Assembly: GCA_051362555.1 (NCBI GenBank)
Contig: CM120641.1
Span: 20,026,001-20,090,000, forward strand
DNA length: 64,000 nt
Reading direction: 5' to 3'
Source of the DNA: Lingula anatina
Lineage: Eukaryota > Animalia > Brachiopoda
How positions within the stretch are numbered: the stretch's first letter is position 1; each line of letters starts with the position of its first letter. The notes beneath the pieces are model-generated. The model was not told where the DNA came from. It worked only from the letters and a program-made list of their open reading frames with translations, and made no database searches. This document shows positions 1 to 64,000 of this stretch, one piece after another. The position numbers were made by a program, and so were the translations under genes.

Positions 1-984
1 AATCATATTCATATTTGATGGAAAAAAAAGGTATAGCAATACCTGACAACAATGTCTTATTATTTTCCAATCCAAAACAGCTGGTTTAATTCTTTATTTA
101 AAATTTATATGAATATGTGATGATTAACTAGAAATAGTTACCAAAAAAGAGGGAATTTCAGCTTCATCTTTGTCATAGAAAGCTTAATGTGATTTTACAG
201 AATGGGGGCTTTGAGTTAAGTAATTGGATTATCCTGCTGGGAGAGGCATGATTAAATTATGTAACCTGACACCCAGTCCTGATTGCAGTCTCTTTAAGAA
301 ACCATTAAACATGACAGTGCTCCTCCCCTCAATCTCATGGCTACTTTCAGTATAAATTAATTGCTCCAACGTTTACCATCTGGGCACTGTCTGACAAAAA
401 AAAAAAAAAAAAAAAAAACATGTCTATGGACTAAACTTATATTGCGACTCTCTACCAGAGGCCAGCCAAGTGATGATGTAGTTGTTCACAGCTAGTGAAT
501 ATCTAGACAAATATAATATCTGTGAATATCCAGTGAACAAAATTCTTTCTGTGACCCTGGTAGAGGACAATACCCCTATAAAGTTGATTCTGCATCAATG
601 GTCTTTATGTGCTTCATAAAAGGTAAGAATGCTAAATTTTAGTTTTCTTCAAATAGTCAGCCTAAAATATTATGATAAGTAGAAAATAAGTGACAAACAA
701 CACTTCACCTGTCATTATCTAGGTTGTCAATGATTGCTTTCTACATTTTATCCATCATGACTGTGTAAAGAGGAAACAATCATCACATACCTACATTTAA
801 AGATGTCAGATGTTGATATTCATCAATTATGACATGGTCATTGATACTGCCTTGTGGGGTAGAGGAACACCCCTCTGGTAATCAACAAATGAAACCTTAG
901 GTAATGACAACAACTTTTCAACGAGCAAAATTCATCATTTTTTCAGATTCATAATTTTGTATTCATTAAAAATCACATTTCTAT

Positions 985-1050
985 ATATAGCATTTGTGGT
1001 TCTTTTACTGCATAGAACTATATGGGTAACCCGCTTTTCAAATTTTGTTG
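985..1050 (+). repeat. Dispersed repeat fragment, second copy near 11147-11220
   Basis: ATATAGCATTTGTGGT(T/G)CTTTTA(C/T)TGCA..TAGAACTAT..AATTTTGT shared in direct orientation. Confidence 0.6.
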
Positions 1051-1444
1051 CTACCATTCAATTAGATTGTTCTAATTTAAAGAATTTTGGACTATAAAAA
1101 ATACAGTATCTGTAAAATCACAATTTTCCCCATTGAAAAGATTGAATCATTGCTACAAATAATGATTTGAAAATGTTAAAACTAACAGTAAAAAGTTAAA
1201 ATGATCATGATCAATCAATCTATCTGACATTCTGAAGGTATTTTCTATTTGAAATTACCGTAAGTTGTATGCAATATCAGTTGCTATGTTTCATTGGCGA
1301 TCAAAAGCTCAGGCCTGCCTCATAGTAGGCTAAATGCTTGGCCTATGGATTTAGTGTTTCAGTTTTCTCAAAAGATGAAGAGAAACAAAAAAAAAAAAAA
1401 AAAAAAAAAAAAAGGAGCCTTAATCAGTCCTAAAACTGACTTAA

Positions 1445-1617
1445 GGCTTCATTCACATGCAATGTCTATTTTCTAAATTCTATTTTCTATTCACGCTATC
1501 TTATGATCATGGTTTGTTCCCTGAATATCCCGCCGCGTAATTACTGGCAGTGCGAGCCAGTTACTTATAGTAACTTATAGTAACTGGCTCGCGCTGCCAG
1601 TAATTATGAATGAAGCC
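1445..1617. mobile_element. Internally deleted copy of the same MITE family as 43836-44092
   Basis: Same left arm and centre, right arm reduced but TGAATGAAGCC terminus kept; TAA at 1442-1444 and 1618-1620. Confidence 0.88.
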
Positions 1618-2341
1618 TAAGACCAGGGCCCTTTCTTTTATCAGTTATCAAGATTCAAAATATGCTTAGATAATTAGTAAAATATTTTACAACAGCTTTA
1701 CCTGCATCTATAATCATAATGTATAACTTGAAATATCACTGTACCAGTACTTAGTATAAGATAAGTTTAATAAGAAACTATTAAAACTGCTTTTTATTTT
1801 CCATATATATATATATATCATTTTTTCATAACTCTGTCATTAAAAAAAACAAGTTTGATCCCTTCCTTCATGTTGCTTTTTAAAATCACTGCAAGTTTAT
1901 TTATCCATTGGGTCTTTATGGGGTTAAAGGTATCAGGCAAAAAATCTTAATGAGACATTTTATGCCTCATTAAAACAACCATAAAATGTTTAAGTTTATT
2001 TCAGAAGCAAGTAAATACATGAAATAATTATCATAAATCCAACATTTTTCAACCAAAAGGTGACACAGATGGCAATTTTCTATCTCTGCAAAATATTAAT
2101 TAAATTCAGACCTGAGTAAAAAAAGGAAAAAACAATATAAGAAAGTGTGTACAAAATAAGTCTTCTAGAGCCTTGTATTACTTATTCATATGCTAATACT
2201 ATTGGGTGATGTGGCTGTCGATAATGGGTTAGCAAAGACCCCTCTGTTCCTGTAAGTAGGTCAACCACACATAACAGGTATTACTCAGGTGTGTGCTGTG
2301 GTGAAGATGGAGAGTGTGTGCCCCACCCTGCAACCTCTCTA

Positions 2342-3904
2342 ATGAAGATGAAGAGGAGTTCTCTGAGGAATCTCACAGTTTTTACAGGTATAGCCTGTTT
2401 ATTGTATGTGGGGATTGTCTTCATGGTATGGACTAAATGGGCAGCACCCTCACATCTTGAATCTCAAAGGAATCCAGCTGAGCCATTAAGACTGAGTGAA
2501 AATGAATATAAAAACCAAGTAAGAACTTTACCTGACTCAAGACCAAATGACTGTAAACTGAGGACACAACCTACACAGTGGTTCAAAGTTTCTATTGTGA
2601 TATTTATTACCAATGAAGAAGTTGCTCAAATAGAGTCCACCTTACTATCAGTCCTTGCTAACACACCTAGTAACATACTTCACCAAATACTTCTAGTAAG
2701 TCATAGAACTAGTGTTACTACTGATAAATACTTGGACAAAGCTGCAGCTGACCACAAATCTGTCCAAGTGGTCCAGCTGAAACAAGACGGTGAGCTCACT
2801 TTTAAGTCAAAAATAGTAGCAACTTTGACAGTAGTTACAGGAGATATGATAGTATTTATGGAAGCTGATATGGAGTGCAACAGGATGTGGATTGAGCCTA
2901 TAGTTTCTCACTTGGCTGACCATCCACAGACAGTAGTCATACCAGTACTGGACAACATAGATAAACTTAGTGGAAAATATATAGGAACAGTAAAACCTGT
3001 AAAAACAGGCTTCTCATGGGATCTTCAGTTCATGCACTATGAACCAACATTTACTGAACTTGCCCATGCTGAAAGTGAGGCTGATCCCCTACAAACCCCT
3101 GTCCTGACAGGAAATGTGTTTGCAACCACCAAAGAGAATATAGTAAGTTGGAAACCAGTGCCATTCGAAGGAAGCCTTGAGTTGTCTTTTTATCTCTGGC
3201 TTTGTGGACATGAGATAATTCTCCTCCCATGTTCCAGAGTAGGCAAATACTCTGCTTATTCAGTCAGCAGTTTACCTGTGCAACAACATGTTAATAAAGT
3301 AGCCGACAAATGGTTAGGTCAATACAAGAAATACTTCTATGCAGCAACAGATTACAATAACCCATCTACTTCTAATACTGATGTGAGCATGGAAATCAAT
3401 GAACTAAAGCAAATAAAAAAGTGTCATGACTTTGATTGGTACATGAACACAGTAGTATTGGATCTCTTTAAACCTGTGGGAGACTTAGCAGCTTTTGGAA
3501 CTTTAAAATCACAGCCAAGTTCTATGTGTTTTCATGTTGAAGTCAATCAAAATTTAGAGGGGCTTCGTGGTCAGTGTAGTCCTGCTAGAGAGACAGGGAT
3601 ATTTCAACTAGACGCAGATGGCTTGCTGCGCATCCATGACAGGTGTGTCACAGGAGAAACCCATGGATATGTGACAATGAACGACTGTAACCCTGATGAT
3701 AAAGCCCAAACTTGGACTATTACTTCAAAGAAACAGATAATGCTAAAATCTGGACAGTACTGTCTCATGCATAATACTGATCCAGACAGGGAAAGAAAAG
3801 ACAGACAAGTACTCATGGCACAGGTCTGCAGAGATGATGAAAGCTTTCAACAATTCGTTTTCAGTAACTTTTTTGATCTAAAAAAATTGAAATCTTCCAG
3901 ATAA
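2342..3904 (+). CDS. Intronless polypeptide N-acetylgalactosaminyltransferase-like protein (GT27, ~520 aa): type II TM anchor, GT-A domain, C-terminal ricin-type lectin domain; catalytic motifs degenerate
   Basis: ATG at 2342 (MKMKRSS; the ORF-track start is a GTG). TM segment LTVFTGIACLLYVGIVFMVW; GALNT hallmarks RTLPDSRPNDC, VSIVIF, ECNRMWIEP, VVIPVLDNID, GFSWDLQF, LELSFYLWLCG, PCSRVG, KKCHDFDWY; Cys-spaced ricin repeats with QTW. Possible acceptor ttactcag at 2281-2288; AATAAA at 4235-4240. Confidence 0.9.
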   Translation: MKMKRSSLRNLTVFTGIACLLYVGIVFMVWTKWAAPSHLESQRNPAEPLRLSENEYKNQVRTLPDSRPNDCKLRTQPTQWFKVSIVIFITNEEVAQIESTLLSVLANTPSNILHQILLVSHRTSVTTDKYLDKAAADHKSVQVVQLKQDGELTFKSKIVATLTVVTGDMIVFMEADMECNRMWIEPIVSHLADHPQTVVIPVLDNIDKLSGKYIGTVKPVKTGFSWDLQFMHYEPTFTELAHAESEADPLQTPVLTGNVFATTKENIVSWKPVPFEGSLELSFYLWLCGHEIILLPCSRVGKYSAYSVSSLPVQQHVNKVADKWLGQYKKYFYAATDYNNPSTSNTDVSMEINELKQIKKCHDFDWYMNTVVLDLFKPVGDLAAFGTLKSQPSSMCFHVEVNQNLEGLRGQCSPARETGIFQLDADGLLRIHDRCVTGETHGYVTMNDCNPDDKAQTWTITSKKQIMLKSGQYCLMHNTDPDRERKDRQVLMAQVCRDDESFQQFVFSNFFDLKKLKSSR

Positions 3905-6407
3905 TGAATTTTATATGATGGGTTGTCCATAAGTAAATGTAGATTATAAGTGCAGTTTGAATAGTGGATAAAATGAGCGAATGAAAACATTCATACAAGT
4001 AAATGTGCTTGGAATACAAAGGGTATACAAGAACAAGGACTCAATAGTATTTGGATGCAAGCTTCTCCCAAAATTAATGTCTTATGTCTGTCCACATCCA
4101 AGACTGTATGGATTGTCTTTGTATTACACATTAGTTTTCTTATAAAGGAACAAGTTTCATGAACCAAATTAAACATAATATTTAAAACCTTTTTGAATGT
4201 GTATTAACATTAAATTTAATTAAAATTAAAAGCAAATAAAAAGCAGTATCAAATGTGAACTGTTACATGACAAAAGGTGTGGAGTACATTTGATGTCTAA
4301 GTTTGTTTAAAAACAATACATGGTGCTCACTGCATTAACTACAAACAGTCTTTATGTTAAACGTGGGAGTCATCACACTTCTTTTATGTAAAATTTAGTG
4401 TCTTAAAACTGCAAGCAATATTATCCAAAATTCTGCACACCCATAAATACCACCGTGACTAAAGAGCTTAAATTCTTACATCCTACTCTCATACCCAGGC
4501 AACATCCATCATAACAAAAGCCACCAACTCAACAAATTTAACCACATGCAATCTCTATATGTATCCTGAACAGCAATTAAAACTAAATGGGATGTGAACA
4601 TTTGCATAATTCTGAAGAAAAAAAAGTGCATTAAAATCTATTACTCTGCATCAAATGGAAAAAGAGTGGTGAAGCATACATAGTGCATTTCTTTTTCAAA
4701 AAACAGAGCTGATGGTTCATCCCAATGGTATTTGCAAACTATTTGCGTACATGAAAATACACATTATCACAGATACAGAGTAACAATATGCTTGGTTATT
4801 GGTCTGTAAACATTCTCTGGACATTAACACTGCCTGAGAAAGGAAATTATCTGGATCTTATAAGATATACTTGAAATTGTTAACTCTATTTGCACAAAAC
4901 TCCTGACCTAGAGCAAAATAAAAATCTTCCAACTTTACAAAGATTGATCGCAAAGGTCTGAATAAAAACTGCTATGAATAAACTTCAAATGCCATAATGC
5001 AAGATGCTGGTTAAAAGTGCACTCCTAATAGCTAAAAGTAACCCTTGAGGAAATTTCATCCTTCAGTGGGGGTGACACAATTCTTTCTCCATCAGAGATT
5101 TAAACTGCACTGAGAATGTGAAGAGCATCTGAGGTCATGTTTCATCTTCAATGGTATCTCAGCATAGAAATAAATAACATACATAATAAGAGGGACTTAA
5201 TTTTTTCTTTCTTTTATTTTTTTAAATATGCTAAAAATAGATGGTGCAGATGGAAGTGATTTGGATCCCATCATTATCTTTTAACCAGTGCAACAAATAT
5301 GGTATTTTTTTAATATATATAAAGCCCTTTCATGAATTTAAACATTATCACAAATATTTGGAAATTATTATTTATAAACATAAAACTGAAAAATTTGATA
5401 ATCACGAAAATGATTTTGTGACATAAGACTTTTTTTGCATTTCGTAGTAACATAATCGCATAAACTAGCACAATGTGCAATGAGCCAATTGTATACTCTC
5501 TATCATTTTATTTTAAATGATCTGCCCATAAATTGGAAAGATATTGTACAAGTACAATCAGTTATCTCTCTTTATTCTCATAACACATTGTGCCTTAACT
5601 GGGGTTCAGCATAAATCTTTCGGAAAGTAAAAACACACATAGCCTGTGTATGTGTGTGGGATTTTGCAATTCCTAGCACTAAGTCGAGTTTCTGTTTCCA
5701 ATAATAAAGTGTGTTAAACTAAGTGACATATGTATTGCATAAAACTTGTGGAACATTCACACTAAGAATAAGAGCCTTTTCAGCTGTGACACAATAAAAG
5801 GATTTTGAATTCCCTTTCATCAAAATACATGGATATTTCTCTTTATTGTTATGGACAACAAAGACATTTTATGTTCAATTGAAATTAGAGTATTTAGGTT
5901 CCTATACAGATAATAATACTTGTTTTTAACTGCAAACACAGTGCTAATTTTCAAATACCTAAAAGTTCTGAACTGATGACGTTCTCATACAATAATGAAA
6001 ATGTTAACCTGCTAACACTACAGCACATTTTCTTCTATTTGAACTGTTCTTTCACTGTTTTATGTTAAGTATACCTTCACCAGAAACCTCTTAAATGGTA
6101 GGTTTGGTAATTTCTTTGGGACTATTATGTATGTACAGTCAAACATAATTATGAGCTATTTATTTTCAAGCAGAAAACAGCCCAACAGTTCAGTCTAGGG
6201 TACAATACCAAACAGGTGTTAAACTAGAAAGAAACAAAGACATTACAAAACACTGCTATACAGCCCACAAGACTGAAAGTTGAAATTGAAAAGCCAACGT
6301 TTCTTGGCATTATATTTAACTTCAGCTTGGCAAACTCTTAAAACCATATTTCCAAAAACAGCACTTGTTGATTCTTTTTTAATATATGTTAATATTTTGG
6401 TTGTTTA

Positions 6408-6782
<375 letters not shown>

Positions 6783-9700
6783 CTAGAAAGAGAGATCAGT
6801 AATATGTAAACCAGATTGCTAAAAAATAAATCACTACAGTATTTCTTGAGAGACAAAATTAATACAATGCATCAATGTGTTAACATATGTCTCTAAGGAC
6901 CAAGATCCTAAATAAATTCATTTTTTACAAAATCACATAAATCTGACAAGGGTTCCAAATTGCACATTAATTAAAGCTGAAATATACCAGTATTAAAAAA
7001 AAATATATATCCAAAACCTTATCGTCATCCAAGTGTGACCACCCTTACTCTTAACTGTAGATGGTCACAAAGAAATATTAGCACTTATTTGCCTAGTATA
7101 TCAGCATCTTTGAAATGCTAAAGTGCTTTGCAAACATAAGATTCCATTTTCCTCTCTGTTATTGTCAATATTGATAAACTGCTCTGTTACCTTTTTGAGT
7201 GGCATTCTGCCCACCGTAATTTCACTTCTAAAGTTGAATACATTAAACTATGGCCAAAGACATAGTCCTTTCCTGAATGGTGTGGTTGCTACTTCACTGT
7301 GTGTCACGAAGCTGAGAAGTTTTCAAGCAAATAATGAGCCTGCTAAGAGGTTACAGCAGTTTGGTTCCTTCCTTTATAAGTCTAAATATATCTGCTACAA
7401 GTGAACTTCAGTACATTTACAACCTACTGCACACCACAGCCAGATGGCTTTTAACTTTGGAACCTAACATAACCCAATTTAAGGTCATGGAAATTGTCAA
7501 ATTTGAAAACAATGATAATTAAAAATCAAGTGGTGTACTTGAATCTTGCAGTTTTCACAAAACAATGAGCAACATACTGTGTTGTACTGTGACTATTACT
7601 TAAATTCTTAATTAGCTGCCGGCACACATCAGTCAACTACCAGACTTAATATTTGTAACCTCACTACTTGCCACTGTGTCCCTAGTTGCCTTTTTGTCTA
7701 TAGTCGTGAACCTAGAGCATACTTTCAAAACTGCCGAAACTACTTTGAAATTGATAAAGCCTCTAGTCAATATTAAAATTACTCTTTCCATGATCTCTGC
7801 CACAATAAGGGAGTACCTTAAATCAACATCTATTTGTTTAAAATGTCACAAGGTAAGCATGTTTTCCATTGATCCACGAGCAATGCTTCAATAGATCAAG
7901 CATTGATTCACTATAACATCAGATATAATTGGGTGGTGCTCATAGAACGTCATGACTATATCAAAACAAGCAATATTTGATCAGCAGAGGATGGTCGGAG
8001 ATCTAAATTAGAGAAATGGCCAATTTAACAACTATCAACTATCAATAGGTCAATTGAAATAACAGGGAAATTTTTCACATCTGGTCTTTGTACTGCTGAG
8101 GTCCTTGCAGTTTATCTACACACACAGTCAAAATGGTCACAATATGCATGCCCACAGAATAGGAATGCAATTATGGTAACAAAATAAAGGTTACTACTGA
8201 ATACATAACTTTATATACAACTTCCCAACATTAAGTAAACAATATGTAATAAACTGATATTGATTAGGTTATGGTATCTCATTCCAACTACATTAATAAC
8301 ATTTTTCCAAGGTACCAACGGTTTTATGAATAGCAGACATCCAAATCTGAATCAATTTTTTTTCTGTTAGATTAAAAACTGATAAATCAAAAGATATTTT
8401 ACTAACACAAGCATTTAAATTGAGTCTCAGCTTACCTAACCCTTTTTATTATAAATTTATCAGACTATGTGCTTAAAATCTAAATCTAAAATGTTACAAA
8501 ACTCCTTGTCTTTAATACTAAGTCAACATCAGCATAATCGGTCAAACATACAGTAATTCCATAAGCATACATTAGGCACCAACTTCCTAACATACCTGTC
8601 TCTCTAAGTGAATAATTATCTGTAAAATAAAGATGTCAACTTATTTCATTAATAAATTTCTGCAATCTAAATATATCAATCACTTGTGATCAATACCTTT
8701 CAAATGGACAGAATGAACCACCAGCACTATGTGCCTCTCCCACAAATATATCAGTTTCCTTACATATTCGAATACCAAGCAATTGTCACAGCTCGCAAGA
8801 ATGATAATACTTTAGACAAATAGGTGCACTGCTTCAGACCCCCTGGATGTATCAAACTTAAAACAATTAACTACCTTGGGTCTGAATTTATGACTGGTTG
8901 CAAATCAGGAGAATTAAATTTTGAATTGGAGCTTTGCTACCATCAAAGAACAATAAAATTTTAACATCACATAGAAATGTGTTTACATTTCATTATAGCC
9001 CACCTTTTTTTATTGACAAAAGTAACAAGTATTTTGTAGTGACTCTGTAAAAAAGTAATAGTAATAAAAGCATGGAGCTCGATAAAATCTTTATTGTACA
9101 ATGAAGGATACCAGTGGGCTAGACTGATCAAACAAGATGCACTAAAGACTTTTTGACTTTCTAATAACTTTCTAGGTTCATGCTGACATAAGAGTTTTTG
9201 CATAACACCTTGGTTAATTTACTTTGTCTGAAAAAAAAAAGTAAAAATACAATTTGCTTTATGGCACACCATCATTTGGGAAGAAAAGAGCTATTGGGGT
9301 AAATGTAAAGATACGATAGTGTAACCCCAGGACTAATACATGATAAGTCATGACCTTCTCCACCTAGTAAATCTACAATAAGAAAAGAGACAAAAAATTG
9401 GGTGGCAGTGTAACTATGGTACATACATTACTTTATCATGCTCATTTCCAATTAATATTATTTGTCAACAAATTATACTTCAATACTTGATGAAATAGGA
9501 CTGTCACTAAGCATCCTTAACATTTCATCAAAACATTCTAAACATTGATTGACACATAATACAAGCTATACAATATATATTCTCTTATTATGTATCAGCG
9601 TGACATTAGTACACACAACTCATAAAAATTGAAAATTTCTCAAAGACTGTACAAAGCTGAAAATGACACCTACAGTACATGTATCATTGAAAACTGCATA

Positions 9701-10312
9701 TGACAGCAACCTTGAATGTAACTTAAAAAAGTGGGACAAGTTTTAACCAAATCTGTTAGTAGGGGCAATATATGCAGTAAGCAATGGTCTATATGTAACA
9801 GCAAAATTTAGAGTGTACATTATATAAAGTAACACCTGATATTAATGTAATGCCCTCGTCCATTATCACAAAACACAAAACTGAGTATTTAAGCAGACTT
9901 TTGACGTTCACTTACTCATCTGCTATTATAAGCAGTAAAATTATTTCCTCGACAGACCTTTTTTCTTTCTTCAAACCAAAGGTGACATAGTTTCCTCTAA
10001 ACAGCTCCAAGCTTTGGGTCGATGTTTCAAAACAAATCAATGCATAGCCAAGTTTTATGGTCGTTATACATACGCTCGATATCTACACAGACCTTATATA
10101 CTAAAGAAAGTAGATTTTTCCTCAATTAATTTGTTTGTTGACTGTGATAAAAGTACCCATGTAATCTACGCGATAAGTTATTTCATTACCAGTAGCTTAT
10201 TTTGACTTGATAAATCCGATTATAATCACCGAAAAATTCGTCTGCATACACTCAAACACACTTCGCGTGCTGATACTATGACAATTTTCTTACACAGAAA
10301 TACTGCACTTAC

Positions 10313-10510
10313 TTTATATAATGTCATAAACGTCTTCAGTCCTCAGAGACTCCATTTTGAATACTTGCTGACATTTTCACGCTCTTTTTCTCACTTCAAA
10401 GGACGTGATTTATCCACCATTCAAATGGGTCTCCAGTGACAACATCAAGCGTTTCTGCCGTTACGTCACTTGCTGCTGCGCCCTCTGTACAGGTGTGCCA
10501 ATGCGTACAG
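10313..10510 (-). promoter_or_regulatory. Probable CDKL promoter and 5' non-coding exon (donor at 10313/10312)
   Basis: GTAAGT donor at 10312-10307; locally CpG-richer stretch with X-box-like GTCTCCAGTGACAAC (10429-10443), CRE-like TTACGTCA (10461-10468) and CCAAT (10498-10502). Confidence 0.5.
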
Positions 10511-13500
10511 ATAAAAATGCCCTTGGAGTCTTCGATCAGATAGTTGGTCGATATTTCAAAGATTGTATAGAAAATAAAACCTGGATTTGTTGGAACACTT
10601 TCACAAAATCCCCTGAAAATCTTCGAATAACAGAGGGTCGATTTCCGTTAGAACGAATAGCAGGAACTTCAAGATCAAATGGAAACATGAAGTGTTCCCA
10701 TTGCAGTAGATGTTCTGCGATGTAGACCTACCTATTATCACCAGTCTCTATATTGTAATGATTTTAAAAACTTTCACTGTATAATATTAACGTTTGGTAT
10801 TAACATAATCTTTTATTTTTTATTATTATTATTATTATTATTATTTTATTATTATTATTATTTTTTTTGTAATAGGTCTGTTTCTTCTTTATTTTTTATT
10901 TAGACTTCTTTCTTCAACTAACCAATTTGTTAAAAAAAAGTTGATCTTTTTATGTTAAAATTAATAAATGGAGTTGTCATTTTCGATATGATACCAGGCC
11001 CACAAGGACATAACTATTCTTTCAGTATAAGACACACTCAGACCATGTCCATTTTCAAATTGACCTGCAGTTTAGATGACCTTCCATATCTAACTGATGA
11101 TCAAACTTTCAGATACAATATTTTATAATCGCAAAATTATATTACTATATAGCATTTGTGGTGCTTTTATTGCACAGAATAGAACTATGAAGTAGACTGC
11201 CTTTTTTTTGTAATTTTGTCCATGGATAAAGTAATTTTAAACCTGTAGCAGATATGAGCTTAAATATAATTACCATTTTGATGATCATACAGCATCAACA
11301 AACCATAAATTATCAAAGAAAAATGTTACAGTACATGGAAAAGATATGAGGAATAATTGATTTTGCCCCTTTTCAAAGCGGCTCTTCAAGGTAATCAGTA
11401 ATCATCATGAGTTGGAAGCAAAATGGCCACATTGCTTCCCAGCTATTGCAATATCAAGAAATATGTCTGCAGCTCCCTCTCTGGCTTTGGCACCCGCCAG
11501 GCCTTCAGCCCTGGCAACATGGACAGACACAAATGATGAAAATACAAACAAGCACTACCCTTTATCTGTAAATACGAATAGTAGATAACCCTAGATCTAC
11601 AATGCAAACTGCCACATCTACCATGGAACTTATTTAACTTTTTTTTTTATCAACAATATCAATTATTTATTTTTTGATTTATTTTTGCATTTTGAAAAAT
11701 TCTGGTCGATTATTTACACCTGACACTTAATTTCCTTTCCTGTTCATTTTAGGAAAAATAAAAACCAATGAGTCATTTTGTACAATCTTTATTCCACTTG
11801 TGGTTGTGGTAACTGGGATGTATGTGATACTCGTGTACTGCAACTTAAAAAAACGTTGTTCTCACATCTATTGCAATTTTGATCCAAAGCACATTCATTA
11901 CCATGATGTAATTATAGTAAACATCAAAATCCATGAAGTCTGCTGATAATGGCATTTATCTACAAAATGTTAAAAATGAATGACAAAATAAAGAATTGTC
12001 AGAAAATCAAATGCCATTACATATAATAACATTGGTCTTGCAATTTTATTTATTTATTTATTATTATTATTATTTCATTATTATTATTTCTTTGAAGACT
12101 GAATGGTTCATTTAGGTAATACAGATACTGTAGATTGGCGGACCATTATGAGAATTAAGCTGTAAAGTAATCAAATAAATCCCCCCCCCCCCCCATCAAT
12201 AACTTTCCAGTACTATCTGATGATGGATCCACTACAAATAACTGTTTTAAAGAAATTTAACATTTCACTTTGCTTTCTCAATTCAAGAGAATCTTTCAGG
12301 CTGTTTTTCTTTTTTTCTTTTATTATTGTTTTTACATGAATTCACAAGAAAATACAAGGTTCAAAGGATTATTGATAGGATAAGATGTCCAATTGTGATA
12401 TGAACCTTGATTTACTGCATTTAGTGAATTTGCAACTTTTCTTAATTGATACTAGAAAATCACAGAAATACAATCCATGTAAGTCCAATATCACTATTTT
12501 TTTAGTAACAAAAGATGGGATCTGTTTACATTTGGACATTGGTTGTTTAAAAAAAGTCTATTACGCTGACAACCTCATGCTCCCATCAGTATCCTTATAT
12601 CCAATTTTATATGATAAAATGACACAAAGTGTAATATAATTATTTATTTTTTCTCTAGGTAAGAAGTGGATACATCTCTATAAAAATGCTCATCATCATC
12701 TATGAAAGGGATAGTAAACCATTATTACTATCAAGGATTTTCTAGAAAAATATTTAACAACTTGCTGAAACTGTGTTGCCTATCATACAACAATACCAGA
12801 ATTGTGACCAATTTCACAATAAAAAACAAAAATCAGACCAACCTTGACTGGTTTCTCTTGTCATAATAACTAAACGCCCACAAAGAATCAGATTTTATTC
12901 TTTGCTGAAATCTTAATCATCAACCCCAAAAGCTTCATAAAAAAGCAAATTTCCTTGACCTTCTTTTCACAGCTTAATCAAGGCAAAGAAATCTAATGCC
13001 CTTAGCTTAAACAATGCCTTGTTTTAGTATACTCAAAAAACACAACCCAGCAGAAAAGCAACCTCCAAGTACAACTAATGCATCCAGAGTTTCAGAATCA
13101 TCTGGAAATTCACCTTTGTCATCTGCACAAACTACAGCATTAAGGGTACTCTTGGTTTAGACAAGTTGCAATTGGTACCATGAAGCTCAGAATGAATTTT
13201 AATAGACTGTTTCAATGTCTATGTTTGCAAATCCCTTCAGTTAGAAATTCAACTTAGTAACTTAACATATTGCTGGTGTCCATGACAATGTTTTGATTAT
13301 TTGCATAAAAGACCACATAGTGAACTTATTAATAGGTTTCAAATATTTTCTAATGAGGATAGTCTTAACTATAATGCCTTGATTTCCTAATTAATACATC
13401 AATAGTTACATTGTAAGTCAATACAAATGATACTGTAATTCATGATCAGCTTGAAAAGTAACAAAAGCATCAACAAACATGGAAGATATTAGTTATCAGT

Positions 13501-16265
13501 CTGGAAGGGAATGAACATGGAACAAACACACCATATAGCAACACACTCAACTTCACATTCCAAAGGCCTTTTCTGCAAGTCTGAAATTTCCAACCCCAAA
13601 TTCTGTGCAAGCTTATGTGGCAGACCTTTAAATCTGAAATTCTATCTCAAGACTTCCTTCAAATTCAGGAGTATGTACATAAATGAGCTGGAACTCCAAA
13701 AGCACTTCTGAACATTTCTTAACAATAATTATACCTCTTTAACCTCAGTCACTGACAATTAGGTCTTTTTTACGCTGGAGTGTATTTTCTTCAATTTGTA
13801 CCTTTGTACCCAGTAGAAAAAAAAAGGAAAAAATTCGGAACATAACTTATGAAGAAGAACATCAGGTATCCAAAAGCATGCCAAGACAGATGACACAACA
13901 ATGTCCTCTCCAAACAAACACACCCTAAAAACCATCATGGATACTTTTATCAATACAAGTCCTTGGGTAACCAACTAAACTTTGGAAGGAACCCTAGCTA
14001 AGCCAACATTATAGATATGCAAACTAATGCTGCATTTTTATTGCACATGGTTCCAGTGCAGGTTCCAAATATTAAACTTTTCCAATGGGGGAGATGAAAA
14101 CTTTGACCATACACACCCACACAGATACATGCAATTTGGGCAAATAGTAGGCAGACAAATACAAATAGACCATATTCATACAATTAGTGATTGAAAAGAA
14201 ACAAAATGAAAAATTCTGTAATAATACAACAGGATTTAAACTATCTCCATTCATAATACTACATAAAATATAATTTCCAGCAGGTTATGTATTTTATCTT
14301 TAAAACAATTCTTGTATAATTACTATAATTACTTTGTATGTCATTTCATTTCCAAGCCATTTTTTCATTGTCCAAAGTCAATGAATATAAATCAAAAAGT
14401 ACAAGACCAGCCTGTTAAAATCCTGTCATAACATGGGTGTACTAAATGAAACTCTTACAAGGAATACACAACCCTAACAGAAGTACATAGACAGCTAACT
14501 AATGATGAAACATTTCTCTTTCATAATGGGTAAAAATTGTGCTAATAATGATGTATTTTATTAACAAATATACAAATGTGGTGATATCATAGCAAGTGAA
14601 GGAAACATCTGGATTTGCCATGTGAATGATCCTAAATATCAATAATGATTACAACTTGGTATTGATAACAATTGAGCTTTTCATATATATCTATATATAT
14701 AATCATATATATCTATATATTTTTCATGATACTTTTTCTTCCATTCTCTCTTTAGCAAAAATAACAACACTTTGTACAGACAACTCTGCACAGTCCAACT
14801 TTATGACTTGACACACAGCCTTCAATACACCAACTAAGCAGCATTTCAAAATGCATTGCTTTTACCTAAATTTACATCTTTTTACAGTTCAATTTTAAAC
14901 TAAATAATCAAACTTCCAGGTTAAATTGTTGCATCATACCAATTTGATCAGGCTAACATATGTATTTTATATTCATACATATGCATTTCCCATTTTATGT
15001 TTCAAATTTAATAAACGTAAAATCAACGAGAGGGAGAGAGAGAAAGAGAAGGGGGAGAATATTCACAAAATAACAATTTCATTACAATAGATCACATTCA
15101 TTTACTGCTTACTCCATGTATTAAGGCTGTGTGCAGTCTAAAGAAAACTGTCCATTATCTAATGTACACTGGACTAACACAAACAACACCAATGACCTGT
15201 GACAGCAATTTGGACTACTGTTTTGTTCTGTGATCATATCAACAATTTGACCACTTGAGCAGGGTTCTTACTATGATAATAACAATCCGTTGTGTGACCT
15301 TTGCCTAGAATACCTGCTCTCTACATCAATCAGTCTCAACCAGTCTAAATGTCTGATTAAAACCGATTTCAACTACTCAAGAACATGGTCCATGAGTCAC
15401 AATTTTAGTACATCAGTGACTTTTTTTACAGAAAAAAATATGGTCTGTTTAGTCACAGGTCACAGCAGTTAAAAGACTGAATTTGACTGTCATGTCTTAT
15501 CTATCCAACATTGAAAATGTCGGTCATTCTTAACTTTATCTGGTACCAATTGTACACTCCAGTCGACTGTTCACACAGTAGACACATCAAGCTGGCTGCC
15601 TTTGTCCTGACAGAGAGAGTTGACTTGACTTCTGGAAGTCTGAACACAATTTCTCTGTTTTTTTTTTTTTCTGCTTCATTTTTCTTCAATACATATACTG
15701 GTTGCTTGTTGATAATGATAACAACAGGTTATCACAGTATTATTCATAATATAATCTTTGCAATTGTTTTTATACACAGTGTTGACAAGAAATGTTCTTC
15801 TTGTCTCTAGTCCATAAACATTAAAATACTATATTTATCTTCCTTCAGCAGTTTAATTTCCTCTTTTAAAATATACAACCCGTCAGCAATTTCTCGTTGG
15901 TATGCGCAACAGGGGATGGCAAAATACTTTGCCTGAGCACCAATCTGGACTTGGTACAATGCCGGCAACATGACGACACATCTGGCATCAATTCTTCCTC
16001 CCCTTTACGATAATGATATATATTAATTACGTTAAACATTGGTATTTCTCATTGGTGTAGTATCGAATCTGATAATAATGAAATGCTCCCCAGGACAGGT
16101 GCTATAAGGCAGTGTCTTGCCGTAGCTGCGTGATCCGAGTCGCAAAACTTTCTCTGTATTAGCGGACTAGAAGAAATTCCGCCCCACAGCGCAGGGCACA
16201 CACCCCCTTTTAGTTTTGATTCTAAGGAAGTTCATCCAACTACCCTGTATATATAAGGTTTGGTA

Positions 16266-19200
16266 TTATGAATTGGAGTTTTTCAGTACAGAGTATACAT
16301 TATCCACTTTGCTTAGGCCTTCAAAAAAGGGAATCAAGTCCAATAGTTCTGAATCACTCATATCGTCAAACCACGACGCCACAGGAACCTGAAAAGAATA
16401 GGCAATGTTACATGATTTTCTAATTTTGTCCACTATTCATCTAACAATCACACAATCTTCAAAGCCAACAACATAATATAATTTCCACATGCATTGGGTG
16501 AAATTCATAAATTGTTAGTTTCATCCATTATTTTTTTTTCTTTGAAAAAGTCTCATTTAAGCATCAAAAAGCTTTTTTTTCCCACAAGCTCATAAATTCT
16601 TCATTAATATTTTTTGTTTCCCACACAACTTTTTGGCTACCAAATCAAAGACAAAAAGGTACATAAAAACGCATTAATTTTCATTTAATCTATCTAAGGC
16701 CACACTTTTTTAATTTTATGGATGACATCCTGCGCGCGCACCGATTTTCGTCCGTTCTCCAAAAAAAAAAAAAAAATCCCCCCCCCCCCCCCCCAAGGAA
16801 GTCGGTTGTCGCAAACGTCGTGATTGAATTTGCCGGAAAATGCAATCGGCAATCCTCGGCTAATTCCGCAAGCTCCATGCTGTCATTGTCGACTGCGGAG
16901 ACATCCGAGTAGTTCCGAGTGCGGAAAATGAGCTTTCTGCGCATGCCTATTATCACCACGTGGAAATATGGCCGCTTTGCCGTCAAATTCATCTCTAGCA
17001 TTAATTTCAAAATACACGACAATTAAAGTCATAAAGAGAACGGGAGCCGTCGTTTTGGATTGGTTTGCCATTGATATTGGACATGGAGATATCACCTTTT
17101 TACAATTATACGAAAGGCTGGCCGCGGCCAGCGATCATCGCCCGGAAAATTTCAGTGACATTCTGTCCAAAGCAGCACATAGACTTACCAGGGTTTTTTT
17201 TGTAGCGAAAAAAGGGTCGACAAGAGCGTCGTGGTATTTGGTGGACTGAAGGTCGGACAGGCCACCCGATAGTTGGCTGTTACGTGTGAGTCGAAGTAGA
17301 CAAAATGGCATCGACCGAAATTACCTTTTTTAGATTTGGTAGTAGGAAGCAAAGGCCTACTGGTATCTTTGCTTCATTTTTTAACAATTCTGTGAAGTGT
17401 TTACAATGCTTAAATTTTCTGAGAGTACAAATAAAGACGCTGTTTATTTGATATTTGTTTTATTGATTGCTATACCAACAGAATGCATGAAATAACCTTA
17501 AATACATTGGGTAATATGCAGCATATATATATTCATGACTTTTTACCTTTCTACGAAGTAGGCCCTATTCACAATGCTTTAATATATTGAGAGCATGGAT
17601 AAAGACATGTTGTTAGTTTAATACGTGTTTCTGTGGTAAATTAGTGTTTCCAGCTGTGTACTGAAAACATAACTTTTCTTAAGCAGTTTTTGGACTGTTT
17701 TTTTTTTGGACTGTTTTTTTTTTTTTTTTCGCCCGCTCGCACCGATTTTGGGGTCCCCAGAGGATGTCATCCATAAAAATTAAAAAGTGTGGCCTAAATA
17801 AATAAACTTAAGCATATGTCAAAACTTTAATCTTTTACTGCGTATCCAGATATTTCACATAACCAACTTACTGCATTGTCTGGATGGAAGATGTATGAAG
17901 CTGGGGAGTTATCCACAATCACCACTTTTGACAAATCTCTTCCTAACCTACTCAAGTCCTGATGAGTAAACAACAACAATAATATATATATAGCAAACAA
18001 ACAATGATGCATAGTTGGGTATAACCTCGAAAGATTTATGAAATATATGTGAAACAACTATAGATGATTTCACATATTCAGATTCTGTAGGACAGGAAAT
18101 TTTGTTTGAGTTACAAGAATGTTATAATGAGGCAAAATTGACAATTTTATTTCAGCTTATACCAAGGAACAAAATTGTTCCCTAAAATTTGTCTGGGCTA
18201 TGAGGTGACACCATATGTATACTGCTGCAGTAGTTGATAAAAAAAAAACACTAGATTAAAATGCTTCCTTCATTTTTAAAAAATACACTTCATTGCTGGT
18301 TAAATTTAGTCACAAATATTCAGATTTCGTCATGAATGTACTGAACTACAGGAATATTTGAGCTGTGAGGTGAAAACTTATGTGAAGTGAAAAGAATGGT
18401 ATCACTAACATAGAAGGTATCTTTCTTTCTTTTTTTTTAAGTACATTTTATTGCTGGTTGAAAACCAGTCGTCAATATTTAGCTTTCACCAATTTATAAA
18501 CTAAATTTGAAAAAAACTGTCAACTACTGATGGCAGTCCAGATGATTGCTGTCTGCATGAATCCTCTTACCTTTACATAATTTCCCCTATGAAAGACACA
18601 AGATTCCCTGAAAAGTCGTGCTCTGAAAACACCCCATCTGTCTAATAGATCTGCCACTGGGTCTGCATACTGAAAAAGATAAGACAAATTTTTACTTAGT
18701 CCAGTTTATAAATGACCATGTTACCTTCATACTCTCAAAAAGGGTCACTGTTATTTAAGACAGCTTCTGAATCCTTTCTCATGTAGTAGTTCAGTGGTAC
18801 TGGTTTCCACAGAAAACCAATGGTATATAAAACAGTTGCACTTATTTCAATAATTGGGAAAAAATGGCACATCATCGAATGCCTCGAATCTTAAAAGTTA
18901 ACCAATGGATAATAACTCTTAAAATACAAGTTGAGTTATAAAGCAAATTTTTCTATTGACAATACTCCATTTGCTCAGGGTACTTAACAGACTCTCAATG
19001 AGAGGAAAATTGAGTTTTTTCAGCAAAACTAAATTCTGCAGCAGCAGGTATAGAAAACTCAAGTCTTAAATGAATCATCCTAAATGTCTCAGACTCAAGA
19101 AATAGCCAAAGAAAGATAAGCCTTAATTCTTGTCCTCAATTTTTTTTCTATAATCAAGTTACACACAAAGCTTTTATGCTTCTACAAAACTTTGTCAGAA

Positions 19201-22200
19201 ATACAATAATTGGCTTTTTACAAATAACATTTGGTCCTAAAAACACAATTCTCCCTAAAATAAAATTATATTCTACTTCACAATTCATGAACATCTGTTA
19301 AGTATTTTGGGAACATTTCTGGAGTTCATGTTGCCTATTAGTATTTCAGAAGTGGTCATCTACGATGATCAAGTAACACATAAGTCTGTGTTAGTGTTTT
19401 TCATTAAAAATGACTGCTGCATAATTCCCACAAAACATAAGATCTCTCTTTTTCAGTGAAAATTTCACATCTGTAAATGAGGTTTTGAATTTTTTCCTTG
19501 GGTTATTTTACCTCCAATTCCTTCATCAATTCAATTGTCATTCTCTTTTGTTTTTAATTACTGTCTTAATCTAGTTTCAGGATATGATAAAATATTAATT
19601 CAATATTTTGCATTTATATTTTGATTTAAATAATCACAGTGAGCCTGTAACTGTTCGGCAGGTAGTCCCCTTTATGTTTATCAAAAATATTGTATAAACT
19701 ATGACCAGGGAACATTCCATTGCTGCCAAAATTTGAAGTAAACACCACAAATCATTCTACAGCCCTGTGATGTATGTACCTAGAGTAGTGCAGGTATGTG
19801 TCTGATTTCAGGACAATATTTTATGACACAAAATATATCACTAATATTAATAAAATTAACATCAACTCATTATGGCATAGTCTGCTAACAGGAGTCAAAA
19901 TGCATGCTCTTTTTGTGAATGTGTGAAAGGTGACAGAGCCTCTATTGAATGTTCTGATTTGCATTACTATATAAATCTTATTCTTTTATAGAGTTGATAC
20001 TTACTTTTGCTAAACTAGCAGTGAATAACACACACTCAAACATTTCTCCCATTTTCTGTAAGAACTCATCCACATAAGGCCTCTTCAGAACATAAACCTG
20101 TGAAAGAAAAAAAAAACAAAAACAAATAATACATGTATGACTGAATTCTCAAGTGCGTCTTTGGCTCTGTTCACAACCAGGTCAATCCGCAGACTAACTG
20201 AGCCAGGGATCAAATATGGCTCACACTTGAAAGTATGCTACGTAATCCCCTAATGGATTCCCCCACGTCCCATGCACATGGTCACTGCAGGGGCAGAGCA
20301 ATTTTTAAAATCGTTCAAGCTTTCAAGTGGGTCACGCCATATTTTAGTCCGTGGATCAACTAGGTTGTGAACAGAGCTGTTGTGAACATAATATCTAGTA
20401 GTTAAGACAATAGTAGTTATAAACGTGAATTTGGTAAATGAAAACATGCGGTTAAGGAAATAATATAAATGAGATACAGAAAAGACAATGGAACCTCATT
20501 AGCTCATTTTACCCCTTAAACCATAAGACTGACAATGGTTAAACATGCAGGTGTACGGATATAACTCTACAACTTCTTGATATAACATAGTGACTATATC
20601 CAAGGAGCATTATTACCCCTTTCTACGTCAACAACTTTTATTTTGTATATTATTCTTCGTTATATATTTTAAAAAACACTCAACATTTTTAACAGCAGGA
20701 AAATGGGTAATTTTGGAATTATTATAACTGCCACTATGGCCAAGATCTATTTCTAGACAACCACCTTTTAAATACATACCACTCTTCTTAAAATAGGAAA
20801 TAAATCAAATATTACTGTTCTCTGTAACAACAGAACAAGTGCTATTTGCCAAGCACTTGTAAAAACATTTTAACAAGAAGTATGACATTGCTGAAATGTC
20901 AAACATAAGAGAGTACAAGGATCCTGTATTATTTAAATTGTCATCTTATCATGGAATTTCTTTTACTTTAACATCTGTTGCCTAGATTATAAGCTCTGTA
21001 ATATTGCCTGGTAGCATGTCGGAGGTCGTTATCATAAGAAACACGGGACTTGAGGAAATTACTGCAAAGATGCAGGTCTATCATTACACTTCATCTCCTT
21101 GATGGAATGCCAGATTATGTCTTCATGTGACCTCTTCCTTGGGTCACTGCCTCACTGATGTTTTGTACCAAAAGAATGTGATACAACATTCAGTAAAGGT
21201 TAAAGACAAAAGGCTAGAAGGGGAGGACCTGTCCAGGAATGCTATTAAAAATGATGTCTACCAGGTTCTAATAATATTTCATTGTTGTGACAATCACCGT
21301 GAAACAACTCTGATAGAGACTTCCTCAACACATTGATGTTTGGCATTCCTCTGAGCAAAAAACTCACATTCTCAATAGTGTTAAAATAGATCATGGACAA
21401 AGAAAAAAAAATGTCTGAGATACTATTCAGTCTTAATGATTTATACACACGAGGAAGAGGGGCTAAAAATTAACAACTCTGATTGAATCCCAAGACCAAC
21501 ATTTTTTATATCTACTGAAAATATCTATTTAATATTTCCTTGGTTCAGAAGCTCAAAAAATAAGGAATCAACTACAGTTATTGAATGCTTTTCTAATTTC
21601 ATCAGATCTCTTGGCAAACTTCCCAAGTAAGTTTCTGAGTGCACTGTGTCTTCAAATCTGTGTTTGGTCTACAGACTTTCAAGTTTATTCAATACCAACA
21701 AAAGAGCCTGTACTTCTACTAGAATTACAAAGCTTAAATAAAACTGGGATAAGCCTTGATAAATCATTTAGCTTCGCAAAAAAGCAGACACAGCACTATA
21801 CTTTTAGATGGTAAGCAAGTACAGTGAAATGTCTGAGCTGACATACAGCCAAATTTCAAAGGTTTCGATCCAAGTTCATGCCAATGGAAAACTGGGCTAA
21901 CTCTATCACAATTAATACCTAGCCAATAATCTTAAGTCTTAAATCTGGCGTTGCCATTCTAGCACAAAATTGGTGCAACTATTAAATAATATATAAAACC
22001 ATTCATTTTCATTGGCAAATGTCATTTTGGCCTTTGAGGGATATCATTTTTGTACACGTACACCAAGGTCCTCAAAAGCAGGTTTGAGTGAGCTTTTTGC
22101 CAAGATTTAATATGACTGAGCTTAATGGTTCATTATTGACTCAGAATATAACTGAAAGTCGAATAAAAGATGGATTAAGAACTGTAACTTACCTGGTGTA

Positions 22201-25200
22201 TTGTCCCATCTATTTCAACTGGCACAATGAAATCAGCATTATTTACAGGCTGGAAAATAAACAGATAATGATTAATGCAACCAGTAGATACTTATAAGAT
22301 CCTTCCAAGCTATCTCCAGTGCACTGCCATGTAAAGGGCAAAATGATTTCAACTTCAAAAAACCTAATTACTATGACGCAAGACGTTAACTCTCTGTCAT
22401 TTAATCTATACTCTGGCATCACTTGATATCCACTTAGTTGATTAATGTTTTCATCTTTGGTAGTAACACAAATATTTCTCAATTTGTAGGGATTTTTAAT
22501 GACTAGAAGTAAAGATCCACAGTTAAATGTAAAACAAATAAATGAATCTCTTTGGGACAAATATATAAAATTATCGTACTATATTGAAATAGATAAAGTT
22601 TTGAGCTAAGCCACATACTGTTACCAAACTGACCTCTAAAAACAAACATTAGTACAACAGCACCAGTACTGCAGTCTCTAATGATCAGATATATTACTAA
22701 GTTGAAACATACTAAAACTAGAACAATTTTGTAGAAAAGCACAAGGTAAGTGATGATAAAAGCGTTGTTTTTAACAGACAAAGGAATCACTGCACTCAAC
22801 AAGATGAATTATTCACACCAATAATTTATCTAGGTCATTCTTCGCACCTGGAATATGGTAACATACCTCTGGTTTGTTTCATGACTAGCACTGCATGATA
22901 ATGCAAGTTTCACATTTTCAAATGATAAACAGTCCTTTTTGGAGGAGGGGGTGGGGGTGGGAGTGGGGGTGGAGGGAAGTATAGACATGGATTAGAAACA
23001 ACCATCATCAACGTGATGACATGCAAGATAAAAACATTCCTTTTGAAATATGGAAAATTTTTGTGATTGAGGCATGGAACTTGGCCAGATTGTCTGGTCT
23101 TTGGTATAAAATGTTATGCCATAAAAATAACTAGGAAGACAACTGATGAAAAATGGAGTTTGCAGTTCTTTTTTTCTAACTGGCTTCAGGAAAAATGTTA
23201 CGCGAATTGACAGAAGGTGTTACCCAACTTTTTCAAATACTCATCTGGTATGATGTAATCTGTCATTAAGAATAACAGGGTAGGCAGTGTAAAGATGAAT
23301 GTTTTTCCTGCTGTTTTCTCCTTCTTCAGGTATGTGATTTGAACTACCATTCCCATACCTAGATTGATCTAGCAGGATCGACCCATCTCCGAGCTGATTC
23401 TCGTTAACAGCTTCAGTAGGAATGTCAGACATCAGAGTGGCTCAAGCTGAATGTAATTTAGAGAGAAATCTCTCAGAGATTGATCCTGCTAGATCGACCT
23501 AGGTATGGGTCTATAACATTACCTAGCCTTGGGTTGCAATCTCAAAAGTATGAAACTTGCAATTTTTTCTAAATATTTTGTTTTCACAGCCCAATTTGGA
23601 CCTCATTAAATTTCACTTAAAAGAAGGCAAGGGCCTTTGGGAAAAAATCTGTACAACACCGTGCTTAATAAATTAACATTCAAACTGGAAACTTGAAAAT
23701 GATTGAATTCTGCTAAATGTGCCAAAAATTTAAATACGAATATAAGAAACCAATTTGAGAAATGCATCCCATTTACAAAATATACTCACCTTAAATGAAC
23801 TATGCACTAATGTTTCATCAAGGTCTATCACCATGCATTTTTTGCCCATATCTTGATGCCTCTGAGGCTGTAAAAGGTGATGGGCGAGGGGAGGTAGAGG
23901 CTAAACAAAAAACAAGCACATAAAATATTGCAAAATAAAAAAAGAAACATAACCAAAACCACAGCATGCAGTGCATTTCTCCCCAAATCACCTGCAAGAT
24001 GAGCTTTTCTGAAATTGCTGGCAGAGATTTGTATGATCTTATCATATGGCGTTCAACTTTCAGAGACTTCTTCACATCAGATGGATTTTTGAAAATCAAA
24101 TGGCTCCATATACTGATTAGAAAAAAAAGATGAAAACACCCCAAGACAGTGACATTGTTGCACTGTAGAAACAACCTTTATGGCTGACATTCATTATTGC
24201 CAAGACACTTGCCAAAAGTTTTCTTTCAACTGAGCTGCTAACCTTTGGAAAATGTGACTATTGCAATACGAGTATTTATCCTTTAGAGCAAGGTGGGACT
24301 TCTGCAATTCTAGCAGTTCTAGAAGTAGGGCCATGCCATCATTTACGTCTGCGCCATCCATCTCTACCAACAGAAGTTCTAAAAAAACTCACCGTTGTGT
24401 TATGTTAGGAGAAACGACAAACACGCACTACACACTTAACTCACCTGAAAGGTACTGTGAACTAATGTTTCATCTAAATCTATAACCATACAGATTTTAT
24501 TTACATCTCTTGGCCGCACAGCAGGAAGGAGGTATTTTGGAGGTGGCTAGAAACAATCAAGCATTTAATATGTAAAGCAATAAAATAACTAAATTTAAAG
24601 TCAAATCATCAAAACAGTAAATGTCCATTTGGCAATACCTTTTGAGTGAATGTTATATACCCTGCATTCTGCTATCACAATACAGAATGGGGAAAAATTT
24701 TTTAAGGAAAATTTTTAAGTACAGCTCCTGTTATCTTTGTAAGTTAAAATGTCAAAGTCAAATACACCTCCTGTGCTACATACTTTTGTATTTTTCAGTT
24801 GCTGATCATGAGTGGCATACATTTTAGAGGCTATGAAAGCTATAGCTTCAAATATTGAACCACAACCCAACCTACACGTGTTGCACTTGTGAAAAGCCAG
24901 ATAGGGTGCAAATATCTGTGCCACAACAGACTCAGAGTCAAGTTGATAAACCCAGGATGTCATCAATGCCTCTGTTTATGAATTTAACACCTATACCTGC
25001 CAAGCAAAATCCAATCCATCAAGTCCCTGACTTTGGATACAGATTAAATAATGATATCTTTTTATTCAAAAGTCAGACACACAGTTATGATATATAACTC
25101 ATTGGAGAAAGAGAAAAAGGACTAAAGACCAAGTTTTGTATATAATTTCTACATAGCAATGTTTTATCATACATTATGATAAATAACATTCATTTCAATA

Positions 25201-27478
25201 GACTCCTTCCATTGAGATGGCCATAGCAGCTCCATATAACAAATCAATAAAATATATTTTTAAACTTTGCTTCTGACAGACCTATTTAAAAGGAGTGATG
25301 CATCTTTTATTTACCATCAAAATGCTCTAACAGCTATCTTTAACCAATCACAATTATAACACTTAAATTCAGCTTCAAAATGCACAAAACAATATGAAAA
25401 TCTGTGGGGAATGTCAGGAATGCTAATACTAGACTATAAGCATATATTCCCCAGATAAATGACTGAATTTGATGTGCAATATTCTCAGACCAATATTAAA
25501 GTATAACATATTATTTAGCTACCCCCCCCCAAATCACCATCACCCTGTTCAGATATTATTCATTAAATATTCAAGTTGAATAAGCCTGCAGATTGGTACT
25601 GTACCCAAGCATGTTTAAAAAGGGTAGAAATGTGTAAATGTACTAGGGTTCTTGGGGACTTAGATATGCTTTTATCCTGATCAATATTGCCAGGGTCTCA
25701 GTGCTGCTGAGAGAAGTTGAGGAAATTGAAATCCAATGAAACAGCAATAATAGTTTTTGGAAGGCAAAATAAAATAACAAACAGCCATGGGTATCTGGGA
25801 AAAAGAGTTGATGGTCCAAGAGCTATTGAGTGAGGATTATAGGTCTTCAGCATCAGCAAATTAGCATCGGAAAACCCATTTACGCTGTCTGATACAAATG
25901 CAACTGATCATGACATTGGAGTATTAAGCCAAAATGTTCCTGGGCAATCTATAAAGGTGAAGTCAAACCTAGAAATAGACCATCTGTCAAATACAGACTT
26001 GCTGATTAAGTAAAGGGAAAAATCTTTTCAAGTCATTATACAAGACACCTCAGAACCACCAAGCCTATGGGTTCTATTGGGTGGCATTCCTCAACAGGCA
26101 TTGAATAAGTTATTTATTAGATAATTCCTAACAGCAGCAAACACCGATAGGTAAGATTGGTTCATCAAGGCACTAGGCACACCTTAAATGTGTATGTAAG
26201 CATCTTCCGTATCTGTTTTTATTTCTTGGCTACCTGCTTTTCACCACAGAGCAGTAACTACCCTAACCTGCACTTACTCTACAGGTATTTCCAACTTTAA
26301 CCACTGTGTGCTGACTTTAGTTTCATGTTCTGGACAGCTTCCAGGTGGGGGCCATTGGCATTAACAACATGGCTCAATTCCCCCTGACCAAGGTCAGTAC
26401 AAACTGAGCCCGGACTGGTTCGCTCTTACTGATGCTACACAGATATCAGAAAGAAGTGTTAGATATTAAACTGATTGCACAACATGGTGCAGAGACCCTG
26501 GAAATGATATTGTCATGGAGTTATTGCAGTAGTGTTCATTAAAACTGCAATCGGATTTCTCACTTAATGCACAACCTCTCGAAGTAACTTACAACATGCC
26601 TCGGCACAGGGCACAGTGAAACAAGCTCGACTGCCCCAGCTGTGCTGTCAGCTTGCGGGAACCATATTCTCTTGCATGTAAACAGAGGCCTAGATCTCTG
26701 CTAATCTATTGGGGCACAGTTTCTCTAGTTAATATTATCAAGACTAGCAGCCTTGGAACTTTACCAGGCTGTAACAGTATACTGCATACTTAGATTTTTT
26801 CAGGAGCTGTACACAAGAGGCAATCGGAAGAGTTTTTACGCCATAATGAGCAATGAAACTCAAGGGAGTTAAAATGCGAAACACGTTTTGAGTGTTAACC
26901 ACCTAGGTGCTTGTTTGACCTTGCTGCAATTAGCCATACTATTAAAGTATTCACTCGTCTAGAAGAAGTATATTTGTATTTGGTAATATGCTGCATTATC
27001 ATAAGAAGGAATTACATTCGCATGAAGATAGTTTTAACAAGTAATCTTATGTTTGAAAATCTGTATTAATGAAGTAAAACAAATTATTTATACGTCAACA
27101 ATTCTACAGATTTTAAAGATAAAACAAACATCTACAACTTAAAATTTTTACAACCTACAACATGTGCTCTTATATAACAGCCAAGCACTCTGTTCTGTTT
27201 TGATTTTATTTCTAGCAATTTTTCTAGATATTTATCTCCTTACCTTAACAATGCCATTTGGCTGTGAATCTGTATCTGTAGTAGGAACTGGTGTACTTTG
27301 TTGTGCGTGGCTATTATCACCAAAACAACAGAAAAATGAACTGAAGATGCCCCTGTTTCTGGGTTTCTTTAACGTCGACGAGCCTAAAAAACAAAAATAG
27401 TTTGCTTAATTGAAATTGCTTGAAGAAGAAACATAAAATACCTACATATGTTAAGATTTTATATACAAATTTTTTTTT

Positions 27479-27509
<31 letters not shown>

Positions 27510-30500
27510 CACTTTGTTCTGGAAAAAAAAAGAAAAGATATTCAAAGACTGATCAACCTGAAATAACAAAAATAAATTTGAATCAAATAGCAAATACTAC
27601 TTTTTAAATAAGTAATCTTGGGTTATACAATATAACTAAAACTTTCAGTAAAAGAAAAAAAAAAAAAAAACACTCATGGGATCAAAAGTACATAAAAACA
27701 AACAGGATATCCAATGTCTATGGAGTGCCTGGTAAAGACTAAAGTGGTGCCTGGGTGAGACTCCTTGTAAATCCAATGATAGAAATCACTGTCATACAAA
27801 ACTGCCTGACATTCTGTTCTGACAACAGTGTTACAACATCAAGAACAAAAAAGCATTAAGATGACAATAAATTACAATGTAAAATTTGACACTCATCACT
27901 ATAACAATGATCTAGAGAGAGGATCCCCTGCAAATCAAGGGTACCATTTTTTTTTCTCTGTATACATTCCAGTGCTACAAAAACATCATATCCGCTTAAC
28001 CAAGGCTGTTTACAGTGGGAAGAAGTTAGAAAGTAATGTAAATAATAATATACTATTGATTAGACTATATTTTATCCATGCATCCAATATGTGATGTGCT
28101 GTATTAATGTTACCCATAAGTATTTTATCATTCTTTCCTGATTATCATTATGATGAAATGGTGACTTGTCACAGCTGTAAGATGCAGAGCCTAAATGCTT
28201 TGACATGTTAAGTAAAATCATAACTGTTTCAACATGACACCTGGTAATAAATGTCACAAAAATATACTTGTCACAAGAAGAAATATTCAATAACCTTGTG
28301 AAACATCCCCTAAATGTCACAACAACAACTTGAAATGACAGTCATTGGAAATAAGTGTCAACTGTATGCACCTGTTGGAGTGTCCTGTTTATGTCTGTCA
28401 CTGATCTCAAGATCAAGCTATTACTAGTACCTATTAACTTGGCCCTCAATGTAATTTTCTCTTCTTTTTTTTTTTTTTTCATTTAGAGATTGCTGACAAA
28501 CAGCTGATAACTTTGACCAAATCATTACCTAAACCGAAACAAATAGGAAAATAAGAAATATGTACTAGTATTTCCTTAAACTACACAAAAACATATTTAG
28601 CTGTTGAGGAAGAACTCTATGTACAACCTGAACACGGCCAAATGATAACTGTGACTTATCAAGATCTTCCAGATATTTCCTTAAATAAGTCCCTGTATCT
28701 AAGACTAATAGTGATTGTCTCTTCAACTAGATCACAGAAAACAGCCATAAAATAACCATCAAAACATCATCTTCATTAACATCCTGGTTCTGCTGTTTTG
28801 GTATATGACCTTTGTTGATTTTTTTCTGTGGTATCAGTTATTTTAATGTCATTCTTAACATTTTATCTTCACCTTTATTCTGGGGTGAATTCATTTACAG
28901 GTGTCTCTTGCACTTATAAATTGTTTACCCACACTTTGTTTGTGTTTGTAAACAAGTTCTAAAAGAAACAATTAAAAAAAATAATGGTGTGTTATGTTAG
29001 TCCAAATACACAATGAAATACATCACAGACAGGACTGAAAGGCTTTGTTATAGCCAGTTCAAAAATAATAGGTTTCTTTCTTCATAAAAATCACCCCCCA
29101 AATATTCTAACAAATCCTACAACTCATGCTAAAAAGAAGTAAATTACAAATCCTTCCCCATTTCCCTGGCAATATTTACATTTCCCCATCATTTAATGAC
29201 AATCAAGATCATTTAGGGAATCAAAACCACAGAGGAATCTGCATAAATTTGGCATTACACCTTCCTGTCAAGCAAACCAAAGGCCCACCATGTTATGTCT
29301 CTATTCAAACTGGATATGCTTTTCAGAAAGATCACAGACTTGGGCTGTGACCAGAAAAATGTTCAATTACGCAATATCCTACGCCAACCACTTGATCATG
29401 CAACCACCTTCTTTGAAATGCTGAAGGCTAATACCAAGAGCCCTCCTAACTAAAACATTATCATCCATTTTCACAGTGAAATATGTCCCTGACAGTTGTA
29501 TCATCGTTGTCATTACTCATCTTAATCTCCATTAATACCAAGTTAATTGCTGCATCGGCCATAAATGACAAGACTTAGCATGCAAATTTTGATGTTCATG
29601 CATTGTAGTGTTTGTGAAGATTATCTTCGAAGTTCTTGTGGGGTCTTCCACTAGTCTCAGAACAACAGCTAAAAAGGTAACCGGTCTCAGATAACAGCTT
29701 CTTAGCCATAATGAAAGCCCATGTACAACCTAATAGCAGGTTTCACTTGAACTGTGACACCAAGAAATATCCTGGGACAGTCTGGTCCAAAACTTATATC
29801 AAAAGAAACCCGTTTCAAGGACTGATCTCAGGAGGGACCTGCAATTATTTATTAACCCTTCTGGAAAGTAACACTATCTAGAATAATGTTACAAGGTGGT
29901 CAGACCAATAATTATCTGAAGATACATCCACTAATAAAACTGCCAGGGGCTGGAGTGGAGTGGGGGGAGGGGGTAGCAATTTCTCACCTTTATGGAAAAG
30001 GAGCTAGTCGGTACAGTACTGTGGGGTATGAATGTTCACGGACAAAAGTGACAACAGGACCCTACAATTATTTCTTAACCCTTCTGGGAAACAATCTTGA
30101 TATGGCATATCTATTTCTCACAAGCAGCCTCTCAGTCGCCATAAAGAATTGCAGACTTCTTTGCCCTTTTCAATCAAAAACCATATCTTCTCCCAAACAG
30201 ACTTTTCATGTCTGCATAGGACCAACATTACTTCATTCCCTCCAGACCAAGACTCCAAGCCATAAGTATGTTTCAGCACCTTTGTATTTATTTTCTTCTT
30301 GCTTCAAAGGGCTTTATCTTCCGATATATCATCAGTAGAGAAAACGATTGTAGGACAAAAACTGTGATGCCTTTAAAATTTTTTCCTTTTTCAGTTTAAG
30401 CATGAATTAAATAATAACTTGAAGAACACATTTTCCTTAACAATAACAAATCATCCCAAATATTTGGCAAAAAAAAATTATAGTAATAAAAGAGATGGAA

Positions 30501-31344
30501 TAAAATAAAAAAGAAATAAAATAAGCCAAGAGTCAAGAAGATAGGGCATGGATATCTGAAAAAGCGGTTGTTTTCCAGCTCTCTTAACCTGCCAGGTGCC
30601 TGGTCCATACCTGGTCCATCTGGCTTTCATCATTAAAATTATTTGTCAGATCTCTCATTCAGGTTCAGACCAGGTTCATCATCATTCAAGGCAACATCCA
30701 CACCTGTCTCTGGATCAAATGGAGTGTTTTCAAACAAACTAAATGACCCCCCCCTCCTTTTAAATATGGCATTTTTTTATGTTTTACATTAGCACATTTT
30801 GTTTCTCTCTCATGTTTCATTTTTGGAGCAATTGTTATGCAATAAATTCCTGCATGGTGTAATGTAATCAATATAAGCCCTTTCTGTTTATATATGTTAG
30901 AAGTATATTAGGATGTCACATGAGTGCTCTCTGTAAATTATAGCAAAAGGAAAACAAGATCCTTATTGTTTTTCATATTCATCTCAGCAATGTAAATCGA
31001 GAGGGTCAATTCTGGCACCTCTCCAAACCGAAAAGATAAAAAATGGTGATTACTTCACTAAAAGTTGTTAGAAGTCAACTATGAAAAATGTCACATCCAC
31101 CAGTTCAGCACAGAAACAGGTTTCCCCCTGCTAAAATAACAATTACTGCCACGAAACCACAAAGTGAAACTGGCCCTGCATTGGGAATGCCTAACACCAA
31201 AGGAAAGCCAAATTGTCTCAAATGAATGTGGGGAATTCTGATCAGCCAAAAAAACACAAGGAACTCTTCTCCACTCCGGAACTAATTATTCCACAGAAAC
31301 TACCAAGTTCCATTAGCAAGGGAAACACTTATGATTTCTATGTC

Positions 31345-31393
<49 letters not shown>

Positions 31394-34325
31394 ATCTCTT
31401 CAACATTGAAATATAAACTAAATTCCACTTGAGTTCAAGTGTATTTTCTCCTTTCTCTTACTAAATATAAATATTTAGTAACCACAACTTATGATTCACA
31501 AAATACACACTCGCATACTACACCCAATTTTTCCCAGCTGAAAAACCGCATTTCTCATTATGACAACTGTAGGCCTACCTGGTTGTACACTTGTAATAAT
31601 ATCGAGTGCCTTGAGGCTTGTGATTAGATCTGGTTCCATCTCGGGTTCATTTGCTACTTCTTCATCTTCTTCTACTAACAGCTTGTAGTTCTGCTCCTCA
31701 TCTTCCAATTCTGTTTCATCGCTGGGTGATGAATCTGTTGTTTCTGCCTCTTGGGGGTGCGCGTCAACCGACTGCGCTTTCTCTTTCTCATAATTCTCAG
31801 GCATCTTTGTTTTCATGGCAGATTTTGATTGCCATCTTATGTTATTGTTTTTTTCCACCGATGGTGACCACTGGTCCTTTTGCACAGTCTTCAAATTTTC
31901 CGAGTCTTGTGGCTGATTTCTGGTCCAGGAGGTGGTAGAGGAATTGCGAAGATAATCTTGTTGATGGTTCTGCTCATCATGATGTGTTGGATCCACTGGG
32001 AATTTGTGCAACCACTCTGGATGCATTGGGCTACTCTGGTGGTTGTCTGTCAGATTATCTTGGATCTGCGCTCTTCCTACGCTGCCCATTCTTCCTCGAT
32101 TTTCCCCTCCCATAGAAGCATTGTAGATTTTTGAATTTTTCCATGGGGAATCTCTCATTTTGGAATTGTTATTGTTGTTCAAAAGAGGTGTGCTGTTGGA
32201 GTAATTATGTGGTAATCTGTCATTGTTTGCTGAAAAATTGGTGTTTTTAACTTCAGGATCTCTCAATCTGCTACTGCTATTGCTGCCACTACTACTTGAC
32301 GGTAAAAAATTAACATTGTGCAACTGTGGTCTGGCTGCCACAACATTTGAATTCTTTGCCCTTGGCTCTGGTCTGTTGTTGTTGTTGGCAGGGATTACTC
32401 TGAATCTATCAGTGGCAGAGGATGCAGAAGACACAGGCTGGGGATCAGAAACCAGATAGTATTTCACAGACTCTATGGACATGGGGTGTACCCCAGCTCC
32501 TACTCCTGGTTTCACATTGCTGATTACTTTCACCAGTGACGGCCTCTGAGTATGTGCGTAGATGGGCTTGTCTTCTTCCACAATGGCAGTCTGACCATTT
32601 CTATGGGCATTTACTGGCTGTAGGTCAGTTACTTTCCCATTGGAGATCAGTTTATACTGATTGGTGACCACTGGCTGCCCGATGTATATGGGCACCAGTT
32701 TGAAATCTGCACCTGGCATGATGTGTGTTTCTATTCAAAAACACACCACAGATAAAAAAGTTCCTTCTTAGAGTCTTTTTAAAGGTCTTCCCTTTTCAAA
32801 GTTTACTTTCAACTGCCTGCTTTTTCCCTGCTTCCTTTTTCCCTTGTCAGTGCTGAAACAAATTACCTCTCTCAAAATAAACCACCAGTTGCCAAGATTG
32901 AGAAACTGTTTCTCCTTCGAAATCACAGGTACCTTTAAACCCTGACGCACCAGCTGCCAGCTCTTCATACGCACATTCTATCTGGGTCACAAAAATAACA
33001 CCCATCGCATCAACTTTCATTGGTTGGAGCTTAAATGGCCCTGGCTGCCAACAAGAGACATGCGTGCAAAATGGATAGGGTCCCAATTCCCCAGGCCCAA
33101 CCCCTCATTTCAAAGTTCCCTACCTGCAGCCATCATGAGTAAGCATAGTACCTGTCTAACTTCTAACACCTTGGGCCATTAAATAGGTTGAAATCGGTGC
33201 CCAGCACCCAGAGAGAGCCTGTTGGTTATTGCTATCCATGTTCCAGACAGGTGAGGTGATATATGGGTTCCCCATGCACAAAGGTCAGGCCCCAAATTAA
33301 TGGCTCCAAGGCTGCCCCTAAGCATGGATCACACTATGGGTAATTGTATTATCTAACAAAAATCTCTTTACCTCACATTTTCATGGTAACAACTGAAGGA
33401 AGGGCATTTAACTTAACTTGTTCATCTCCCTACATGAATGGGTATGAGGTATGTAATTAAGCATTCCAGCCAGCACCCAACAAACAGCCTGTTTACACCC
33501 ACACTGGTGCTGGGCTGGTACATTACCTATTGTTTTAAATCTGTGAATCACTCACTGAATCCATTTCAAGGGGACTTTTTGCCAATTAGAACATACTTTC
33601 CTCATGAACACTTGCCAAAGAAAGGGAGTAGTAAACAGTCCTGAACAACCAAGTACAATGCCATTTGATGACGTTGTTGTAAAACCAAACCCTATGATAT
33701 TTGAAAATTCAGTTCTATAAAGCAGAAAAATAAATGGATTCATGTGCGCTTTGAAGGAGGCAGGTATAACTAAAACTGACAAGAAGGACTGCTCACTTTG
33801 CCTGGTATCACAATAAACTTCAAAAACTTCTGTTGGGAACCTCACCTGTTTCTATACAACAGGAAAACAACTTAATGGGAAAAATCACTTCAGGCGAAAC
33901 CTGTCCATTAAACTCACCCTGCTCTTTGGTTTTTGATGGTATTTTAAGACTCCCAATGAGTGGGCAACTGCAAATGCCCCGTGACTTATAAAAAAGAACC
34001 TGCCCCATCATACTGAAGGCTCACTCAGAATAGCTAAATATAATCAGTTAACCCAAGGATTGCTCTTAAAATGCTGCCCAAGGCTGTGGTTTCACCTATG
34101 GTTCCTGGTGTGTGTGACAGATATGAGGACAGTTCATACTGTGTACTATTAGGGTGGCTTATAGGAGCCTTCCTAGATTTCCCTTGTAATAACAGCTTTA
34201 TTATATTTTATATTTTTTTCCCTTTATTTTCACTTTCCTAGCAAGGTTAATTTCAACCTTCCTATATTTCCCTTACAATAACAGCTTTATTATACACCAT
34301 CTTTTTTCCTTTATCTTCACTTTAT

Positions 34326-34356
<31 letters not shown>

Positions 34357-37300
34357 CAATGCAAAGTATAAATAATACTAAAAAAAACTCAATTACATAA
34401 TACACAGCTCCACCCAAAGCTATAAAGAATTGTATATGGCATGTCACTGCTGTGGCTAACCCAGCACCCACAGTGAATGACCAAGTATCAAGATGGGGTG
34501 CTCACCACATTATCATAGCATTAATATATTGGTTACCCACCAAGGCTTACCAGAAACCCTGACTAAAATGTTCCAATTAAATGTGCAATCACCATTTACC
34601 AGTTAAACATAGAACGCATTCAGATTTATACATTGCACTAGCTGGGTCGTTCCCCTCTAGAGTTGGACCAATCCAGCAAGCATAATTTGAGAATTTGAAT
34701 GCGCCTTTACTTAAGCAATCCACTGCACTCTTGCAAAATAAAGAACACTTCTTTTACTGGTCAGACATATATTTTATCATAAACCTATGATGGCTTGGCT
34801 AAAAGTTATTAAATTCTCTTAAGCCCCTAGCAGTATCAGAAGTTTGCCAAATTTTAGACATGCATCCTAAAACCTTAAGTCAGATATTCTTTTTTTCATT
34901 AAAAATAAACACAGTGGACCTGACTTTATGGTAAAATAATTTTTCTCTTTGTTTTTTTATTAGTAGATTATCTCTCAAAACCCTGAGATGAATTAATTTC
35001 ATTGAGAGTGGTCCAATAGTTGCAGAATGATGTGTTTTCCTGTGTAAATCACCCTATAGCAACCTAGTGATGACATCAATGGTTGTTAATTGATATTGTC
35101 GAGCAGTCTCAATTCCCCACAATGAAACAGATATGACCAATTACTTATGGTGTTGTTCATCTAAACTTGTGGTTCTGATACAAAAATCCATTTCGCATCC
35201 AATCAATACTTGTACTTTAAAACAGACAGTGACCGAGGCTGTATTGATCTGAAAATCTAGTCATATGATTAACAAATGATCACTTGTTTACTTGCATGTG
35301 TGCTAAAAAATGGCCTTGAATTGGGGGTAATGTTGTCATATCCAATTAAAAATTACTCCTCAGATTTGGAATGAAGCTGTCAAAAATGTAACCATGGACT
35401 GTTTCAAACAAAATACTCATCAAATTAAAGCTTTAGCATCAAGGCTCTGAGGTCTTAGGAAATCTGTACAAGTTCCTAGGACCACCTTTACCATTTTAAA
35501 ATTGAGCACAGATTTGTTGTACTTAAGACTCATTCTGCACACACATAAATATTATAAAATCGTGGTGAAAAAATCAACAAATAAAACAATACAACAAAGA
35601 TGTGTAAATTATAAATAGTCACTGACCCAATTCCACGATTTATTTACTTATTTATTATTAATCATAATTCCCTATTTTAAGGCACACTATGTGAACAAGT
35701 TGTGATCTGCAGCATGTATACATTTGTCCTACATTTAGTCTAAGGACATCAGATGGAAGAGGGGTTAACTCTTCACATGACCCATAGCATTAAGGTCATA
35801 ACTTTCATGGGTGCTGACCTGCCTTTATTTTCAGGACATTTTTGATCATCATCTAAACCCTCACCTTAACTGAAAACCAAGCTTATTATTTGTTGGTACC
35901 TCTACCTTTATTAAGATCTGGCCATACGTGTAATTCACCAAACAGACAGCACTGATAATAAATTTTCAGATATGCCCCAAGGTTAGCTGCCAAATGATAC
36001 ACTGTTTTACAATAAAATTTCAATGTTTATTCAAATATTCTTACTTTCAATGTGTGTACCTGTGTGCAGGCATGTGTATCATTTCATCTAATTTATAAAT
36101 CTTCAACAAGATTCAAAATTGCATGGACAGTTGGATAAAAGGTAAACCATCTATGATTTATAAATGTGATAAAGTTAAAATGAAAACAAAAAAACTTTCA
36201 GAAAATTTCACTGCTTTTTCAATTTTCTTACCCCTTCTTCCTGTATCAGAGTTTACTTGATTTGATATCAGGAGTAACCTCTGGGCAACTATATGACTAT
36301 GGTGAGCCTGTTGTCTTTTCAACGCTTCGTAATAATTTCCGCCAAATTTACCAGCACTGCGCTCAAAAATGTCCATTTTTCTTCTCAGCAACACATTAAC
36401 AAGTTGTGCTTGTTCCCTCTTCCCAAGTTGAGTCCCGGTTCTCTTTTGTATGGCAGTGGTAATCTTGCCCACAATGCAATCTGTGGACAAACCACTGTTT
36501 GAATGTTGTTCCAGGAAATGCATGTAATACCCAATATGATAATGGGAATGTGCAATTTCCACAACTCTCGTCAGGTGGTATTCTCTCCTGCACGGTTTCT
36601 TTTGTATCCTCGTAACAGATGAAATATGTGGCCGCGAAAATCTAATCAATTTTAGTGCTACACAAATGGCTGTTTTAGTTTGCTCAATATTTCAACTTTA
36701 GGCTGGCACCTGGTGAGTAAATGAAGTGCACTCAAGATGAAATATGAAATCCAATTTAAGTTCCCTCTTTAATACTTGGCACTAACAACTGCTTTAGTCT
36801 ACTACAGTGATGAATCACAGAAAATACGTGTCCCTACTTGGCTAAATGTTCAACCCGAACTGCCTAGGAGTGTAGAAGATCAATCAATTTAAAAAAGGCT
36901 TTTCTTTGTTTGTTTACATCCCATCCCACCTCACTGGCATACACACCCACTAACTTGTTTATATTGACTTCATTTTGTAAATACCAATGTCAGAGCCAGA
37001 CACCTTCAATCCATCATTATGACATCACTACAACAAATTTGGGGCTAAAATGACCTCTACTATAATCTTTTAGTAATTTATAATCTTTCGATGACTTTCA
37101 TTAGCAATGCCCTAGAGAAGCAGAAGTCCTAATGAAAATATTGTCACAACTTTTATGACTGCCATATCTCTTGTATCATTAATACCCATTATTAGATGCC
37201 CTCGTGCTGTAAAGGTTTTTCTCTATAAACAATAACACAGAATCCAATAAAAACGTGCAAAGACAAAAGGACACTTAGAGTATAAGCATACATATTTAAT

Positions 37301-40300
37301 GACCGTGCAGACGTCAGTGGAGTCCACAAACAGAATGTTTTCGGAAAGCGATAAGCATTCTGCTGACAGAAAACACTCAAGTCCCAGGCACGCTTTTGAC
37401 TTGAAATGTTGAAACAGTTTCTCATAAGCATAAATGAACACATATCTAATAACAAAAGCATGTTTGCTTTTATGGTTCCATTGTATTGGGCCATCAATAT
37501 TACTTTTTCATATGATATATATAAAAGAGAGAATATATATTTTCGATGCAGAAATTTATACACGTCAAAATCTAAATAATAAATTTTCCCCCTTACTGCT
37601 GGTGTGATATCCATTCAACCAATACCTCTACCCCCATCAAAGGAACTTTTTATGATAAAAAAGTAACACTTTTGCTGGAAAAATGGCCTTGGTCAAACAA
37701 CAGTTCACACAGCAGACTAGTTATGCAATTTCTGTGTGAGTACTGTAAATAAAGCTGTTGACACCCTTAAGCACCGTTTCCACTGAAAATAGGCTGGCAC
37801 TTCTCAGACTGTCAAGCTATGTGGCCGTAGGTATTAAAGGGTTGGCTTAACAGTAAATGCGTCTTTATAACTTGGTTCACCACATCTTCCTGTGCACCAT
37901 GTACTTCTGAACACGACTAGCAATAGTCAGAGTCTGCACACTTACACTTAAAATGAATCAATGGAAAACACAAATGGATTAAACATTTTGAAGATCCTAC
38001 TATTATGGCAGAGAAACCCATAACTGGCATCTCCTTAATTAGCACTTTGCTTTTTGTTTCAATGATAATCAAGTAAATAAAAGATACATGCTTTGAATTT
38101 TCTCTTGCAGAAGGAAACAAAAAATCTCAGGAATTCATCATTAGGGGTCCATACATAAATCACAAGCTAGAGAGATAATGCCTTATTGTGCACAGTGCAA
38201 CACCCATTGCATTTTATATATATATGGAGAAAGCAAACATTATCACATATGGTCACTTCTTTTGTCAATTACGTTCAGTTCAAACTAAGTCATCAACAGA
38301 GTAATAATTGAATGACAAGAAGATGAACATCAAAATAATTATTAATCTTAATTTAAATACTTCATTCAAGCTTTAATTGCAAAAAAAAGAAAATGGACAG
38401 AAATTTGCATACTTACGCTGACTAGGTTTAGCTGGACTGGCATTTAAATCAAAATACTCTGCTAAATTCCCTGATTTTCCTGTGCGTTTCAAAGTGCTTT
38501 GTGCATTTTGCTCAACCTCTGACCCAGGCATTATTATTTTACCTTGGGACTGAAGTCTGTGAATTTTCATGTTCAAAAATTCCTTTCTCCAATAAACTGC
38601 TACTTGTGTTCTTTAACCACTGTTAACGGCTATGCCTACAATACTTATCCTCTTTGTTTGTCTATGCTAAATGGAACAGTGGTACTATGAAGTTCATCAT
38701 CACCAGGTCAGACCAACTTGTAAACAACAATTTTCGCATGAAAACAGGCACGGAGGAATCATGTGACCTTTTACAGAGAGTATGCAAACTTTGCACACAA
38801 CTCCAATATGGCTGCCTACTGACTGGTTCAAAACAAACAGGATTATAATAAGCATAATAGAGGAAAACAGTACACAGGCTCAATTTCCAATAATCTTAAG
38901 AATTTTCTTGGCCCTTGGCAGCTTAAAATAGGACACACTTTTTCAAAATCAATGAACAGCTATGCTTCAGGTCTCAAATCTGTCCGTTTCTGTAGTTCAC
39001 TGTATGCTGTAGATTTTAAATAGAACAGTAGCAAAGTAGATTTAGGTCTAAAATGTTTTTTACAGCTTGTATACTGGCAGCACGTTTACAAAATTATCAT
39101 TCATGATTAACTACATTTTTGTTGGATTATTTGGTTTTGTACAAAGCATACCCATATGGGAAACTAAACAGATGGCTTGATAAAAAACAAGGCCAGCTTG
39201 TAAATGAATCATGTAGGCCGACTTCTGAACAGTAACAGTAATGAAATATAAATTGTCACATCATTGACTCACATGTATTTCAAATCTATAATAGGCCATG
39301 TCTGCAGTTCTGACTTTATCAAACTTAAATTCTGAATGCAAAACAGGATAATAAACTTGTTTTGATGAACAAAAATTAATGCTTATCAGGTGATTTAAGG
39401 TTAGTGACCTGAATTTAAGATTAGCCAGGTTTCACAAGCTATCCATGTCACTTCGTGATTAAAGTTTTTTTTTTTACAAAATCTGTCATGTCTACGTGTG
39501 TCCATTCATGTATATGCACATGCATGTTCAAATGATATGTAACAACTTGAACTAAAATACTAGAATTCCTCAATACAGTACTAGTAAACACATATATATG
39601 AAATGCTAATCAATAATTTTATGATGGCTGCGATAACAGGGCCCAACACTTTGGTAATGATATACATGGCAATGTCACAAATAGATGATAAAAAACAGTT
39701 AGCTTCTAACAACAAACAATCTACCTTTCGATGTTCTCCTTTTCCTTGTTGCAGTTAAGGAAGGGATGTTCCACATAAGTAAACCATCTTCATTACTTTG
39801 AATACTTAGCCCAACTGCGTCTGGGTAGAAATCCATGATTTTCACCATAACTTTGACGGAGACATGCCCATGACTGTTCCACTTTACTGTGCTATCAAGT
39901 CGGTATTATTATTTACATTATATGGTGCAGGTATGGCTGCCTACAGTATCAGTAAAAAGGGGGTTAAACCCGTAAGTCAATAAGGCTCAACTGACAACTC
40001 TCAAATATTTGCGGTACCTTAAGAAATCCATGGCTTCTGTAAATATTGAGCAACATTTCACTTTAACATATCATTTTTTTTTAAAGGTGATCCTTATACA
40101 AAATCAGTTATCTGGGATATTCCATGAAAGGATATTCTCTGAGTCACATCATTGCCGCACACATTTTGTGTAATAACAAACTAAATCACACACAAAAAAT
40201 TCAATCAGAGAACCAAAGTGGATAATGCCCTTGTAATCACATTCAATATTAAATATAAATTTTTTTCATATGCATCAGACATCATAAAGGTTTGAGCAAT

Positions 40301-43300
40301 ACCAACTGACTGCAATCCTTATTCCTAATTTTAGATTGCCCTGATCAGATAACTCTATCTTTAGGCCAAATGTATGTTGCCTAGTAAACAGTTTTCAGAA
40401 AGTGCTCTATATAGAATTTGTTAAAGCCTGTCTTGACTCGAATTTGAGGACTCCCTTAACAGAATATCCCACTTGGGCATGAACTTTAAATATCATTATT
40501 ATCTGCTTTATTCACAAAGTTGTTGTTTATTCTCTAAGTGACAAGATGGACTTACTAGAAAGAGGCAAAAGTCATTACAGGTCAATTAACTCACTCCTTG
40601 TTTAATTGGCACAATTATATTTTTCCTAAAAAATATCAAACCATTATTCTAAAATAAAATACCACTGTATAAAAGAAACAAAGACATTTTAAGTGTAACT
40701 CTACAAAACTTACAGCCTAAATAAAAGGAAGATAATATAAACTAATAAAGATAACAAGAGTAACAAGAGTAAACATGTACAGTAGGCATATCTCAATGAT
40801 AGGTAAATTCACTGCTTATTGACTAGTAGTAGTTACAGTTCTCTGCTCATTTTCATCAATATGCTTCAAAAAAGGTAAAAAAAGGTAAAGTCTCAATCTA
40901 AAGATTTTGGCTGGAAAATATGATTACTTATTTTTCCTTAGGTGTCTTCAACAACTAGTCGGCACTAACTGAGATGGAGTTCTAAAATAGATAATTTACT
41001 ATATATACATTTTTACCTTGCTGTTTTTTCTCTTGGTTTAAACCCAGGCCATCTTCAAAGAAAAATAGAAAGCTTTATATTACAAAAATTCTTTTCTACA
41101 GTCACTTTTAGGGAAAATTAGCATAATGAATTCATTAATAAGGAATAATATTTATATATTAAGACTTTGGATGATGAACAGCTACACCCTCTTGGACAAA
41201 TATTCAGCAGGTAAAAGCAAGATCTTACTAGTACCTTGCCTTTGGCATACGAGTAATCAGTAGGTAAAAGCCAGTTCTTACTTGCTTCTACATATTCATG
41301 ATAAGGAATAACTATCTTACACAATTTCAAGTACCACTACTGCAAAACAATAGCATGGATAATTAAACACTGCCTTAAACTTTGATCAAATACTTCATGC
41401 TGCCTAGTAAGTAAATGTCACAAATGTAAAGTTCACTTAAACAATGGAACATCTACTATATACCTAGTATTTGTATTTCATAAAAAAGAAAAAAATTGAT
41501 CCTCTTTACTTACAGCTCTGTGGTGCTGCCATCTGGTGAGCTTCATGGAAATCACCCATTGATAAGCATGAGCAAAATATGATGAAATGACTGAAGGGGA
41601 TCCTAGGAGAAACTAATTCATTGCAACTCTAACATTAATCAAATCAACTGTGTATCAGATTTGATAACTGTATGTCTTATTTCATCAATTATTCAAATAC
41701 CTAGCTATGATGCACTGTAAGTATTGATGCAATTTTTTTGTTTTGTCCAAAAAAATTGAGCAGATGCATGGAGAAAAAAGTTTTTGCTAAGCACATTGTG
41801 GCAAATCTATTATAGGTGCTTTGGAATGTACAACTCCCATTCCTGACGCTAAAAATAGCAGGTGGCAGAAAGCTGATTTATACAATATTACTGTACCATA
41901 ATAGTCTTGAAAAAATTACATTAGAGACCAACAGAAAAAATGCATTTTCAAAATCGCTTTTTCTCTATCTAATAAACTTCCAAGGGATAAATGGTAAAAC
42001 GATTGCCTACACAGCACACAACTCAGTGGTTTTTCCAAGGGCAATTCATTATGTTTGTCAGCTTAGTCAATAAAAACATTTCTGTGTCCAGGCCTCGACT
42101 TGCTATCCAGAACTGAAGAAATGGGAAATTTGCCAACTGTATATCATATAAAAATCCAACATGGATAAAAATAGGATTATATCAGTAATGACAGAGGTGA
42201 CAAAGATTGTGGCATCTTCCTCTGCAGCAGCATTTCATGCTCTTTTTTTTAAAGTTAAATACATTGCTTTTGCATTTTTATTTCCTCAACCAAATGATGA
42301 ATGATGGTCTCAGACTCTGTTAGGCATCTGTCTTTACACTTTCAATAGCATTTCATCTTCTCAAGCCTAGGGGATTATATCACTGTCTCTTTCTTTTGCT
42401 ATGCTGTCTTATATTCTCTTATCTGCTACACATTTAGCTAAATCTTGTTGGAGAATATCACAGGCAGATTAAAAAAATGGCAGATTTACCAAGCATGGTC
42501 AATAAACACAAAACATTTCATGAACTGGTGAGATTATTCTGTTATATAGTCCACATTAATCCCAATCAGTATGTCCTAGGCTTAGTTAAGGCCAGAATTC
42601 TCACCTGAAAAGTGAGTATCATAAAATAATGCAATGTACAATCACTGAATTAAGATCTGAAATACTTTAGATCTTAGGTCTATTGGTTTCCTTAACTAAA
42701 AGCACCAATTGAAAAACTGTCTTATTGGACATGTACTCCTTATCATAATAAACAGTTACCTTACGTTAATTACACCATGTCAATTTGCACTTTAAAATTC
42801 GCTTCAGCAAAGTTTTTTATGGGTCAAATTTAAGGGCCACTCCAAGGGATTTCCCCCTCCAAAATGAATTTTTAGAGGTTTTCTCCACACGTCTGAAAAT
42901 CCCCCACAATCACATTTATGTCCTGTAAAGCTTCTAAATTTTCCAAATTCAGACTCTTCAATCCAATTTTGTACATATTTTCTTATTTAAAACATGGCAC
43001 TGTGTGTGTGATGACAGATGTTAATTTGACTTACCAGTCATTTAAAAGTTAAGTATTAAATTAAAAATGGAACACACCATTGAATCCAAGTGCAAGGATG
43101 GGTCAAGCAATAATTCGTAAGCAGGAAAATATTGCTCTTTTACCCAGGAAAATTCATTTTGGCAGGAAAATCCCAATGAGTGGCTGTTAGATGTGGTCTA
43201 TCGAGAACCATTTGTTCAGATTTTTTAGCTTAGGTGCACTACACCAAAACAGAAAAATTTGTAGTCCATGCCAAAACAGAATTCAAAACAGATTTAATGA

Positions 43301-46300
43301 AGCATGGCCATGAATCTGTTTGTGAGTGTTTCAATCAGCTAAGTATGCTGAAACAGCATGTAGCATTGATTATGACTGAAGGCTATGAAAGGATTGGAGC
43401 ACAGCTACCACAATCATGCAATCTTACAATATAATAGCTCACTCTATATTGACTCTACAGGTTAATATCTAGTTAACTTAATGTAGATCACCAAACATAT
43501 ACCTTCACACATGCAAGTAGTTGTTTATTATCTCTAGACTAGTGTCCTGAAACTTTGATACACACATCATCTTCTATAATACATACTAGTACAGCCATAG
43601 GTACATTGTCCTTGTTTGTCTGGTTACAAATCCTATTCAGTGTTAGTTGCATAATCTATCCTTAAGCCCAGATCAGACTTCTAAATAATTAAAATTTGGG
43701 ACATGCACACTTCTCAGCTAAGATATACTGTAATGCAGTTACTAGTAAATAATTTCCTCTGACAGGTGATGTATTTAATGTACAATTCTTGCACACAGCT
43801 ACAAGCAAACAGATATATATCCTAGGCCTGTCTAAGGCTTCATTCACATGCAATGTCTATTTTCTAAATTCTATTTTCTATTTGCGGTATGTCTTATGAT
43901 CACGGTCTGTGCCCTGAATATCCCGCGGCGTAATTACTGGCAGCGCGAGCCAGTTACTATAAGTTACTATAAGTAACTGGCTCGCGCTGCCAGTAATTAC
44001 GCGGTGGGATATTCAGGGCACAGACCGTGATCATAAGATAGCGCGAATAGAAAATAGAATTTAGAAAATAGACATTGCATGTGAACGAAGCCTAATATAA
44101 CTACTACACCTAATTATAATCACTCCCACATGCGATTATGACCACTGCATGTTTCTACACAAATTTGACAAATTTAGTCTAGATGGACATTTCTTACCAG
44201 AATACGCCCAAAATTGTCCATTACACCTGTTACATCATTTCTGAATTTTATGTCATCTATCTTTTGACAAAAGTTGAAAGGCATTGTGCAAAACAATGTT
44301 TAAATTGTCTGAACACCTCAGAGGTGTATAAAAGTAAGAGGACCAAAGATACAAACTTTTAGGCATAACTGATTTAAACTGAAAAAAATATGGCACAGTT
44401 CATAATTGAAAACAATTCTCTTTTATGGGATACTATTAGAACTAAGTACTCATGAAAATGACCCCCCCCCCCCCTCAAAAAAAAAAAAAAAAAAAAAAAA
44501 AGAAAATTGGAAATCCTTCTTTGACTTTTGTGATATTCTTATATCTTGCCTATAATACAAAAATCACAGTATTTCAATCTTTGAAGGGCACAGCCATTAA
44601 AATTGCACTATTTTCCATAGTACTCGCTCTATCTGATCACTATGTTTATCATCAACTGTTGCCCAACTTGAAAGCATAAATCTTGTCAAAGTCCTGTGAG
44701 GCCAATAATTTAACCACAAAAATAGATAAGCTACCATTGTCATAATTCAGCTTTATATTTCACTTGACTTGAAAGCCAATGTGCATGCATTTGCATCATC
44801 AGGTTTCTGATAGTACAATTTATACTCACTTTGAAGGCTTCCAGCTTTCTTTCAGAGCCAAAAATGATCACACCATTCAGAACAACATCTCAACTCTTTA
44901 CAAAGCTTTGAACTTCAAGTTTACCACAATAAACAATTAACAACTCAAATATGAACCTCTTTTTACAATTAACATTTCAATGAAAGCTTCATCAAGGGGA
45001 TACATATATACAAATTTCCAATTATATTCTTTCAAAGCAGTAGACAGATAGGTAGTGATCAATTTGAGAAGATTATTTCATTGAAGATTTCTTTAGAGTC
45101 CACAACTAGTCTTGCTTCAGAAACTGGACAACAAATAAGTGATACATTTTTACAAAATAAAATATATCAAACGTATTTTAAAATTCTGAAATATGATGAA
45201 TGTCACACTGCAAATTTGACAGGATATTTTTCAGAAAGAGCAAACAAGTACCATCTTTTTTTTCTATACATATGCCTTATTCTTTTCTAAAGATGTACAC
45301 ACAGAGGTACATGAGATTAACTGAAATAGGACTCCATCTCAGGTGTAGGTAAAGAGGCCCGTCTGGACCAGGGGAAAAAATCCACCAACTTGGAAGTGTC
45401 TTCAGGCACAAAATAAAAAAAAATTGAATTAGGTCTGAAATACAAAACCAGACAGTTATAAAACTAAAAGAATACACCTTCTTGTGGTTACTTAGTTGGA
45501 GTGGAAGAGAGTAAAAGGATCTACAGAGAGCTGAAAATTCATGCTTGCCCGTGTCTTTATGTACACCTGAACCGTTCTAGGTATCTGTTAGTGCCTGCAC
45601 ACATACTAACAGTGGAACACCTTATTCATATCCTAAAGATATAAAGAATGAGCAAGGAAACTCAACAGGGACCGAGTTAATAGGATCTGTGATAATAACA
45701 TTTGTGATATCATATAACTTCTACACCTGCTTACAGACTGCAGTATAACAACAGGCAGGCTTATGTTATACTGAGCTACTCTATTTATATCTAAAATTCA
45801 TTTCAGTTGAACCAGGATTAATTGGGTTAATGATGAACTAAGGTATGTTAATTGTGATATATGGAGTACAGAGACTGTTGTAAGGATTCACTCGGGATTT
45901 CAAATGAATAAAATGAACATGACACTGAGGTAACACCGTTGTATAATCCAAAGGCCCTGCCCAGATGAACACATTCAATATTTCCTCTATGACCTTCAGT
46001 TATGACATAATTCTTCCATATGTGATTCCACTTTTTTTTCTTTATTTTTCAATGTATATAAGTCTGAGGTAGTTTCACTTTAGATTTCAATCAATATGTC
46101 GAAAGCTAAGTGGTTATAACTGAACTTTGAAATCAAAGTAAAGAGAACTTTACTAGTAACCACATAAGGCAGTGAAAAAGACAACTGAAGACTTAAGTGT
46201 ACTTATGTTCAGTCTTAAAACCTGTCACTTACTTAATGCTACCTATTTAAGAGTTTCCAAAGTTCAGTAGAGTGGGGTTAATCCCCATACCCCTTTTTAT

Positions 46301-47563
46301 TTTTCACCAAATCAATGGTGAACATAGACAGGCAGGATGATAATTATCTATACACCAAACAAGGTCTAATAAGTAATGTTATGCTCATGATTTATAATCA
46401 GCAGTAAGACTAAAATGTGGTCCAAATAAAACAAACAAGTCTAGACCTATCAGTTCTTATCTACTTATGATACTTCATGAAGTTATACTGGCATGACATC
46501 ATCTCTGGTATAAAAAATGAAAATTATATCAGGGTAAATTTGTCACTCGATAAGTTTAAGCTGCCAATAGTGCAAACAATGCTTTCAAAACTGACTGTTC
46601 AGTTTCATGATGCTGCTTTCAAGATTGGAAATAAAAAATGCAGTGGCATCCTGACCAAACACCTGCCAACAGATCTGGAACTCAAGTTTACAGCTATATG
46701 ACTATTTTAAGTTCTGAAATTTTAACTTGTCGCTTACATAACAGAAAGAAGGGGAGAGGGGTTAAATGACATCATCATTATAGCTTCACTGACTTATGTT
46801 CTGTCACCAGTTCATACTACAGTTCTATGCAATAGAAATACTGAAAAGGTAGCAAAGTGGTAATGAATTATCAATACTATGCCAAATAACATTTGTACGA
46901 AGCCATAAGATGAAAACAACAGATTTAATGCATAGCTTTTTCTCTCAGACACATTAATAAATAATCTATCCACCTTCAGTCTTTATCTGGAAACCCCTAA
47001 CAGGGCCCCAACTTCTCAATTACTGACCCAGATACGTGTTACGTGTCCTGTACTACTGATACTAGGTACTATTACTTGTTAATTTATATTATTTTTAAAA
47101 CTGTTATATTTTTTAAAACGTTTATTACACTGAATTTCATGGCATCGTGATGTGTGTCAAATTGCAGATGTCCAGATTAATCAAATTGAGTGTCAATCCT
47201 TTTAAAACCAAGGCCAACCAAAGGCACATGACTGTGTTTATCTTTATCAATACAACATCATTATCAATGACAACACAGTCTAGTAGTCGGCTTCAAGCCA
47301 AAACGGCTCGGACTTAAACTATGCACATATACCGTTCACATGTTGTTAACCAAGATAACCAGGCCATGCCATTATTCGGCATAACTTATTCTGGATTTGA
47401 CTTAAAAATTCATTTCAATAAATGACATGGTTCCATGCGTACGGCGCCATGTTGACACAACCTGAAACCAGGTTGACGGACACCTACCTTTTTCCGGTGA
47501 AGGAAAAGTATTAAGCGGCTCCTCATCGCGGGTAACTTGTGTTATAATGGACGTATTGTCCAT
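16266..47563 (-). CDS. CTDSPL: Small CTD phosphatase (SCP/CTDSP family, HAD superfamily), 258-261 aa canonical isoform
   Basis: Exons (minus): 47488-47563 [15 protein letters not shown]..; 27244-27383 [16 protein letters not shown]..; 24445-24546 or 23790-23900 ([13 protein letters not shown]); 22193-22249 [19 protein letters not shown]; 20005-20097 [20 protein letters not shown]; 18571-18669 [24 protein letters not shown]; 17872-17958 [23 protein letters not shown]; 16266-16388 [14 protein letters not shown]. All GT-AG with compatible phases. Which vertebrate paralog (CTDSP1/2/L) is closest cannot be settled here. Confidence 0.96.
16698..17794. mobile_element. Non-autonomous DNA transposon, ~1.1 kb, PIF/Harbinger-type, in the last CTDSP intron
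   Basis: 34-bp TIRs GGCCACACTTTTT..TATGGATGACATCCT (16698-16731 and 17761-17794), TAA TSD both sides, CpG-rich interior, no transposase ORF seen. Confidence 0.88.
23352..23509. mobile_element. Short inverted-repeat element (MITE-like or RNA hairpin)
   Basis: CCCATACCTAGATTGATCTAGCAGGATCGA pairs with TTGATCCTGCTAGATCGACCTAGGTATGGG at 27/30 positions; no clear TSD. Confidence 0.6.
23790..23900 (-). CDS. CTDSPL: CTDSP catalytic exon copy 3b ([37 protein letters not shown])
   Basis: 111 nt, phase 0-0, acceptor ttttgtttag, donor AAG|GTGAGT, intact DxDxT motif with canonical HSSFK. Confidence 0.9.
24445..24546 (-). CDS. CTDSPL: CTDSP catalytic exon copy 3a ([34 protein letters not shown])
   Basis: 102 nt, phase 0-0, acceptor gtttctag, donor CAG|GTGAGT, intact DxDxT motif. 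Confidence 0.88.
27479..27506 (+). repeat. G28 homopolymer
   Basis: Directly visible run of G. Confidence 0.9.
31579..32730 (-). CDS. CTDSPL: Large alternative CTDSP exon encoding a ~380-aa Asn/Ser/Gln-rich low-complexity N-terminal extension
   Basis: 407-codon ORF in intron 1, same strand as CTDSP; donor CCAG|GTAGGC at 31579/31578 is phase 1, in frame with exon 27383; acceptor ttttgaatag ending 32731 is also phase 1 (1152 nt, symmetric); ATG at 32719. Confidence 0.75.
34178..34323 (+). repeat. Degenerate two-unit tandem duplication (~89-bp period) followed by (GA)n at 34326-34354
   Basis: TTTCCCTT..AATAACAGCTTTATTATA..CTTTAT.TTCACTTT occurs twice. Confidence 0.65.
36232..36523 (-). CDS. 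Candidate alternative first coding exon of CTDSP ([15 protein letters not shown], 97 codons +1 nt)
   Basis: Within a 163-codon open frame; donor GGG|GTAAGA in phase 1, in frame with the shared exon at 27383. Confidence 0.5.
38417..38531 (-). CDS. Candidate alternative first coding exon of CTDSP ([14 protein letters not shown], 38 codons +1 nt)
   Basis: ATG at 38531; donor AGC|GTAAGT in phase 1. Confidence 0.55.
39725..39836 (-). CDS. Candidate alternative first coding exon of CTDSP ([17 protein letters not shown], 37 codons +1 nt)
   Basis: ATG in good context (AAATCATGG); open to donor AAG|GTAGAT in phase 1. Confidence 0.4.
43836..44092. mobile_element. Palindromic MITE, 257 bp, PIF/Harbinger (Tourist)-type
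   Basis: Nearly whole-length inverted repeat (GGCTTCATTCACATGC...GCATGTGAACGAAGCC) flanked by TAA at 43833-43835 and 44093-44095. Confidence 0.9.
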
Positions 47564-47887
47564 CTAGCTTGCTTCCTGGAGCCTTGTCAGAATCGATCAC
47601 CTACAAATTAGCATGAAATATTGCATGGAAACTAGCAAATTTCACACAAGATGGACGAATCAAGAAGTTCAAAATATAATCTGTTTCAACATCTCCTTGC
47701 ATAGTTAACCTATTTCCATAACGAGGCTGACGGGAAATATTACGCCTTAGGTGGGAGATCAAATGATATTTTGCCATATATATAACCCAGTTTTAACATT
47801 CATACGGTATTTATTTACAAACAAGGATTAATTGTTATAACCAACCCCTCTGTCTCCGGGAAACGAATTCCCGCGAATTCATCCTAC

Positions 47888-47960
47888 CTAGGTGGGCCTT
47901 GAAACTGTCTCTTTACGTGCCCTGGATAACAGCGCGCGCTGATTGGCGAAGTAGATGAAA
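47888..47960 (-). promoter_or_regulatory. Probable CTDSP main promoter and 5' non-coding exon
   Basis: Donor TAG|GTAGGA at 47888/47887 could join acceptor tttgtag ending 47601; CpG cluster GCGCGCGC (47932-47939) and CCAAT box on minus (ATTGG 47942-47946). Confidence 0.5.
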
Positions 47961-48942
47961 ACATGCAGCCCATGTGACACAAATCGTAAACAGTAGCACA
48001 TGCTTTTAATTTTGGCAGGTATCCAAAAATCTTTGACTACAGTACTAATATTGGGAAAATTAAGATATTTTCGTTTTTTTACCAAGTTGTTTTCAGTTTT
48101 TTTTTGTCAATTACTTATTTTTTTACATAAGTGTTGTCTTAAAAAGGTAAATTAGCCTACATTTATGATGAATAAATGCGAATTTATTTTTAGCATTGGA
48201 TGCTTTCACGATGCCATCAACAAAAATATTTAGTCAAATTTTGGATATCTACACAATTAACAAACCCGACTTCTACCAGGACGGCAGATTGATTTTGCAC
48301 TAGATATTCACAAATATGTCTCTGGCTGATTTATTATAAATTTTTCTACTGTATTAACTTCATCCATCAGCTGGCCTAAAGCATAGAATACACAAACCCA
48401 GAATTCCAGACGACACTGGATCGAAACCCACCTCTCACTCATTCTCAATATATGGGTCCATTTAGCATTTTTCCAAAATTTCATTAAAAGTATAAAGCGA
48501 GCGGAAGATTTTTTGTCCAAGTGGAACTTAACGAACATAAGTCTAGCAGATAAAAAAATAACAATTACTAAATTTTTCTGTTCTCAAATAGAAAAAAATC
48601 ATAAAAGGATTTAATTTTAAACCTTCATTATTGTCGTTCGCAGCACCATTTCACATTCTCCAATCGATTTAGTTGATTTTTAATAAATCAGAAAATCTTA
48701 TACTTGGCAGGAGGCGAGTATGGTATTTAACGTCTCAGGAAATGTCTTAGATGTTTATTTCAAATCACTCAATAAATAACTTGCGGCTACGTTCATGGTG
48801 TCGCCTGATTTTTGAAATTGAAAAACCTTCGTTAAGTCTTTTGGCGCATGTCCTTCTTTTTAATTGTTTTGTGATTTTTTGTACTATTTTACCTATTGAA
48901 AATCCTCAATTAAGTTTCATCCATTATTAACAAGGCAATATG

Positions 48943-49207
48943 CAGGGGCGGATCCAGAATTTTTTGAAGGAAAGGTCCGGTTTTTTAAGGAAAGACAGGC
49001 CTCGGATTGCAAGGCCAACCCTCACCCCCTTGGCGTCAGGTTCGGGGCACGCTCGAGGCCCCGAAAAAAATTGGCGTTTTGGAGGGCAAATGGTATCATT
49101 TGGTACGTTTTAGAACTATATAGTTCAGCTAGACGTTCTTTGTGCGTTTTATTACCGGAATGGAAGGGGGGAAAGGGCCACCCTGACACCCCCTAATTTC
49201 GCCACTG
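48943..49207. mobile_element. Non-autonomous element with CAGGGGCG..CGCCACTG termini and 5-bp TSD
   Basis: Imperfect TIRs; ATATG at 48938-48942 and 49208-49212; GC-rich interior. Confidence 0.7.
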
Positions 49208-49861
49208 ATATGGTTACAGGACACAGTCAAATGTTTTAGACGAAACATGGAAAAATTGCATTATAACAGTAAGAAATTTGCAAAAGCTTCGTTACAAAGT
49301 ATTGTGAAAAAATATGCTTAAGGTATGACAAAATGTGTACTTTTCGTAATTCCCCTTGAGTGCAGTAAATTTTTTGTTAATATGAATAACTGGCGAATAT
49401 TATCCAAAAGGGTTGTTGTTTTTAAAACTTTCATTACCAAAATAGACGAACCCTTTGGTACTTCGTCCCCGTATTAGCAAGGCATGAATTTTAAAAATGT
49501 CACTGATTTCTTAAAAAGACCTAGATTTATCACTTTTTGTCACAAGAGATTTAGAAAAATTAGAATTCGCGCGACTTTATATATAACTTCGTTTTTCACC
49601 TTCCGTTTTTTTTTTTTGTTTTTGTTTTTGTTTTTTTTTAAATGGGCCTTTATCGAGAATGGGTGCTCTGGTTAATGGGATAATAACTGTTCGTTTAAAA
49701 AAAAAAAAAAAAAAAAAAAGGCTTTCCTGGTAAACGACAATTTTCCTAAATTTGCCAATGGTTAACGGAATGGCTCAATTCTTCAAAATTAGTCTGCGTT
49801 TTTTTTCCCTGAAAAGTTTGTTATTTTGTAACCAAATATAGAACACTTCACTACTACTAGC

Positions 49862-49924
49862 CAGGGGCAGATCCAGGATTATCTGAAGAGAGGGTCCCCT
49901 GACACACCCCTAAATCAGCCACTG
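49862..49924. mobile_element. 63-bp minimal copy of the same element type
   Basis: CAGGGGCAGATCCAGGA...CCCCTAAATCAGCCACTG flanked by CTAGC/CTAGT. Confidence 0.6.
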
Positions 49925-50887
49925 CTAGTGATTATTTGACGGGGTTTCAAATATTTATTACTGTCAATTAGTTTGTAAGGTCACTAAAGTAAACTATCTT
50001 GTTTCATGACAAATTCTAATGTAGACCACACTGCAGTCGGTCAGATAGTATCTGTAATTTACAGGCGTGTGTCGGTCTACCAAGTAGATTAATTAATATT
50101 TGGCACAAGTGTAATTTACGCTTTGAGAGTCGGAATCTTTCACGCGTTTGGAACCCTGTTGATGTTGCCTGTTCTCGCATTTATTTTAACCGTTTATGGG
50201 GAAAAACTATGCATGGACATTGGAAAAGAGTAGAAATATTTTCACTTTTGACGAGTCGATATACCGGTATATTTTTTATTGTGATTAAAATATAGGCCTA
50301 CACTCCATACCGATAGGTTTGAAAATCCCGAAAATGCTTATTTTTGTCATCCACAGCTTGTTAAAAAACCTTCCACACACCTTAAAATAATTAAACCCTT
50401 AAACATTTTTATGGATCGTACTAGTAACCTAATTTTGATATTTCAATCGGAGCTTACTGGAAAATGGTTTCTGTTACTGACTGTCCAAGGCCAATCATTT
50501 TACATGTTAAGCTACAATAAACCTTAATAAATTTGATCAAAGGTCGAATCCACGTGTAGAGAGGGATGGATAAAGGATTCCATTTGAAAGAGAATGGACA
50601 TGTCAAATTTATACAAGTTTATTCACATGTAGACGATGCAAACTGATGATGTAAAGCCGATGATGTCGTTTCATACTACGGAGCATTCTCCTCTTGGAAA
50701 CTTTGAGGTCCGTGAAGGTCAGTGTAATTTGCGCGTGCGCATGTGTATATCACCATTGGTTACACCACGCCGTGGTGATACCCAAGCAGAGTGGAGAAGA
50801 CTCGCTGCATTACAAATTATTTACCGTCTCTCTCCACATAAGCAAGTAACACAAATCTTCTATGACTGTCAGCCAATAACGAAAGCT

Positions 50888-52482
50888 ATGGGTGACTTTG
50901 CATATCATCAAGAAGTTTTGAGGAAAGCTCGAGTAATAGAAAGGAAAAGGGAAGCAGCGAGAGCCACTGATATTCAGGTAATGAACACTTTTTAAACATG
51001 AAATAATGTATTTCATGTCACTTTTTATCGAAAACAAATTCAACGCTAGCCATATGCTTAAATCCCTGACGGAAAACGTTACTTACACCGACAATAGTGA
51101 CAGTTTCAATGTGTGCTAATTCTAGGCATTATTCCTGGCACCACTAGTTATAAATTAAACTTAAAAGCAAGCCCATCTGATTACAAGGCATTAAAATGAA
51201 ATGCTATTTTGTTACTCTCTTACTATTTAGTAAATTTTACAGTAGAAGTTTATGGACTTACAATTGCCCCTGATGATACAGTTTCTTAAAATGACTTCTG
51301 TAAACTGTGCGTAAACTGAATTAAAGCTAAAATCGCAAAGAAGGTATTCTGCATGCTTACAACATAAAATAATAACACTGACCAGTGCATGATTAGTTTT
51401 ATGTTTAAAATAATCCAAGTAATAGTGAGATATTTTTTAACTGTCCTTACTGCAGTAATATAACTGACAGTATCTACAGAAATTAGATATCATTTTAAAA
51501 ACTTTTATTTCAGTTTGGTGAAGAATTCACAAACTCTGTTGGAACCAAAAGTGGTAAAAGAGAGCAAGTAGCTGCAAGATACAATGATTACAGGTATTTT
51601 AACAGTTTTCTTTACTTTTTAAAAAATCTGTTCCTTTGTTATTGTTGACTTTATTGCCATTTTTTTCTCCCCAAGAAAAATTATTTGATTAGCTCCTGAA
51701 GCCAAATATTTTAATAATCTTTTTTTATTAAAAAAAAGATCAATGCATAAAAGATAAATTGTTAATCATCATGTTAAAGATTATCCTGTATTCAATTACA
51801 TTTTTGATTGGTGTTTAGATATTATTTATGTATTTTTGCCATAAAATATTAACAGATAAATATTTTTTTCCTTCTTCTCTTATGAGATATATTATTCTAT
51901 GACAAGGTTGCTGTTGATTTACTAACTATTCCAAGTTAAATCATTGACATTTGCTTCTAGTTGCTCTCATGTCTAACTGTTCTACTCCATCATACTTGAC
52001 GAATGGTACTCAGGTAGAGCATTTGAGGTCATTCACTGTGTTCCATATTTACCTATAAATAAATTGACAAAATCTTTCTTTGATCAATTTAAACAAACAG
52101 GTCCTGATTAAAAGAGTAATGAGTTAAATAGTTACCTTCTAATTACAGCCAGGATTTGGATCGTTTTAGACTGACACAAGATGGTTTCAAAAATCGTTAT
52201 CGAGCTAAGGATGTTGAATATCCTCATGTTGATGTAATCTATAAAGTCATGTACCCTGAAACTGACAACAGCTCTTATACATGCGAAGAAACCAGAACAG
52301 ATAGAAGGATGAATGTGCAAATGTCAAAGTATCATGCTCATGTACAAGTTGATGGGATAAACCATCCTGTACCTGCATCGCCCAAATCAGAAGCTCAAGA
52401 AACTCAACAAAGTGCAACAGAAAAAGGAAATAAAACTCCAAGCCAAACAGAAAAAGTTAAATCTCCTGTTACTGAAACTTAA
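50888..52482 (+). CDS. Small uncharacterised protein, 167 aa (MGDFAYHQEVLRKARVIERKREAA...), 3 exons
   Basis: Exons 50888-50977 (CAG|GTAATG), 51514-51593 (tttcag / CAG|GTATTT, phase 2), 52149-52482 (ttacag); continuous frame; AATAAA at 52495-52500; NRF1-like GCGCGTGCGCATG at 50731-50743 upstream. An upstream in-frame ATG at 50636 also exists. Confidence 0.75.
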
Positions 52483-53301
52483 ATGCATGGCTTCAATAAA
52501 ACAACCTTTAACAGTCAGTTTAAAGATTCTTAATTAATCAAAATCAAATAATGCATAATATGAAGCATAATAATCGTATAACTCACTCATGATTATTAGT
52601 GAGTTAAATTTTGTTCAGTGCACGTGAAGCTTTATGAAATGCAAGGGTTACTTAAGACATTGAATTGAATTTTCATTTTTATAATATTTTGATAATTTGC
52701 TCAAGTTTTTCTTTGAATTTTTTCCCTTTCCATTTATAAAGCAATGGCAAAAGTGCTCAACTTACAAAAACAGTAAAAACAAAAATGTTTTAGTATCAAG
52801 CTCAATTGAAGTTGTGAGGCAATATTTTTCGTATGAAAATGAGACAGTTGAATTTTTTTGTTTCAATTCTTTTTTTTTTTTTCATTTATGTTTGCATCTG
52901 AAGCTGAAGTAATTGAATGTGATGTGATTCTTGTTATGAAATATTTTTGCATGGCAATGTTTTTAAGTTTTAAATTAAAGTTGGTTTGGGAGATGCATTG
53001 CATTATAAAATCTCTACTACATGACATCAGTTATTGTGTGGGTTGTGTGTTACTATTGGCTGTTCCAGTTAGCTGCAGATTTATTTATATTTCAAACCAT
53101 TAAATGTAGTTTAAGTTCAAAATGCATCAAATGCATATCAATCTTCAGTTTACCGTCAGATGAATACTAAAATATATATTGTGTTCATAAATGACAAAAT
53201 CCCATGACTTATTTTTACTGACCTGAACAAATTTAAAGTTAAAAAAAGTTTTGTGTGGCATTGATTTGGTGATCACTGTTGGTTTTGTACTCTGATTGTA
53301 G

Positions 53302-53485
53302 GGGAACAAGGATAACAGCAGGCGATTTGTGCTATGTTCCATCAGGAGAATTGAGTGTCATCAAACACCGCCATGTTGATAATAACCCTCCAGACAGAGT
53401 TTACTTACTTATGCACCCAGAGGAACAAAATTTTCGAAAAGATACTTCTGAACTTCCTCCAAGAAGACCCCATTTCAAAGTATGA
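53302..53485 (+). CDS. Candidate alternative last exon B of the 50888 gene
   Basis: Acceptor ctctgattgtag, phase 2 matching the donor at 51593; encodes GTRITAGD..PDRVYLLMHPEEQN..HFKV*. Confidence 0.6.
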
Positions 53486-53537
53486 AATGGACAAACTTTG
53501 AATAAGACCCTTTTGTCTTATTCCCTGGAAAAAGTCA

Positions 53538-53577
<40 letters not shown>

Positions 53578-53964
53578 AAACATTCAAATACACTTTCATG
53601 GACATGAAGTGAAGAAATCTATAAAGTGTACTTTTTCACTCAATGTGATGAAAAAATAGGGAAAATACTTCCATATTTATTACTATTTATTGATGATATT
53701 ATGTCAAAATTGCTCATTTTTTATCATATGTTAAAGTATTCATCAGATAAATTTATAAGTATTAAAAATGAGGGCCAATGATATACATATAGATCAGCAT
53801 AATATCAGAACAAGTTCTCAAAAGTAATAATATTGCTCAAAACTTGACTGGGCAAGGTTAGGTACGATAGGCTGGTTCACAGTTGGATTACCTCAATTGC
53901 CTGTATTGAATTTAATGGTATGCATATTTTCATTGTGTGATAAGCTACAAATAACTGTTTGTTC

Positions 53965-53969
<5 letters not shown>

Positions 53970-54013
<44 letters not shown>
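53970..54013. repeat. (TA)n microsatellite
   Basis: About 22 uninterrupted AT units. Confidence 0.95.
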
Positions 54014-54015
<2 letters not shown>

Positions 54016-54323
54016 CTAAAACTTTCAACTAAACTTCCACCGACAGCAGTTCCTTTGCCTTGCTTGATAGTGTAGTGCTGTGTCAATAGAAGAAACTTCA
54101 ATATCATTCAGCTGTGAACTTATAAAATGTATCTTATAAGAAAAATTATATTTATTAACTTGAATTTCAGACACTTTTTGCAAACTTTCTTACTTGGAAT
54201 TACAATTTGTCATGTGTATATTGGCTGAGCTTCAGGCACAATCTACAACCATTTTTAGGTGCTCTTTTCATAGTGTGATTTCTAAAGAAATAAATCTCCA
54301 TCAAGCTTGATTTTGAATTTAAG

Positions 54324-54567
54324 GAAACTGCCAGACTCTCGCAGTGAAAAGACAAGTTGGTATGAAAAACGTGCATACGACCATAGCCGTGAAGGTCCAA
54401 TTCTTGGATCGACATGGCGGAGTATCAGCCGTGAATTACATCATCAAGATCATAATATGGCAACTAGCAATTCTGAAGCATTTATGCAACTATTCAATCC
54501 AAAAACTATCAGTGTCCCAAGAACCCCAAAGACTCCAGTTAGGACTTTGAGGAAATATTTCAAATGA
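54324..54567 (+). CDS. Candidate alternative last exon C of the 50888 gene
   Basis: Weaker acceptor ttttgaatttaag, phase 2; ~80 open codons KLPDSRSEK..LRKYFK*; ATTAAA at 54575-54580. Confidence 0.45.
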
Positions 54568-55858
54568 TCAGGTTTATTAAAGCCTTTCAGACTGCTGTGA
54601 TTGCTGTAAATAATAATATCTACTGCCCAGTTTAATTGAAAATGTATTTTTTTTCTGTGGCTCTCTTTAGAAACTGGAACAGTCAATATTTTCATTAAAA
54701 TAGTATGCTTTTTTTATTTGGTGAGTTTAAATAATGAGAATTAGTCTATATTTAGTTGCTAAAGATTGATTTTTATGTTCATATAACCAATATCAGTATT
54801 TTTCTGTACTTTGATGGGTGTCACTTTTGTATGTTCCCATAAATCATATAAAGAATTTCAAAGTCTTTTCACTGTACTATCATTCTTGTATATATCAGGT
54901 GTGATAATCATTATTGATTTAATTAATCAACTTGCTCAATTGCTTTTTTACCAAATGAATACTCTGACCATTGCCACTTTCAGGCAATCCTAAATTAAGT
55001 CAGTTGTATTATTATGATTTAGCTGTAAAAATATTTTGAGTTAAACCATGTCAGCTTTAGCATTTGTATTTTTGTTAACATTTATACAGGTTTATGTATT
55101 TGTCACTTTATGTTGTTAGTCTAGTTGCACCTTCACTTTTAAAAAGTGAACATATATATATATGGAAATCAATCAATGTATGAAAAATTAAGTGTAAAGC
55201 AATTGTTATTGCTAAAAGGTTATGGGTTTTCCTGTTGGCCCTTTGTTTAAAATTGTATTAAAGTCAATATCGTTGACATTTAATTATGAATAAAGCAAAT
55301 GTGTAAAAATATATATAAATAGAAAGTATGGTGCCTTGATTAAAATTGGGTTTATGTGAAATATGCCAGGTGAATGGACTGAGTGAATAATGGCCTGTGA
55401 CACAGGTGAATGTGAGAACAAAAATAAGTAAAATACCAGTATAAAAAATTTAAAAAGAGAGAAAGAAAAATCATACATTTCTCTCTTATTTCCTCTTTTT
55501 TAATTTGATGGCTTTCAAAACCACATAGTCTGATTTTACTTTGCTGACAAAATTAGTTTCCAGTGATATCACAAATCATTTTCAGTTATGTGGGTTTTTT
55601 TTAATGTACTAATATACCTACCTTTGAAATGTCTTTATTTCATTCCCTAGACTTTTTTAATTGAAAAGAAAAGATTAAGCAGTTGTACGGCCCTTTGCTC
55701 CCAAATTTTATGATTGGCACAATGTCCTTGAATCTTGTTGGCATGAAGTACCGGTAACAATACCCTAGGGCAAGAGTAAAAGCAGTCAAAGATGATCAAC
55801 TTCAAGCTTAATATAATATGTTAATGCCTTATTTAAGTACATAATTACTTGAATCTAA

Positions 55859-56071
55859 GGCTGTATTCCCAGAGCTTTTAGATCGATCTATCCCCGCGGG
55901 GAGTCTCACTAGATTACTGTCAGATAATCCGGCTTAAATGTCCGTCCCGCCTACTACAAGCTGTAAGGGGGTAATTAACTTTGTGTCCGCCCGGCTGACA
56001 GCTATTTAGCGTGAACCCCCAGAGAGTTAGGTCGATCTAAAGTATATCGATCTAATCTCTGGAAATGGGGT
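55859..56071. mobile_element. Degenerate MITE-like insertion
   Basis: GC/CpG-rich island with imperfect inverted ends (ATTCCCAGAGCTTTTAGATCGAT versus ATCGATCTAATCTCTGGAAAT). Confidence 0.45.
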
Positions 56072-56466
56072 CTAAAGCAGTGGACCAGTACCCTCCCCTT
56101 CTGCTTTTCGAGTTTTGGACAGTTACAGTTAAAAGAAGTATATGTGTGTGTGTGTGTGTGCATGTTTGTGTGTGTGTGTTGGCTCATCAGACAGATGATA
56201 TTATCAGTTTTTTATTAATTAACAAATGCTCTTACTCCATTAAAAAAAATGTATTCCAACTCTTATTCTGAATAATAGAATAATATTCTGACTGGAGCAC
56301 CATTATGCTTGTTGAACTAAAAACACTGTGAATAGCGCAGCACCTCTCAACACATCAAGAAACAACAGTGTTAATTAAATGTTAGGTTATGCTTCATTTA
56401 TTCCAAAAATCAAACAGATATATAAGCTTATCATACACTATGCCAAGAAAGATGAGGGTCTGACGC

Positions 56467-57315
56467 TCACTCCTCACATCTTCTATCTGCTGCCACTCCA
56501 ATGATAATATTCTCACCTGAAGGTGAAATATCTATTTTAAAAAAAGTCTGATTGCCATTATTTTTTAAAAAGTAAAAGCTCGTAATAATATTTATTATAC
56601 ATATACATTTGATATTGTACTTATAAGTAAACCTTGATTTGATGGAGGTGAATGATTTGAAAAGCAACATTTGCAGACTTGGTGAAAGCAAACTAAAGGT
56701 GAAATATAACAATTATTGTGTTAGTTGTGCTCACCCATTGCTTGGCGTTGTTTCATCTCCAGGCACAACATACATTCATTTCCATATGTCTTTCCATTGG
56801 TACCACACACAGGGCGATATATCTTCTCACAGCCACGAATAATCTCATCATATTTAGCACAGCCAAACCGTGGCTGTTACAAAGAAAAATAAAAGTTTAT
56901 AGCTGTTTTCTTCCTGCAATATGTTTTGCCAAATTATTATAAATTAAAGAAAATAGTAAAGTGTACTATCTTAATCAATAGTGTATTGATAGGTATAAGA
57001 CAGATCATTTATAAAATCATCAGTCATAACTATACTGTCTTGTTACTTACATACTCTTCATTACACAGGGCCAAGGTGGCTGTAAAGAAAAAAAAATAAA
57101 TATGAGCAAGCAAAATTGTTCATATTACAGCACACTTGCTATGTTGAAAACTAATCATTACCAACAATAACTGAAATAGAGAACCTGACATGGGAAGTCG
57201 AAAAAGCTGAATATGACAATAACAGCACAAGTGCATACATTTGGGGCATATTGCTGAAAGATAATCATAAGAACTCACCTGAGAGAAACAATAGAGCCAG
57301 AGTGATCCAGTGCAT
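56467..57315 (-). CDS. Secreted single-domain Kazal serine protease inhibitor, 84 aa, SPINK/PSTI-like, P1 Lys
   Basis: Exons 57279-57315, 57051-57079, 56735-56873, 56467-56516 give MHWITLALLFLSATLALCNEEYPRFGCAKYDEIIRGCEKIYRPVCGTNGKTYGNECMLCLEMKQRQAMGENIIIGVAADRRCEE*; signal peptide, six Kazal Cys, canonical splice sites. Confidence 0.9.
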
Positions 57316-58334
57316 GATGAGTTGCTGGTGTTGCTAATGAAAGCAGTTTGACAGTGACAATTACAGTGACAACAGTTAATTACAGAGCCAAACATGTAAG
57401 GAGGCTGGAACGGGCTCAAAAAGGAAAGGTAGGGAAGCCTGGTAGTATTTTTCATCCATCATTGAATGTATGAAAACTTGTCATGTCTTATAATATATTC
57501 ATTGTCACTTTGCAAATCATTATTGTCATGAGGAATGGAGTGTTTTAAACATGTTCATATAATAGAATAGACAAAAATGTAAGCTCCCAAGTTAAAATGT
57601 TTCCTTAACTTGCTCCTGGAGGGCATCATAAGCCTCATAGATATCAAAGTTACGAGTCTGAGAACCCTTGCAGATGTGTATAAGTTCATGACTTCCAATA
57701 TTCATATCAACATTGCTTTAGGCTATCAAGGTCAGTTATATTTTAATTGATTTATTAAATCATTTAAAATCTTTAGTGTGACAATGCTGTGATTATATAG
57801 AAATATACTTTGTTAGCAGGATAAAAGTTAAAAATATCATTCAGACCATTAGAATGAATAAAAGAACAACAAAATGCTTTCTAGAATCAATTTATTTTTC
57901 ACCTTTTGAAATTTGCAATAAAATGTTTGGAACTGAAAAGAATGATATGCTTACTACTAGGAACTGATAAAAGAAAATAGCAAACTAAGCCATTGTGACC
58001 AGGAAATTTTATAACAAAATCAATTCAAACTGCAAAATTAAAAGGTATTACATAGTTACTTTAGAAAATAAGATATCGTCACATTTCTTTAAATATTTTA
58101 AATCTATTCTAACAATTTTTATCAACGTGAAAAAAGAAAGGAAAAAAATAAATTGTCAATTTCATTTGGATTATTTATCATTGACCTGTGAACATGCATG
58201 TACAACTTTGAAAGTCTCTTTTAGTCCTTTAATTCTGTTTTTGAGGAAATATCTCCAAGTGTCACAATCTGTTTTCAACTGGCACACCTTCATGTGCCAT
58301 GTCTGTTCTCAAGTGTAGTTTCTTCGAGTTAGAT

Positions 58335-61300
58335 TTAGGCCACATTTTTACACTCCCCAAGGCTCTTCAGCTTTATGTCCTGCCCATAGGCCAACATCCT
58401 ACACTCAGCCTGGGAATAGTAGCAGGTGTTTCCTGAAAGTTAACATTAATATACATGTAAGATAAATTAACAATGTCACTACAGTTGATATATTAGTACA
58501 GGTATTATAGTTTCAATTAGAAACCTCTTCAAATCTTTCAAGTTCAAACCCTTCTGCATGTTATAAACTTCTTTTAGTTGTGCAGTTAAAATGAACATAA
58601 TTATCAGAAAATGTCATGCATATTTAAAATGATGCTCAAATTAGTTTTAAAAAAGTGATGCAAATAATAATTCATTGTCACTTTGTTAACTCACTGTATG
58701 TGACGTTGTTGGAGGCACACACAGGGCGGTAGTAGGTTGGGCATGGTCCCAGCTTGGAACAAGCAGACAAAGGGTTTCCAGTCGTATAGGGCTTCACTGT
58801 AGTTGGCTGTTTACAGTTGCCATAATACTTGACAGTCAGCTTCCCTCCGATATATTGCAGCTTGCAGGCCTGGTTCTGGAGGTGGCATAGACTACCTGGA
58901 ATGCAGAAACAAACTTTTTCAATGTACAGTAAAAAAAAAAAAAAAAAAAAAATTACATATTAAACTTTTGGTTCTCAAATTGCTTATATTGGTTGTAAAA
59001 TATGTCATTAATTACAAAACTACACAGCACAAAATATATATTTACCTAAAAGAAATCAAAGGATTTAAAGAAAAGTGCTATGTGGGCTCGTTAACTGTGT
59101 AAGGCTGACAACTGTAAAATAAAGTCTGTTTCATGACTCTACTTGGATTTATAAAGAGCTCAAGGTAGAATTCCTGTTTTGACATGATAATTCAGTTTAA
59201 GGGGGGCGCTAGCTGGATGCATCTGCAGAGAACTCACTTTTACCAAGACCACAAAAAAAGCATTTCAGAATACAATGATTTTATCATTTGCAATATCATT
59301 TTTAAGATTTTGGTAAAAAGGGGAGTTGTAATTAACAAATTAGGATGCTCATGGATGCAGCCCATTGAGGGGAAGAGCAAATTATTTTACCATACTTGGT
59401 CTGCAGTTTGACTTGTCAATATGATCCCTAGCTTAGACAGAAGATTGTGATTGCAATTGGCAATGAACTTACGGTATGACCTTCCATCACTTCCACACAC
59501 AGGTTTGTAGGTCCATCCACAGTTCTGATTGCATGGTTTTGGGGTGGTGGTTTTGTATGGACAGTATCCCTTGGAGGCAACTGATACAGTTCTGTTGTAA
59601 ATACAATTCATGTACTCCAGATAACAAACAGCTGAAATAGGATGGAAATATAGTTAAAGATTTACAAACAAAAAATCTGAAGGAATAGAGTCATCATATT
59701 CAGATATAGAAATATTTTTTTCAATCATTCATCCGTGATCACCTTTGTCATAAAAAAAGATCATAAGGTGAAAATAATATAGAACCTTCAAATTATGTTT
59801 CATCCTGCAAACAACTTACTGAAGTAGTTTCTCCCATCAGTTCCACAGACTGGATTGCGTGGCCCACCAGCAGGGCAAAGTGTCCCATTGTACACACAAC
59901 GGCTCGTGGTTGGTTTCAGAGTAGACTGTGGTGGACAACTTCCCTGCCTGACAACTGTGACGTCTCTGTTGTTACGACAGTTAGAGTAGTCCATGTAACA
60001 GGAACCTAACAAAGATGAGTAAGAGTATTAAGCAAAATAAAATGAAAATAAAGAAATTATAACCAGATACCTGATAATTAACATTTTATATTTTTTCCTA
60101 TCTGTCAAACTGTACCAGATACTTTACATGCAAGGATTTGATTAATAGAAATTCTGGGGTTAAGGTACATTCTTTTTAAAAATTAAGTCCACTGAAAGGT
60201 ACCCAAATTGTCCATTTTGAAAATCAACATACTGACCATTGACCTAAGGAGGAAAAAAACACTGTAATGAAACAAACAAGACAAAAGAGAAGAGAAATTA
60301 CAAAAACCCTATTTATCCTACTTGAATATGTCTTTCCATCTGATCCACAGACAGGTCTGTAAGGGCAGGATTTATAAGCACAATATTTTGGCAAGGGTTT
60401 GAAGAGAGTTCCATTTTTGCATGGTCCGCGATACAAGTAACGGAGGCTCAGACCCTTCTGTCTGTACTCACAGACAGCTTTGCTGTAGCAGTTGAGGTTT
60501 CCTAGGATATAAATGAGTAAAATAATTATTTCATATGTTTTTTCAATTTCAGTTCTATCATGTGAGAGAGAGAGGAAATGAAAGAGAGAGAGCAAAGGAG
60601 GCACAGAAAAAAAAAAAAAAAGAGTTGAAATGGAGGAAGAAATAAAAAATAATGAAATGTAAAAAAAGGCAAAACTCTGCAAAAAGTAAATAATTTTCCA
60701 AGTTCCAATTATGTTTACATACTGTAAGTGACGCCATCAGCACCACACACAGGAGAGTAGAATGAAGGGCAGTAGTATCGGCTACATGGAGATCTGGTGG
60801 TGAATACAGGGTATCCAGTGTAGTTTTTGATAGGGTATTTGGTGTAATTACTGATTGGGTGTTTGGTGTAGTTCAGTGGGCGGAAAGTCGCTGTGCTCTT
60901 TGGCATCTGAGGAAGAAAAAAATACAGTACAATATCTAAATCAACTGTACAACAAATTTCATATAATTTCAAGTAATTTTAACAATTAGCATAAGCATGA
61001 AGATGGTATATAATTATTTTACTGAATACTTAAACTGAATTTCCCATATTTTTTCGAAATGACCAAATTTAACTTAAATATTGGATTTTACTTTAAGATA
61101 AATTCATTGAAATCTATCCATATAATATATCCCTGTTTGCATGAGTATGATTGCACAATTTTAATTTTTTCAAAATAACTTTTTAATGTTTTTAACATGG
61201 CAAAATTATAAATATTGCCATTCGAATGCGTAAAAAGATAAATAAATTGTTCTCCCTTTACCTAATTCAAATATAAGAAACTATTATTTAAAATATTTTA

Positions 61301-62722
61301 CAGTTTATTGGTGTATTAAATAAAATGTTGTCATCAACAAAATTGCCCTGTCAGCATCATTCCATACATTGGTAGGCAACTTTGTCCCAGTAGGTTCTGG
61401 TGGCTCCGTTTCTCCAGATCCCTCTGGGTCTGTCACTTCTGTGGGAACAGTTGGTGGTCGGGTTGGTTGAGTTGGGTGACGAGTGGCTGGTGCACATTCT
61501 CCGTCACTGACTTTGACCAAAGCATCTTCAGTATTACAGATAACCATTTTGAGCTCACAGTCATTGCCTTGGCAAAAGAAAGAAAATATAAATATACTGG
61601 GTGTATTATCTTGAATTTCAAGGAACATGTTATTTTTGACTAAGGTCTAGCCACTCTACTAAATAAGAAAACCCTGCCAATCACAAATGGACTAATCAAA
61701 ATGTAATGTGTCAGTAAAATGACATGTGATGTAATTTAATACACATGTGATTGGTGCAGTGATTGGTGCAGTGGAAATAAATGTGCTGAAGTTCAAAGGC
61801 AACAAATGGACCTGTATGTTTTAAAATGAAGGAGATAGTCTGCATTGGTTCTCAAATTCAGGCAAATTGTATAAAAGGGCTAAAGAAATATCATGGTATA
61901 AAGGCAAAATCATCTCAGCCAGAGGATATTGTACTGAATCAATATAGCATGACTTTAACTTCGTGTTTGTGACCATACCATAGGTTTTGCCATTGGAGGC
62001 ACATACTGGCTTGTACATCTCTGGGCATTCTTTAGGGCACTGGGCACTGATGCCTAGAAGAATATAATGTAATCTTTAAACTGTTTTATCAATATTTCAT
62101 TAGATTTCTCTAAAAAAATATCTGATACATATGAGTACTACCTATTTTTCTCAGAATATTTGATATAGGAAATACTACAGAAAACCGCTTTATATCCAGC
62201 AAGATAGAGCACAATGAAGTTGATATTCACATCAATAATTAACCTAGTATTTATTTTAAAGATAACTGTGATGTCACAAGAGCTGGTCACAGGTTACATA
62301 TAAAATATTACAGTCACTAAGGATCAGTAACTCACTCTGCATATTCTGGAATATTATTTAGTCTGTCGATGTTTAATTAATTGTAAAAATGTTTATTTTT
62401 TGATACAAAAGTTTTAAAGGATAACAAACACTAAATTAATTTCAATAAATTAATTTCAAGTCTGAAAAGTGAATAATCTAAAAAAAAGAAAAAAGGGCAG
62501 TGTAGAAAATGGACACATGGTCTCATCCTTTAATTTTGATCACCCTCTTTTCACATTTAATCCCTTGATCATGCAAGAAAATTCTTTTTAAAATTTGTAC
62601 TTCAAATGTACAAATCTCATCAAGGGGTACACAAAAGTTCACTGTTATATCCAAAACAAACAAAGAAAAACAAACAACTTACCCGCAATGAGCAAAACTG
62701 CAACAAAAATTTGTACACGCAT
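58335..62722 (-). CDS. Secreted six-Kazal-domain protease inhibitor-like protein (~440 aa) with Pro/Thr-rich linkers
   Basis: Exons 62683-62722 (signal MRVQIFVAVLLIA), 61979-62053, 61368-61567, 60723-60906, 60322-60501, 59820-60005, 59473-59631, 58695-58895, 58335-58432; six PVC(G/A)x(D/N)xxxY motifs; consistent phases; AATAAA on minus at 57891-57896. Confidence 0.92.
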
Positions 62723-63841
62723 CTTGCTTGGTTTGTACTTGGTCTCTGATGTGATTTGTCCAATAACCTTGTAAATATTAAGTCACTGTATTGTTTGTTT
62801 GTGTTAAGTATTTGTTTTGATTATCATCTAGTTAGTGGAACACTGAACCATCATTTATTGTCTAAAGAGGGGGCAGAGGGGTCTCTATTTCCAGTGTCTT
62901 TTTACCCAACAGCATTTTAAACACATATAAAGTACACTGCATCATGCATGTGTTGCTAAGTGTAACCCCCTCAATAGATTTTTATTGCTGTCCTAACCAA
63001 TAAACAACAAAAATAAAAACACAGATAAAATGTGTACCTTTTCTCCCCTCTTCCCAGGGCATATCCCCTGGTACGGTCATCCAACTATCTGTCATATCTG
63101 TATATGCCACTCAGTTATTAATTAACAACAAGGGCATTGGACTAGAGTCCACCAAATCTGTCTCAGTGAACTTTTCAGTGCAAAACTTAATTGTATTGTA
63201 CAAAGTTTTATCTCTAAAAATGAATAGAAAATTTGTAATATACTATAATAAAGGTTATATTTTTCAAGAAGATGATAAGCCAGTACAAAAACCACTGAAC
63301 CATCCACTTTGAATGTTCATTGTACAAGAAAACCAAATCCAGCTAATGCTATGAGTGGATTGCTTGTTGTTTAGATCAGACACAAACTAGAGATAAAAGT
63401 GGGCAATAATTAACTGGAATGACATGCGGTGGGTAAGATCTTGGCTAAACTGCTATCTGCTGGTAGGTTTATCAGTTATTGTATGATACCCAAATGGAAG
63501 TAGGATGAAATAAGATGTCAGTCATTTATTTTCTTTATTATTATTTTTTTTTGTCTGAATTCTTCATTAATGAAAAACTGGTACATGTTTTGTAAATTTA
63601 AGTAATATCAAATCCAGTTTTCACCAAAAAAAAAAAAAAAGGAACATTTAATTGTTATAAACTATTTAAAACCAGGTGGATTTTAATTACAGTTCTGCAG
63701 CACTCTTTTTAAAAGCTGTAAATATATGGATTCAAGATGTTTATTCTCACTCGGATATTTTTTCAATATAATACACAAGTTTTTTTGTGTCTTCTTATGT
63801 TCTTTCATCTGAGGTCAGGCATACATGGTTGAAGGTTCATA

Positions 63842-63927
63842 TTAACACTCTCCTACTCCTGCCAAAGACAATGAAGTCCCTGCATTCTTAGCTTGACAAT
63901 ATGCCTGTTGGTAAAGGCAAACATTAC
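63842..63927 (-). CDS. Terminal exon of a third Kazal-domain gene (rest lies right of the window)
   Basis: Acceptor tttttctcag, phase 1, NVCLYQQAYCQAKNAGTSLSLAGVGEC*: second half of a Kazal domain, parallel to exon 58335-58432. Confidence 0.8.
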
Positions 63928-64000
63928 CTGAGAAAAATAAAAGAAAAAAAATAGAGGCTATGTAAAATCCTCAATATATCTGTTCACTTAAAATAAAAGT

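What the first reader, a model, noticed from the sequence alone, without database searches (positions are those of the whole stretch)
23790..24546. The catalytic DLDET exon of the CTDSP phosphatase is tandemly duplicated: probable mutually exclusive active-site exons
Seen: two homologous exons 544 nt apart, both phase 0-0 with good acceptors and GTGAGT donors, each encoding the HAD nucleophile motif ([18 protein letters not shown] vs [18 protein letters not shown]). The core is conserved at the protein level while many third positions differ, which suggests both are under selection. Established: DxDxT is the SCP catalytic motif and the Phe after HSS (F106 in human SCP1) lines the substrate-proline pocket. 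Inference: one gene makes two enzymes that differ next to the active site (S>T, K>Q) and in the preceding linker. Both exons are multiples of 3 and the intron is too long for steric exclusion, so neither frameshift NMD nor branch-point crowding explains exclusivity.
Basis: partly seen in the sequence, partly recalled or inferred. Interest (0 to 1): 0.85.

Follow-up and report, generated by a model that had tools for sequence, protein, structure and literature searches.

The report
Duplicated catalytic exon, three phosphatase forms
In the lamp shell Lingula, the gene for a small protein phosphatase carries two old copies of the exon that holds its catalytic residue and splices in the first, the second or both depending on the sample, and an RNA stem predicted in the intron between them likely limits how often both are joined.

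Summary
The two exons are real and lie in the Lingula anatina SCP/CTDSP gene (LOC106180076). They are an old duplication under purifying selection, but not strictly mutually exclusive. RNA-seq of 8 runs shows A-only (92 junction reads), B-only (30) and in-frame A+B (19, in 5 runs); no skip-both joint was listed. Proportions differ sharply between studies: one mostly A+B, one A only, one mixed. RefSeq already models all three isoforms. That leaves about 35–50 nt between A's donor and B's likely branch point, a Dscam-exon-17-like leaky block (inferred, no covariation data). The same exon is also doubled in the annelid Paralvinella and in an unnamed invertebrate contig; one origin or several is unresolved. 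Different enzyme properties are untested. Verdict: new variant of a known kind.

The parts
24445..24546 (-). Exon A: N-terminal arm (YLLP), strand beta-1, DxDxT nucleophile motif, Phe106-equivalent; S105T and K107Q relative to the family
   Evidence: joints up>A 116 reads, A>down 92, A>B 19; RefSeq X3 and X1
23790..23900 (-). Exon B: second copy, family-like core, diverged and 3-residue-longer 5' part
   Evidence: joints up>B 30 reads, A>B 19, B>down 30; RefSeq X2 and X1
24352..24436 (-). 5' arm of the predicted long-range pre-mRNA stem in the A-B intron, starting at intron position +9
   Evidence: 58 pairs with probability above 0.5, most above 0.9; duplex z -7.05, 0 of 200 shuffles
23963..24051 (-). 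3' arm of the predicted stem, ending 62 nt before B's acceptor; holds one UGCAUG (23970-23965)
27244..27383 (-). Constant upstream exon with the FFCC motif (human SCP1 is palmitoylated at Cys44/Cys45)
   Evidence: joints; PMC7281111 passages
22193..22249 (-). Constant downstream exon (PVNNADF...HQ)
   Evidence: joints
16266..20097 (-). Four further constant exons of the catalytic domain (20097-20005, 18669-18571, 17958-17872, 16388-16266)
   Evidence: joints
31579..32719 (-). Alternative long first coding exon (about 380 aa, low complexity)
   Evidence: joint 31579>27383 in X4, X7, X2; RefSeq X1-X3
47488..47563 (-). Conserved short first coding exon ([10 protein letters not shown]...)
   Evidence: the loose end of 16 X7 reads at 27385 matches its 3' end

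Best explanation
The Lingula SCP/CTDSP gene carries two old tandem copies of the exon with the catalytic Asp and makes three in-frame mRNAs (A only, B only, A+B) in sample-dependent proportions, and a predicted end-to-end stem in the intron between them likely hinders the A-to-B joint without abolishing it. Shown: both exons, their selection, the three joints, and no listed skip-both joint. Predicted: the stem pairs intron +9..+93 with -151..-63, which leaves about 35-50 nt between A's donor and the adenosines where B's branch point most likely lies, at or below the ~50-nt steric threshold. Inferred: with the stem closed only one of A's donor or B's acceptor can be used (A-only or B-only), and where trans factors or transcription kinetics open it, both are joined. 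Inferred: in the A+B protein B's strand fills the catalytic core and A becomes a 34-residue spacer with a spare DxDxT, so the functional choice is mainly an A-type against a B-type active-site edge (T105/Q107 against S105/K107 beside Phe106, plus a different N-terminal arm).
For: Joints over 8 runs: up>A 116, up>B 30, A>B 19 (13 start places, 5 runs, 2 studies, up to 65 letters on the shorter side), A>down 92, B>down 30. In P1, B>down has 8 reads and up>B 0 of 19, so B reaches the mRNA through A. RefSeq X1/X2/X3 match the three forms. Stem: duplex of the intron ends -70.9 kcal/mol against -39.1 +/- 4.5 (0 of 200); 7 other introns of the gene z -1.8 to +0.9; best 24-nt duplex beats 150 of 150 shuffles and 51 of 51 background windows; antisense duplex only -35.2, and 10 of 58 pairs are G-U, so it is not a DNA inverted repeat. 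No read pile-up or loose ends over the arms, unlike the repeat at 23350-23470. Threshold of about 50 nt and branch points 19-37 nt from the acceptor: PMC7969005 passages. Pfam NIF and the AlphaFold model both place B in the domain.
Against: The stem was found after the fact (1 of 8 segment pairs). The whole-intron fold is only z -1.69, 4 of 100 shuffles. No covariation data. One allele in study P3 (24423 A>G) changes a base that ends the outer helix in the minimum-energy fold. The equivalent intron in L020 shows no end-to-end pairing (z +1.4; 31 of 40). The branch point is not mapped and the threshold is mammalian. Tissues are unknown; studies also differ in library type, and P3 in genotype; P1 counts are small (9 A-donor reads) and have more intronic depth. 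The AlphaFold model followed an alignment already in B register; the A-register run failed (pLDDT 29.6). No enzyme data.
Confidence: 0.62

Rival explanations
1. The stem is real but works the other way: it brings A's donor close to B's acceptor and promotes the A+B form, while tissue factors, not steric hindrance, give the single-exon forms.
For: The closed stem leaves a 70-nt effective intron, a size many animals splice well (recalled). A+B is the main form in P1, 7 of 9.
Against: A>B is only 19 of 111 A-donor reads overall and 0 of 28 in P2. In P3 both single-exon forms outnumber A+B (62 and 30 against 12).
Confidence: 0.18
2. The pair is an ordinary mutually exclusive pair, and A+B is leak or nuclear RNA that yields little protein.
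For: Single-exon forms are 122 of 141 isoform-defining reads. P1 runs have low exon depth and visible intronic depth.
Against: A+B is in frame, appears in 5 of 8 runs and two studies, outnumbers A-only in P1 (7 against 2; 0 against 28 in P2, Fisher p 3.5e-6 on reads), and is the only route to B in P1. The Paralvinella model also joins its two copies.
Confidence: 0.12
3. The A+B protein is a distinct regulated enzyme in which either DxDxT strand can occupy the core, or the spare strand inhibits or links molecules.
For: Each exon is a whole module (arm, beta-1, DxDxT, first strand of the insertion sheet) and its 3' end falls in a surface loop. A+B is sample-specific.
Against: The model leaves A unstructured (pLDDT 55-64). 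A's conservation is fully explained by the abundant A-only form. Looping out 37 residues should cost stability (inference).
Confidence: 0.08

Closest known systems
Human SCP1/CTDSP1, SCP2, SCP3/CTDSPL (Pfam PF03031 NIF; PDB 2GHQ, 4YGY, 2HHL)
   Same: Same fold (TM 0.97, rmsd 0.8-1.1 A, 82% identity), DxDxT, Phe106 and a Cys-Cys motif before the domain.
   Different: The solved chains match one copy only. No paper on a duplicated catalytic exon was found. Exon A has Thr at Ser105, seen in 0 of 162 other homolog windows.
Tandem duplicated exon substitutions (KHK, CAMK2D, ACOX1, PKM; Martinez-Gomez et al., PMC9741552)
   Same: Old duplicated exon, catalytic residue kept in both copies, changes beside it, sample-specific use, repeated occurrence in orthologues.
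   Different: Those are defined as substitutions; here in-frame co-inclusion is frequent and locally dominant. CTDSP does not occur in the paper's text or in the one supplement file held; its gene tables may not have been in that file.
Dscam exon 17 (steric hindrance combined with RNA structure; Yue et al. 2013)
   Same: A long intron between two duplicated exons made effectively short by base pairing (title seen in reference lists; mechanism recalled).
   Different: The paper was not held. Here the structure is predicted only, and exclusion is leaky.
ATE1 exons 7a/7b (10.1101/2020.06.04.134791) and OGDH exons 4a/4b (PMC7969005)
   Same: RNA structure or 5' splice site-branch point crowding governs a duplicated pair in an enzyme; disrupting ATE1's structure yields double inclusion.
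   Different: ATE1 uses competing pairings and OGDH distant branch points. Here one non-competing stem was found and no docking/selector pair (7 of 8 segment pairs at background).

Membership tests
SCP/CTDSP small CTD phosphatases | NIF (PF03031) HAD domain with DxDxT and SCP1 fold | tested here: met
SCP/CTDSP small CTD phosphatases | Phe106 pocket residue and N-terminal Cys-Cys motif | tested here: met
   Phe ten residues after the first Asp in both exons; FFCC in the upstream exon
SCP/CTDSP small CTD phosphatases | Mg-dependent phospho-Ser phosphatase activity | not testable with these tools
   needs enzyme assays
Tandem duplicated exon substitution | Adjacent homologous exons of the same phase | tested here: met
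Tandem duplicated exon substitution | Each copy used alone in mRNA | tested here: met
   A>down 92 and up>B 30 reads
Tandem duplicated exon substitution | Functional residues kept, purifying selection | tested here: met
   pN 0.08 against pS 0.78 in the core
Strict mutually exclusive exons | One and only one exon included | tested here: not met
   A>B 19 of 111 A-donor reads, 7 of 9 in P1; the 'never none' half holds, as no skip-both joint was listed
Structure-assisted steric hindrance (Dscam exon 17 type) | Pairing that brings the upstream donor within about 50 nt of the downstream branch point | tested here: inconclusive
   strongly predicted; branch point unmapped
Structure-assisted steric hindrance (Dscam exon 17 type) | Covariation or compensatory-mutation support | not testable with these tools
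   no homologous intron held; L020 intron lacks the pairing
Docking site/selector competition | Two selectors pairing with one docking site | tested here: not met
   (single-genome scan of six intron segments only)

The most novel reading that the evidence does not exclude
Lophotrochozoan SCP phosphatases have doubled their nucleophile exon more than once, and in Lingula a pre-mRNA stem is a three-state switch whose third product carries two interchangeable DxDxT strands: a natural alternate-register enzyme whose active site can be rebuilt or damped after translation.
Probability: 0.1. Interest if true: 0.85.

Novelty: new variant of a known kind. Interest (0 to 1): 0.55.

Why it matters
SCP phosphatases act on the RNA polymerase II tail and on signalling proteins such as AKT, and their active site is nearly invariant. 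Here splicing swaps the strand that carries the nucleophile and the residues flanking the proline pocket, and the same exon is doubled in at least two other invertebrates, so this edge of the site may be a recurring tuning point. It is also a compact test case (two exons, one 544-nt intron, one stem) for how an in-frame duplicated pair passes between co-inclusion and exclusion. The three protein models are already in RefSeq; the splicing pattern, the stem and the parallel cases were not found in print in the searches made.

Tried and rejected
No whole genome is held and the L020 contig could not be extended, so other gene copies and repeat status were checked only in the window and through read pile-ups. 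Assembly artefact: rejected, since synonymous sites are saturated and both copies are spliced. Pseudo-exon B: rejected (60 reads on up>B and B>down). Frameshift decay as the cause of exclusion: rejected, all forms are in frame. Decayed inverted-repeat transposon as the source of the stem: unlikely, antisense pairing is at background. Rfam: 0 matches. UGCAUG in the stem arm: 0.58 per kb gene-wide, so about 0.3 expected in this intron; a lead only (factor identity recalled). A-register AlphaFold run: failed; larger alignments all fell into B register under the default method. One or several origins: the 34-column exon tree (degenerate Paralvinella copy left out) resolves only L020 B' with Paralvinella B (92/99) and Lingula A with P0073 (96/98); none of 7 AU tests rejects anything (p 0.39-0.56). 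The tree of constant exons does not place L020. Two-motif proteins P0124 (sturgeon model flagged as unverified, identical cores), P0357 and P0272 look like artefacts or unrelated repeats. Literature: searches found nothing on this event. Earlier scan notes: none on this gene. No complex prediction was run.

Full report
Observation. Their DNA similarity exceeds 200 of 200 shuffles while the flanking introns no longer align. Synonymous sites are saturated (pS 0.76-0.78) and replacement sites are not (pN 0.08 in the 16 core codons, 0.27 over 34). This is an old duplication with both copies under purifying selection.

Identity. A search with exon B returned one perfect hit, a Lingula anatina RefSeq protein of LOC106180076. 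Its cluster has 4 members: X1 with both exons (XP_013419398.1), X2 with B only (XP_013419399.1), X3 with A only (XP_013419401.1), and a fourth A+B form. The domain is Pfam NIF and matches human SCP1-3 in sequence and predicted fold. Passages of two reviews give Asp96 as nucleophile, Phe106 as part of the proline pocket, and Cys44/Cys45 as palmitoylation sites (PMC7281111; PMC4163886).

Splicing. Nine RNA runs of the same species label were listed; 8 were laid, 6-30% of each. Junction reads in the order X1, X2, X3, X4, X5, X7, X8, X9: up>A 12, 4, 3, 13, 13, 27, 25, 19 (116); up>B 0, 0, 0, 0, 0, 5, 9, 16 (30); A>B 5, 2, 0, 0, 0, 5, 3, 4 (19); A>down 2, 0, 0, 17, 11, 27, 21, 14 (92); B>down 5, 2, 1, 0, 0, 6, 7, 9 (30). 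No skip-both joint reached the listing threshold of 3 reads. By study, A-only/A+B/B-only reads are 2/7/0 (P1), 28/0/0 (P2) and 62/12/30 (P3). A's donor goes to B in 7 of 9 reads in P1 (95% interval 0.45-0.94), 0 of 28 in P2 and 12 of 74 in P3. The rule is 'at least one, usually one, sometimes both'. Caveats: reads are not independent samples, tissues are unknown, libraries differ, and P3 carries many differences from the window. None of the 40 difference rows shown in each call lies in A or B (104 and 68 rows were hidden), although intron rows with 4-5 reads were shown.

A scan of 8 pairs of intron segments found one outlier, inside the A-B intron. It beat 150 of 150 dinucleotide shuffles and 51 of 51 background window pairs. 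The partition function gives nested helices pairing 24436-24352 with 23963-24051: 58 pairs, 10 of them G-U, most above 0.9 probability. The two ends of the intron pair at -70.9 kcal/mol against -39.1 +/- 4.5 (z -7.05, 0 of 200); 7 other introns of the gene give z -1.8 to +0.9. On the opposite strand the duplex is -35.2, so it is a property of the pre-mRNA, not a DNA inverted repeat. Closed, it leaves 8 nt after A's donor and 62 nt before B's acceptor; the adenosines at -36 to -21 then lie about 35-50 nt from the donor (sequence). Passages of PMC7969005 give a steric threshold of about 50 nt and usual branch points at -19 to -37. The closest precedent is Dscam exon 17 (title seen; paper not held; content recalled). 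In ATE1, disrupting the pairing raises double inclusion (passages). Against this reading: the whole-intron fold is only z -1.69, no covariation could be tested, and the stem might instead help the joint.

Protein. Exon A keeps the family's 5' arm and has the more diverged core: Thr at Ser105 in 0 of 162 other homolog windows (an insect-heavy set), Gln at Lys107 in 8 of 162. Exon B keeps the family core and has the diverged arm. The nearest relative found, P0073 (sister to Lingula, 97/88), has one exon with A's start and B's core (25 and 27 of 34 identical). For A+B, AlphaFold put B in the core and left A unstructured (mean pLDDT 87.6; A 55-64), but its alignment was in B register and the A-register run failed. 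That B is the working copy in A+B rests on that model and on chain geometry, and is an inference.

Other animals. The Paralvinella palmiformis model P0130 has two copies in a row: a degenerate first one with Ser for the nucleophile Asp, and an intact second one. A scan of metagenome contigs gave 102 loci with this exon. In 20 of them (18 distinct genes) both flanking exons are in view, and one gene (L019/L020, the same contig) has two intact copies of 38 and 34 codons, 2369 nt apart, with good splice sites and saturated synonymous sites. Its second copy is 26 of 34 identical to Paralvinella's second copy, against 19-23 for other intact partners, and it shares Paralvinella's C-terminal tail, so it is probably an annelid (the tree does not place it). 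No RNA was examined for either. Six isoforms of P0207 (name cut to 'Li'; recalled as the nemertean Lineus), and the Lamellibrachia, Ridgeia, Capitella and scallop models, show one exon only. The short, Gln-ending copy is first in Lingula and second in L020, which leans towards separate duplications (about 60%), but the exon tree rejects no scenario. The L020 intron lacks the end-to-end stem.

What is known. [quoted passage not shown] PMC6071210 (Introduction and passages) defines mutual exclusion as one and only one exon, which this pair does not meet. Ten paper searches found no description of the event in SCP genes; subscription journals are mostly missing from the library.

Verdict. Observation confirmed; interpretation partly supported. 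A new variant of a known kind: a leaky, sample-regulated duplicated catalytic exon with an in-frame double form, a strongly predicted intron-collapsing stem, and parallel cases in annelids. Interest 0.55.

Noticed in passing
window 47563-47488 and 32719-31579 (minus): Two alternative first coding exons join the same constant exon: the conserved short one and a 380-residue low-complexity one; use differs between runs. P0123 has a further 30-residue insert after the long exon.
   Followed up: partly
window 23352-23509: MITE-like element in the intron after exon B: 28-nt terminal inverted repeats and a deep pile-up of diverged reads with loose ends.
   Followed up: partly
window 16695-17798: Repeats in the last intron attract reads from both strands with many loose ends.
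   Followed up: no
window 23970-23965 (minus): UGCAUG (recalled as the RBFOX site) lies in the 3' arm of the outer helix; CTGCATGCT also occurs in the L020 inter-exon intron. Not above chance on its own.
   Followed up: partly
window 24568-24544 with 23752-23730 (minus): A weaker predicted pairing (probability 0.5-0.9) between A's acceptor region and the intron after B, at the edge of the folded stretch; the segment scan gave background energy.
   Followed up: partly
L020 3094-3170 and 3860-3890: A CAG-rich tract may pair with the CUG repeats just before exon B' (-48.9 kcal/mol, no shuffle test).
   Followed up: no
L073 about 4050, L089: A partial second copy of the exon's 3' end lies about 100 nt after the intact exon.
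   Followed up: no
P0130 (Paralvinella model): The first exon copy is in frame but has lost the nucleophile Asp: a decaying exon or a catalytically dead alternative.
   Followed up: partly
window 2225-3901 (+), 6782-6408 (-), 61000-58700 (-): Neighbours: an uninterrupted glycosyltransferase-2/ricin-lectin (GALNT-like) frame, a kinase exon (recalled as CDKL-type), and a Kazal-repeat gene.
   Followed up: partly
P0270: An FCP1-like protein with its DxDxT segment repeated about seven times identically, probably an assembly artefact.
   Followed up: no
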